32,000 nucleotides of DNA. Origin: Pyrodictium occultum (lineage in GTDB: Archaea; Thermoproteota; Thermoprotei_A; Sulfolobales; Pyrodictiaceae). Positions 1-32,000 of this stretch are shown piece after piece (position 1 is the first letter of the stretch; every line of letters starts with the position of its first letter). Location of the stretch: positions 1,110,001 through 1,142,000 of the forward strand of contig NZ_LNTB01000001.1 of assembly GCF_001462395.1 (NCBI RefSeq), in the 5' to 3' direction. Position numbers and translations under genes: made by a program. A model generated the notes under the pieces. It had not been told where the DNA came from and ran no database searches. It worked only from the letters and a program-made list of their open reading frames with translations.

Positions 1-16
1 CCAGGGTGTATATGTT

Positions 17-961
17 TTGCCGGGCACTCTCCAGGGGAGGGATCTCCTATCCATACGCGACCTCTCGCGCGAGGAGATCCGCCTAATACTAGACACGGCT
101 AAGCAGCTCAAGCAGCGCTACTATGCCGGCGAGCGTGTGATACCCGTACTCAAGGGTAAGACTATAGCGCTCCTCTTCGAGAAGCCCAGTACGCGAACCC
201 GGGTCAGCATGGAGGTTGCGGCGGTCCAGCTCGGCGCCTACCCGCTGGTGCTCCGGAAGGGCGAGACCCAACTCAGCAGGGGAGAGCCCATCAAGGATAC
301 TGCTAGGGTTCTTTCGCGCTATGTTGACGCTATAGCGGCTAGGGTGTATAGCCACAAGAGCCTAGAGGAGCTGGCAGCATACTCCACAGTCCCAGTGATA
401 AACATGCTGAGTGATCTGGAGCACCCTCTGCAGGCGCTGGCCGACGCGCTCACAATCGAGGAGCGCTTCGGCAGCGTCAAGGGCGTGAAGGTTGCCTATG
501 TGGGTGATGGGCGCAACAACGTTGCCCACAGCCTGCTGCTCGTAGTAGCGAAGCTGGGAGGCCACATAGCTATAGCGTCCCCGCCCGGGCTGCAGCCCCG
601 CAGCGACGTGGTGGAGGCTGCACAGGCCGCCGCGGAGGAGAGCGGGGCAACTATAGAGATCCTCGAGGACCCCAGGGAGGCCGTGCGAGGGGCTGATGTA
701 GTATACACGGACGTATGGGTAAGCATGGGGGAGGAGGGAGAGGCCGAGCAGAGACGCAGGATGCTGAGAGGCTACCAGGTCAACGAGCAGCTCATGTCTC
801 TAGCGTCGAGCAGGGCAGTGTTCATGCACTGCTTGCCAGCCCACCGTGGGGAGGAGGTAACGGAGGAGGTAATAGAGGGCCCCTGGAGCATTGTATGGGA
901 CCAGGCTGAGAATAGGCTGCATGTACAAAAAGCCGTGCTAGCCCTGCTACTCTCCCCCTAG
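17..961 (+). CDS. argF: ornithine carbamoyltransferase
   Basis: 314-aa ORF with the carbamoyl-phosphate site [20 protein letters not shown] and [14 protein letters not shown] indicates OTCase rather than ATCase. The TTG start at 17 is inferred. Confidence 0.9.
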
Positions 962-966
962 CGCCC

Positions 967-1452
967 TCAAGGCCTAACCCGGCGGACTGACACGCCCAGC
1001 TCCTGAGCCGCCTTTTTAGCCTCCTCGGAGAGCCTCGGCCCAGACCCGTAGAGCACAAGCACCGGCGAGGCGTTTATCGACCTAGCCTTCTCCGAGAGAG
1101 CCTCCACAGCCTCGCGCCCGAGGATCTTGGACTCCGCCACCACGTCGACCGCCAGCACGCGGCCCTCCTTCCTGGCAACGAAGGACAGCCTGCCCTTAGC
1201 AGTGTTAAACCACATCCTGACACTGTAGCCTGCCTCAACGTACAGGCCGGCAACCCTGCCCTCTATGCCGTACTTCTCCTCGAGCTTCCTCTTCTGGAAC
1301 ACTATCTCCGCCAGGGTCAAGGCGTCCCTGCACCCCGGAGGAGCCGGCGCCGCGACCAGCCTTTTTATTGCTTCACAGAGAAGCGGGCCCTCCAAGGATG
1401 CCCTGGTGGCCGGCGCGGAGGCCGCCATAGGCATAGCAGGCATGCTATTCAT
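967..1452 (-). CDS. hypothetical protein with a possible restriction-endonuclease-like (PD-(D/E)xK / Mrr_cat-like) fold
   Basis: 161-aa ORF. The segment YVEAGYSV...GRLSFVARKEGRVLAVDVVAESK resembles a nuclease core (E...D...ExK). The start is uncertain, with several Met codons at 1428-1452. Confidence 0.4.
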   Translation of the reverse strand: MNSMPAMPMAASAPATRASLEGPLLCEAIKRLVAAPAPPGCRDALTLAEIVFQKRKLEEKYGIEGRVAGLYVEAGYSVRMWFNTAKGRLSFVARKEGRVLAVDVVAESKILGREAVEALSEKARSINASPVLVLYGSGPRLSEEAKKAAQELGVSVRRVRP

Positions 1453-1669
1453 AATAGCCGGGTGGGCTGCCTCACTCCAGGCTACACCCCCGCTACGGCT
1501 GAGCGTCCTCTACTTCATAGGAAGCCTCCTGCTCACGATCTACGCCTTTGTAATACGCGACCCTATATTCACCCTACTCAACGCCCTCGCCTCCGCACTT
1601 GCATTAGCGAATATAGCTAGAGCCTTGAAGCTGAGGGCGGAGGCAAGCCAGAGGCCGGGGGTGAAGTAG
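1442..1669 (+). CDS. small membrane protein (two predicted TM helices)
   Basis: This is the C-terminal 75 aa of ORF 1265-1669, starting at ATG 1442 (MLFIIAGWAASL...LLLTIYAFVI), and it is hydrophobic. The upstream part of the ORF overlaps the divergent gene and is probably not coding. Confidence 0.35.
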   Translation: MLFIIAGWAASLQATPPLRLSVLYFIGSLLLTIYAFVIRDPIFTLLNALASALALANIARALKLRAEASQRPGVK

Positions 1670-1674
1670 AGACA

Positions 1675-3948
1675 TTGGCCAAAGCAGTCAGGGGCGCCGG
1701 AAAGGCCGAGAGGAGAGAGCCGCTACTCTCAAGGCTGTTCGGGAACCGGGTGTTCCTCGCGGTAGCAGCAGCGTCTATCGTGGCGCTGCTCACCATACTA
1801 GCGTTCTACATCAGGGCGCTGCCATACCAGAACTACAATCTCATCTACCATAGGGCGCTCAGCCTGGGCCCAGGCGACAAGGCCAAGTTCGCGTTTATAG
1901 ACGCCAACGACCCCTGGATAGAGTACTGGCTGGCATCATACCTTAGGAGCCACGGCATAGGGTCCTGGACGAGGCTTACGACGGATAACCCGGATACGCA
2001 CATATTCTGGTATCCATGGGGCAGGGACTTCAGCCACGATGAGTTCCCCTTCATCCCAGTAGTAGGGGCCTTAGCGCCCGGGGGGCTTGACACGGCAAGA
2101 TGGATCTCGCTAATCCCCCCGATCTTCGGCGCGCTAATGGTACCTATAGCGTATATCTACATCAGAAGGTTCTACGGCGAGCTCGCCGGGCTTACAGCCG
2201 CGCTTCTCCTAGCAATACTCCCCGCATCATGCAGCAGGACGTTCGCCGGTTTCGTGGAGAAGACTGGTATAGCTATGCCATTCTTCATAGCCGGGCTAGC
2301 GCTCTACAGCGAGGCTCTACGCCGGCGTAGCCTGCCGGTAGCATTCGCCGCCGGCATAGCTATGGGTTTCATAGGCTTCATCTGGGGAGGCTACGCGATA
2401 GCGGCAATACTCATAGCTATTACCTCGCTCCTTGCCCCCACAGCAGTAGAGTGGAGGCATGCACCGGCTATAGCAAGAGCCGGGGTGGCGGTGGGCATAG
2501 GCTTTCTAGCAATCCTCGCAGTAGCATCAAGGTATGGGCCCGCGTCAATAAAGTATGGTGAAGCCGTACTCCTGGGCACCCTGATACCCTACATAGTGGT
2601 TGAGCTACTTGAAATAGCCGGGCGAAGAAAAGTACATGGAGTAGCATGGAGGAGGCCCGAGGCTATATACAGGATTGTAGCCATTGCACTCCTAGTGCTG
2701 GGAATTGCTGCAGCACCCGCATTAGGGGTGAGAGGTAGAGCCCTATTCGCCATGGCATGGCCTCTCCGTCTCGCCGGCGAGATCCACCTATCAAGGCTGG
2801 CGGAAACCGTGGCAGAGCACTCCTCGCCGCTCATGAGCAGGGGGCTTTTCCTCACATTCGTCCGGGAGGGCAACATAGCAGCCCTACTAGCCCCCGTGGC
2901 TTCACTCTACCTACTCTACCGGTCACTGCGGAGAAGGGAGCCAGAACACCTTCCACTCTCACTGGCAGCGCTAGGGCTCTACTACGCGGTACTGGGCATG
3001 CTCTACTTCCTCCAAGCCTCCTCGGTGGTAGGTATACTCTCGGTGGCAGCGCTTGTGGGCATGCTGGCGCCGTCAGGCCGCAGTGTCCCCAAGCGCCTGG
3101 CGCGCTCCAAGCGCTTGGAGAGGAGTAGTTACGAGCTAAGGCTAGCAGCCACGATTATACTTGTGATCATAGTTCTCGCAGCAGCCGTGGTAGGCGCCAA
3201 GACCGCCTATGCAATGATGAGAAGCCATATAGCAAGCATTACGGGGTACAGCGTCAACGTCCAGCAGTATGACTGGCTCCACATGCTCAAGGAGATAGAG
3301 AACGCTACTTCCAAGGACACCGTGATAGTGGCCTGGTGGGATTACGGGTACTGGATTAGCGTGGGTGCTCACCGTCCAACGCTGGCAGACGGAGCCACTA
3401 CAAACGCCACACAGATAAGACTGCTAGCCGAGTTCTTCACCTCAACGAGTGAAGACGAGGCAGTCAATATACTCAAGGCGCTCCACCTCAAGCCCGGCAA
3501 GACCCTGATATTCGTGCACGACAACGCGCTGTACGATCCTGCAACAGGGTCCCTGGTATACAGTATTGATGCAAGGCTGCCCTCCATAGATATAGCAAAG
3601 TCGTGGGCCATGCTTCATATAGCTGGGAAGGATGAACAAGGCTTCGAAGTAGGCAATAGCAAGTATAGACAGACGCTCATATATAAAATGTTCGCTAGTG
3701 CACCCTACCATTTCGATAAGGTGGGCGAGATATACCCACAAAACCTCATACATGTGAAGGGCAAGCGCATAACTAGCGTAGAGCTGTTTGGAGAGAAAAC
3801 CAGCCCCTACAGCTTCAAGCACTTCAAACCCTACCGAGTAATACTCGGCTTATACATGGATAGCCGGGGGAGGCCGCTAGCCTTCGCTGCAGGCGGCCAC
3901 ACGTACTACTTTGTACAAGTGCTGATACTCTACGAGTGGGCCGGCTAG
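1675..3948 (+). CDS. aglB: archaeal oligosaccharyltransferase, STT3 family
   Basis: 757-aa polytopic membrane protein with the diagnostic WWDYGYWI motif (IVAWWDYGYWISVG) ahead of a soluble C-terminal domain. Confidence 0.9.
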   Translation: MAKAVRGAGKAERREPLLSRLFGNRVFLAVAAASIVALLTILAFYIRALPYQNYNLIYHRALSLGPGDKAKFAFIDANDPWIEYWLASYLRSHGIGSWTRLTTDNPDTHIFWYPWGRDFSHDEFPFIPVVGALAPGGLDTARWISLIPPIFGALMVPIAYIYIRRFYGELAGLTAALLLAILPASCSRTFAGFVEKTGIAMPFFIAGLALYSEALRRRSLPVAFAAGIAMGFIGFIWGGYAIAAILIAITSLLAPTAVEWRHAPAIARAGVAVGIGFLAILAVASRYGPASIKYGEAVLLGTLIPYIVVELLEIAGRRKVHGVAWRRPEAIYRIVAIALLVLGIAAAPALGVRGRALFAMAWPLRLAGEIHLSRLAETVAEHSSPLMSRGLFLTFVREGNIAALLAPVASLYLLYRSLRRREPEHLPLSLAALGLYYAVLGMLYFLQASSVVGILSVAALVGMLAPSGRSVPKRLARSKRLERSSYELRLAATIILVIIVLAAAVVGAKTAYAMMRSHIASITGYSVNVQQYDWLHMLKEIENATSKDTVIVAWWDYGYWISVGAHRPTLADGATTNATQIRLLAEFFTSTSEDEAVNILKALHLKPGKTLIFVHDNALYDPATGSLVYSIDARLPSIDIAKSWAMLHIAGKDEQGFEVGNSKYRQTLIYKMFASAPYHFDKVGEIYPQNLIHVKGKRITSVELFGEKTSPYSFKHFKPYRVILGLYMDSRGRPLAFAAGGHTYYFVQVLILYEWAG

Positions 3949-3958
3949 TGCCCCAGGG

Positions 3959-3970
3959 CTTTTCTTTCCC
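3959..3970 (+). terminator. T-rich tract downstream of aglB (possible archaeal terminator)
   Basis: The sequence cttttctttccc begins 11 nt after the aglB stop codon. Confidence 0.3.
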
Positions 3971-4069
3971 ACACATACGCCTTCAACCCACGCGATGGAG
4001 GCGCTGGGCTAAGAAGCCCGGAAGGGGCCCGAAGAGTGCACTTAGGGCTGCCTGGGGGCTCGAAGCATC

Positions 4070-4555
4070 ATGCTGTTCAGGCGGCGTAAATCCTCCTCTC
4101 CGAGGATAAAGCTTCTCGAGCTCGCTGTCGCCACGCGCTACGCAGTATCCAGGCTTGGGCTGCTAGCCGCCAGGCTCAGGAGTAGCTATGAGAGGACCCA
4201 CGACAGGTCCCTCCTTACTATGCTGCGTAGCATTCTCCGCCTGCAGGCGGTGCTGGAGGTTCTCTCAGTCCGGCTGGAGACTATGGCTGATATAGGTGCT
4301 TTCAGCGCAGAAGATCTCTCCATAATACGGCGGGTTATCGGCGAGGCTAGGCAAGCCTACGGGATGGTGGCCCCCGGGGTTGCTAGCATGCTTAGCGACC
4401 TCGAGAACATGGTGTCCTCGATAGCCTCTATTACTGGCATGGAGCTCCCGCTAGCGGAGAGCCCCACTGTAAATGAGCATGTGAAGAGGATAATGGAGGA
4501 GGCCGCGGTAGTCGCCGAACAGAGGCTCTCCGAGATTGTCGAGAAGCCGGCGTAA
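4070..4555 (+). CDS. all-helical protein, possibly ESCRT-III/Snf7 (CdvB-like) family
   Basis: 161 aa with a basic N-terminus, long amphipathic heptad-like helices, and an acidic C-terminal helix (KRIMEEAAVVAEQRLSEIVEK). The family assignment rests on overall pattern only. Confidence 0.4.
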   Translation: MLFRRRKSSSPRIKLLELAVATRYAVSRLGLLAARLRSSYERTHDRSLLTMLRSILRLQAVLEVLSVRLETMADIGAFSAEDLSIIRRVIGEARQAYGMVAPGVASMLSDLENMVSSIASITGMELPLAESPTVNEHVKRIMEEAAVVAEQRLSEIVEKPA

Positions 4556-4590
4556 CTCCCCAGGGACTGGAGCCTGTTATTAGGGTTGTA

Positions 4591-4947
4591 GTGCATGCTC
4601 CCGGTACTGGGATAGCCCACGCCTTGTACGTAGAGGACACGGTCAGGAAGCGTATTATAAGGCTGCTCATGGAGAGCCGTGGGCCTCTCACCGCCAGGGA
4701 GATAGCGGAGCTTGTAGGCCTGGACCCAGTCACGGGGGAGCGTGAGGTATACGAGCATCTAAGGCATATCGCCAAGACCCTCCGCCGCGCCTATGGCGGC
4801 AGGGCTGTGCTCTACATGATTCCTCCTAGGTGCAGGGACTGCGGCTACGTGTTCCGGGACCTGAGAGAGCCCAGGAAGCCTAGCCGCTGTCCTAGGTGCA
4901 GGAGCCAGCGCATAGAGCCGCCAAGGTTCTATATAGAGGTGGACTGA
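4591..4947 (+). CDS. transcriptional regulator, winged HTH fused to a C-terminal zinc ribbon
   Basis: The HTH is RIIRLLMESRGPLTAREIAELVG. The zinc ribbon is CRDCGYVF...(x)...CPRCRS (CxxC...CxxC). This is the conserved archaeal HTH plus Zn-ribbon architecture. Confidence 0.7.
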   Translation: MHAPGTGIAHALYVEDTVRKRIIRLLMESRGPLTAREIAELVGLDPVTGEREVYEHLRHIAKTLRRAYGGRAVLYMIPPRCRDCGYVFRDLREPRKPSRCPRCRSQRIEPPRFYIEVD

Positions 4948-4975
4948 TGGCTGTGAATCCCCCGGGGGCCCTGCC

Positions 4976-5221
4976 GTGGCAGTGACCGTGGTCTTCCATC
5001 TACGCGCTGAGAGGAAGGTTAAACGCGTGGTCTACGATGATCACGGTAGAAGGGTGTCCGAAGACGTGTTTGACGGCATTAAGACAGTTGTCATAGACGG
5101 TTCCAGGGCTAGGCTGCCCGCGGGAATCCACGGAGGCATAGCAGTGTACGTGATCGATGGCGAGACAAAGGCTTCTAAGCAGGGAGCACTGCTTGTAATA
5201 GCCCCGGCTTACAGGGGATGA
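4976..5221 (+). CDS. hypothetical protein
   Basis: 81-aa ORF with a GTG start and a beta-rich composition, co-directional with neighbours. No motif recognised. Confidence 0.35.
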   Translation: MAVTVVFHLRAERKVKRVVYDDHGRRVSEDVFDGIKTVVIDGSRARLPAGIHGGIAVYVIDGETKASKQGALLVIAPAYRG

Positions 5222-5225
5222 AACC

Positions 5226-5633
5226 TTGCTTAATGTCAGGATGGAGAGGAGCAAGAGCCGTAGCGGTAAGCATGCTGCTAGGAGCCTCGCCCTCCTGGTA
5301 TCAGAGGACGGCCAGATAGTAGAGCCGAGGCCCCGCATGGTGAGGGAGGAGAGGCCGCTCTACAGTAGGGGCTCGGCCTACATAGCCTCGGTGGCTGTGC
5401 CGCCTGGCTGGTACCTCGTCTACATCTACCTCGTGAAGAACCTAAGGGGCCACGTGAAGGGCTACATAGAGGTCTACTCCCATGACGCCCAGCTCTTATA
5501 CCGCGCGGTGTACCGCCGGCTCAAACTCCGGTACAGCCGGGGCGACCCACGCTACGCCTGGATAGTGCAGGGGGTGGTCGACTACCTACGGCTTCCCGTC
5601 AAGAACATGAATCTAGGCGGCGAGGCATCTTAA
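5226..5633 (+). CDS. hypothetical protein
   Basis: 135-aa ORF starting 5 nt after the previous stop. No motif recognised. Confidence 0.4.
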   Translation: MLNVRMERSKSRSGKHAARSLALLVSEDGQIVEPRPRMVREERPLYSRGSAYIASVAVPPGWYLVYIYLVKNLRGHVKGYIEVYSHDAQLLYRAVYRRLKLRYSRGDPRYAWIVQGVVDYLRLPVKNMNLGGEAS

Positions 5634-5742
5634 CGCCCCTGGAACCCTGTAGATGACGCGCGGCCGATGACCGGGGCCTCAGGCTAACCCCAGATAGGGC
5701 TCTAGGGGGATGTAGACTTCACGGACCGGGGGAGGCCGCTCC

Positions 5743-6057
5743 TTGGCTTACGTGCGTAGAAGGCTTGTGGAGAGGAAGCTTAAGGAGATGCTTCTGCGCA
5801 GGGCCCGCGAGGCGGGCATGGAGCCAGCACAGCTTGCCAGCTGGCTCTACGAGGCAGCCGGCATACGCGCCCAGCCCAGCTGGAGGGATCTCGAACGGAA
5901 GATCCTCTACAACGACGATGTAACAGCTCAGGAGCTTGCAGCGTACCTACTCTCCGAGGGCATTAAGGTAGATGAGAAGGAGTGGATAAGAGTAGTTAAG
6001 AGCCATAGCGTCGGCATCGAGGTTCCAAGGCTCCCCTCAGGGGAGGAGGATGTGTAG
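5743..6057 (+). CDS. hypothetical protein
   Basis: 104-aa ORF whose 3' end overlaps the next gene's start by 8 nt, a typical operon junction. Confidence 0.45.
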   Translation: MAYVRRRLVERKLKEMLLRRAREAGMEPAQLASWLYEAAGIRAQPSWRDLERKILYNDDVTAQELAAYLLSEGIKVDEKEWIRVVKSHSVGIEVPRLPSGEEDV

Positions 6058-6634
6058 AGAGGCTAGGGAGCTGTCCGCGAGCCTAAGCAGCTGGGACCCA
6101 CAGACACTCCTGGATGCGCTGTCGGCGCTCCTCCTTATAGCTGACGAGGAGCCCATAGGGAGGCCTAGTATATCACGTATACTAGGTATCGGCGACAAAC
6201 GCGCTAGAAACATTGTAGCGAAGCTGAGAGAAGCTGGGCTCGTCGATGTGAGCCGGGCTGGGGCTCGGCTGACGGGGGAGGCCTGGAGGCTGCTCCGGGG
6301 CATCCGGTGTCTATGGAGGAATGGCTTCACCATAGCTGTAGTCCCCTGTAGCGACGTTAGCCGCGAGCATGTAGAGAGGTCTGTAATCCCCTTAAGGGAT
6401 GCAATAGTGATAACGCTCTCCGAGCCCCGCATCCTCGACGTCGTAGGCTGGGTGGACGAGAAGGGCCTCCTACTGCCAAGGCTTGAGGGGGAGTTGGCTG
6501 AACACTACCGGAGGCTAATAGGGGGGCTCCGGTGCGGCGAGGCCCCGCGCTGCCTCATAGGGGTTTTTCACGGCAGCGCCGCTCCCTGCTACCGCTGCTG
6601 CGCGAGCCTGCTGCACGCGGCCTCGACGCTGTAG
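6050..6634 (+). CDS. putative winged-helix DNA-binding protein
   Basis: The segment PIGRPSISRILGIGDKRARNIVAKLREAGLV looks like an HTH plus wing, followed by a roughly 100-aa C-terminal domain. The gene converges on and overlaps the NMNAT gene by 46 nt. Confidence 0.45.
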   Translation: MCREARELSASLSSWDPQTLLDALSALLLIADEEPIGRPSISRILGIGDKRARNIVAKLREAGLVDVSRAGARLTGEAWRLLRGIRCLWRNGFTIAVVPCSDVSREHVERSVIPLRDAIVITLSEPRILDVVGWVDEKGLLLPRLEGELAEHYRRLIGGLRCGEAPRCLIGVFHGSAAPCYRCCASLLHAASTL

Positions 6635-7179
6635 AGGTTGTCGCGTACTATATCCTGCAGCCTACTAACACCGTCAATACTGTCTATGATATCCGGGACG
6701 GGCTCGGGTACAAGCCTCCTCCACGACTCGTCGCCCCGAAGCATTAGGCAGCGGATGTATTCTCCGCACCAGACATGCCGGTTCACAAGAGGCGGAGCTA
6801 TAGCCTTCACGCCCGCGTCGCGAAACGCCCTATTAACAGCCGGGTTAGCCGTAGCCACCGCGTCCACAGGCGGCACGTATCCTAAGACGAAGCCGGCGTT
6901 ACCACTATACACTGTTAGCGTCTGTATAGTGGCGGTGATTATCCTGCCTAGGTCCACCCCGGCTCTACGCAGCGCCTCCCGTATCATAAGCAGCCTCTCC
7001 CCCGCCGTGAAGGGGTTGCGCCAGGTATGACTCTCATCAGCCATGCCCACAAGCACGACCACCTCGTCGTAGCGTTCAAGCAGCCAGTTTACCGCGGCCA
7101 GGTGGCCGCGGTGGAATGGCTGGAATCTCCCGAAGAACAGCACGCGCCTACCCTTCCCGATAACGTCGCCACCGGCCAT
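6589..7179 (-). CDS. nadM: nicotinamide-nucleotide adenylyltransferase (archaeal NMNAT)
   Basis: Contains GRFQPFHRGHL (the nucleotidyltransferase (H/T)xGH motif) and matches the rest of the archaeal NMNAT pattern. The start is trimmed to ATG 7179 (MAGGDVIGKGRRVLFFGRFQPFH). The ORF-track extension to 7458 is low-complexity and overlaps the divergent gene. Confidence 0.85.
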   Translation of the reverse strand: MAGGDVIGKGRRVLFFGRFQPFHRGHLAAVNWLLERYDEVVVLVGMADESHTWRNPFTAGERLLMIREALRRAGVDLGRIITATIQTLTVYSGNAGFVLGYVPPVDAVATANPAVNRAFRDAGVKAIAPPLVNRHVWCGEYIRCLMLRGDESWRRLVPEPVPDIIDSIDGVSRLQDIVRDNLYSVEAACSRLAQQR

Positions 7180-7219
7180 AAACAGCCCCCTATGAGTATC
7201 TCTGGCCCCGCAAGAAAGC

Positions 7220-8386
7220 ATGGGGCGCCAAGCTCCAGGGTGGCGGCCGGTGAGGCGTAAGCTGTGCTTTGTAGTTAACCCCCTGGCAGGCATAGGCGGG
7301 CCACTAGCCCTCAAGGGCAGCGACGGCGAGGCCGGTATAGCCGCCCTGAAGCGCGGAGCCCAGCTGGTCTCCCCCGGGAAGGCTGTAAGGTTCCTCTCCA
7401 GGCTACGCTTCCTCGGGCTCAGCGAGAGGCTCGAGATTATCACCGCCGGAGGCCTCATGGGGGAGGAGGAGGCCAGGGAAGCCGGCGTAAAGGCTAGAAC
7501 GGTTTACCAGCCGGGAGACTGGCCCACGAGCCGCAGGGACACCGTGGAGACTGTGAAGCGGTGCCTGAGGGAGGGTGCGGAGATAGTAGTGTTCACCGGG
7601 GGAGACGGGACTGCGAGAGACGTGCTGGACGCTCTAGGCGACGCCGTGGAGAGGGTTCCTGTTCTCGGCGTACCAGCGGGAGTCAAGATGTACAGCTCGG
7701 TGTACGCCGAGAACCCTGAAGCCGCCGCGGATGTGCTCCGGGACTGGCTGGCGAGAAGGAGCCTCTGCGACGCCGAGGTGCTCGACATAGACGAGGATGC
7801 CTTCCGCCGCGGCGAGCTGAGGACCAGGCTCTACGGCATAGCGAAGACCCCCTGCAGCCCCAGGATGGTGGGGGCCAGTAAGCAGCCCTCCCAGAGCACA
7901 CCCGAGGAGGAGGAGAACAAGAGGGCCATAGCCAGGTACCTGGCCGAGAGCATGGAGCCCTGCACGCTCTACATACTCGGCCCCGGCTCCACGGTCAAGG
8001 CGCTGGCCGACGAGATAGGTGTAGAGAAGACTCTCCTGGGGGTGGACGTGGTGCACAACCAGAGGCTCCTCGCCCGCGACGTCGACGAGGAAGCCCTCTA
8101 CCGGCTGGTGGAGAAGCATATCGAGAAGGGGGGCAGGGTGAAGCTCATAGTTACGCCGATAGGCGGGCAGGGCTACATACTTGGCAGGGGGAACCAGCAG
8201 ATATCGCCCCGGATACTGAGGCTGGTAGGCAAGGACGGGTTGATCGTTGTAGCTACGAGGGGCAAGATGCAGAGGCTGAGAAAGCTTAGAGTGGACACCG
8301 GGGACCCCGAGGTTGATGCCGCGCTGCGTGGATACGTCAGAGTAGTTATAGACTACGGAGAGGAGCTTGTGGCACGCGTAGAGTGA
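7220..8386 (+). CDS. ATP-NAD kinase-like protein (diacylglycerol/NAD kinase fold, AcoX-like)
   Basis: 388 aa with FVVNPLAGIGGPLALKGSDG, VVFTGGDGTARDV and VLGVPAGVKMYSS, which is typical of the predicted polyphosphate/ATP NAD kinase family. Confidence 0.65.
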   Translation: MGRQAPGWRPVRRKLCFVVNPLAGIGGPLALKGSDGEAGIAALKRGAQLVSPGKAVRFLSRLRFLGLSERLEIITAGGLMGEEEAREAGVKARTVYQPGDWPTSRRDTVETVKRCLREGAEIVVFTGGDGTARDVLDALGDAVERVPVLGVPAGVKMYSSVYAENPEAAADVLRDWLARRSLCDAEVLDIDEDAFRRGELRTRLYGIAKTPCSPRMVGASKQPSQSTPEEEENKRAIARYLAESMEPCTLYILGPGSTVKALADEIGVEKTLLGVDVVHNQRLLARDVDEEALYRLVEKHIEKGGRVKLIVTPIGGQGYILGRGNQQISPRILRLVGKDGLIVVATRGKMQRLRKLRVDTGDPEVDAALRGYVRVVIDYGEELVARVE

Positions 8387-8389
8387 GAA

Positions 8390-9031
8390 GTGTTCCCCGG
8401 GCGCACTCCCCGGCGGGGTGTAGGTTGGATGGCGCTAACCGTGAGGGATAGGCCCATATATACTGATGAGTGGAAGGCCCTGCTTGTGGCAGTGTTCTCA
8501 GTAGCCTTCGGGTTCGCGGGGATAGGGCTGCTCAACGTAGCGTACCACCCCCTGGGCTTCAGCGGCGGAGTGCTGGCCGGGGCGCTAGTAGGCTTCCTAG
8601 CCCATGAGCTCGCTCACCGGGAGACCGCGCGCCGGCAGGGCTGCATAGCCGGCTTCGTGCTGTCCCAGTTCGGGCTAGCGCTTACGCTCGCCTCCGGCGT
8701 GCTTAGAAGCATAGGGGTGCCCTTCGCGATACTCTCTCCAGGCTACGTGTCGATATACTGTAGCGGCTTCGCGCGCGACGACTACGTGGCCGCTGCAGGC
8801 CCCGCCGCGAACGTGGCCCTCGCCGCTGCCGCCTGGATCGCGGCAAGGCTGGCCGGCTACACCTGGGCCTACCCCTTCCTCGTAGGCTTTGCTGCTATGA
8901 ACGCGTGGCTGGCGTTCTTCAACCTGCTACCCTTCAGCCCGCTTGATGGCTCAAAGATCGTGCAGAGGAGCCCGCTGGCCTGGCTAGTACTCATAGCTCT
9001 GGCAAGCGTGTTCGCGTTCACAAATCCCTAG
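8390..9031 (+). CDS. membrane zinc metalloprotease, M50 (site-2 protease) family
   Basis: HELAH (HExxH) lies in a TM helix, with NLLPFSPLDGSKI (the NxxPxxxxDG motif) downstream, in a polytopic membrane protein. Confidence 0.75.
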   Translation: MFPGRTPRRGVGWMALTVRDRPIYTDEWKALLVAVFSVAFGFAGIGLLNVAYHPLGFSGGVLAGALVGFLAHELAHRETARRQGCIAGFVLSQFGLALTLASGVLRSIGVPFAILSPGYVSIYCSGFARDDYVAAAGPAANVALAAAAWIAARLAGYTWAYPFLVGFAAMNAWLAFFNLLPFSPLDGSKIVQRSPLAWLVLIALASVFAFTNP

Positions 9032-9756
9032 CTCTCCGCCAGCGTGTAGTAGGCTCTCTTCCTCCTCCTGCCCCTGCTCTGCAGCTTAACCACTCTTATC
9101 CCGGGTATCTCGCACGTGTTTCTCACGTGGGGCCCGCCGTCAGCCTGTATGTCTATGCCCGGGATCTCGACTATTCTAAGCTTCTCTACGTCCGGCGGCA
9201 TCTTATCAGCCAGCTTCACTATACCGGGTATCCTCATCGCCTCCTCGCGGGGGAGCCAGTAGATCTTCACCTCTATACAGCGCTTCAGAATCCTGTTAGT
9301 CTCCTCCACGGCCTCCATTATAGCATTCTTCCAGTCGTCAACGGCTATCTCGAAATCGTCGCGGGCCATATCCGGGGCTATATGGCCCCCGGTCACCCGG
9401 GCACCATACCGCTCGTAGAGCACAGCCGCCAGTACATGGCTAGCCGTGTGGAGCTGCATCATCCTGTAGCGCCGCTCCCAGTCGATAACGCCGTGCACCC
9501 TCATCCCGGGCTGCAGCCTCTCCGCACCCTCCTCCACTATGTGCGCCACTTCATCGCCCTCAGCAAGGGTGTCCACCACACGGAGCGTGGTGCCGTCTGG
9601 GAGCACTAGCTTGCCCGTATCAGCGTCGAGGCCGCCGCTTGGCCTGGGGTGGAAGGCTGTAGCGTCGAGGTACACCCTGTTCCCGTCGACACGGGTAACC
9701 GTGGCGTCGAACTCCTTTAGGTAGCTATCCTCCTGGAAGAGCAGCCTGGTCGCCAT
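9028..9756 (-). CDS. alaX: alanyl-tRNA editing protein AlaX (AlaRS editing/SAD domain)
   Basis: Contains MQLHTASHVL (HxxxH) and DGGPHVRNT. The start is trimmed to ATG 9756 (MATRLLFQEDSYLKEFDATV). The upstream ORF-track extension is Gly/Pro/Ala-rich. Confidence 0.85.
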   Translation of the reverse strand: MATRLLFQEDSYLKEFDATVTRVDGNRVYLDATAFHPRPSGGLDADTGKLVLPDGTTLRVVDTLAEGDEVAHIVEEGAERLQPGMRVHGVIDWERRYRMMQLHTASHVLAAVLYERYGARVTGGHIAPDMARDDFEIAVDDWKNAIMEAVEETNRILKRCIEVKIYWLPREEAMRIPGIVKLADKMPPDVEKLRIVEIPGIDIQADGGPHVRNTCEIPGIRVVKLQSRGRRRKRAYYTLAES

Positions 9757-9855
9757 AGAGCCGGCACCTCCCGGGCGCGCTCTCTGCACAGGGCCTGGGG
9801 TGGGGGAGAGCGCCCCAGCCCCCGCCCTAATAGAGTGCCCCTGCACCCGGGGGTG

Positions 9856-10122
9856 CTACGGAGCCAGGATCTCGGCCAGCTGGCCGATGTGCGTGGAGAG
9901 GTCCGCAGGGCTCTCCACTATAGGGGTCTCAAGGGCTAGCAGGGGCTTTGAGAGCAGGGGGAGCAGGGAGTCCACCCGCGTGGCGCCCCCCAGGGCCTCA
10001 TAGACCAGCCTCAGCTTGTCGCCGCTGTAGAGTAGAAGCCTCGAGGGCGCAGCGACAATGAAGAAGTCTACATGGCTTACCAGGCTCCTGTAGGGCGTAG
10101 CAGCGTTGTTGAACGACTCCAC
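9856..10122 (-). CDS. C-terminal part of the same P-loop NTPase (other reading frame)
   Basis: This frame reads ...SDILLVESFNNAATPY..., a Walker-B-like hydrophobic strand plus acidic residue, directly after ...ECRARLEAG of the upstream ORF. A single-base indel near 10138-10143 would join the two. Confidence 0.5.
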   Translation of the reverse strand: MESFNNAATPYRSLVSHVDFFIVAAPSRLLLYSGDKLRLVYEALGGATRVDSLLPLLSKPLLALETPIVESPADLSTHIGQLAEILAP

Positions 10123-10697
10123 CAGTAGTATGTCGCTCCGGCCTCAAGCCTGGCCCTGCACTCCTCCAGCAGTTCCTCAGCCTTAGGGCCTGCTAGCCAG
10201 TCTAGCAGCCAGCCAGGCTCAGAGGGCTCCGCCCCGAGGCGAGCTGCCAGCCTCTCAACCTCGCTCCGGAGAGTGCCGGTGAGCCTCGCCAGGCTATTGG
10301 GGAAGACATAGTGTCGTGCAGCGCCCCGCCCGCAGTCCTGGACCCGCGCCAACACCAGCATAGACCTTGTATCGGAGATTGCTGCGAGATACTGCGAGGG
10401 CCCCTTGAAGGCCAGGGGGTCAGGATAGGCCAGGGCCAGCGCCACAGGGTTTGAGACGCCGGGGTCGACGCCTTCGAGGTACCTCAGGTAGGTGTAGACA
10501 TCGTTCCCCAGGAGAAGCCCGCGATCATAGCTCGATCTAAGCGCGTGGGGCGAGCCCCAGAGGTTGTGGCCCGCCACGGGCTTGAATATTGCCACGCGGG
10601 GCCCCTTCTCAGCCAGAGCCCTGGCCAGGGCTACCACTGTCCAGGTCTTGCCGGAGTCGTGCTCAAGGAGCCCTGATACTAGCACCCTCAACACCAT
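10077..10697 (-). CDS. P-loop NTPase (BioD/CobQ/MinD-like fold), N-terminal part of a frame-interrupted gene
   Basis: Walker A-like VSGLLEHDSGKT near the N-terminus. The frame ends in a nonsense-looking tail (ATYYWWSRSTTLLRPTGAW), while the sequence continues sensibly in the frame of ORF 9856-10122. Confidence 0.55.
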   Translation of the reverse strand: MVLRVLVSGLLEHDSGKTWTVVALARALAEKGPRVAIFKPVAGHNLWGSPHALRSSYDRGLLLGNDVYTYLRYLEGVDPGVSNPVALALAYPDPLAFKGPSQYLAAISDTRSMLVLARVQDCGRGAARHYVFPNSLARLTGTLRSEVERLAARLGAEPSEPGWLLDWLAGPKAEELLEECRARLEAGATYYWWSRSTTLLRPTGAW

Positions 10698-10803
10698 AGC
10701 CCTTCAGCCCCGCCAGGGCTCTTGGAAGCCCCATGGTATTACTAGCCCGGGAGCTAGGCTTCATACCAGTTACCCACACATCCCTAAAGGGGCGGTACGC
10801 GGC

Positions 10804-11583
10804 ATGGATGAGCGCGGGCGAGAGCAACTGGAGTGGGTCAAAGAAGCTGCGAAGAGGCTGGCCCAGAGGCAGAGGGGAGGAGGGGGCCCGCGGAGCAAGC
10901 TCGTGGAGGCGATAGCTGTACTACTGCTAGCGAGGCCTATGAGGGCCGCCGAGATAGCCCAGGTGGTGGGCAAGCCTACCAGGTATGTTAGCAGCTACCT
11001 GAGCTACTGGAGGACGCGGGGCCTCTTCGACTACGAAAACGGGTTCTGGGTGCTCACCCCGCAGGGGGAGGATTACGCCAAGAGCATACTAGAGAGGGAG
11101 ATGAACAGCCGCATAGCCCAGTACGCCGCACTAGCAAGACAGATACTATCGGGTAGCAATACACAGGTTAGTCAGGCAGCAAACAACAATGGAGCGGGCG
11201 GCGCGGGCGAGCAGTCAGGCAGAGTCCAGCCGTTCATTGCCACTCATACCATTAATCTCGACAAGAAACAGCAGGAGAGGATCCTCGCAGCCTGCATACG
11301 GGCACTGCTCGAGGAGCTCGAGATAGGGGAGGATGAGCGCCAGGTACTGGAGACCCTGCTAGACCACTACCGCAGATGGGGGATGACCTACATGTACCTA
11401 GACCAGCTGGAGAAGGAGCTAGAGGCTGACAGGGTATGGCTTGTCGGAGTGCTCCGCGGCCTCCAGACGAAGGGCCTCGTGTACCTCTACAGCGACCGGA
11501 GACTCGGCATGAGGATAGGGCTATCAAAGAGGGTTAAGGGCGCCATTGCGGCCTGCACGCGCACAGCCCTGGGGAGGGTATAG
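10804..11583 (+). CDS. protein with two winged-helix domains; possible WhiP/Cdt1-like replication initiator or plasmid-type DNA-binding protein
   Basis: Start trimmed to ATG 10804, because upstream the ORF overlaps the P-loop gene. The N-terminal wH is LLLARPMRAAEIAQVVGKPTRYVSSYLSYWRTRGLFDYENGFWVLTPQG. The C-terminal wH is MTYMYLDQLEKELEADRVWLVGVLRGLQTKGLVYLYSD. It lies next to a long repeat-rich non-coding region. Confidence 0.5.
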   Translation: MDERGREQLEWVKEAAKRLAQRQRGGGGPRSKLVEAIAVLLLARPMRAAEIAQVVGKPTRYVSSYLSYWRTRGLFDYENGFWVLTPQGEDYAKSILEREMNSRIAQYAALARQILSGSNTQVSQAANNNGAGGAGEQSGRVQPFIATHTINLDKKQQERILAACIRALLEELEIGEDERQVLETLLDHYRRWGMTYMYLDQLEKELEADRVWLVGVLRGLQTKGLVYLYSDRRLGMRIGLSKRVKGAIAACTRTALGRV

Positions 11584-11926
11584 TCTCCACCCCTACGCTC
11601 CCCCTGGAACATGGGTATTCTTGCGCCAGGGATTACCGCCCCGGGACCGTGCGGTATACATGAATAATGGTAGAGGAGGACATCATGCTTTGATATACTC
11701 CTGGTTTATGTTACCCAGCATTACCTCTAATAGATGCCAATACATGGTTTATACAAACCAGCAAAACTCTACAAGATAAAATAGAGGCACCATAGATGCT
11801 AGGAGCAGGCTAGGCGCGGTCAACAGAGTTTACAGCATACATGAGTAGATTGCAGGAGCCAAGGCCGCTATTGATAAGATATGAGCCGATGCTCCGAGCG
11901 CCGCCCTGGCGCTCTCTACAGGCTCG

Positions 11927-12274
11927 CTATAGCAGGGAGTAGGGAGCCCCCCGGGGCAGGGTGCTCTGCCACCCCTGAGGCCTGGCCTGGTTGTAGTCGT
12001 GGTTAGTAGGGTCCCAGGCGTGCCGGCAGGCCTTGGAGCATTGCCGCCTGTTAGAGGCCGAACGCCCCCTCCGGTTGCGGAGCTTCATGCCCAGGCAGCT
12101 GAGGCAGCCGCCGCCCACTTCAAGCCACTTACACCCCACCTCTGTATGCCCGCTGACTTCGAGGGCGTGCTCTACATACTCGTAGATGAGGCTGGATACA
12201 GCCCTCTCACCCACCCGCAACTCAGCAGGGTCACGAGGGCGGGGAGGCCGGGGTCGAGGGTGGAGCGCTACCAC
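11927..12274 (-). CDS. possible small zinc-ribbon protein
   Basis: 115-aa ORF with a GTG start. It carries CLSC...(18 aa basic)...CSKACRHAW, a CxxC...CSxxCR Zn-ribbon-like signature. The N-terminal third is Pro/Arg-rich and dubious, and the overlapping + strand ORF looks non-coding. Confidence 0.3.
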   Translation of the reverse strand: MVALHPRPRPPRPRDPAELRVGERAVSSLIYEYVEHALEVSGHTEVGCKWLEVGGGCLSCLGMKLRNRRGRSASNRRQCSKACRHAWDPTNHDYNQARPQGWQSTLPRGAPYSLL

Positions 12275-12451
12275 ATCTGGCTCTCAACGCATCTCAACAG
12301 CCTGTGGAGGAGGCTGAACTGGGGGTCAAAGTATACGTCTACATAGAGATCCCCGAGGAAGCTGCAACGGGGAGGAGGGGGAGGCCTGTTGAGAGGGCTG
12401 GGCAGGAGGGTTAACAGGCGTTTGCCATCACCGGCGCCGCGGGTGATTCGT

Positions 12452-12580
12452 ACCGACTGGGTCGGTTAATCTTACTGACGGTGTCGGCACGATTCACCGG
12501 CACGGTCGGTGAATGCCCGTCAGACAAACGTGCGACACCCGTCGCATAGGCGTCAGACGCCCGTAAGACGCCGTCTTACG
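12452..12580. repeat. cluster of five different short palindromes/hairpins
   Basis: accgac-tgg-gtcggt (12452-12466); attcaccg-N7-cggtgaat (12492-12514); tgcgac-accc-gtcgca (12531-12546); ggcgtc-a-gacgcc (12549-12561); cgtaagacg-c-cgtcttacg (12562-12580). The motif a[ct][ga]cccgt recurs at about 20-23-bp spacing (12513, 12535, 12558, 12578). Confidence 0.8.
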
Positions 12581-12650
12581 CCCGTTATACGGTCGGAGTG
12601 TTGGGGTGGGCAAAAATGCCCACCGCCTTTCAATTCTATCTGTTAGATCC

Positions 12651-12714
12651 TTTTGAGCAGTTATGGGCAATTTTGCCCGCCCTGACCCCTGTAGGTGGTT
12701 CTGAATCGAGGCTT
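12651..12714. repeat. box pair copy 1: module A (39 bp, 12651-12689) then module B (25 bp, 12690-12714)
   Basis: A = ttttgagcagttatgggcaattttgcccgccctgacccc, containing the dyad gggcaa-tt-ttgccc and a C-string. B = tgtaggtggttctgaatcgaggctt. A related dyad, gggcaaaaatgccc, lies at 12608-12621. Confidence 0.85.
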
Positions 12715-12857
12715 GACTGCTTCCGCCCTGACGCCCCCGGGCCCTCGCCACCACGTCTACCAGCCTTGAGACGTCCCTCGAGGAGACCCCTCCCCCCTCT
12801 TTCACCACAGTTTCAGTGTCTTTTGGATTCTTCGCTCTCCATTGCATAGAATTGAAA

Positions 12858-12898
12858 GTTTAGCGCTAAACTTAGCGTGCTAAGGAATGCTAAGGAAT
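12858..12898. repeat. 14-bp perfect palindrome followed by a 2 x 10-bp tandem repeat
   Basis: The palindrome gtttagcgctaaac is at 12858-12871, and gctaaggaat occurs twice at 12879-12898. In addition, tttcaattctat (12628-12639) is the inverted complement of atagaattgaaa (12846-12857). Confidence 0.8.
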
Positions 12899-12942
12899 GT
12901 TGCAGAACCAGCGCCCTCCATGGCCTCCCACCGCCCCTAGGG

Positions 12943-12975
12943 GCTAGGGGGGCTTGTAGCTCCAGCAACTCCTCC
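12943..12975. repeat. direct repeat copy 1 (gctagggggg...tccagcaactcctcc)
   Basis: About 26/33 identity with 13603-13634, including the exact 10-mer tccagcaact. Confidence 0.6.
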
Positions 12976-12992
12976 TCGAGCGGCCGCTCGAG
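12975..12992. repeat. 18-bp perfect palindrome ctcgagcggccgctcgag
   Basis: The sequence is self-complementary over all 18 nt. Confidence 0.9.
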
Positions 12993-13034
12993 AGGCCTGC
13001 CTGGGGGCAGCGCTGGGCCTGGCCTGCGGGACTT

Positions 13035-13074
13035 GAAATTTAACATGAAATTTAACATCCCTGAAATTTAACAT
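13035..13074. repeat. 3 x 12-bp iteron gaaatttaacat inside an AT-rich core
   Basis: Exact copies at 13035-13046, 13047-13058 and 13063-13074. The surrounding 13031-13160 is the most AT-rich stretch of the window. Confidence 0.85.
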
Positions 13075-13173
13075 TATTAAATCAACAAGAATATCTTTTA
13101 GATACTCAAGAATCTCTTCATTGAGAATGAGCATCATGCCAAGGTATCTATTAGAAATCCTCTCGGCTATCAC

Positions 13174-13193
13174 GGTCTGAGGGGGTCTGAGGG
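13174..13193. repeat. 2 x 10-bp tandem repeat ggtctgaggg
   Basis: Exact tandem copies at 13174-13183 and 13184-13193. Confidence 0.85.
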
Positions 13194-13240
13194 GCTGGGC
13201 CGGGGCTCGGGGGCGCCGCGCTATAGTGTACGCCCCGGAG

Positions 13241-13260
13241 CATCTGGGAGCATCTGGGAG
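13241..13260. repeat. 2 x 10-bp tandem repeat catctgggag
   Basis: Exact tandem copies. They are followed by the palindrome gagtcc-g-ggactc (13261-13273) and by gtgtttg twice (13276-13282 and 13288-13294). Confidence 0.85.
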
Positions 13261-13602
13261 GAGTCCGGGACTCCGGTGTTTGTTAGCGTGTTTGCCTGTG
13301 CTTCTCTGTTTAACGTCCATGTTTATTGACTATCGTTCTAGGGTATGCGTCCGCCAGCCTCCCACATGTTAAGCGTGCGCAGCCGCCACCCGGGCCCGCC
13401 CACAGAAATTTCAGGGGGCAGAGAGCGGGCCTGCGACTCTACCCTAATAATATACAGTATACTGCTAGCTACGGGATCCCTCAAGGAGCTCCTCCAGCTC
13501 CCTAAGGCTTTCAGCGATACGCCTGGGCAACCCCCTTAACCGTTCAACACCACCCCGAGCGTTCAAAAACGCGGAGAGCGCGGGGCCCCATGCCTGCAGG
13601 AA

Positions 13603-13634
13603 GCTAGGGGGCTCCTGCTTCCAGCAACTTCTCC
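13603..13634. repeat. direct repeat copy 2 (gctaggggg...tccagcaacttctcc)
   Basis: See 12943-12975. It is followed by ttaaactattaaacaagga, which loosely resembles ttaacattattaaatcaacaagaa at 13067-13091. Confidence 0.6.
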
Positions 13635-13706
13635 CGGCTAAACAACGCGTTAAACTATTAAACAAGGATGGGGGGTGGGGCGGGGGAGGCTCTGCGGGAC
13701 GCGTCC

Positions 13707-13768
13707 CGGGGTCAGGGCGGGCAAAATTGCCCAAACTGCTCAAAAGCCTCGATTCAGAACCACCTACA
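13707..13768. repeat. box pair copy 2: inverted relative to copy 1 and with module order swapped (B then A when read on the minus strand)
   Basis: The reverse complement reads tgtaggtggttctgaatcgaggctt + ttgagcagtttgggcaattttgcccgccctgacccc. Module B matches 25/25. Module A differs only at ttatggg versus tttggg. Confidence 0.85.
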
Positions 13769-13848
13769 CGATCGAAATCACCGGTGAGTGCGGCCCGGGC
13801 GGTCAGCCGCCTGAGCGCCGAGGCGGGGCCCGGGGTCTTGCCGACCAG

Positions 13849-14538
13849 TTATGCCTGCTTTTTGCTTCTGTCTTCAAAATAGTAGCTACATATATCTCTG
13901 ACCGGGCATTCTGAGCATTTGGGGCTTCTTGCCGTGCACACCTTTCTCGCAAAGTCCAGCACTCCGTAGTTGAAGTCTCTGGCGCTCTCAGGGTCTTTGG
14001 GCACGAGCATTTTTGCGAAGGCCCAGAGCTTGGGGTCTGTGTGAGGCCTCTTCTTGGCCGACTTCACGCTGAAAACCCTCTCTATGACCCTTATCATGTT
14101 CCTGTCGAGGAGGGGTTCGGGCCTGTCACAGGCCCCCAGGAGCACCTCCGAGGCTATGTAGTCGCCCACTCCGGGTAGCTTCTTGAGCTTCTCCTTGTCG
14201 CATGGGATCCTCCCTCCAAGCTTCTCCTCGACGAGCCTGGCCAGCTCTATGAGGTGCCGAGTCCTCTGGTGCTCTATGCCCAGCGGGCGTATGACCTCCT
14301 TCACCTCATTCTCTTCAGCGTTCAGGAGCGCCTTGGGCGACGGGTACCTCTTAATGAACTCCTCGTAAACCTTGATCACCTGCTTTGTGGTTGTCTTTCT
14401 CAGGAGGAGCGCCGCGACGAGGATGGCCCATGCATTGCTAGTATTCCTCCAAGGCAGGCCCCTGTCCCCATGCACCCTGTACCACTCTATTATCCTGCGC
14501 CTGAACTCCCTGATCTTCCCGCTGTCGGCCAGGAGCAA
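13849..14538 (-). CDS. HhH-GPD DNA glycosylase with a [4Fe-4S] cluster loop; Mig-like (T/U:G mismatch) rather than EndoIII
   Basis: The HhH hairpin is LPGVGDYIASEV, with Tyr where EndoIII has its catalytic Lys (GVGRKTA). The catalytic-Asp region is LLDRNMIRVIERVF. The C-terminal cluster is CTARSPKCSECPVRDIC (Cx6Cx2Cx5C). Confidence 0.8.
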   Translation of the reverse strand: MLLADSGKIREFRRRIIEWYRVHGDRGLPWRNTSNAWAILVAALLLRKTTTKQVIKVYEEFIKRYPSPKALLNAEENEVKEVIRPLGIEHQRTRHLIELARLVEEKLGGRIPCDKEKLKKLPGVGDYIASEVLLGACDRPEPLLDRNMIRVIERVFSVKSAKKRPHTDPKLWAFAKMLVPKDPESARDFNYGVLDFARKVCTARSPKCSECPVRDICSYYFEDRSKKQA

Positions 14539-14539
14539 G

Positions 14540-14637
14540 GAGGCCCCCTTTGGCTCCCGCCTTGAGGCACTTATGCTCGGTGAATATATATGCTTTATAT
14601 ATGTTTTTTAATATGCTTCATTGGGGGGTGCGTGCTG
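14540..14637. promoter_or_regulatory. AT-rich divergent promoter region between the glycosylase and endonuclease genes
   Basis: The sequence gaatatatatgctttatatatgttttttaatatg offers TATA-like elements on both strands, 30-45 nt upstream of ATG 14638 (+) and of start 14538 (-). Confidence 0.4.
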
Positions 14638-15510
14638 ATGCAACGCTTCACAGTGTCTCTGTGCAGGCGCGCGGTCAAGAAGGCTGTGAGGAGGGGCGCC
14701 CTCCCAGACGAGTACCTGCTCTACGATGACCCTCGCCGCAAGGTCACACACGCAGACCTGCTGTGTGAGGGCACCGTGAGGGGGCGTGATTGGGAGTCCT
14801 TCTCCAGCGTAGATGAGTGGATTGAGTGGCTGGGTTGGAGTACTGTTCTGCTGGATGAAAGGGACTACCTCACAGCCGCCGTTCACGCCCTCGATCTGGC
14901 CCCGAGGATCCCGGCGACGGATTACGGGACGACGAGGCAGAGGGATCTGGGACAGCTCTTGACAGACGCGATAAGGGGCTTCCTGGGCGAGATAGCCCTC
15001 GCCAAGTGGCTAGGCGAGAGGTTCGAAGTCAGAGTCGTGCTCGACTACAGGAAGGGCCCCCTGCCAGAATTCCTGCCCTCAGACATAAGGCTGGTGAACG
15101 GTAGGCCTCCCAGGCTCAATGTGAGCATAAAGACAACTAAGCTGAGAGGCATATGGCTGGACATACCTTACAGCCAGATAGAGAACAGCCACGTCTTCGT
15201 CCTGGTCAGGGTCGGGGTGTCGAGGGAGCACTTCCTCGCATTCCTCAAGGAGATAAGCGCCATTAAAGACAAGATCCTGTCGAAGGCGAGGGAGCTGGGG
15301 ATAATATCTGAGGATGATCTGGCCAGCATTTGGGATGCAATCCCAGAGTTTACCAAGATACCGGCCTGCATCGCCGGTTTCTTCGACAAGAGAGAGTATG
15401 AGGATGCAGTTAAGGAGAGGACGAGCATACTCCTGGCTGACGGGGAGGAGAAGAAGAGGTTTGTTGTCAACAAGTTTGTGGGCTACTGGCACCCCGAGCA
15501 GGACAAGTAG
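14638..15510 (+). CDS. candidate type II restriction endonuclease (PD-(D/E)xK-like signature)
   Basis: 290 aa from ATG 14638; the ORF-track start at 14590 lies inside the TATA-like tract. GFLGEIALAKWL...LPSDIRLVNGRPPRLNVSIKTTK fits E...D-x13-SxK. The gene sits between the Mig-like glycosylase and the C5 methyltransferase. No family recognised. Confidence 0.45.
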   Translation: MQRFTVSLCRRAVKKAVRRGALPDEYLLYDDPRRKVTHADLLCEGTVRGRDWESFSSVDEWIEWLGWSTVLLDERDYLTAAVHALDLAPRIPATDYGTTRQRDLGQLLTDAIRGFLGEIALAKWLGERFEVRVVLDYRKGPLPEFLPSDIRLVNGRPPRLNVSIKTTKLRGIWLDIPYSQIENSHVFVLVRVGVSREHFLAFLKEISAIKDKILSKARELGIISEDDLASIWDAIPEFTKIPACIAGFFDKREYEDAVKERTSILLADGEEKKRFVVNKFVGYWHPEQDK

Positions 15511-15549
15511 GATAGGCGAAGCCCTGGCCGAGATACTGGACGAAACAGA

Positions 15550-15897
15550 TTAAAGGTCTCGAATGAGCCCCTCCCAGTCCTCCCTCCTGCGCCTGAGAGC
15601 CCCCGAACTCACGATGAAGTGGAGAGTCCTCGAGAAGTTCCCAATGCCCTCAAACTCTATTTTGACGTCATTCGAGACTTTGAAGCCCTGACTCCTGAGG
15701 GTCTCGATGAGCCTCTCCCTGTTCGCCCCTGCCGCCATGGAAGAGGAATGTGTCTGGGAATGTCTGCAACCTCGCCCTTTCTCTCAGCGTTAGCATTGCT
15801 CTGTCTCGATCATAGTGGTAGCCGTGGGTCCCCCCGCCGCCGTAGGCGACCACAGTGTAGGCTGGCTTCAGCGGGTGGATCCTCCTGTAGACCAGGC
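15550..15897 (-). pseudogene. C-terminal methyltransferase segments in shifted frames (motifs IX-X region)
   Basis: A second frame (about 15960 down to 15668) reads IPPGENHEFVRGT...HPLKPAYTVVAYGGGG...RMLTLRERARLQTFPDTFLFHGG, the conserved C5-MTase C-terminal block. The original frame then resumes at 15738-15550 (RERLIETLRSQGF...GIGN...). The apparent shifts lie at G/C runs near 15957-15961 and 15725-15735. Confidence 0.6.
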
Positions 15898-17040
15898 TTA
15901 TGCCCCTCCCCTCAACCTCCCACCGCGTCCCCCTGACGAACTCGTGGTTCTCACCCGGGGGATTCTCTTCATCCTCTCAACCACCACGGGATCCTCCCTC
16001 GGGGGCTCTGTGGTGGAGTCGGGGAGCATGAGCCTGTCCACAGGCCTGCCCAGGTAGCCCAGCTCCCTCAGAACGGCCTCATGTTGCCTCAGGGCCTCCT
16101 CGATCTCCTCCGGGCTGGCCCTCTCCACTCCGTTGACTCTCAGGTAGTCCTCTACTGCGCTGAAAGTGAGCCTGTCCCACACTCTCCTCTTCCACTCCAG
16201 GGCGCGCTGAGTGCCCAGCTCGCGCCAGAGGCCCTCCCACTTCCGCATCACCTCCCTGTACTTGTCGTCGAGCCTGTCCAGCCGGTCGCCTTCGAAGACC
16301 TCGATGGGTGTGAGAGGGTACTTGCGGAAGAGCCAGCCTCTCCCGCGCAGGGCGGCCTCCAGCCTGCCCCTCAGCCTCCAAAGCGCGGCTGTGCTCCCCC
16401 GGAGCAGGTCTTTCCTCACGCCCACTATGATCAGCCGCTCCCTCTTCTGGGGGACTCCGAGGCTGGAGAAGTGGACGATGCCGCTGAAGATTATCTCGTA
16501 GCCCTCAGCTCCGTCCGCGCCGTCCGCCTTTATGAGCCTCCTCACCTCATCCCAGCGGAGCTTCAGGTTGGCGAAGTCGTCCAGGATGACCTTGTAGGCG
16601 AGCCCCTTATTGGCGCTGACGAGGCCGGGCACGTTCTCGAACACGAAGGCCTTGGGCTGGAGGGTGGCGAGAGCCCTCACGAAGTGGGCGTACAGCCTCC
16701 CCCTCCTGACCTCTATCCCCCTCCTGTCCCAGTCGGGGCCGCGGACAATGGAGAAGTCCTGGCATGGGGGGCCACCCGCCACCACGTCAACCCCCGCATC
16801 AGAGAGCCCGGCAAAGTCCACCCGGGCCACGTCGCAGGCCAGGATGACGCCCGGCCGAGCCTGGACTTCCAGCTCCCCACCGCACAGCTCCAGCTTGAGC
16901 CCCAGGTTCCTCGCGTACGTCATCGCCGCGGGGACCCGCAACTCGTTAGCGAACACAATCCTGAACCTCCCCGTCTGGACGAGGCCCAGGTCAAGCCCCC
17001 CAGCACCCGAGAATAGCGATGCGACCCTGTACACCTTCAC
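15898..17040 (-). CDS. DNA (cytosine-5)-methyltransferase, N-terminal and central part (motifs I-VIII plus the variable region)
   Basis: Motif I LFSGAGGLDLG, motif IV GGPPCQDFS, motif VI FVFENVPGL, motif VIII QKRERLIIVG. The GTG start overlaps the stop of the upstream RHH gene (GTGA). Confidence 0.85.
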   Translation of the reverse strand: MKVYRVASLFSGAGGLDLGLVQTGRFRIVFANELRVPAAMTYARNLGLKLELCGGELEVQARPGVILACDVARVDFAGLSDAGVDVVAGGPPCQDFSIVRGPDWDRRGIEVRRGRLYAHFVRALATLQPKAFVFENVPGLVSANKGLAYKVILDDFANLKLRWDEVRRLIKADGADGAEGYEIIFSGIVHFSSLGVPQKRERLIIVGVRKDLLRGSTAALWRLRGRLEAALRGRGWLFRKYPLTPIEVFEGDRLDRLDDKYREVMRKWEGLWRELGTQRALEWKRRVWDRLTFSAVEDYLRVNGVERASPEEIEEALRQHEAVLRELGYLGRPVDRLMLPDSTTEPPREDPVVVERMKRIPRVRTTSSSGGRGGRLRGGA

Positions 17041-17237
17041 ACTTCACCACCTCCCATCTCCCTCTTAACCTTAGACGCCACAATCGACTTCTCCGACAGC
17101 CACGACAGCACTATATTCCTGACAAGCTCAGCATCGTCGCTACCCATCACGCCACGAAGCATCTCTATAAGCTCCCACTGCTCCCGCGTAAAGGTGACCT
17201 GAACCCTCTTAACCCTCCCCCTCCTCTGCTCGCTCAT
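17037..17237 (-). CDS. ribbon-helix-helix (CopG/Arc/MetJ-like) DNA-binding protein, likely regulator of the methyltransferase operon
   Basis: 66 aa from ATG 17237. The segment RVKRVQVTFTREQWELIEMLRGVMGSDDAELVRNIVLSWL gives a beta strand plus two helices. It has a 4-nt overlap with the MTase start. Confidence 0.65.
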   Translation of the reverse strand: MSEQRRGRVKRVQVTFTREQWELIEMLRGVMGSDDAELVRNIVLSWLSEKSIVASKVKREMGGGEV

Positions 17238-17535
17238 AGCACACCAAACTCCACAGAAACACACTACGCACACACGGCTAATAAAGGTTCATTCACCCCG
17301 CCCAGGCCAGCCCTCTTAAATTCCTCGGGGCCGTGAATCTGAGTCATGTCGCGGACTGGCACGAGATATTATTTTGAGCGCGATCCTCTGACTCTTTTCC
17401 TGCCGTGCTTCTATCAGGTATAATGTTGAAAAGCCCTAAAAAGACGCTTTGCTCTCTGTTATTGGCTCAAAAACGGTGTTGCACCCGCGGAAAATGGTGT
17501 CAAAGACTGCAAGAAGCTCCAATGCAGGCCATTGC

Positions 17536-17829
17536 TTAGTTTTGCACGGTAAGTGGAATATGCTTAGTAGCTTCTGAGGGTTTAGCGTGAAGAAATCCGC
17601 GAGAGGAGGAGTAATGTAGGACTGTTATCGGCGTTGCTTGGAGCTCTGCTAGCTCCTGCTGTCTGAGCGAGATCTCCGCCTGAATCCATATAGTGACCAG
17701 CTGGAAGTATATGAGCGTGGCGATGAGTCCGTCATGTAAGCCTAGGCTGTATAATATTAGGGAGGGTATCAGTGCCAGCAGGAGAATTGCGAAGCCCAAG
17801 TCCTTTAAGGGCACGCGCGGCACGGGCAA
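17536..17829 (-). CDS. small membrane protein (hypothetical)
   Basis: 97-aa ORF with two hydrophobic helices (LGFAILLLALIPSLILYSL and LIATLIYFQLVTIWI) in a lower-GC stretch of the island. Confidence 0.35.
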   Translation of the reverse strand: MPVPRVPLKDLGFAILLLALIPSLILYSLGLHDGLIATLIYFQLVTIWIQAEISLRQQELAELQATPITVLHYSSSRGFLHAKPSEATKHIPLTVQN

Positions 17830-17866
17830 GACAGGCCCCCACAGCGTTCCCGATGTTGCCAGGCGG

Positions 17867-18712
17867 TTAAGTGAGGCCCACCTCAGCCAGGTGCTCCAGG
17901 TATTTGGGGTATGCCTGGTCTGCCTCCCCTAGGAGGTCTTCGTACCTCGCCTCGCTCACCCTCAGCTCCCCAAACCTGCTCTGCATGAACCTCGCGGCCT
18001 CCCTCCCCACAGTTTTAACCATGAGCCTCCATGCAACCTTCCTCATGTACTTGGGCAGTACTAGGCCGTGCCTCACCGCGTACCTTCTGGGCTGGTGCCT
18101 GCCAACCCTCCTAGGGGCTACCCGCATCAGCAGCTCAAGGGTCTCCCTAGAGAAGTATATCCACTCGCACTGCTTGGCCGAGCCCCTGAGGCCCATGTAG
18201 TACCTGCAGAACCCTTTATCGCCGGGGCACACCAGCCTCTCGGTTGTGACCCCAACTCCCGGTATCTCCACGGTCCCGCCAGGATCCCAGGACTCAATCA
18301 TCCTCAGCACGTGCGTGTACCTGGCCCCTGACTCGATCATGACCCTGTAGACGGTGTAGTAGACCGGGTGGTTCTCCCCCAGGAGTTCTAGGGTCCTCCT
18401 AACGTCCTCGAGGCTTATGGGGTACGGCTTGACGTCCAGCCTGTACCCCCGGGAGGGCACCGCCTCCGTTAGCCACCCGAATGCTTCGGGGCTGATCCTC
18501 CTCCTGTAGTAGAGGTATTGGACGTAGTGCCTGAATACGTTCCGGAGCCACCTATTCGGGTGGCTCACAACATAGTCGACCAGGTCCTCTGAGAGCTCCC
18601 TGCCCTCCAGGTATTTCGTGAACAGGCTCCTGTAGTACTTGAGTGTGGCGGGATCCCTGACCCTCCTGCGCCCCTTACGCTCCCTCAGGATGCTCTCGAA
18701 GTCGCGTCCCAC
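17867..18712 (-). CDS. archaeal tyrosine recombinase/integrase (SSV/pNOB8 superfamily), catalytic part
   Basis: ESGARYTHVL supplies the first catalytic Arg, LPKYMRKVAWRLM is the K/RxxR block that replaces HxxR in SSV-type integrases, and AARFMQSRFGELRVSEARYEDL supplies the nucleophilic Tyr. Confidence 0.7.
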   Translation of the reverse strand: MGRDFESILRERKGRRRVRDPATLKYYRSLFTKYLEGRELSEDLVDYVVSHPNRWLRNVFRHYVQYLYYRRRISPEAFGWLTEAVPSRGYRLDVKPYPISLEDVRRTLELLGENHPVYYTVYRVMIESGARYTHVLRMIESWDPGGTVEIPGVGVTTERLVCPGDKGFCRYYMGLRGSAKQCEWIYFSRETLELLMRVAPRRVGRHQPRRYAVRHGLVLPKYMRKVAWRLMVKTVGREAARFMQSRFGELRVSEARYEDLLGEADQAYPKYLEHLAEVGLT

Positions 18713-18897
18713 CTCAATGTGACGCCGGAGAAGCTGAGGCCGGGCATCCTCCTCAAGCCGTCCCTGAACTCCCTGACAGCGAAGCTGAGAATGGCCCTCT
18801 TCAGGTACTCATCCCTTGAGGCCGGGGCCGTGATTTTGAGTGCGAGTCCGTAGTCAACGCTACCATCCTCCCCGACAAGCCCCAGGGGCTTATCCAT
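18685..18897 (-). CDS. probable integrase N-terminal segment in a different frame
   Basis: 70-aa ORF (MDKPLGLVGEDGSVDYGLALKI...SFSGVTLRW) that runs into the integrase ORF. One extra G in the run at about 18707-18710 (minus-strand aggtggga) would give ...VTLRWGRDFESIL... as one 351-aa protein. Confidence 0.5.
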   Translation of the reverse strand: MDKPLGLVGEDGSVDYGLALKITAPASRDEYLKRAILSFAVREFRDGLRRMPGLSFSGVTLRWDATSRAS

Positions 18898-18984
18898 GCC
18901 CGGGGATCCACCGTATAGGCTGTTGGAGGGGGTATTACAGTCATATAAAAGGTGCTCTCTGGCCCCTGTCCTGGAGCGGTGTAG

Positions 18985-19056
18985 CCCTCGGCGGTGATGA
19001 GGCTGATTTGAGCCGAGTAGTGTGGATGTGGAGTGGAGACCTCGCTGAGCCGAGGG
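18985..19056 (+). ncRNA. candidate C/D-box sRNA (2'-O-methylation guide)
   Basis: An 8-bp terminal stem (ccctcggc at 18985-18992 with gccgaggg at 19049-19056) brackets C box gtgatga (18994-19000) and D box ctga (19045-19048). The internal spacing is canonical: 12-nt guide ggctgatttgag, D'-like ccga (19013-16), 9-nt spacer, C'-like atgtgga (19026-32), 12-nt guide gtggagacctcg. It is intergenic. Confidence 0.5.
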
Positions 19057-19059
19057 ACG

Positions 19060-19857
19060 CTATATTATCTCCTCCATCTTTTCCTTGATTACCTTCTCTG
19101 CATCCCCTCTCGAGACCTCTGTGAAGCCCATGCTCCGGATTGCCTCTACTATCTTCTCCGGCTGCTTTTCCAGGTCGCTGACGGGCATGTCTACTGTGGT
19201 TTCGGCACGGTAGGCTTTCCTGCCCGGGACGAGGATTACTAGGATGCGTGTTCGCCCGTCATCCTCCTTCATAACAGCTAGGCCTACGTTCTCTCCGGCA
19301 GGGTCCTTCAGTATGGCCAGGTGCTCTCCGCTCCTAGTGCTCCCGTATACTACTGCCTCGCTAACCTGTACCGGCGGCTGGGCTGCGGGCCTGGCGGCGC
19401 GCCTAGCGGCTTCCCGTATCTGGCGCTCCACCTCCGCCTCCGTTGTAGTTGTCCAGGCTCTCTCCTCCTCGGTCTCTGGCCTGGCTAGTACGTGCTCAGC
19501 CTTCTCTATCACCTCTAGCACGGCTTTCCGTACCTCCTCGTCGGGTATCCTCCTGAAGGCCTCCATCTGGAGCGTGTCGAGCTTCCACTCTATGTCTCCA
19601 TCCCTTACCTCGTACTCTACGCGTATCCGCACAGCATCACCCTTGTCTATATGGAGCTTGTTGACGAGTATCTCGAAGAGGAGGCGGTTCAGCTCGCCGG
19701 CGCGGCGGGCCACCTGCTTTGAGTCTATCTTGCCGCTCTTGATATCGTTCCTAAGCTGGGCGAACAACACCCTGCGCAGCTTGTCGGCGTAGGCACCGGC
19801 TATGACAAGGCCTGTTGAGAGCTGGGGCATACGTTCTACCCCCCTCTTACTCGTCAC
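19060..19857 (-). CDS. conserved archaeal hypothetical protein
   Basis: 265-aa ORF with normal composition. The N-terminal LSTGLVIAGAYADKLRRVLFAQL block resembles a conserved archaeal family of unknown function, but I cannot name the family with confidence. Confidence 0.55.
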   Translation of the reverse strand: MTSKRGVERMPQLSTGLVIAGAYADKLRRVLFAQLRNDIKSGKIDSKQVARRAGELNRLLFEILVNKLHIDKGDAVRIRVEYEVRDGDIEWKLDTLQMEAFRRIPDEEVRKAVLEVIEKAEHVLARPETEEERAWTTTTEAEVERQIREAARRAARPAAQPPVQVSEAVVYGSTRSGEHLAILKDPAGENVGLAVMKEDDGRTRILVILVPGRKAYRAETTVDMPVSDLEKQPEKIVEAIRSMGFTEVSRGDAEKVIKEKMEEII

Positions 19858-19914
19858 TGTAGGCCATGAGGAGGGGTTAAGTAGTGGCTTCCTCTTAAAC
19901 GGTGGCTAGGCTGG

Positions 19915-21165
19915 CTATTTCTTTAGGAAAGCGTCCAGTGCTGCCGAGCTCCTAAGCTTTCCCGCCAGTTTTGAGCGCCTGACCTCCTCAGCAGCCTCCA
20001 GGGATTTCGCCAGCCGGGCAGCCTCTTCCAGTGCATGGCCTAGGTCGCTGTAGACGGCTACGGGCTTCGAGGCCAGTATGCGCCTCACCGTCTCCCGTAT
20101 GTGCCAGTTGCCTATGGGGGCGTAGTAGTCGCGCGTTATCTCCCTTAGTATGATGGCTTTGGCTTGTCTCCTCCTGCGGTACAGGTGCTCCGCCACGGCA
20201 AGCCTGGCCGCTATGTACCCTCCGTCAAGGGGCTCCATTCTGAGGCTCGGGTGCTCGACTATGCGGTAGACCACGGGGCTCCTTGCCGCCTGGGTCCAGG
20301 GGGTCAAGGGGTGCCATACCTCTATCATCTCTGCCTCGTAACTCCCCGGCACCAGTATGACTGTGAAGTAGTTGCCCAGGTATCCGCCGTGGTAGACTTC
20401 CACCTGCCCTATGGTGTCGTAGCTCCTAACCGCATGGAGTAGGTTGTTTGATATAGTCTGGTCCACCGCTGTTATAGCCCAGCGGGTTGGGACAAGCCTC
20501 CTGCTGCGAATCCTTCCAAGCAGCCCTAGGGAGAGGGCGCGCGTGAGCAGGTACACATCAATGCCGCTACGGTATAGCTCTATTATAGCGTCTGTGCTCC
20601 TCGCGTCGTCCCAGACAAGTTTCTCGAGCTTCCTTGGCGGCCTTGGAGACTCTTCAACCTCTATCTTCTCGGCCGGCGCGCTCGGCCCCTGCGGTGCCAG
20701 CATGCCGTCAAAGCGGAGGCCCGGCAGCGGGGGCTTCGAGAGCATGGCCCGGCTGTCGACGGGTCTCTCCGATACCGCTGCTATTGATATCTCCTTCTCG
20801 TAGAGCCTCCAGGGGGCCCGAGCGTCCACACGCGTTATGGTAGATACCAGGCTCGAGCGGAGCTGGAGGAGCTCGCGGAGGCTTGGAAGCTTCTCCCTCC
20901 AGAGATCGGGAGCATCATAGAGCTGGGCCTCCTCCCCGCGGACCCCGGGCGGGATGTTGTAGAGGAGCGGGACTCTCGGGTACCCGGCCTCGCCGACCAC
21001 TATGCTGGGGGGAGTGCTGCCCTCTATCTCCCTCCCACCCCTTATCCTCGCCACCGCCTCCGCCTGGAACCTGAACTTCTCCAGGATGGGGCATACTGGG
21101 AGCCCGCAGAGCTTCTTATAGCCCTTACACCTGGTGCATAGCTGCGGAGGTATACGTCGCCCCAT
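19915..21165 (-). CDS. Nre-family DNA-repair-associated protein (DUF650/DUF651-like) with a C-terminal PIP-like motif
   Basis: Start trimmed to ATG 21165. The N-terminal Cys cluster is CTRCKGYKKLCGLPVCP. The protein is long and conserved-looking, and its extreme C-terminus SAALDAFLKK fits a PCNA-interacting motif (xxxLxxFL). Confidence 0.55.
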   Translation of the reverse strand: MGRRIPPQLCTRCKGYKKLCGLPVCPILEKFRFQAEAVARIRGGREIEGSTPPSIVVGEAGYPRVPLLYNIPPGVRGEEAQLYDAPDLWREKLPSLRELLQLRSSLVSTITRVDARAPWRLYEKEISIAAVSERPVDSRAMLSKPPLPGLRFDGMLAPQGPSAPAEKIEVEESPRPPRKLEKLVWDDARSTDAIIELYRSGIDVYLLTRALSLGLLGRIRSRRLVPTRWAITAVDQTISNNLLHAVRSYDTIGQVEVYHGGYLGNYFTVILVPGSYEAEMIEVWHPLTPWTQAARSPVVYRIVEHPSLRMEPLDGGYIAARLAVAEHLYRRRRQAKAIILREITRDYYAPIGNWHIRETVRRILASKPVAVYSDLGHALEEAARLAKSLEAAEEVRRSKLAGKLRSSAALDAFLKK

Positions 21166-21272
21166 CGATGCTCCTCTCCACGCGCCCCGGGAAGGGGGGG
21201 CAAACAGTCCCTGAGGAGCTATGGGTGGGAAGCCTTGCAAAAGGGGGTTAAGGCTCTGTGGGCGCTAGGGCC

Positions 21273-22391
21273 CTAAGCTATCTTGAACCTTAGCACCCCT
21301 ACCAGGCCCTTGAACGTCTTCTTTATCCACTCTGCCTCCGGTACACCGTCCGAGAGGAAGTAAACCTCTGTACCGTACTTCTTAGCCTCCTCGGCCAGCG
21401 CCTCGGCGTCCTCCCGGTCCTCATCGAGTATTATGAACTTAAGGGCTCCCATCTCTAGGGCTTGCCTAACCATCTTGTCTCCGTAGACAGCAAGTCCATC
21501 ATCCCTTACAAGGTGGCGCTTGAACTCCTCTATAGCCTTCACAAGCTCAGCGTACTTGTTCTTAGCTATTATATCTGAGGCCTTTATTGAAAGCTCTCTG
21601 AGCCCTGCAGGACCCTGATAGGCGACGTCTATCAGCTCGCTGGCTATCTTCTGCCTAATCCTGTAGTCTAGGAACTCCTTAGCCTCTTCTAGGAAGTCCT
21701 GCTTAGCATAGCCCGGGCCGCCTACGATTATGGCCTTCAACGCGTTCTTCTCTATGAGCGGGAGGAAGTGCTTATTCATAGCCTCGGCGACCTCCTTATA
21801 GAAGCCCTTTACGAACTGCTCTATCTGGCGGTCAAATCGCCTCTGGCTCTGCCCGCCCTTATGGTGTTTGCCGGGTACGTAGCCCTCCAGTTCCTCCAGC
21901 ACCTGGATCCTACTACCCTTGAGCAGGCCTATGGTAGCCTGGTCCCTCTCCACTATGACTAGGCCAAACGTCTCCTCATGCTCTACCATCTCCTCTAGGA
22001 ACTCCGTGTGGAACCACTTGTCGGTGCGGTAGAAGAACACTGGCACCGGCTCGGGCGGCGAGAACATTAGGCAGATGAAGTCGTGGGTCTCCATGTCCTC
22101 GCCGCAGAAGAGTACCAGGCCGTTGGGAGGCACCTTCTGCATCCTGCTCAGCCTATCCATGGCTGATGATAGCGCGCGTTGGACGGCGTCCCTGGTCCTC
22201 TTCAGCTTTATGTTGTCTGTTATAGAGTACTCCGTCCTCAACAGGCTAGCTACGTCACTTATCGGCCTACCCGGGGGTATGTATAGGCTCAGCAGCACCG
22301 TTGCCGGCGCCTTCCACTTTTTAAGCTCGCGTATTATGCGTTTGAGCGTCCTCTTGTCCACCGTGAGCTTCTCTAGGCTGCTCATCGGCAC
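21273..22391 (-). CDS. prf1: peptide chain release factor aRF1
   Basis: GGQ motif (HKKGGQSQRRF), NIK-type decoding motif (TDNIKLKRT), and the three-domain length of 372 aa. ATG 22385 is an alternative start to GTG 22391. Confidence 0.9.
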   Translation of the reverse strand: MPMSSLEKLTVDKRTLKRIIRELKKWKAPATVLLSLYIPPGRPISDVASLLRTEYSITDNIKLKRTRDAVQRALSSAMDRLSRMQKVPPNGLVLFCGEDMETHDFICLMFSPPEPVPVFFYRTDKWFHTEFLEEMVEHEETFGLVIVERDQATIGLLKGSRIQVLEELEGYVPGKHHKGGQSQRRFDRQIEQFVKGFYKEVAEAMNKHFLPLIEKNALKAIIVGGPGYAKQDFLEEAKEFLDYRIRQKIASELIDVAYQGPAGLRELSIKASDIIAKNKYAELVKAIEEFKRHLVRDDGLAVYGDKMVRQALEMGALKFIILDEDREDAEALAEEAKKYGTEVYFLSDGVPEAEWIKKTFKGLVGVLRFKIA

Positions 22392-22535
22392 AACACCCTA
22401 TTGGAGGTTTTTTAGACCGGCACAGTTTATATGGAGTATCACACCAGCACAGCGTGGCTAGTCTTATATGTATTACTTGGGCCTCAGCCTAACCAGCGCT
22501 CCCAGTCTGTGTAGCTTGAGCCGCGGGGTCTGCAC

Positions 22536-22850
22536 TTGTACCAGGTGCTCGAAATAGCTGTGATACACGGCTTCGGCCCGGTTAGTAAGGGGGTGCGCGA
22601 CAACGCTAGGCTAGCGGTGGAGGCCCTCCGCGAGCTGGGCCTCGCGGTCGACTATGTAGAGGTCCCGGTGCCGGTACTCGACTCCGAGGGGCTCTTCGAG
22701 CCGGTAGTGCTAGCCAACAATGTTGAGGTGTACATACCCTCCATAAAGGCTGACCCGGAGAAACTGGCGGACTACATACTGGCCGTGGCCGGTGCGGCTG
22801 GAGTCGGGGTTGCCGGGTTCCCCCTCCCTCCTGTAACCCTGGCTGACTAG
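22536..22850 (+). CDS. hypothetical protein
   Basis: 104-aa ORF with a TTG start. No motif recognised. Confidence 0.35.
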   Translation: MYQVLEIAVIHGFGPVSKGVRDNARLAVEALRELGLAVDYVEVPVPVLDSEGLFEPVVLANNVEVYIPSIKADPEKLADYILAVAGAAGVGVAGFPLPPVTLAD

Positions 22851-23257
22851 GCTTCAGCAGCCTTCTGCTGAACACCAACCTTGTAGAAGGGGCACGACTG
22901 CCAGTATTTCTCGCACTTCTCGGCCTCGCTCCTCGTCAGTAGCCTATTGAGTACGCGGCACTGGGCCAGGTAGCCCCCACTGTACTCGTAGACCCTCATG
23001 AAGGGGCAGCGCTGCTGCGGCCTCGAGGTAAGCAGGTGTATGGGCGGGTACGGCTTCAGCTGATCAGCTATGGCGGGTCTTAACCCGGCCTCCAGGCCGG
23101 TGCGCCTCCTCTGTCCCTTGTCCGGGTCGACATAGAACTGGCATGCCCTGTACTCAGCCTCGCTCCCCTGGCACCTTGAGGGAGAGGTGACAGCGGCAGT
23201 GGGCCTCGACAGCTTAGGTGATGTACACATGCCGTTGCGGTACCAGGGACACGGCAC
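22847..23257 (-). CDS. Cys-rich protein with two copies of a four-Cys CPxY-type module
   Basis: Module 1: CPWYRNGMC...C...CQFY. Module 2: CPFMRVYEYSGGYLAQC...C...CPFY. There are 8 Cys in 136 aa. It lies 30 nt downstream of the HTH/coiled-coil gene. Confidence 0.55.
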   Translation of the reverse strand: MPCPWYRNGMCTSPKLSRPTAAVTSPSRCQGSEAEYRACQFYVDPDKGQRRRTGLEAGLRPAIADQLKPYPPIHLLTSRPQQRCPFMRVYEYSGGYLAQCRVLNRLLTRSEAEKCEKYWQSCPFYKVGVQQKAAEA

Positions 23258-23287
23258 GCCAGGCCCCCTCCCCGCGGTAGTAGGCCT

Positions 23288-23881
23288 TCACCCTGCTCTG
23301 CAGAGGAGCTTGCGCGCCTCCTCGAGTAGGCTGGCCTGCCCCCTACACCTCTCCAGCTCTTTCTCCATTTCCCTCTTCTCGCCCTCGAGTTCCTCGAGCC
23401 GGCTCCTTATCTCCTCGAGCTGCCTCCTGACCTCGTCCACCTCGCTGCACTTCTCCAGCTCCCTCCGCAGCTTCTCGTTCTCCTCCTTGAGCCGCTTCAG
23501 CTCCTCCTCGGCCTCGCTGCAGGCCGGCAGCGTGAAGGGTATCACGAGCTCTAGCTGCCCCCTGGCGAGAATCTCATAGGTCTCCCTGACTATCTTGCCG
23601 GCCTTGGTCTTCCCGCTCAGGTGGGCTCTTATCGTGGTCTCACTCCTCCCAAGCTCCTCGGCTATCTGGCTCACAGTGTATCCAGCCTTCTCGCGGGCTA
23701 GAGCGGCCGCCGCCACAGCGAGGCTGTCAAGCCATGTCGCCCTCTCTAGGGGGTCTCTTATCAGCTCCATTATGTCGGGGCGGTAGAGCGTACCGACGAT
23801 CAGGCCGGTCTCCAGGAGCAGTATCTCCCTTCTCGAGGCCGGCCTTAGAGGCACATTAGCCAGGTCAAGCCTCTCCGGCAA
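23288..23881 (-). CDS. HTH DNA-binding protein with a C-terminal coiled coil
   Basis: The HTH is YTVSQIAEELGRSETTIRAHL. It is followed by about 70 aa of heptad-rich Glu/Lys/Arg/Leu sequence (EEELKRLKEENEKLRRELEK...LEELEGEKREMEKELER). Confidence 0.55.
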   Translation of the reverse strand: MPERLDLANVPLRPASRREILLLETGLIVGTLYRPDIMELIRDPLERATWLDSLAVAAAALAREKAGYTVSQIAEELGRSETTIRAHLSGKTKAGKIVRETYEILARGQLELVIPFTLPACSEAEEELKRLKEENEKLRRELEKCSEVDEVRRQLEEIRSRLEELEGEKREMEKELERCRGQASLLEEARKLLCRAG

Positions 23882-23968
23882 GCGTCTCCTCGCCCAGGCT
23901 CCACCTGGTGGAAAGCCCGAGGGTTAACGTTCTAGAGGGCCCTTGCCCATGCCAGCAGGGCTGCGGTG

Positions 23969-24406
23969 CTACAGTATGTTGCAGCACTTGGGGTTCTTGC
24001 AGCATGGATCGCTGCCTGCCCCGCATTTAGCCCTGACCCACTCGCGTAGCATTGAGGCAGCCCTCTCGTCAAGCGCCATCAGGCCGCCTATGAGGTAGCT
24101 GTTGGCGTGGCAGTAGCCCTCTCTTCTAAGCATCTTGGTTAGTGGTGACACTATGGACTTTACGAGTATGAGCCAGAGATTCCAGTCCGGCAGCTCGTAC
24201 ATCTCCTTGGTGTTCTTTACACCGTATGTCTCCAGGGCTTCTTCGACAATAGCTATGGCTTTAGCAGCTACTTGGCCGGGGACCTTGGCCGCCCTCAGGC
24301 TGGTGCGCACAGCCTCAATCAACTGCAATGCCTTGTCCCCGTCTTTTGCCCGCTGGAGACCGCTGAAACCTATATAATCAAGCTTACTCCAGGGCTTAGC
24401 CCTCAC
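23969..24406 (-). CDS. hypothetical protein with a Cys-rich C-terminal tail
   Basis: 145-aa helical protein ending in CGAGSDPCCKNPKCCNIL (five Cys in the last 18 residues). Confidence 0.45.
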   Translation of the reverse strand: MRAKPWSKLDYIGFSGLQRAKDGDKALQLIEAVRTSLRAAKVPGQVAAKAIAIVEEALETYGVKNTKEMYELPDWNLWLILVKSIVSPLTKMLRREGYCHANSYLIGGLMALDERAASMLREWVRAKCGAGSDPCCKNPKCCNIL

Positions 24407-24481
24407 CGGGGGATGATAGGTAAAGGCCTCTACGGACTTGGAGGGCGATGGCGACGCTTTAGGCCGTTGACCCCGCGCCGG

Positions 24482-24877
24482 CTAGAGCGCTATACTCTTC
24501 AGGGTTCTATAAATCTCGTAGAACGCCGACCTTATGCTGGCAGGTACGGAGGCACCGTGCCCGGCCACCATCTTGTAGTAGGCTTGGTCTGCTATGTGGT
24601 AGGCGCGCACAAGTGTCTGGAGCCCTGGCTCGCCGCTGCACGCTAGCGATCTGATTCTATTGACCACGTCTGCCACGGCTTCCAGCTCATCCAGGACACG
24701 GGATAAAGTAGCCTTCATCCCCTCCGTGCCGGGCCTCTCCTTAAGCTCAGAGAGCTTGGCCGAGTAGCTGGCGCGGTAGCGCTCAAGGCTGTTAGAGAGC
24801 GCTTCCAGCTGCGCGCATAGGCCTAGCAGCTCAGCCCTAAGCCTAAATCCCATGAAGCCTCCAGCCCCTAGGTGCAA
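24482..24877 (-). CDS. hypothetical helical protein
   Basis: 131-aa ORF, first gene of the minus-strand cluster 24877-22847. No motif recognised. Confidence 0.4.
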   Translation of the reverse strand: MHLGAGGFMGFRLRAELLGLCAQLEALSNSLERYRASYSAKLSELKERPGTEGMKATLSRVLDELEAVADVVNRIRSLACSGEPGLQTLVRAYHIADQAYYKMVAGHGASVPASIRSAFYEIYRTLKSIAL

Positions 24878-24984
24878 GCTATCCCGGAGTTAATATGGTG
24901 GAGAGGAGTTAGGGGCGATAATAACGCGGGGCATCTATCAGTCATACGCGTCTTGAGTAATTCTAGATGCTCAAAGACTAACCC

Positions 24985-24993
24985 CTATATAAG
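24985..24993 (+). promoter_or_regulatory. TATA-box-like element
   Basis: The sequence ctatataag lies about 40 nt upstream of the proposed GTG start at 25034. Confidence 0.3.
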
Positions 24994-25033
24994 GGTGTGG
25001 GCTCCTGGTTATAAGCCCCGGAGGAGTGGAGCC

Positions 25034-25351
25034 GTGCCGGCCAGCCCCAAGCAGAACAACTTCAACGACAGCTCTAGTGGTAGAGAGACCTATGTGTACA
25101 ACAAGGACATAGTTCTCCATAAGCTCTACGAGGACGATGAGGTGGTTGTAGTTGTCGCTCCCAACGAGGATCAGTTGAGAGACATTATCCTCCGGCTCCT
25201 ACGTGAAAGGCCTATGACCGTACGTGAGCTGCACTCAATCCTCTCTGGCCTGGCTAGCGAGGACAAGATACGCTACGCGTTAAACAGGCTCGCGGAGGAG
25301 GGTATAGTAGAAAGCGACGAGGAGGGTAGGTACTACGCATACTACGTATAG
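25034..25351 (+). CDS. small winged-helix DNA-binding protein
   Basis: The C-terminal 70 aa read LRDIILRLLRERPMTVRELHSILSGLASEDKIRYALNRLAEEGIVESDEEGRYY (wHTH). The start is uncertain (GTG 25034 or GTG 25094), and the ORF-track start at 24872 lies upstream of the TATA-like element. Confidence 0.5.
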   Translation: MPASPKQNNFNDSSSGRETYVYNKDIVLHKLYEDDEVVVVVAPNEDQLRDIILRLLRERPMTVRELHSILSGLASEDKIRYALNRLAEEGIVESDEEGRYYAYYV

Positions 25352-25445
25352 GCTTATGTTTTCCCAGGAGAAGTTTCACCCATCTTATCCATCTATGGCT
25401 CCATGTGGTCTGGCAAAACTTTCATGGTAACTCTTTTGAGAAGAG

Positions 25446-25877
25446 GTGGTTGTAGTAGAGCAGCCTAACCCGGGGCCTCCGATGCAGCCGCTGGTAGCCG
25501 GCTACCTAAGCCTAGCCTTCTGGGCGGCAGCCTACATGACCATGCACGAGCTGCTCCACTACGCGGCGGCCAGGTTACTAGGCTACAGCGCACGCTTCAG
25601 CATAGATACTGATGGAATGTTGCCATCGCCCTCAGTGTTCATAGAGGACGAGATCCAGGGGGTTAGGAGGATGGCTGTGCTATATGCTCCCTACATATTT
25701 AACATGGCTGCGATAGTTGCGCCGGCCCCTCTGCCGCTCAGACTCATAGCCCTACTCACGCTGCCCAATGCAGTCCTCGAGGAGAGGAGGAGCAGGTCAT
25801 CGGCGATGCTTGCCACAAGCATCACGGCGGCAACGGCTTTGCTAGCTGCTACGTATTTTGCAGGGCTATATTCATAA
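25446..25877 (+). CDS. putative membrane zincin-like protein (HExxH)
   Basis: 143 aa with hydrophobic helices and HELLH inside the first TM segment. Confidence 0.45.
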   Translation: MVVVEQPNPGPPMQPLVAGYLSLAFWAAAYMTMHELLHYAAARLLGYSARFSIDTDGMLPSPSVFIEDEIQGVRRMAVLYAPYIFNMAAIVAPAPLPLRLIALLTLPNAVLEERRSRSSAMLATSITAATALLAATYFAGLYS

Positions 25878-25925
25878 GCTAAAAATTTAGATGGTTCAAG
25901 GCTCGTGAACAGCTATAGACCGTAT

Positions 25926-26240
25926 TTAGACGGATAAAGTGAGGTCTAGGAAGTCCATGGGCAGGGGCCTGCCCTTGGCCTTTAGCTCGTCGTACTTCCG
26001 GGACAGCCATTCTATGAACACCGGGCAGCCGTCGAACTTGCCGTCACGCTCACACTTCTCGCCGAGCTTGAGGAAGCACTTGCCTGTACGCTTATCATAG
26101 TAGGGGCACATTTTATGATACTGTTTGGCGCTGCGTATCATACGTGCTATCCATCTCTTCTTAGGGTCCTTGCGCTCCTTCTCCTCCGCCTGGCTGAGAA
26201 TCTTATCGAGCTCCTCGTTGGATATGCGTGTGCCCGCCAA
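25926..26240 (-). CDS. Cys-rich protein with one CPxY-type four-Cys module
   Basis: CPYYDKRTGKCFLKLGEKCERDGKFDGCPVF is the same module as in 22847-23257, preceded by a basic helical N-terminus. Confidence 0.55.
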   Translation of the reverse strand: MAGTRISNEELDKILSQAEEKERKDPKKRWIARMIRSAKQYHKMCPYYDKRTGKCFLKLGEKCERDGKFDGCPVFIEWLSRKYDELKAKGRPLPMDFLDLTLSV

Positions 26241-26469
26241 GGCTATGCACCCCGCTACTGGCCCGGCGCCACGGCGCCGGGGGCGGCACCAATGTTAAAA
26301 ATGGCTCACACCTCGCCTAATTGTGCCATGCCGTATCTGCATCATTTTAAATCCCTACCCACGGCGGCTTAATTATGTTGCGGAGGAGACACATGTTATT
26401 CTAGCCTGCGCAGCCGGTTGCTGCGCGGGGCACAGGGGCTGCAGTCCTTTGCAGAGGCCTAGGGGAGAA

Positions 26470-27474
26470 GTGGCGGTAGTAGGGGCCGGTGTTGCAGGCT
26501 CAGTGCTGGCTACGCTACTCCAGGCTAAGGGCATAAGCACCGTAGTCTATGACATTACTCCTTCCTACCGGAAGCCATGCGGTGAAGCAGTGCCTGCGGG
26601 ACTGCTCGACCAGGACTGGCCCGAGGCGGTTGAAAAGCCTAGGATCCTCAATGTCATCAAGAGGTTTATATTCATGGTTGATGCTGAGGTTGTGAGAGTA
26701 TACGAGTCTAAGAGGCCAGTATGGTACACGATAGATAAGAGCCGCTGGATAGATGGCCTACGTAGCCGGCTCAACGTGGTGAGCAAGCCTGTGGATCCCG
26801 AGAGCCTCCTGGATAGCCACAGCCTCGTAGCCGATGCACGGGGCCCATTCTCCTCCAAGGGGGTGAAGATACCCGTTTGGAGAGCCTATGCAGACAATCC
26901 GGGCATCGATGGCGAGTCTGTATACCTCATCTTCCTGCCGGGGAGACTTGGCCTCGCGTGGGTGTTCCCTCACGGCCATATGCTCAACATAGGCGGAGGC
27001 TTTATGGACGTGAAAAACCCGAGAGAAGTATCGGTGAAGCTCGTATCCAAGGCTCTCGGCCAGCTGCCGAAGCTACGTGGAGAGGCCTACTCGCTGGTGA
27101 CAGTCTTTCCACGCATAGAGCTCCTCACGAGAAGCGGTGTAGTGAAGACGGGTGAGGCGGCGGGCCTAGTGATGAGTCTTGGAGGGGAGGGAATACGCCC
27201 GGCAGTCCTCTCGGCAAGAGCTCTTGCCGATGCGGTATCGCTAGACGATGATGGCAGGCCGTTTCTGGACGCGAGGAGGTACAGGGAGGGGGTAAGAAGC
27301 CTTTCAATAGAGTCTAGGACCCACTCGCTCATGCTGCTCGCGGCCTCCGCGCTGGGTAAAATGGGCGTGGAGAGAATTCTCAGCAAGGCGCCCGAAGACT
27401 TGATAAAGACATGGCTTGAAGGCAGGCTCCGCGGGCCACACTACCTGGTAAAAGGCATTACAGCGCTGCTATGA
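26470..27474 (+). CDS. FAD-dependent oxidoreductase, geranylgeranyl reductase family
   Basis: The Rossmann motif VAVVGAGVAGSVLATLL is followed by KPCGEAVP, which is typical of archaeal GGR-like enzymes. Start proposed at GTG 26470; the ORF-track start at 26323 adds an implausible Cys-rich leader. Confidence 0.65.
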   Translation: MAVVGAGVAGSVLATLLQAKGISTVVYDITPSYRKPCGEAVPAGLLDQDWPEAVEKPRILNVIKRFIFMVDAEVVRVYESKRPVWYTIDKSRWIDGLRSRLNVVSKPVDPESLLDSHSLVADARGPFSSKGVKIPVWRAYADNPGIDGESVYLIFLPGRLGLAWVFPHGHMLNIGGGFMDVKNPREVSVKLVSKALGQLPKLRGEAYSLVTVFPRIELLTRSGVVKTGEAAGLVMSLGGEGIRPAVLSARALADAVSLDDDGRPFLDARRYREGVRSLSIESRTHSLMLLAASALGKMGVERILSKAPEDLIKTWLEGRLRGPHYLVKGITALL

Positions 27475-27497
27475 TTTTGAGAAGCGGCTGGAAAGCT

Positions 27498-28109
27498 CTA
27501 CCCGGAGCCTATAGTCTCCATAACCCTCTTTAGATGTGCGTGTACCTCGCTTGGAGTTAAGAACTCTGCACTCTCCTTCACTACCAGCTCCAGCCTGTAC
27601 GTGTTCATCTTCTCGTCATAGCTTATGGTTGCACTTAGCTTATCGCCGGGGAGCTTTACAAGCAGCTTCCTCCCCTTCTCATCCTTCTCGATTTTAGCAC
27701 CAAGCTTTTCGAGATCCTTCAGAATGGAGTAGAGCGTGTCCAGTTTGTCCTCCCCCTTCTTCCCTCCAGCCTCTAGCTCCCTGAGCCTTGCATCAATAGC
27801 ATCGACGACCTCTGGTATGTCACTGTAGACTTTCCGCGCCTCCTCCAGTATCCGCCGGAGCAGCTCTAGCCCCTGGCCGCTGCGGTCGGAGCGTGCAATG
27901 GTTATCAAATCGTCGAAGTCGCGGCTGCGCAGGTAGTCTGCGAGTCTCTTCACATCGCCCCCAAACGCGTTGAACTTGTACTTGTCCTCGGCGCTACCTA
28001 CTGCTCGACGTATATCATCCAACAGCTGCCTGGGAGCATTAGACTCGGCTAGTATCCTATTCACTATGTGTCGGAGGAAGTCCAGCCGCCTACGCTGCTG
28101 CAGAGCCAT
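27498..28109 (-). CDS. hypothetical protein
   Basis: 203-aa ORF, helical N-terminal half and beta-rich C-terminal half. No motif recognised. Confidence 0.5.
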   Translation of the reverse strand: MALQQRRRLDFLRHIVNRILAESNAPRQLLDDIRRAVGSAEDKYKFNAFGGDVKRLADYLRSRDFDDLITIARSDRSGQGLELLRRILEEARKVYSDIPEVVDAIDARLRELEAGGKKGEDKLDTLYSILKDLEKLGAKIEKDEKGRKLLVKLPGDKLSATISYDEKMNTYRLELVVKESAEFLTPSEVHAHLKRVMETIGSG

Positions 28110-28272
28110 ACGCGTTCCCCAGAATACCGTTGGTTATAGAACTCGTAAGTACTCTAAATAATCTACTCTTCGGCATTCGGAGCGGCTTCATACCCTCCTT
28201 CCTGGCCAGGGGCCATTATAGCTCTTCAAGCCGCTCCTTACTGGATAGGGTATCGGGGGTGCGGCATCCCCC

Positions 28273-28776
28273 TTGCCTGCTACCGGCGAGAGCCCCCGGA
28301 TACATGTCGTGGACATACCTGTGCCGGAGGGGACCAATGTAATAGTGGGCCAGGCCCACTTCATAAAGACCGTTGAGGACTTGTACGAGGCCCTTGTAAC
28401 CAGTGCCCCCGGGATAAAGTTTGGGCTGGCATTCTGCGAGGCCAGCCAGAAGAGGCTAATACGCTACGAAGGCAACGATGAGGGGCTTGAGAAGCTGGCG
28501 ATAGAGGCCGCTAGGAGAATAGCTGCAGGCCACGTGTTCGTCATATACATTAAGGACGCGTGGCCCATAAACGTGCTTAATGCCATAAAGAACGTGCAGG
28601 AGGTAGTCACGATATTCGCCGCCACTGCTAACCCACTCCAGGTCCTCGTCGCGGAGACGAGCCAAGGAAGGGGGGTCATAGGGGTAGTGGATGGCTATAC
28701 CCCGGTAGGGGTTGAAACAGAGGAGGATCGTGCAGAGAGAAGAGCCTTCCTGAGAAAGATAGGCTACAAGAAGTAG
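28273..28776 (+). CDS. adenosine-specific kinase family protein (PAE2307-like)
   Basis: [56 protein letters not shown] and FAATANP match my memory of this conserved archaeal family. TTG start. Confidence 0.65.
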
Positions 28777-28945
28777 GCGGCGGCCCTCAAGGCCCGGCTG
28801 ATTCTTCACCGGGAAGGCACCTTTTCTTCAGACCCGCCGTAGGTTGGCATGGAGGTTCGTCTTCACGGGGCCGCCGGTGTAGCCGGTGGCAGGCCGCCCC
28901 TATAGATACTAGCCTGAGGCTCCAGGGCATCTATTACCAGAGGCT

Positions 28946-29479
28946 GTGATATGCCGTACTCCGACCCGGGGGGCTGACATGGGTAGAGCAGGTACTGTGG
29001 CCCGGCTATACCATGCGTTTGACGCCAGTATAGCTGGTGTACGGCTAACACTGCTTAGGCTAGAGAAGGAGATAGAGCTTGGTAGCGCTGAGGTTCTCGA
29101 CGCGGTAAGCGATCTACGCGAAAGATACGCTAACACGCCAGGCTACGTAGTGGAGGTGGTGAGGTATAACAAGCGTGGAGAGGAAGTCGAGGCGTCAGTG
29201 TTCGCCACTGTTGTGGGAACGGTGTTGTTCCCGCGTCCAGCCCGCCTCATAGTGGTGCGCGTTATAGAGGAGGAGCTCAGGGGGAGCCGGCCGCTCCAGC
29301 CCCTCCCCGCCGTGAAGCCTCCCGGGGAGCTCTACATATCTCTAGGGAGGATTGAGCTCCCGGAGGGAGTGTGGGGAGTTATACTAGAGACCGATCGCGG
29401 CGTAAGACTTGTGTCTAGAGACATGCTGGCGGGGGTGAAGAAAGACTCCAGTGGCGAGCCCGGATCCTCTGGAGCCTAG
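28946..29479 (+). CDS. hypothetical protein
   Basis: 177-aa ORF with an alternative start at Met12. No motif recognised. Confidence 0.4.
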   Translation: MICRTPTRGADMGRAGTVARLYHAFDASIAGVRLTLLRLEKEIELGSAEVLDAVSDLRERYANTPGYVVEVVRYNKRGEEVEASVFATVVGTVLFPRPARLIVVRVIEEELRGSRPLQPLPAVKPPGELYISLGRIELPEGVWGVILETDRGVRLVSRDMLAGVKKDSSGEPGSSGA

Positions 29480-29527
29480 GAGGCGATGAGCGGGCTCCAC
29501 CCCTACAGACCCTTCCACATGTCCTCC

Positions 29528-29845
29528 CTAGGTGTTCTTCAGCCTCCAGAGATAGGCTTCCAGCTCGCTTCTAACCATGTCGTATATGCTGTCCAGGTGA
29601 ACCCTCCTTATGTGGAGGTAGAGGCCCTTCCGGGTAAATGGCCCTCTGCCGCATATCCTGCAGCGGAGAGTCTCCCCATCGTCGATTATGAGTTGCTCGG
29701 CCACCCTCTCCACTATCTCCTTGCCCACCTCCTGGAGGCTTGAAGGCACATCGCTGAGACTATAACTAAGCCCTGTGGCCCTTCTTATAGCTGCCTCGGC
29801 GAGCTTGCTGACTACGTAGACGAGGTCCAGCCTGGCATACCCCAC
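29528..29845 (-). CDS. C2H2 zinc-finger protein
   Basis: CRICGRGPFTRKGLYLHIRRVH fits Cx2Cx12Hx4H with the conserved aromatic and Leu positions. Confidence 0.6.
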   Translation of the reverse strand: MGYARLDLVYVVSKLAEAAIRRATGLSYSLSDVPSSLQEVGKEIVERVAEQLIIDDGETLRCRICGRGPFTRKGLYLHIRRVHLDSIYDMVRSELEAYLWRLKNT

Positions 29846-29848
29846 GGC

Positions 29849-30430
29849 CTAGCCCCTCGGCGGCACTATTAGTGCTGTAAGGATTAACCCGCGCAGCTCC
29901 CTGCAGCCGGCCCTAGCGGCTCTGCCCCTAAGCTCTTCGGCGGCCTCTCTACTGAATTCCAGCGCCTCCAGTATATCTTCAAACATCTCTCTAAGCATCT
30001 CCACGTCACATGTGTCCGAGGCTAGGTACTCCAGTGCTGCCGCGAAGTGCTCCTCCCCCCAGGCGTCCACGAGATGTGCAGCATCCCTCTTCTTCATCGA
30101 TGCCAGTACCGCGGTGTTCTCGGTATACTCGGCGTCGACGTGCCGGGAATAATTGGCAATCAGCGTGTAGAAATGGTCCCTGCACTCGGTGCAGGGTATG
30201 CCAAGCCCGTCGAGGGCTGAGCTTATGGAGGCCACCACGGCTATGTCCCGCGCCAGGCTCGTAGCTTCCTGGCTTGTGTCTATACTCCTGGGCAGCTGCC
30301 CGAGCGATGTGGCTTGGAGATCCGTTCCAGCTGTGGACACGAGGCCCTCCCCGAGGATAAATGGCTGAGGTAATGCCGTAGGGATAGCTCTACGGGGCTG
30401 GTAACACTCGGCCCCAGGGTCCTGCTCCAT
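29849..30430 (-). CDS. hypothetical protein
   Basis: 193-aa ORF ending 3 nt before the zinc-finger gene, so the two are a probable operon. The N-terminal about 50 aa are low-complexity, so the real start may be internal. Confidence 0.4.
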   Translation of the reverse strand: MEQDPGAECYQPRRAIPTALPQPFILGEGLVSTAGTDLQATSLGQLPRSIDTSQEATSLARDIAVVASISSALDGLGIPCTECRDHFYTLIANYSRHVDAEYTENTAVLASMKKRDAAHLVDAWGEEHFAAALEYLASDTCDVEMLREMFEDILEALEFSREAAEELRGRAARAGCRELRGLILTALIVPPRG

Positions 30431-30592
30431 GGGAAGGGGTCCGCTGGACTAGGATTCTTCACCGCCCCAGGAGGCAGCGGCCCCCCGGGCCTCAAACCGG
30501 GTTTATCTCGTCATCCCCTGGCCTAGAGGGGTGGTGGCCGAGGCAGATTAGGGGGCTTGTCTTCTCCGTTAACCCGGGGAGAGGAAGCCACT

Positions 30593-31327
30593 ATGCAGCT
30601 AGTGTGTATAAGATGCGGCAGGCCGCTAGTTGAGGGAGGGAGTGTAGGCCCCCTCTGCCTGGAGTGCTTCATCGAAACCCATAGGATCCTATGCGTCCCC
30701 GAGCGGCTAGAATTCGACTACTGCAGGTACTGCGGGTCTATCAGGATTGGGTATAAATGGGTCGAGGGGGGAGAGCTAGGTGAGGCCTCGGCAAAATTTC
30801 TTGAACGCCACCTCAGCGAGCATGTAGAGCCCTGCGTTAAGGAGGTTGAGAGCTTCCGCCTCGAGTCCGTGGAGCCTCTCACAGCTCCCTCTTGGCGTAC
30901 AATGTACAGGGTGGTCTTCTCCGCCAGGCTACGGGGTGTCGATAGAGCGGTAAGGGTGAGCTACACCGTTGAGGTGAGGGCTAAGCCAACCATATGCCCG
31001 GCTTGTAAGGACGCGCGCGGAGGCGATTACAACGTCCTCCTCCAGGTGAGGGGTGAGAAGCCTGCAAAGCTGGCAAAGGTTTTATCACCACTGTTGGAGT
31101 CTAGCAGGCAGCTCGCCAACTCTATAGTAGATATAGTGGAGTATGGTGATGGTGTAGACTTCCTGCTTCTAGACCGTGGCAGTGCATCTAAGATAGTACG
31201 GCAGCTTAGGAAGTACTATCGCGTCCGCCTCGGCGCCACTGGCGAGGATGTTGGCATAACCTCCCGAGGCAGGCTAAGGAGGCGCCTCGTATTATCTCTC
31301 CACCTGCTCGAGGAGAGGCGGAGATGA
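30593..31327 (+). CDS. NMD3-family protein (archaeal homologue of the 60S export adaptor)
   Basis: Start at ATG 30593. N-terminal Cys pairs are CIRCG...CLEC...CRYCG, and later CPAC, typical of the NMD3 N-terminal domain. Confidence 0.7.
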   Translation: MQLVCIRCGRPLVEGGSVGPLCLECFIETHRILCVPERLEFDYCRYCGSIRIGYKWVEGGELGEASAKFLERHLSEHVEPCVKEVESFRLESVEPLTAPSWRTMYRVVFSARLRGVDRAVRVSYTVEVRAKPTICPACKDARGGDYNVLLQVRGEKPAKLAKVLSPLLESSRQLANSIVDIVEYGDGVDFLLLDRGSASKIVRQLRKYYRVRLGATGEDVGITSRGRLRRRLVLSLHLLEERRR

Positions 31328-31638
31328 GCGACGAGCTGGACTACGTGCCCGAGGATGTACTTAAGGAGGTGCTGGAGGCTGAGCGGGAGATACTTCCTAG
31401 GCGTAGAAGGAGGATGAAGCCCTACCCGAGCTCACGCGACTTGGTGGAGGCTGTGATAGAGGCGGTTAGGAGCTTCAGCGGCCATCCTGACGGGCTCCCC
31501 GAGTACGTGCTGCGGATACTTGAGGAGAAGGGGTTCGAAACCAGGCATGTCACTATAAAGCGCATATGGCGCACTTACGAGGCTCTCGTCCGAAGGGGCG
31601 TGATAGGCGACCGCCTGGGAGTTCTTGAGCCGGAGTAG
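31324..31638 (+). CDS. hypothetical protein
   Basis: 104-aa ORF whose ATG overlaps the NMD3-like stop (ATGA), indicating translational coupling. Confidence 0.5.
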   Translation: MSDELDYVPEDVLKEVLEAEREILPRRRRRMKPYPSSRDLVEAVIEAVRSFSGHPDGLPEYVLRILEEKGFETRHVTIKRIWRTYEALVRRGVIGDRLGVLEPE

Positions 31639-31722
31639 CTGCGTTATTCGGGTGGCACTCATAATCCTTGGTGGGCATCCTTAATACTATAGGTCAAGCT
31701 ACAACTAAAGGTGGGGGGCGAT

Positions 31723-32000
31723 TTGAGGGTGCTGATAAGGCATGGCGACGTCTGGCTACTACTCAAGGAGGTATACACTATCCAGCGGGGGAGGCGTAGA
31801 AGAGGCAGGCAGAGGACGCGCAGCGCAGCGCCTTACGGGATGGTTGCTGAGAGCGTTGAGAAGCCTCCAGTGAATGGTATGAAGTATAGCGGCTACGTAG
31901 AAGTGCCTGCTACTAAGGTTAGCAGGTTCGCTACAAAGATGCATATGGCTGAGGGCAATGCGGTCATAGCTATAGAGCCGGATGGTCTGGACAGCTACAA
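31723..32000 (+). CDS. partial ORF running off the window end
   Basis: The frame is open from TTG 31723 (LRVLIRHGDVWLLLKEVYTIQRG...) to position 32000 with no stop. It is absent from the ORF track, presumably because it is truncated. Confidence 0.3.
   Translation, partial: MRVLIRHGDVWLLLKEVYTIQRGRRRRGRQRTRSAAPYGMVAESVEKPPVNGMKYSGYVEVPATKVSRFATKMHMAEGNAVIAIEPDGLDSY

Follow-up and report, generated by a model that had tools for sequence, protein, structure and literature searches.

A candidate oriC3-type replication origin beside a decaying mobile island downstream of whiP in Pyrodictium occultum

Organization of the gap downstream of whiP

The locus described here lies in a 32-kb window of Pyrodictium occultum DNA (58.8% GC), the window being the whole stretch that was analyzed. 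The winged-helix initiator gene whiP is followed by a 2.2-kb gap that ends at an EndoIII-like gene, the first of a restriction-modification (R-M) cassette. The gene and the gap are made up of the following features, which are unstranded unless a strand is given.

10804-11583, plus strand: whiP, winged-helix initiator gene, 259 aa (orthology search and alignment)
11584-11640: conserved block after the whiP stop, CCACCCCTACGC box and then a dyad (alignment with relatives)
11614-11637: the dyad, GGTATTC (11614-11620), N10, GATTACC (11631-11637) (alignment with relatives)
11641-11800: AT-rich candidate unwinding element, 40.6% GC (GC content, ucm core within)
11749-11757: ucm core TTATACAAA; a second, degenerate copy lies at 11702-11720 (motif scan)
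11801-12050: rest of the ancestral intergenic spacer, poorly conserved (no coding signal)
12051 to ~12250, minus strand: 3' pseudogene remnant of a conserved small ORF (translation, DNA identity to the closest relative, L098)
~12250-13848, left edge to ~50 nt: non-coding left arm of a P. occultum-specific insertion (synteny)
12425-12600: palindromes, nested or side by side, among them CGTAAGACGCC-like repeats (12551-12591) with an 11-nt period (folding, Tandem Repeats Finder)
12608-12745: left box cluster, with an A-like dyad (12608-12621), box A (12650-12689), box B (12690-12714) and a degenerate A* (12715-12745)
12665-12678: dyad GGGCAATTTTGCCC in left box A
12878-12899, 12975-12997, 13174-13194, 13237-13260: unrelated 10-12-nt tandem duplications around the AT-rich core
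13031-13160: lowest-GC segment of the window, 27.7% GC; three copies of TGAAATTTAACAT lie at 13034-13074
13705-13768: right box pair, inverted A (dyad 13719-13732) and then inverted B (13744-13768)

The description of the gap as gene-free agrees with an independent gene call on the near-identical contig L001, in which the next gene called after whiP is the EndoIII-like one. A codon log-likelihood scan gave no coding signal across 11550-13850, against scores of 30-50 for the flanking genes, and neither Pfam in six frames nor a PHROGs search of the gap ORFs returned a match. Rfam, applied to the gap with gathering and E-value thresholds, yielded no credible family (a mir-330 match was spurious), and the gap had no blastn match among phages and plasmids. 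No tRNA was found, and hence no tRNA integration target. Apart from a possible zinc-ribbon ORF, the features that the initial annotation had listed for this region were all found again at or near the same positions and above chance.

The protein encoded at 10804-11583 is 100% identical to P. occultum CF15_05890 and matches Sulfurisphaera tokodaii WhiP with an E-value of 1e-54 and 48% identity. Many sources label it "replication initiator protein WhiP", and an alignment of 16 orthologues retains 41 invariant columns. From these comparisons it is clearly a true WhiP orthologue, and the relationship to WhiP that had been proposed for a two-winged-helix protein at this position is borne out. The gap behind it is probably a composite of three parts: the spacer downstream of whiP, the stump of a small gene, and the arm of an insertion.

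The conserved spacer and the origin candidate

Conserved non-coding blocks follow the whiP stop codon in P. abyssi, Hyperthermus, P. delaneyi, L098 and 12 further Pyrodictiaceae. More specifically, 11584-11640 can be aligned with P. abyssi, H. butylicus, P. delaneyi and L098, and the core TGGGTATTCTTG..GG.AATACC is kept in at least 75% of 16 Pyrodictiaceae. The adjoining AT-rich island, originally placed near 11650-11900, is evident at 11641-11800, where the GC content falls to 40.6% compared with 58.8% for the window.

Within this AT-rich stretch lies a copy of ucm, the motif recognized by the ucm-binding protein UBP and part of the ucm/UBP module of crenarchaeal origins (Dhanaraju et al. 2025, PMC12141716). 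The sequence TTATACAAA, which comprises the 9 bases shared with the 12-bp UBP-bound probe ATTATACAAAAG, has a single match in the 32-kb window (0.02 expected), located at +165 relative to the whiP stop. It is embedded in the near-palindrome TGGTTTATACAAACCA, with the degenerate second copy 43 nt upstream. Across Desulfurococcales, Acidilobales and Sulfolobales, TTATACAAA occurs no more than 250 nt downstream of the whiP stop in 46 of 78 loci, an exact copy being missing from ~40% of them, compared with 5 of 1839 control windows (0.27%) and 0.9% of AT-rich windows. This corresponds to a ~200-fold enrichment over control windows that is specific to the whiP-downstream region in three orders, and supports an ancient WhiP-UBP origin module shared by these lineages.

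Based on this conservation, 11584 to ~11800 (at most 12050) looks like an oriC3-type origin candidate, the counterpart of Sulfolobus oriC3. In P. occultum, the first ~250-450 bases after whiP look like its conserved origin; in relatives, 280-440 bp separate whiP from the small ORF that follows. The precedent invoked by the initial annotation, oriC3 beside whiP, holds, as Sulfolobus oriC3 has been mapped at the same position (PMC3607249). By homology, WhiP would bind conserved boxes at the spacer edge, with the CCACCCCTACGC box and the GGTATTC-N10-GATTACC dyad as candidate sites comparable to the intergenic-edge sites of Sulfolobus oriC3. UBP would bind the TTATACAAA ucm inside the AT-rich stretch, and the MCM helicase would be loaded there and depart from the same spot, so that the origin is predicted to fire within the spacer.

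Alternatively, the block after whiP might be no origin at all, serving instead as a shared terminator or regulatory spacer of convergent genes, with ucm as an ordinary UBP site. The motif is not origin-specific, as more than 300 UBP sites, enriched in intergenic DNA, are reported from the S. islandicus genome. Against this stand the ~200-fold enrichment specific to whiP-downstream DNA and the mapped, WhiP-dependent oriC3 at the same position in Sulfolobus, and we regard such an alternative as very unlikely. A probable WhiP/oriC3-type origin is thereby located in Pyrodictium, among the most thermophilic cultured genera, and offers precise cis elements for testing, namely the dyad at 11614-11637 and ucm at 11749-11757.

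A split small gene, an inserted island and its non-coding arm

Beyond the spacer, 12051 to ~12250 carries what is left of a conserved small gene. Its intact relatives encode 61-80 aa and end in ...LYWEVK[IL]RNRRRAFGL; the remnant translates as ...KWLEV[GGGCLSCLGM]KLRNRRG, followed by a frameshift and then AFGL*, and the DNA at 12049-12087 is 82% identical to L098. The start codon of the small ORF lies near 18896 and its TATA box near 18950, 6.6 kb from the 3' remnant. As judged from translation and DNA identity, an insertion has split the small gene, and 12051 to ~12250 is its 3' stump. The possible zinc-ribbon ORF (11927-12274, minus strand) must accordingly be withdrawn in favor of a frameshifted remnant of a conserved, cysteine-free small protein. 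Related genomes thus identify 12051 to ~12250 as decayed coding sequence, an outcome that the initial annotation had counted against an origin.

The insertion of 6.6 kb is missing from all of the ~20 other Pyrodictiaceae loci compared, including the closest relative, and synteny with relatives picks up again at 18988. In all other Pyrodictiaceae loci with sufficient downstream sequence, whiP, the small ORF, ThermoDBP-RP and Nre lie within ~1-1.7 kb. To the right of the arm, the island comprises:

13849-17273: type II R-M cassette, the island cargo (PADLOC, Pfam, NCBIfam)
13849-14538, minus strand: MutY/EndoIII-type "nicking" glycosylase
14590-15510, plus strand: restriction enzyme, truncated
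15898-17040, minus strand: C5 methyltransferase, truncated
17037-17273, minus strand: small ORF of the R-M cassette
17867-18891, minus strand: integrase pseudogene at the right island edge (Pfam PF16795; residues 86-422 of a ~430-aa family)

PADLOC identifies the cassette with E-values of 1e-42, 1.9e-129 and 1.5e-178, Pfam and NCBIfam concur, and the same cassette is present at four further loci (L099-L102). A 220-bp inversion (15509-15728) breaks the restriction enzyme and the methyltransferase alike. A C5 methyltransferase also lies near whiP in Acidilobaceae and Caldisphaera; it is only 23-38% identical and absent in Pyrodictiaceae, and was rejected as ancestral synteny. The integrase, whose full-length relatives measure 425-445 aa, is found by tblastn in two frames. 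Its reading frame shifts near 18706, its sequence is joined to the ATG GAT AAG that belongs to the host small ORF (18896-18888), and the 85 N-terminal aa occur nowhere in the window. A short match, KHGRKRVR, was considered as the missing N-terminus (sought at the island left end and near 17350-17650) and discarded, with a score of 38 against a shuffle maximum of 37. By these gene assignments, the insertion is an integrase-bordered island with a type II R-M cassette, now decaying. The left boundary at ~12250, as well as the unity of arm and integrase in one element, is uncertain because the sole candidate for an att core is a 10-mer, GAGGCCGGGG, at 12244 and 18818.

The arm itself is rich in repeats. 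The palindrome tract, first reported at 12452-12580, stands out over 12425-12600, which folds with z = -4.4 on the plus strand and -3.6 on the minus strand. The A (26 nt) and B (25 nt) boxes of the two pairs are 100% complementary (12664-12714 versus 13708-13768, 0 expected). The inverted orientation described for the pairs needs qualification, as inversion affects each box separately and leaves their left-to-right order unchanged, and the proper inverted repeat is therefore B plus A* (12690-12745) versus A plus B (13705-13768), A* being a degenerate copy of A. A third A-type dyad lies at 12608-12621. The second AT-rich core with its iteron is likewise real, with 27.7% GC at 13031-13160 and three copies of the 13-mer TGAAATTTAACAT against 0.11 expected. 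Tandem Repeats Finder places 9 of its 19 rows for the whole 32 kb inside 12235-13260; apart from the three 13-mer copies in the 27.7% GC core, these tandem repeats are mutually unrelated.

Searches with 18-22-mers of the A and B boxes gave 0 matches in public genome contigs, the B box had 0 matches in viral contigs, and the window holds no further copy of either box. A-box matches of 19-25 nt in viral and metagenome contigs were dismissed as chance, as the similarity did not extend. A tblastx comparison of the arm with all fetched loci returned nothing, and the arm showed no similarity to the gene-free DNA flanking a related R-M cassette (L101), placing it outside the conserved R-M cassette. 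With no related sequence in the collections searched, there is no evidence of arm conservation. Two structural candidates were also set aside: an sRNA at 13095-13290 with a terminator-like hairpin, whose fold reaches merely z = -1.7, and a cruciform at the left boxes (z = -0.3).

Since 12452-13768 belongs to the inserted island, it cannot be the conserved WhiP origin. This bears on the main reading of the initial annotation, which took the whole gap for a single chromosomal origin of the ORB type with WhiP or Orc1/Cdc6 as its initiator. WhiP does adjoin the gap, and the layout superficially resembles two ORB elements around an unwinding element. However, none of the other Pyrodictiaceae examined has the boxed segment here, while whiP and the proximal block are retained in them, and the ORB/mini-ORB motif is not above chance, with 3 matches at 3 mismatches against 4.9 expected. 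Furthermore, gene tables with Pfam assignments (L001 and L003) list no orc1/cdc6 gene or Cdc6/AAA initiator within ~10 kb. A single ORB-type origin is hence hardly credible. The ORB-like architecture, with inverted dyad-plus-G-string boxes around the second AT-rich core, falls away with the boxes, which sit in a species-specific island; what stands of the earlier origin reading is the WhiP orthologue and the proximal conserved block bearing ucm. The span originally annotated had also taken in the proximal AT-rich island, and a replicon of the adjacent integrated element had been offered as an alternative.

Within the composite reading, the palindromes, A/B boxes, tandem duplications and AT-rich core are probably relics of the element backbone that lie outside the chromosomal origin. 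They may once have served as operators or as sites of recombination or replication, and the arm may have been reshaped by small inversions and duplications like those in the R-M cassette; we infer that it has lost its function. Two observations run counter to the term relic: the 25-26-nt boxes are still 100% identical with the same dyad present three times, and the most AT-rich 130 nt of the window lie in the arm. Box identity and AT-rich core would also fit a cis-element still under selection.

Such an element could be the still-functional replicon of the integrated element, with 13031-13160 as unwinding element and the flanking A/B boxes as initiator sites, and would then represent a second extrachromosomal element under capture beside the WhiP origin. 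The lowest GC of the window in the core, the exact 13-mer in three copies, the perfect inverted boxes on either side, a palindromic dyad present three times as is typical for a dimeric binding protein, the 11-nt-period repeats and the position inside an integrase-bordered island are all in keeping with this. We nevertheless give it only a small chance: rep, primase and helicase genes are missing from the island, six-frame searches showed no remnant of any, and the tandem repeats are mostly different 10-12-mers, each doubled once, which resembles slippage rather than an iteron array. There is also no ORB motif, no relative and thus no conservation evidence in any collection searched, and the remainder of the island is visibly decaying. 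It is unlikely that the arm still acts in cis as the replicon or partition module of a plasmid-like element in the course of capture beside the WhiP origin, with host factors as the only proteins required by its three GGGCAA-N2-TTGCCC dyads, B boxes, iterons and 27.7%-GC core. Such a module would constitute an origin type with no relative among present database entries, and would illustrate, as it happens today, the route of extrachromosomal element capture proposed for oriC3.

The segment bounded by the inverted boxes (12690-13768) might instead be a MITE-like non-autonomous transposable element or a site-specifically invertible segment, given perfect 25-26-nt inverted repeats ~1 kb apart, a recombinase gene in the same island and small inversions that occur there. 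This, too, appears quite improbable, as boxes inverted singly with their order kept are not simple terminal inverted repeats and neither candidate end has a target-site duplication. No further copy was found in the window or in public genome, viral and metagenome collections, a second P. occultum assembly has the same orientation, and the integrase is a pseudogene.

The relic reading of the arm thus leaves a known kind of origin with an eroding, unrelated island beside it. It also carries a caution, namely that the most conspicuous repeats beside an initiator gene can be lineage-specific mobile DNA, and that the real conserved origin core is told from mobile repeats only by comparison with related genomes.

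Comparison with known systems

The island cargo resembles the type II R-M cassette with a mismatch glycosylase, Mig.MthI together with M.MthTI, on the Methanothermobacter plasmid pFV1. Both combine a C5 methyltransferase, a restriction enzyme and a "nicking" enzyme of the MutY/EndoIII family; in P. occultum, however, restriction enzyme and methyltransferase are truncated by the 220-bp inversion. As in archaeal integrative elements with an SSV/PF16795-type tyrosine integrase and defense cargo, the integrase lies at the edge, the cargo is an R-M system, and the element is absent from the syntenic site of relatives. Full-length relatives of the integrase likewise border islands (L095-L097). Unlike in these elements, the P. 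occultum integrase is frameshifted and lacks 85 N-terminal residues, neither a tRNA target nor clear att repeats were found, a small protein gene is the site of insertion, and the island includes a 1.6-kb non-coding arm.

The likeness to ORB-type Orc1/Cdc6 origins, such as oriC1 of Sulfolobus, Pyrococcus and Aeropyrum, consists of inverted boxes around an AT-rich segment and nothing more, as the P. occultum gap contains no ORB or mini-ORB elements, has no orc1/cdc6 gene next to it and carries its boxes in a segment that is not conserved. The ucm/UBP module provides a closer match. UBP is confined to Desulfurococcales and Sulfolobales, and ucm has been reported in oriC1-3 and both A. pernix origins. 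P. occultum, from a lineage bearing ubp, has a candidate UBP site with the same 9 bases as the 12-bp UBP probe (PMC12141716) in an AT-rich origin candidate, with the difference that its ucm is part of a near-palindrome and has a second, degenerate copy.

The closest counterparts are Sulfolobus oriC3 with WhiP and the syntenic Aeropyrum pernix origin. In Sulfolobus, oriC3 fires from the intergenic DNA that directly follows whiP, and WhiP binds there in vitro (Samson et al. 2013, PMC3607249), and oriC3 is stated to be without ORB or mini-ORB elements (PMC4010727). Sulfolobus oriC3 was mapped experimentally, whereas the Pyrodictium origin is a sequence-based candidate. Pyrodictiaceae carry a GGTATTC-N9-10-GAATACC dyad after the stop, in place of the CTACTAC and GTATTATGG-type boxes of other lineages, and P. 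occultum differs from Sulfolobus in the mobile island that begins ~500 bp beyond ucm. Shared with both counterparts are the orthologous initiator gene, an origin candidate immediately downstream of whiP, an AT-rich stretch with TTATACAAA and without ORB or mini-ORB elements, and the conserved neighbors Nre and eRF1.

WhiP and the gene-free gap

The protein encoded at 10804-11583 on the plus strand (259 aa) shows 100% identity to P. occultum CF15_05890, 73% to the P. abyssi 'replication initiator protein WhiP' and 48% to Sulfurisphaera tokodaii WhiP (E 1e-54). Pfam yields winged-helix matches, all sub-threshold, and an alignment of 16 sequences from Desulfurococcales and Sulfolobales contains 41 invariant columns. 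Judged by these alignments, the protein is a clear WhiP orthologue, as the initial annotation had guessed. The variable linker region of whiP carries a perfect 10-nt direct repeat, AGTCAGGCAG, at 11170-11179 and 11213-11222 (spacing 43 nt). Samson et al. (PMC3607249) report binding of S. islandicus WhiP to a direct repeat within its own ORF.

The following 2.2 kb (11584-13848) had been described as gene-free and as carrying inverted boxes, and both observations hold. The gene caller places zero genes there in L001, a 99.8% identical contig from another P. occultum assembly, and scoring by codon log-likelihood, with the genes of the window as training set, gives no coding signal at 11550-13850. 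Six-frame Pfam, PHROGs, Rfam and tRNA searches of the gap returned nothing. Boxes A (26 nt) and B (25 nt) each have a 100% complementary inverted copy, with none expected by chance. The boxes are flipped individually, their order being unchanged, and the true inverted repeat includes A*, a degenerate copy of A:

12690-12745: B+A*, first half of the inverted repeat
13705-13768: A+B, second half of the inverted repeat

The A dyad GGGCAA-N2-TTGCCC and TGAAATTTAACAT are each present in 3 copies versus 0.11 expected, and the palindrome tract folds with z = -4.4. Tandem repeats are concentrated at 12235-13260 (9 of the 19 rows in the window), and the two AT-richest spots of the window lie at 13031-13160 (27.7% GC) and ~11660-11780 (36-41% GC).

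A split small ORF and the insertion

In P. abyssi, Hyperthermus butylicus, Pyrolobus fumarii, P. delaneyi, a dozen Pyrodictiaceae MAGs and the closest relative, L098 (WhiP 77% identical), whiP is followed by an AT-rich spacer of 280-440 bp. In the Pyrodictiaceae relatives compared, the next feature is a small, convergently oriented ORF of 61-80 aa that terminates in LYWEVK[IL]RNRRRAFGL; beyond it, most have ThermoDBP-RP, Nre and eRF1.

L003, Pyrodictiaceae whiP locus, 11197-11439: small ORF
L004, Pyrodictiaceae whiP locus, 11054-11263: small ORF
L006, Pyrodictiaceae whiP locus, 11111-11296: small ORF
L098, 6427-6669: small ORF
Window, 12051-12250: small-ORF remnant

Nucleotide similarity between the window and the relatives' whiP loci ends at 11637 and returns at 18988. 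The small ORF is split in the window, with its TATA box at ~18950, its ATG GAT AAG at ~18896 and its 3' end at 12051-~12250, the latter remnant bearing a 30-nt insertion and a frameshift. The similarity break and the split ORF therefore place a 6.6-kb P. occultum-specific insertion at ~12250-18888.

The small-ORF protein, convergent just past the whiP origin region across Pyrodictiaceae and disrupted in P. occultum, has an invariant C-terminus (LYWE[VI]K[IL]RNRRRAFGL) and matches no Pfam or NCBIfam family. L002, an independently assembled contig of this organism (SRR5453782), ends at window position 12147, inside the remnant and right before the island.

Cargo and decay of the island

The island carries a type II restriction-modification (R-M) cassette, which was also found at other loci (L099-L102). 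Its restriction enzyme was recognised at E 1.9e-129, its C5 methyltransferase at E 1.5e-178 and its MutY/EndoIII-type 'nicking' enzyme at E 1e-42. Between the EndoIII-like gene and the divergently oriented restriction enzyme gene, the promoter region contains an 11-nt tandem repeat, TATATATGCTT, in 3 copies (14585-14618).

A comparison of window 15509-15728, L100 2529-2748 and L001 14707-14795 revealed that these 220 bp of the window are inverted relative to intact cassettes, with an accompanying ~47-nt deletion, where the restriction enzyme and C5 methyltransferase genes converge at their 3' ends. The inversion cuts off the C-termini of both, and its reversal in silico regains that of the restriction enzyme. 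The severed restriction enzyme tail persists as an ORF at 15550-15738 (minus strand). At the same junction, the DRR667394 reads, a second P. occultum set, show a ~130-nt deletion between two AGGGCTTC repeats instead, and the two are independent events that killed the restriction enzyme.

The right edge of the island is occupied by an integrase of the PF16795 family, whose full-length relatives (425-445 aa) adjoin genomic islands that carry defence genes or plasmid-like cargo.

17867-18896, minus strand: integrase pseudogene, frameshift near 18706, N-terminal 85 aa missing

Residues 86-147 and 150-422 lie in separate reading frames, and the first 85 residues were not found anywhere in the window. 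The pseudogene is joined in frame to the first codons (ATG GAT AAG) and the promoter of the split small ORF of the host, and the second P. occultum assembly has the same frameshift. Given the integrase pseudogene, the 220-bp inversion and the different deletion in the second read set, the island is eroding.

A 19-nt direct repeat (17/19 identical), CGGGGCCGTGA[A/T]T[C/T]TGAGT, at 17326-17344 and 18823-18841 brackets the integrase and a 97-aa membrane ORF. The repeat may be a former att pair or a coincidence, and a search next to it turned up no N-terminal piece of the integrase.

The non-coding arm (~12250-13848) lies outside the conserved cassette. It has no homologues in phages, plasmids, genomes, viral contigs or metagenomes, and encodes no recognisable product by codon scan, PHROGs or six-frame Pfam. 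Its tandem repeats, mostly differing 10-12-mers with one duplication each, look like slippage in unconstrained DNA, and small rearrangements are demonstrable in the island. The arm is probably relic backbone DNA of the inserted element. The perfect boxes, triple dyad and extreme AT core would fit a live cis-element serving as the island's replicon, which we regard as improbable; the island contains no rep gene. A MITE or invertible segment at the boxes is less likely, as proper terminal repeats and a target duplication are lacking, no further copy turned up in the window or in public genome, viral and metagenome collections, and the orientation is unchanged in the second P. occultum assembly. 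The repeat-dense DNA is a lineage-specific island arm, unrelated to the origin and probably decaying.

A conserved oriC3-type origin candidate

Pyrodictiaceae share a block directly 3' of the whiP stop that closes in the dyad GGTATTC-N9-10-GAATACC, and, ~100 nt past it, AGTTTATACAAAC.

11614-11637: dyad in the window, slightly imperfect

In Sulfolobus, the origin motif ucm is essential for oriC1 firing and is bound by UBP, the ucm-binding protein; the three Sulfolobus origins and the two of A. pernix all contain ucm, and ubp is restricted to Desulfurococcales and Sulfolobales (PMC12141716). The window and a 12-bp probe centred on Sulfolobus ucm, ATTATACAAAAG (PMC12141716 supplement), have the 9-mer TTATACAAA in common, which occurs once in the 32 kb, at 11749-11757 (0.02 expected). 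Among 80 further whiP loci plus P. abyssi, H. butylicus and P. fumarii, 78 were usable, and 46 of these have exact TTATACAAA no more than 250 nt past the whiP stop, compared with 5/1839 control windows overall and 7/743 AT-rich ones. Outside Pyrodictiaceae, CTAC(T/A)AC-type and (G)TATTAT(G/T)G-type boxes, scored by ad hoc patterns only, recur before ucm in the first 80 nt past the whiP stop (L015-L094, further whiP loci) and are candidate lineage-specific WhiP sites.

At oriC3, initiation and the sites that WhiP binds in vitro have been mapped to the intergenic DNA just 3' of whiP, and this origin is WhiP-dependent and Orc1/Cdc6-independent (PMC3607249). Because of this homology and conservation, we assign 11584-~11800 as a candidate oriC3-type origin core. 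The initial annotation had the right gene and, inside a broad span, the right candidate origin, but argued from the wrong structural features: every repeat cited for an ORB-like architecture lies within the P. occultum-specific insertion, and ORB-like motifs in the window match at chance level only. Sulfolobus oriC3 likewise has neither ORB nor mini-ORB (PMC4010727), and the conserved candidate 3' of whiP would belong to this already known, oriC3-type kind of origin.

Follow-up and report, generated by a model that had tools for sequence, protein, structure and literature searches.

The window analysed here is a stretch of 32 kb of Pyrodictium occultum DNA, in which a complete native WhiP-type origin is followed by an insertion of approximately 6.8 kb and, at one end of this insertion, by two 64-bp box pairs in inverted orientation. 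The genes and larger features are the following.

10804-11583, plus strand: whiP, encoding a Cdt1-like replication initiator; it matches P. occultum CF15_05890 at 100% identity
11584-12010: native WhiP-type origin (IR/ucm/IR), between whiP and an ORF remnant
about 11586-11600: origin element CCACCCCTAC
11680-11800: AT trough of the origin
about 11749-11758: ucm TTATACAAAC, the only one in the window
11993-12005: origin element GTAGTCGTGGTTA
12049-12087, minus strand: 3′ remnant (…KLRNRR…) of a small conserved origin-adjacent ORF
12088-18888: P. occultum-specific insertion, ~6.8 kb, replacing the body of this small ORF
12290-13848: gene-free, repeat- and palindrome-rich stretch with the boxes, 1.56 kb
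13849-14538, minus strand: HhH-GPD thymine/mismatch DNA glycosylase of a restriction-modification (R-M) cassette; its stop lies 81 nt from box pair 2
14590-15510, plus strand: type II restriction endonuclease, C-terminus rearranged relative to a sibling cassette (L014)
15735-17040, minus strand: C5 cytosine methyltransferase (ORF 15898-17040)
17037-17273, minus strand: small RHH-like protein upstream of the methylase, identified by eye
17867-18891, minus strand: pseudogene of an SSV-family (Phage_integr_3) integrase

The IR/ucm/IR origin is complete in the window and conserved in four relatives, namely P. abyssi, H. butylicus, P. fumarii and the metagenomic relative L011. P. abyssi, H. butylicus and L011 have an exact ucm; the motif of P. 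fumarii is duplicated and inverted. The insertion is absent from all four, and the promoter and first codons of the small ORF that it disrupts survive at 18889-18960.

The genes carried by the insertion (integrase pseudogene, small membrane ORF, RHH protein, methyltransferase, endonuclease and glycosylase) are in decay. The integrase lacks residues 1-91 of its 435-aa homologues, which are found nowhere in the window, and is frameshifted near 18709-18718. The possibility that its 281-aa ORF is the Int(C) part of an SSV-style split gene was set aside since homologues of about 430 aa are intact in chromosomes and no att-like direct repeats link 12000-12700 with 18600-18960 at the island ends; this ORF is a deletion scar and not the product of partition. 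The methyltransferase ORF is probably truncated or frameshifted, as it encodes 380 aa compared to 470 aa in L014. Compared to the same sibling the island also displays an 89-nt inverted patch and a shorter endonuclease. The RHH-like protein has only a weak PHROG match, to a family of unknown function, and exact-protein look-ups for the ORFs at 14590-15510, 15898-17040 and 31324-31638 returned nothing on record. No replication-initiator, Rep or partition gene was found in the island. The insertion at 12088-18888 is a decayed mobile integrase/R-M island. A 41-nt inverted patch differs between two P. occultum assemblies.

The box-bearing stretch constitutes the integrase-distal end of this island, and its elements are arranged as listed below.

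about 12650-12689, plus strand: module A, copy 1, with head CTTTTGAGCAGTTA
12664-12678, plus strand: imperfect dyad TGGGCAATTTTGCCC of module A, copy 1
12679-12689, plus strand: C-rich tail GCCCTGACCCC of module A, copy 1, pointing to the AT-rich centre
12690-12714, plus strand: module B, copy 1, TGTAGGTGGTTCTGAATCGAGGCTT; asymmetric and placed inward of A
13708-13746, minus strand: module A, copy 2, 38 nt, its tail likewise toward the AT-rich centre
13744-13768, minus strand: module B, copy 2, placed outward of A, its CTT overlapping the A head
12713-12737, plus strand: A*, a degenerate A that follows copy 1 of B without a gap, TTGACTGCTT-CCGCCCTGACGCCCC
12597-12622, minus strand: A°, a weak, inverted A-like copy, TGGGCATTTTTGCCCACCCCAACACT, 20/26
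12626-12639 and 12846-12858: 13-nt perfect inverted repeat, CTTTCAATTCTAT and ATAGAATTGAAAG, bracketing box pair 1
13030-13160: AT-rich trough between the box pairs, GC 24-31% in 80-nt windows
13034, 13046 and 13062: three exact 13-nt direct repeats (iterons) TGAAATTTAACAT in the trough
12878-12899, 13174-13194 and 13237-13260: tandem repeats
12424-12446: palindrome ATCACC..GGTGAT
12493-12516: palindrome ATTCACCG..CGGTGAAT
13778: palindrome TCACCGGTGA

The two box pairs are genuine. By both direct reading and a repeat finder, the core of A at 12664-12689 is the reverse complement of 13708-13733 (26/26 exact), and B at 12690-12714 that of 13744-13768 (25/25 exact). Over its full length module A is identical at 38/39 positions, the 39-nt copy 1 differing from copy 2 by a single deleted base (GTTATGGG versus GTT-TGGG), which agrees with the sequence-only reading of a single indel/substitution in A and a perfect B. 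Searches of the 32-kb window find each module at exactly two places, even when three mismatches are allowed, and shuffled sequence yields an expectation of 0 occurrences for either. Module A combines a 14-16-bp dyad with an asymmetric C/G-rich tail, and module B is asymmetric throughout. At the borders of the modules identity falls sharply, from 100% to none, and the flanks hold no residual similarity.

The surroundings of the boxes are equally distinctive. The trough, at 13040-13160, is the deepest of the region, the iteron is present in three copies against 0.11 expected, and additional 10-nt tandem repeats are present. Perfect 8-nt palindromes number 17, compared to 6.7±2.4 in shuffles (0/500), which is the highest density in the window. 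A coding explanation for 12290-13848 was rejected since its ORFs gave no Pfam, PHROG or PADLOC match and the indel in A places the two copies in different reading frames, leaving no shared coding frame. An RNA gene was rejected likewise: neither Rfam, at gathering and permissive thresholds, nor ARAGORN returned an Rfam or tRNA match, and folding of the box regions was not better than that of shuffled sequence. Downstream of the TATA-like iterons, a possible 190-nt transcript reaches z = -1.7 only.

In a second, independent assembly (Logan DRR667394, locus L001), colinear with the window at 99.8%, both pairs have unchanged order and orientation, so the swapped module order cannot be put down to the assembly of a single data set. 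Beyond this species the boxes were not recovered. The relatives L003, L004, L006/L007 and L011 hold no copy of A or B with up to 6 substitutions allowed, and near and distant BLAST searches of the box region against phage and plasmid DNA gave no match. Nor do the boxes travel as passengers of either part of the island: in L014/L015 the gene-free DNA next to the sibling R-M cassette is unrelated and lacks the boxes, and the integrase elements L008 and L009 are also devoid of them. An apparent likeness of module B to the string TTAGATCCTTGTAGTCGAGGCTT in L009 did not align above a shuffled null and was dropped as a weak lead.

These searches bear on the suggestion that the boxes belong to a dispersed family of short mosaic repeats of P. 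occultum (MITE-, BIME- or box-element-like). The modular A/B make-up would suit such a family, as would the 13-nt inverted repeat around pair 1, which resembles terminal repeats. However, this repeat has no flanking duplication indicative of a target site and no counterpart at pair 2, and 42 kb of P. occultum DNA (the window and L012) holds no copies of A or B beyond the two loci. Module A has no match in the GTDB genomes, a collection that apparently does not contain the source genome, viral contigs contain no exact A or B, and a metagenome scan gave one, unrelated-looking, match to A. Within this scope a dispersed repeat family seems very unlikely.

On the plus strand copy 1 reads A then B, and on the minus strand copy 2, about 1 kb away, reads B then A. 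The sequence-only reading had regarded this as a circular permutation and offered a tandem (A-B)n array, a recombination junction or two independently placed protein-binding boxes as explanations. The order and orientation are real, but the arrangement is not a true permutation, since an A-type element, A*, also trails the B of copy 1. This element, which was overlooked in that reading, retains the tail motif CCGCCCTGAC and lacks the dyad. The weak third dyad reported at 12608-12621 is genuine as well (GGGCAAAAATGCCC, 3 matches versus 0.11 expected) and forms part of A°. A-type elements recur four to five times overall, four times within 140 nt at site 1 and once at site 2, in the order A° (inverted), A, B, A* at site 1 and B, A at site 2. 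At both sites B is thus followed by an A-type element, the full A in copy 2 and the dyad-less A* in copy 1. The apparent permutation dissolves into a cluster of A sites around B, with the two full A elements forming an inverted pair, tails inward, 1054 bp centre to centre. The tandem-array idea gains partial support from copy 1 as A-B-A* and copy 2 as B-A. Simple inversion histories were worked through by hand and abandoned, because A-B cannot be converted to B-A by one or two inversions, and the cluster reading was adopted instead.

The possibility that the boxes are sites for a recombinase, either the integrase of the island or an Xer-type enzyme of the host, and that the intervening 1 kb is invertible, should be considered in this context. 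Their inverted orientation, the dyad with a short spacer inside A and the presence of an integrase gene in the same island are all compatible with it. Inversion between identical inverted sites would however leave the module order unswapped, the integrase is an N-terminally truncated and frameshifted pseudogene, the island ends lack att-like direct repeats, and the only independent assembly, DRR667394, displays the same orientation. No evidence thus favours the proposed recombination junction or invertible segment, and we consider recombinase sites highly improbable. Protein-binding boxes, the last of the three proposals, are still the most economical reading of the arrangement.

The proximity to whiP raises the question of whether such boxes would serve the chromosomal origin. 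They lie 1.1-2.2 kb downstream of whiP in AT-rich, repeat-bearing DNA, and at Sulfolobus oriC3 WhiP binds in vitro at the borders of the intergenic region downstream of its gene (PMC3607249), so that the boxes could be boundary WhiP sites of an outlying part of the host origin. Against this, the IR/ucm/IR unit at 11584-12010 is complete by itself and conserved in four relatives that have neither boxes nor insertion. The boxes start at about 12650, past this unit and past the remnant of the disrupted gene that separates them from it (the whiP stop is at 11583), and no ucm is found between them. The boxes thus lie outside the native origin, although only 1.1 kb from whiP, and a role as an outlying part of the host origin is quite unlikely; they are probably binding sites of the island.

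The main rival to a functional explanation is that the boxes are a functionless relic, left by recent events in an island prone to rearrangement, whether template switching, inverted duplication or gene conversion over short patches. The swapped order would then be the mere record of successive small rearrangements. The state of the island is in line with this, given the truncated and frameshifted integrase, the 89-nt inverted patch and short endonuclease and methyltransferase compared to L014, and the 41-nt inverted patch that is unlike between the two P. occultum assemblies. The B/A joint of copy 2 is a CTT common to both modules and could represent microhomology, the palindrome excess fits quasi-palindrome correction by template switching, and the boxes occur in no other organism among the collections scanned. 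The sharp edges of identity, with unrelated flanks, would be explained by recent copying no less well than by selection over a long period. It is less easily reconciled with a relic that two separate modules are each perfect across unrelated intervening DNA, that A-type elements recur four to five times, that the full A elements are symmetric around the AT/iteron trough, and that the order is out of reach of one or two simple inversions. A relic is possible, though less likely than not.

Our tentatively preferred explanation is that the boxes are cis-acting protein-binding sites of an acquired replicator or maintenance region: a non-coding module, gained by horizontal transfer, at the integrase-distal end of an island that is in decay and that inserted beside a WhiP-dependent origin. 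The dyad and tail of module A would be appropriate for a dimeric protein of the winged-helix or RHH type, and the asymmetric module B would be a second site. The full A pair, tails inward, surrounds the trough of 24-31% GC and its three 13-nt iterons. Inverted boxes on both sides of an unwinding element are a layout typical of archaeal and plasmid replicators, and for this reason the module is most likely the island's orphan replicator or maintenance region. The repeats are exact, unique in the window, expected 0 times by chance and identical in DRR667394; the tails-inward A pair, the iteron-bearing trough, the palindrome excess and the location within the insertion point in the same direction. 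A parallel is found in the related integrase element L009, which has a gene-free stretch of ~1.35 kb where an inverted repeat encloses an iteron cluster, of no sequence similarity to the box stretch above background. On the other side, the island carries neither an initiator nor a partition gene, the stretch next to the L014/L015 cassette is unrelated and without boxes, L008, the closest integrase element, has no equivalent, and a spacing of 1 kb is long for an origin. Since the island genes are decaying, the non-coding module could be junk too.

A stronger version, in which the module is a functional second replicator delivered beside the WhiP origin and surviving while the genes of the element decay, we regard as unlikely. 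The locus would then be a snapshot of extrachromosomal element capture, with A and B recognised by an initiator that is encoded by the host or is of another origin.

The capture of extrachromosomal elements is a proposed source of the multiple origins in archaeal chromosomes. If the boxes bind protein and the module fires or is maintained, this locus would show an archaeal chromosome in the process of gaining a new replicator: a mobile island that landed less than 100 bp from a working WhiP-type origin, lost its own genes and kept its cis elements. The capture model for multi-origin chromosomes could then be put to the test in a single organism. Should the boxes be nothing more than scars of rearrangement, the locus is a common kind of integrative R-M island in decay, and what lasts is a by-product, the WhiP-type origin (IR/ucm/IR) cleanly defined for the Pyrodictiaceae.

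Among known systems, the BIME/REP and bacterial box elements and the archaeal MITEs share with the boxes short modules in varied order and orientation, one of them palindromic. These families consist of many dispersed copies, in contrast to the two loci 1 kb apart known here from the 42 kb searched. WhiP-type origins (Sulfolobus oriC3 and Aeropyrum oriC2, IR(+)/ucm/IR(-)) resemble the locus in the adjoining whiP and in inverted repeats around an AT-rich gene-free segment. The A/B boxes differ in lacking both a ucm between them and any triplet-type repeat, in lying within a foreign insertion and in being missing from orthologous whiP loci, and the real unit of this genome stands separately at 11584-12010. 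Origins of the Orc1/Cdc6 type, ORB(-)/DUE/ORB(+), are similar in that inverted boxes with a dyad and an asymmetric G/C-rich part face an AT-rich segment, and the weaker extra A copies recall mini-ORBs. In ORBs the G-rich string lies 3′ of the dyad on the same strand, as described in the Ori-Finder-Arch preprint, whereas in A it lies 5′ (GGGGTCAGGGC-GGGCAAAATTGCCC). The ORB core pattern CTCCANNGGAAAC is not found in 11.5-14 kb, its frequency over the window as a whole is that expected by chance, and no Cdc6/AAA initiator is present among the 30 larger ORFs scanned with Pfam. The ~1 kb spacing and a module B without ORB counterpart set the boxes further apart from this type. Iteron-type replicators are accompanied by a Rep gene, of which the island has none, and share with the present module three 13-nt direct repeats, an AT-rich core, inverted flanks and residence in a mobile island.

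The two inverted box pairs with swapped module order described in the sequence-only reading are real and reproducible. By direct reading, copy 1 (12651-12714) consists of module A (TTTTGAGCAGTTATGGGCAATTTTGCCCGCCCTGACCCC) followed by module B (TGTAGGTGGTTCTGAATCGAGGCTT), and copy 2 (13705-13768) reads B and then A on the reverse strand. A repeat finder returned perfect inverted matches of 26 nt (12664-12689/13708-13733) and 25 nt (12690-12714/13744-13768), and the window contains exactly two copies of each module with up to 3 mismatches allowed, against none in 100 shuffles. In an independent Logan assembly of P. occultum from another sequencing run (L001), which is colinear and 99.8% identical, both pairs are identical and their arrangement is unchanged. 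B is indeed the same over 25/25 nt, and the single indel/substitution reported for A is one base missing in copy 2 relative to the full 39-nt A. The third, weaker dyad at 12608-12621 also holds, as part of a minus-strand A-like copy (20/26 match). All boxes are non-coding.

In copy 2, B and A are joined via a common CTT, and after B of copy 1 comes another A-like element (A*, 12713-12737; TTGACTGCTT-CCGCCCTGACGCCCC), which retains the tail motif CCGCCCTGAC and is without the 14-nt dyad; the weak, inverted A-like copy (A°) lies 57 nt left of copy 1. Since B is trailed by an A-like element in both copies, copy 1 is A-B-A* and copy 2 is B-A. The shared unit is B-A, present as an inverted repeat, with an extra perfect A across B in copy 1. 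The suggestion that both copies are windows on a tandem array is thereby partly supported, and true circular permutation is unnecessary for explaining the swapped order. Upstream of B in copy 2 no convincing A residue was found. On the plus strand the order is (A-type)(B-type) at either site, with an identical 30.5-nt offset and every module flipped in place, B lying on the inner side of A at the left site and on the outer side at the right site. Modules flipped one by one in this way are unusual, but they can be explained. The arrangement could not be derived from one or two simple inversions. Recombinase or inversion sites are the least probable of the readings weighed.

The ORF at 10804-11583 belongs to the WhiP family (100% identity to P. 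occultum CF15_05890). WhiP is a Cdt1-like replication initiator that is needed for Sulfolobus oriC3 and encoded next to it (PMC3607249). The flanks consist of ordinary chromosomal genes, those for OTCase, AglB, NAD kinase and AlaX to one side and those for ThermoDBP-RP, Nre and eRF1 to the other. The comparison covered the whiP loci of P. abyssi, Hyperthermus butylicus, Pyrolobus fumarii and a metagenomic relative. In P. abyssi, H. butylicus and the metagenomic relative, 0.3-0.9 kb of non-coding DNA separates whiP from a small conserved ORF with the ending …YWEVK(I/L)RNRRRAFGL, and ThermoDBP-RP and Nre come next; in P. fumarii the small ORF also follows whiP, and the genes beyond it differ.

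Features of the whiP locus and the insertion
~11586-11600, window: CCACCCCTAC-type left origin element
11749-11758, window: TTATACAAAC (ucm)
11993-12005, window: GTAGTTGTGGTAG-type right origin element
11584-12010, window: WhiP-type origin; also P. abyssi (L003) 10775-11090, H. butylicus (L004) 10778-11015, P. fumarii (L007) 6784-7100, metagenomic relative (L011) 5991-6310
12049-12087 and 18889-18960, window: small ORF; also L003 11197-11439, L004 11054-11263, L007 7111-7296, L011 6427-6669
12290-13848, window: box-bearing stretch between the left junction and the glycosylase gene

Common to all five genomes 3' of whiP are the CCACCCCTAC-type element, an AT trough with TTATACAAAC and the GTAGTTGTGGTAG-type element; the P. 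fumarii trough has an inverted pair, TTTGTATAAT/ATTATACAAA, in place of the single TTATACAAAC. TTATACAAAC is the ucm, a UBP-bound motif needed for Sulfolobus origin activity (oligonucleotide ATTATACAAAAG in the supplement of PMC12141716), and the Ori-Finder-Arch preprint takes IR(+)/ucm/IR(-) as its pattern for WhiP-type origins. Since this three-part set is found downstream of whiP, the WhiP-type origin is complete without the boxes, which do not lie within it. That they are outlying WhiP sites is quite unlikely. The outer origin elements are ~390 nt apart in P. occultum versus ~215-270 nt in the relatives. A WhiP-type origin is recognisable throughout the Pyrodictiaceae.

Homology to the relatives ends at ~12087, where only the final dozen codons of the small ORF are left, and returns at ~18889, at its promoter and first codons; the intervening 6.8 kb is specific to P. 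occultum relative to the relatives' whiP loci. The boxes sit in acquired DNA. The small ORF, which encodes 61-80 aa with …YWE(V/I)K(I/L)RNRRRAFGL at the end, adjoins the WhiP origin in 4/4 relatives and was destroyed in P. occultum by the island insertion. A separate P. occultum contig from a metagenome (L002, Logan SRR5453782) ends at window position 12147, 60 nt into the insertion, perhaps because the population is heterogeneous or because repeats broke the assembly at the island junction.

The island encodes an SSV-family integrase (Phage_integr_3) whose alignment with 435-aa homologues spans their residues 92-426, with a frameshift near 18709-18718; residues 1-91 are absent from the whole window. 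Desulfurococcales chromosomes commonly carry full-length, intact members of this family, and the island copy is therefore a pseudogene. Besides a small RHH-like ORF, assigned by eye, PADLOC identified a restriction-modification cassette of C5 methyltransferase (E = 1.5e-178), type II restriction endonuclease (1.9e-129) and HhH-GPD thymine glycosylase (1e-42), with a sibling cassette in two metagenomic contigs (L014 and L015; 66-73% DNA identity). The methylase (15735-17040) has an ORF of 380 aa versus 470 aa in L014 and covers 1-363/469 of the PADLOC model and 1-165/324 of the Pfam model, with additional indels in L001; the endonuclease (14590-15510) has 306 aa versus 349 aa in the sibling cassette, and an 89-nt patch at 15572-15660 is inverted relative to L014. 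These genes look degenerate. Between the two P. occultum assemblies, the endonuclease/methylase interval (15510-15722; L001 14707-14802) shows a small rearrangement including a 41-nt inverted patch, and the convergent 3' ends of these genes are a local inversion-prone spot. A homologue of the glycosylase (13849-14538), at 70% identity, is annotated in the provirus of Aeropyrum pernix spindle-shaped virus 1, which links the cassette to crenarchaeal proviruses. The island is a decaying mosaic.

No ORF of the box-bearing stretch has a protein family match, no RNA family or tRNA was found in it, and nothing in the phage and plasmid collections matched it. It is the part of the window densest in 8-nt perfect palindromes (17 versus 6.7±2.4 in dinucleotide shuffles, 0/500). 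Perfect 10-nt palindromes number 7 in 12290-13860, well over dinucleotide shuffles, and the palindromes there include AGCGGCCGCT, CCCCTAGGGG, TTAGCGCTAA, GGACGCGTCC and TCACCGGTGA. The 990-nt interior has a folding z of -3.7 (only 20 shuffles), and several short tandem repeats are present. A central AT trough (13040-13160, 24-31% GC) holds 3 exact copies of TGAAATTTAACAT, and the full A elements are mirror-symmetric around it, with C/G-rich tails inward and dyad centres 1054 bp apart. Close to the outer edges of the box pairs are three palindromes of TCACCG…CGGTGA type whose spacers vary in length (12424-12516, 13776-13789), two left of pair 1 and one right of pair 2; they could be an additional set of sites.

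The boxes are so far known from P. occultum alone. Exact A was absent from the GTDB genome collection, in which a protein query did not turn up P. occultum itself either, and an exact-pattern scan of viral contigs returned neither A nor B. The one exact A in a metagenome scan, on a 65% GC contig without B or flank similarity, is taken as chance. Across the 42 kb of P. occultum DNA that could be assembled (the window plus L012), a search allowing up to 6 substitutions gave these copies and no others, and membership in a dispersed repeat family is very improbable. The boxes are likewise absent from the relatives' origin loci, two related integrase elements (L008 and L009) and the sibling cassettes. 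L009 has a comparable ~1.35-kb gene-free stretch (14306-15660), with an iteron cluster of 6-7 copies of (T)ATTTAAGAC(R), some in each orientation, as well as three AAATGTT(A/T)CG, between the arms of an inverted repeat of 20 nt (80%); its TTAGATCCTTGTAGTCGAGGCTT is loosely like box B, but not over background. By its appearance this stretch is a candidate for a replicator or regulatory module in the L009 element. Its presence suggests that islands of this sort carry cis-acting non-coding modules, non-homologous among themselves.

The reading ranked first, tentatively and at somewhat below even confidence, is that the A/B boxes would be protein-binding sites of an acquired replicator or maintenance module. 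Against this reading stand the lack of an initiator gene in the island, the decay of the island genes, the sharp identity edges and the lack of box conservation in sibling elements, all of which fit the main rival, itself rather unlikely, that the boxes arose by recent template switching or gene conversion and have no function. A replicator freshly captured beside an existing origin would be the most interesting reading if true, and is distinctly unlikely. The layout, in which inverted boxes surround an iteron-bearing AT-rich core in mobile DNA, is of a familiar kind, and the box sequence itself is new. Protein-binding boxes of an acquired replicator or maintenance region are placed first because of their resemblance to origin recognition boxes and plasmid replicators, in that A-type elements recur in the locus, the full A copies are symmetric around an AT/iteron core, and A is built of a dyad plus an asymmetric tail.

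What the first reader, a model, noticed from the sequence alone, without database searches (positions are those of the whole stretch)
13780..18960. Integrase-bearing island carrying an m5C restriction-modification module with its own deamination-repair glycosylase
The five consecutive genes are:
- a Mig-like HhH-GPD glycosylase (-);
- a PD-(D/E)xK-like candidate endonuclease (+);
- a C5 cytosine methyltransferase (-), translationally coupled to a ribbon-helix-helix gene (-);
- after a small membrane ORF, an SSV/pNOB8-type tyrosine integrase (-).

Conserved core genes resume on the right (Nre, aRF1).

Established knowledge: 5-methylcytosine deaminates rapidly to thymine at high temperature, and the Methanothermobacter plasmid pFV1 pairs the GGCC m5C system MthTI with the T:G glycosylase Mig.Mth.

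Inference: this is the same three-part logic (cut, protect, repair the cost of protection), here mobilised by an integrase in a crenarchaeal chromosome and placed next to an origin-like region. No att direct repeats and no tRNA target were detectable, so the integration mechanism and the boundaries remain open.
Basis: partly seen in the sequence, partly recalled or inferred. Interest (0 to 1): 0.65.

Follow-up and report, generated by a model that had tools for sequence, protein, structure and literature searches.

The report
Broken ApeKI-type restriction island with repair glycosylase
This is a horizontally acquired gene island in a Pyrodictium-like archaeon carrying a relative of the known ApeKI restriction-methylation system with its own T:G-mismatch repair enzyme, but the cutting enzyme, the methylase and the integrase are all broken, so it is a decaying relic of a known kind of system.

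Summary
In at least 8 related Pyrodictiaceae genomes, ThermoDBP-RP and a conserved 339-aa gene lie 0.6-0.9 kb apart; here they are 7.5 kb apart.

The cargo is not new. It is a four-gene cassette: a small RHH-like ORF, an m5C methyltransferase, a restriction endonuclease and a Mig-type glycosylase. It is 65-74% identical and colinear with the ApeKI (GCWGC) system of Aeropyrum pernix K1, which lies in the APSV1 provirus. The same cassette occurs in all 8 other archaeal loci examined.

- A 214-bp inversion (15509-15722) plus a 46-bp deletion across the overlapping 3' ends of R and M moves the last 56 REase codons to the wrong strand and removes methyltransferase motif X.
- The methyltransferase also has a -1 frameshift.
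- The integrase lacks about 80 N-terminal codons and is frameshifted.
- Only the glycosylase is intact.

A sister strain (99.5-99.8% identical) has a different lesion at the same junction, a 164-bp deletion.

The island holds 1 GCWGC site where about 15 are expected; the host flanks are not depleted.

Verdict: a new, decayed member of a known kind, of moderate interest.

The parts
13849..14538 (-). Mig-type HhH-GPD / Fe-S DNA glycosylase, 229 aa. It appears intact and is the only intact enzyme of the cassette.
   Evidence: Pfam HhH-GPD and EndIII_4Fe-2S. PADLOC PDLC03398 'Type II nicking endonuclease', E=1e-42. PDB 1KEA (Mig.MthI), E=3.6e-41, residues 13-221; LPGVGDY aligns with LPGVGKY and LLDRN with MVDAN. 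70% identity over 223 aa to APSV1 orf40, which sources name thymine-DNA glycosylase.
14638..15510 (+). 5' part of the restriction endonuclease gene: codons 1-290, ending in a TAG created at the inversion junction. One Lys codon is also deleted at 15448 relative to the sister strain.
   Evidence: PADLOC PDLC03411 REase_II, E=1.9e-129, but only profile positions 5-291 of 350. 66% identity to APSV1 orf39 residues 6-291. 167 homologues of 334-369 aa. Junction sequence.
15509..15722 (.). 214-bp inverted segment spanning the former overlapping 3' ends of the convergent R and M genes. A 46-bp deletion lies at its right junction.
   Evidence: tblastn places REase residues 297-350 on the - strand at 15711-15553. 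Re-inverting the segment, adding back the 46 nt retained in L001 and adding 1 G restores a 347-aa REase and a 469-aa MTase.
15550..15720 (-). Displaced 3' fragment of the REase gene: the last 56 codons, RERLIETLRSQGFKVSNDVKIEFEGIGNFSRTLHFIVSSGALRRRREDWEGLIRDL*.
   Evidence: The translation is. It matches the conserved C-termini of P0002, P0012 and P0018. tblastn.
15509..15553 (+). Displaced last 14 codons plus the stop of the methyltransferase gene (RIGEALAEILDETD*).
   Evidence: It aligns with the M.ApeKI C-terminus ...RIAEALAEVLD.
15723..17040 (-). m5C methyltransferase pseudogene body. Codons 1-361 run 17040->15958, followed by a -1 frameshift at the G5 run at 15956. Codons 362-440, which include motif IX, run 15961->15722. 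Motif X (QIGEAVPP) is deleted.
   Evidence: Pfam PF00145 on both pieces. PADLOC PDLC03223 positions 1-363 of 469. tblastn with M.ApeKI gives two frames. L001 and L002 have G6 at this run. The reconstruction is 74% identical to M.ApeKI over 467 aa.
17037..17273 (-). Small ORF translationally coupled to the methyltransferase by a 4-nt GTGA overlap. It is probably about 66 aa, starting at Met13. It is a likely RHH-type regulator.
   Evidence: The overlap is. 68% identity to APSV1 orf37. The same 4-nt overlap occurs in L041, L044 and APSV1. Weak ParG (RHH) matches: E=0.15 for the APSV1 homologue and E=0.47 for the window ORF. A low-confidence AF2 model shows beta-alpha-alpha for residues 20-62.
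17536..17829 (-). 97-aa ORF with an N-terminal hydrophobic segment and no known relatives.
   Evidence: No family hits. Found only in the sister strain.
17867..18897 (-). Tyrosine integrase pseudogene. It retains family residues ~80-430 in two frames (70-aa ORF 18685-18897 and 281-aa ORF 17867-18712), with a frameshift near 18709. About 80 N-terminal codons are missing.
   Evidence: Pfam PF16795. Homologues are 420-450 aa and 72% identical. tblastn shows two frames and no N-terminal match anywhere in the window. The same state is present in L001.
13380..19160 (.). Stretch almost free of GCWGC, with a single site at 18130. It coincides with the island and its immediate edges.
   Evidence: 151 sites in the window (observed/expected 0.96), but 1 here against about 15 expected. 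GCAGC/GCTGC is the most under-represented 5-mer of the island.
18889..18900 (.). Approximate right boundary of the insertion. Integrase homology starts here and DNA similarity to relatives resumes.
   Evidence: blastn against the intergenic gaps of relatives. tblastn with integrases. Translation.

Best explanation
The segment is the decayed remnant of an integrative element. It delivered an ApeKI-family Type II R-M cassette into the intergenic slot between ThermoDBP-RP and a conserved 339-aa gene of a Pyrodictiaceae chromosome.

**How the intact cassette works (inferred from homologues)**
- A small RHH-like protein is translated together with an m5C methyltransferase that protects GCWGC.
- A convergent endonuclease, whose stop codon overlaps the methyltransferase's, cuts unmethylated sites.
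- A divergently transcribed Mig-type glycosylase removes T (or U) opposite G. These mismatches arise when 5-methylcytosine (or C) deaminates at high temperature. Base-excision repair then restores G:C.

**State in this genome (shown)**
- The integrase lost its N-terminus and acquired a frameshift before the two sampled strains diverged.
- Later, a microhomology-type rearrangement hit the overlapping 3' ends of R and M: a 214-bp inversion with a 46-bp deletion. It cut 56 codons off the endonuclease and removed motif X and the tail of the methyltransferase.
- The methyltransferase also carries a -1 frameshift.
- Only the glycosylase remains intact. It may now serve as an ordinary deamination-repair enzyme (inference).
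For: **Insertion**
- Synteny in at least 8 relatives.
- DNA conserved with relatives stops at ~11766 and resumes at ~18889.

**Cassette identity**
- PADLOC REBASE-derived profiles match all three enzymes.
- 65-74% identity and colinearity with APSV1 orf37-40. This cluster includes M.ApeKI and a protein named thymine-DNA glycosylase.
- M.ApeKI is an experimentally shown m5C GCWGC enzyme (PMC8557920).

**Linkage of the glycosylase**
- The same four-gene order is found in all 8 other loci examined, spanning Aeropyrum, Pyrobaculum, and Freyarchaeota and Nitrososphaeria MAGs.

**Glycosylase type**
- 1KEA (Mig.MthI) is the top hit, with the Mig-type Tyr and the catalytic Asp aligned.

**Breakage**
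-.
- Undoing three lesions restores full-length proteins covering profile positions 5-349 of 350 and 1-467 of 469.

**Lesions are real rather than assembly noise**
- Two independent assemblies of a sister strain also carry a lesion at the same junction, though a different one: a 164-bp deletion between 9-bp repeats.
- There are no single-base indels in 12.4 kb of flanking, mostly coding DNA.
- Seven of the 8 single-base indels in the island-bearing block fall in non-coding DNA or in the methyltransferase.

**Integrase decay**
-. Intact relatives lie about 70 nt from tRNA genes.

**Foreign origin and GCWGC specificity**
- GCWGC is purged from the island but not from the host flanks.
- The same purge is seen in several homologous cassette loci.
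Against: - No reads were available, so the inversion and the frameshift rest on a single assembly of this strain. That assembly also has one frameshift, at 10137, in a 280-aa gene that is intact in the sister strain.
- GCWGC specificity is inferred from homology and site depletion, not measured. The bona fide ApeKI cassette in APSV1 and the closest intact relative L044 are not strongly depleted.
- The left boundary is undefined, lying anywhere between 11767 and 13848. No att repeat was found.
- The closest relative with the empty site shares only 75% Nre identity, so the timing of the insertion is coarse.
- The endonuclease assignment rests on a REBASE-derived profile and on gene position. There is no fold match in the PDB.
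Confidence: 0.82

Rival explanations
1. The system is intact and active in the organism, and the inversion and frameshift are assembly or sequencing artefacts of the window's genome record.
For: - The window carries another frameshift, at 10137, in a gene that is intact in the sister strain.
- The MTase frameshift lies in a homopolymer (G5 against G6).
- Only one assembly of this exact strain is available.
Against: - A 214-bp inversion with a 46-bp deletion and short junction homologies is not a typical consensus error.
- Two independent assemblies of the sister strain also have a broken R/M junction, from a different lesion.
- There are no single-base indels in 12.4 kb of flanking coding DNA between the assemblies.
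- Indels cluster in non-coding or pseudogene DNA, as expected for real mutations.
- The REase also has an in-frame codon loss.
Confidence: 0.07
2. The 214-bp segment is a programmed invertible switch (phase variation) that toggles R and M on and off together, possibly catalysed by the neighbouring tyrosine recombinase.
For: - The inversion sits exactly on the shared 3' ends of both genes, and a recombinase gene lies 2 kb away.
- The two strains differ at this junction.
Against: - There are no inverted repeats at the segment ends.
- The 46-bp loss of motif X and the frameshift mean that flipping back would not restore the methyltransferase.
- The recombinase is truncated and frameshifted.
- The sister strain has a deletion, not the opposite orientation.
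- The intact homologues examined (L041, L042, L044 and APSV1) all show one orientation.
Confidence: 0.03
3. The segment is not an acquired island but ancestral DNA that the sampled relatives lost, and the glycosylase is a housekeeping MutY/EndoIII paralogue lying next to an R-M pair by chance.
For: - GC content of the segment (0.54-0.66) is not clearly different from the flanks.
- There are no att repeats and no tRNA.
- The nearest genome with the empty site is fairly distant (75% Nre identity).
Against: - The empty site is shared by at least 8 diverse Pyrodictiaceae, and the Nre-orf339 neighbourhood extends to Acidilobaceae.
- The segment carries an integrase remnant.
- GCWGC content differs about 15-fold from the flanks.
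- The glycosylase is adjacent to the same REase and MTase in 8 of 8 other loci from distant lineages.
Confidence: 0.04

Closest known systems
ApeKI restriction-modification system of Aeropyrum pernix K1, with its adjacent thymine-DNA glycosylase, carried in provirus APSV1 (orf37-orf40 of HE580238)
   Same: - The same four genes in the same order and orientation: a small ORF overlapping M by 4 nt, R convergent on M with overlapping stops, and the glycosylase divergent from R.
- Identities: 68% (small ORF), 74% (reconstructed M, 467 aa, one gap), 66% (R) and 70% (glycosylase).
- In both cases the cassette sits on an integrated mobile element in a crenarchaeal chromosome.
   Different: - Here R and M are disrupted and the carrier is a ~5-7 kb remnant with an unrelated, decayed integrase. 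APSV1 is a 38-kb spindle-shaped provirus with a 521-aa SSV-type integrase, and no other APSV1 gene is found in the window.
- The specificity here is inferred, not measured.
- The host is a Pyrodictiaceae member.
MthTI (GGCC, m5C) plus Mig.MthI on Methanothermobacter plasmid pFV1
   Same: - The same logic: an m5C R-M pair linked to an HhH-GPD/Fe-S T:G mismatch glycosylase.
- Mig.MthI (PDB 1KEA) is the closest solved relative of the glycosylase.
   Different: The R and M proteins are of a different family and recognise a different sequence. The carrier is a plasmid rather than an integrated element, and the host is a euryarchaeon. That this pairing occurs on pFV1 is from established knowledge; it was not re-tested here.
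Dcm-Vsr (very-short-patch repair) of E. coli and other bacterial m5C R-M systems with a linked 'V' nicking enzyme
   Same: It is a functional analogue: repair of T:G mismatches created by deamination at the methylated site, encoded next to the methyltransferase. PADLOC files the glycosylase under its 'Type II nicking endonuclease' profile.
   Different: Vsr is an endonuclease that nicks 5' of the T. Here the enzyme is a base-excision glycosylase of the MutY/Mig family.
tRNA-targeting archaeal tyrosine integrases of Pfam PF16795 (pNOB8-like, remaining intact after integration)
   Same: The catalytic domain is 72% identical to 428-447-aa family members. Those members sit at the edge of accessory gene blocks, about 70 nt from tRNA genes.
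   Different: The window copy lacks about 80 N-terminal codons, is frameshifted and has no tRNA or att repeat nearby.

Membership tests
ApeKI-family Type II R-M (REBASE-derived PADLOC profiles PDLC03411 / PDLC03223) | Full-length endonuclease homologue (~334-369 aa) including the conserved C-terminal IEFEGIGxFSxTLHF...SSG block | tested here: not met
   The encoded ORF covers profile positions 5-291 of 350. The C-terminal 56 codons are on the other strand. Coverage reaches 5-349 of 350 only after in-silico re-inversion.
ApeKI-family Type II R-M (REBASE-derived PADLOC profiles PDLC03411 / PDLC03223) | C5-methyltransferase with the full motif set: I (FxGxG), IV (PCQ), VI (ENV), VIII (QxRxR), IX and X | tested here: not met
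   Motifs I-VIII are in the 380-aa ORF. Motif IX is in another frame after a -1 frameshift. Motif X (QIGEAVPP) is deleted. The reconstruction gives 469 aa, 74% identical to M.ApeKI.
ApeKI-family Type II R-M (REBASE-derived PADLOC profiles PDLC03411 / PDLC03223) | Convergent R and M genes with overlapping stop codons, and a small upstream ORF overlapping the M start by 4 nt | tested here: met
   The 4-nt overlap of the small ORF and M is present. The overlapping R/M stops are preserved inside the inverted segment, as in L044, L041 and APSV1.
ApeKI-family Type II R-M (REBASE-derived PADLOC profiles PDLC03411 / PDLC03223) | Recognition of GCWGC with m5C methylation | tested here: inconclusive
   Support is indirect only: 74% identity to M.ApeKI, including the variable region, and GCWGC being the most depleted 5-mer of the island and of several homologous loci. 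APSV1 and L044 are not clearly depleted. Enrichment of strain SNPs at GCWGC was not reproduced.
Mig / MutY-type HhH-GPD mismatch glycosylase | HhH-GPD domain with helix-hairpin-helix, a catalytic Asp, and Tyr (not Lys) after the hairpin | tested here: met
   Pfam PF00730 and PF00633. In the alignment to 1KEA, LPGVGDY aligns with LPGVGKY and LLDRN with MVDAN.
Mig / MutY-type HhH-GPD mismatch glycosylase | C-terminal Cx6Cx2Cx5C [4Fe-4S] loop | tested here: met
   Pfam PF10576, E=7.9e-8. The sequence CTARSPKCSECPVRDIC is in the translation.
Mig / MutY-type HhH-GPD mismatch glycosylase | T:G and U:G glycosylase activity | not testable with these tools
   Needs an enzyme assay. Sources name the A. 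pernix orthologue thymine-DNA glycosylase.
Archaeal tyrosine integrase (PF16795), tRNA-targeting type | Catalytic C-terminal domain | tested here: met
   PF16795, E=1.6e-20, profile positions 4-160 of 161. 72% identity to family members.
Archaeal tyrosine integrase (PF16795), tRNA-targeting type | Complete ~430-aa protein in one frame, with its N-terminal region | tested here: not met
   Only residues ~80-430 are present, in two frames. No N-terminal match was found in the window.
Archaeal tyrosine integrase (PF16795), tRNA-targeting type | Adjacent tRNA target and flanking att direct repeats | tested here: not met
   No tRNA in the window or in the empty sites of relatives. No credible flanking repeat. 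Intact relatives lie about 70 nt from tRNA-Arg or tRNA-Gly.
Ribbon-helix-helix regulator | N-terminal beta-strand followed by two helices, with similarity to RHH families | tested here: inconclusive
   No Pfam hit at E<0.01. There are weak ParG hits: E=0.15 for the APSV1 homologue and E=0.47 to PDB 1P94. The single-sequence AF2 model has pLDDT 64, with beta(20-28)-alpha-alpha.
PD-(D/E)xK nuclease fold | alpha-beta-beta-beta-alpha-beta core with an E...PD...(D/E/S)xK active site | tested here: inconclusive
   The AF2 model of homologue P0002 has pLDDT 90. Invariant E122, D153 (in PSD) and S167-x-K169 lie on a helix and on consecutive strands. There is no PDB fold or sequence match. BFVD matches to small phage 'restriction endonuclease' proteins have E=7e-5 to 1e-3 and target TM 0.5-0.7.
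Genomic island | Present/absent polymorphism at a conserved syntenic site, plus a mobility gene and a compositional signature | tested here: met
   The slot is empty in at least 8 relatives. An integrase remnant is present. GCWGC is purged relative to the flanks. GC content itself is not distinctive.

The most novel reading that the evidence does not exclude
m5C restriction-modification cassettes may be short-lived, costly passengers in archaea growing near or above 100 C.
- This one arrived from a donor lineage already purged of GCWGC.
- It outlived its own integrase.
- It was then knocked out independently in two sister strains by different rearrangements at the same overlapping R/M 3' junction, a single-hit way to silence both genes.
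- The Mig-type glycosylase was kept and co-opted for general deamination repair.
Probability: 0.2. Interest if true: 0.6.

Novelty: new member of a known kind. Interest (0 to 1): 0.4.

Why it matters
- **An open question in the literature.** Two recent papers on M.ApeKI and on archaeal R-M systems (PMC8557920, PMC11033074) note that m5C should be unsustainable at 90-95 C. They say the host 'presumably' has an unknown repair system. The conserved four-gene cassette documented here puts a Mig-type T:G glycosylase immediately next to the ApeKI-family R and M genes in every locus examined. This points to a concrete, testable answer.
- **A snapshot of R-M loss.** The window and its sister strain show two different lesions at the shared 3' ends of R and M, in strains 99.5-99.8% identical. 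This bears on how 'addictive' modules are shed.
- **Limits.** The locus is an inactive homologue of a commercial enzyme system, so it offers no new enzyme or mechanism.

Tried and rejected
1. **m5C-driven hypermutation at GCWGC between the sister strains.** In the island-bearing block, 4 of 21 SNPs hit GCWGC G/C positions. An independent 12.4-kb block showed 2 of 50 against 1.85 expected. Rejected as unsupported.
2. **Deamination decay as the cause of the island's GCWGC loss.** The products GCWGT/ACWGC are not in excess: 25 against about 27 expected.
3. **An SSV-type split integrase with an Int(N) fragment at the other end of the island.** No N-terminal match was found anywhere in the window. 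Full-length relatives are intact in chromosomes.
4. **att direct repeats and a tRNA target.** None were found.
5. **Rfam families in the window.** None reached gathering score. The only sub-threshold hit is a C/D-box match just outside the island.
6. **The 2-kb non-coding stretch 11767-13848.**
   - No similarity in the phage or plasmid collections.
   - No exact match of its repeat in metagenome contigs.
   - No similarity to APSV1 or to the cassette flanks.
7. **Fold and sequence matches of the endonuclease to solved structures.** None were found.
8. **Viral carriage as a general rule.** Only APSV1 and one other IMG/VR contig encode a relative.
9. **Retrieving the sister-strain locus through aRF1 and P0250.** Neither was on record.

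Full report
**What is in the sequence**

- The 229-aa ORF at 13849-14538(-) has an HhH-GPD domain, a helix-hairpin-helix and the EndoIII-type Fe-S loop. Its closest solved structure is the plasmid pFV1 mismatch glycosylase Mig.MthI (1KEA, E=3.6e-41, nearly end to end). The Mig-type Tyr (LPGVGDY against LPGVGKY) and the catalytic Asp are aligned.
- The ORF at 14590/14638-15510(+) has no Pfam or NCBIfam family. It matches the REBASE-derived PADLOC profile 'Type II restriction enzyme' PDLC03411 at E=1.9e-129.
- The ORF at 15898-17040(-) is a C5 cytosine methyltransferase.
- The stop of a 78-aa ORF (17037-17273) overlaps the methyltransferase start by 4 nt.
- A 97-aa hydrophobic ORF and a PF16795 tyrosine integrase ORF follow.
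- ThermoDBP-RP, Nre and aRF1 come next.
- No tRNA gene is predicted.

**The module is a relative of ApeKI, and the triad is a conserved cassette**

The endonuclease candidate has 167 homologues of 334-369 aa. I read the neighbourhoods of seven of them, plus the deposited APSV1 genome. The seven were Aeropyrum pernix, Pyrobaculum neutrophilum, a P. aerophilum-type contig, Freyarchaeota and Nitrososphaeria MAGs, and two unnamed contigs.

Every locus shows the same four genes in the same arrangement:
- a small ORF of 66-95 aa whose end abuts or overlaps the start of a 462-471-aa methyltransferase (by 4 nt in L041, L044 and APSV1);
- the endonuclease, convergent on the methyltransferase with the two 3' ends abutting or overlapping;
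- a 223-234-aa HhH-GPD glycosylase, divergent from the endonuclease.

The A. pernix proteins cluster with BAA79854 'DNA (cytosine-5-)-methyltransferase M.ApeKI' and BAA79857 'thymine-DNA glycosylase'. All of them are also annotated as orf37-40 of the provirus Aeropyrum pernix spindle-shaped virus 1. M.ApeKI has been shown experimentally to make m5C in GCWGC (PMC8557920).

The window's genes are 66-70% identical to the APSV1 genes. So the 'cut, protect, repair' combination on a mobile element in a crenarchaeal chromosome already exists in a well-known system. However, that paper and a 2024 review only speculate that A. pernix 'presumably' has some repair mechanism.

**The module is broken in this genome**

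*Endonuclease.* The ORF covers only profile positions 5-291 of 350. Full-length homologues end in ...YRERI/LxxxLRxQG...IEFEGIGNFSRTLHFIVSSGALRRRREDWExLxxxL. Exactly that peptide is encoded on the minus strand at 15550-15720.

*Methyltransferase.* M.ApeKI residues 4-362 map to 17031-15958. Residues 362-449 map to 15961-15710 in another frame. The last 14 codons lie on the plus strand at 15509-15553.

*Comparison with other assemblies.* Two assemblies of a sister strain (L001 and L002, 99.7-99.8% identical) and an intact relative (L044) show what happened:
- A 214-bp segment (15509-15722) containing the overlapping 3' ends of both genes is inverted.
- 46 bp encoding motif X (IRAQIGEAVPPLAAK) are lost at its right junction.
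- A G6 run is G5 at 15956, which shifts the frame.
- One Lys codon is missing from the endonuclease.

*Reconstruction.* Reversing the inversion, restoring the 46 bp and adding one G yields a 347-aa endonuclease covering profile positions 5-349 of 350. It also yields a 469-aa methyltransferase covering 1-467 of 469, which is 74% identical to M.ApeKI with a single gap.

*Sister strain.* It carries a different lesion at the same place. A 164-bp deletion between two 9-bp repeats (CAGGGCTTC) removes the endonuclease's last 43 codons. It also has its own methyltransferase frameshift, in the PCQ-motif G run.

**Are the lesions real?**

I could not see reads. Several observations argue against artefact.
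- The junctions show short homologies and a concomitant deletion.
- The sister strain's junction is supported by two runs.
- In 12.4 kb of flanking, mostly coding DNA the two strains differ by 50 substitutions, one 6-nt in-frame indel and no single-base indels.
- In the island-bearing 14.7 kb, 7 of the 8 single-base indels lie in non-coding DNA or in the methyltransferase.
- The exception is a frameshift at 10137 in a 280-aa gene that is intact in the sister strain. This leaves a small chance of assembly error.

**Island status and boundaries**

A scan with Nre found 38 related loci. In at least 8 Pyrodictiaceae relatives the order is aRF1 - Nre - ThermoDBP-RP - 0.58-0.96 kb - a conserved 339-aa gene. 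In the window the last two are 7.5 kb apart.

DNA similarity to the relatives' intergenic region ends at ~11766 and resumes at ~18889. That is exactly where integrase homology begins. A conserved C/D-box-like element lies at 18990-19050, just outside the island.

The left boundary is not defined. The 2 kb between 11767 and 13848 has no intact gene, no relatives anywhere I searched and a normal GCWGC density.

**The integrase**

Family members are 420-450 aa. In the window, residues ~80-150 and ~150-430 are in two frames, and the first ~80 residues are absent from the whole window. The sister strain shares this state, so it predates the R/M lesions.

Two full-length relatives lie intact in chromosomes, about 70 nt downstream of tRNA-Arg and tRNA-Gly, at the edge of accessory gene blocks. 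The family is therefore of the type that stays intact on integration. The window copy is simply degraded, with its original att region gone.

**A compositional signature**

GCWGC occurs 151 times in the window, with observed/expected 0.96 by a Markov model. Only one site, at 18130, falls between 13380 and 19160, where about 15 are expected.
- GCAGC/GCTGC is the most under-represented 5-mer of the island, both against its own Markov model and against the rest of the window.
- Control motifs are not depleted.
- Deamination products are not in excess.
- The same depletion is seen in cassette and flanks of the Pyrobaculum loci. It is also seen in the cassettes of the Freyarchaeota and Nitrososphaeria loci, whose flanks are too short to judge. 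It is mild in A. pernix/APSV1 and absent in L043 and L044.

I read this as support for two points. GCWGC is the family's target, and the island evolved elsewhere, in a GCWGC-avoiding background, entering this host too recently for the host to show any effect. This is inference.

**A hypothesis that failed**

Four of the 21 substitutions between the strains in the island-bearing block create or destroy GCWGC. That suggested recent m5C hypermutability. An independent block gave 2 of 50 against 1.85 expected, so I do not claim it.

**Fold labels**
- *Endonuclease.* An AlphaFold model of the intact homologue P0002 is confident (pLDDT 90). It has invariant E122, PSD153 and S167-x-K169 on a helix and consecutive strands, which is compatible with a PD-(D/E)xK core. 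It has no PDB match by fold or sequence. It gives only modest matches to small phage 'restriction endonuclease' models.
- *Small ORF.* It shows beta-alpha-alpha in a low-confidence model and weak ParG similarity.
- Both labels remain plausible but unproven.

**Verdict**

But this is a decayed member of the ApeKI-type cassette family, not an active or novel system.
- *Worth keeping:* the evidence that the Mig-type glycosylase is an integral, conserved fourth gene of this R-M family, and the two independent junction lesions in sister strains.
- *Known or ordinary:* the enzymes, their logic and their carriage on integrated elements.

Noticed in passing
window 12650-12714 and 13708-13768: Two adjacent blocks are each perfectly or near-perfectly inverted 1.0 kb away: X of 40 nt with an internal GGGCAA..TTGCCC hairpin, and Y of 25 nt. 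The order is X-Y ... X'-Y', not the Y'-X' of a simple inverted repeat. The right copy ends 80 nt from the glycosylase stop. No explanation was found, and there is no exact match in metagenome contigs.
   Followed up: partly
window 12415-12640: A dense cluster of palindromes and hairpins, including an ~85-nt imperfect hairpin. Folding z-scores are -5.5 and -6.2 on the two strands. There is no Rfam match.
   Followed up: partly
window 13035-13074, 12878-12898 and 13238-13262: Three copies of GAAATTTAACAT lie in an AT-rich patch. There are also short tandem duplications (GCTAAGGAATG x2, GGAGCATCTG x2) in the gene-free 2-kb stretch left of the island. I did not test origin function, and no Orc1/Cdc6 gene turned up among the ORFs of the window that I annotated.
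   Followed up: no
window 18990-19050 (+): A C/D-box sRNA-like element matches Rfam sR2 at 28.5 bits, below the gathering score, E=0.003. It is conserved at the DNA level in the empty sites of several Pyrodictiaceae relatives and lies immediately outside the island's right edge.
   Followed up: partly
window 9856-10697 (-), position 10137: A gene that is a single 280-aa ORF in the sister strain is split here into 88-aa and 206-aa ORFs by a 1-nt difference. This is either a real pseudogene or the one sign of assembly error.
   Followed up: partly
window 13057-13107 (-): A short stretch inside a 127-aa ORF weakly resembles residues ~120-140 of the integrase family (41-47% over 17 aa, E 0.3-2.6). 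It may be a trace of a second, older integrase copy, or chance.
   Followed up: no
window 10564-11583 (+) and the adjacent intergenic gap in relatives (e.g. L008 11980-12924): The conserved 339-aa neighbour has only weak winged-helix hits (TrmB, HTH_23). It keeps its place next to Nre/ThermoDBP-RP as far out as Acidilobaceae. The gap beside it is 0.6-0.9 kb and AT-rich in several relatives (GC 0.37-0.47).
   Followed up: no
window 4636-32000 against L001, L053 and L054: Substitutions between the near-identical strains are almost all transitions: 19 of 21 and 47 of 50. There is also a 6-nt in-frame G-run indel at 21192, in the Nre gene. A third sample (SRR5453782) is closer to the sister strain than to the window.
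   Followed up: partly
L042 (Pyrobaculum neutrophilum) and L046 (P. aerophilum-type contig): GCWGC is 4- to 9-fold under-represented in the host DNA flanking the cassette as well as in the cassette: 7 against ~29 and 2 against ~18. This suggests genome-wide avoidance or erosion in long-term hosts of this R-M family.
   Followed up: partly
L049 11354-20152: A full-length relative of the integrase borders a block containing BrxL-like genes (PF20442, PF13337). This integrase family therefore also carries other defence cargo next to tRNA-Arg.
   Followed up: no
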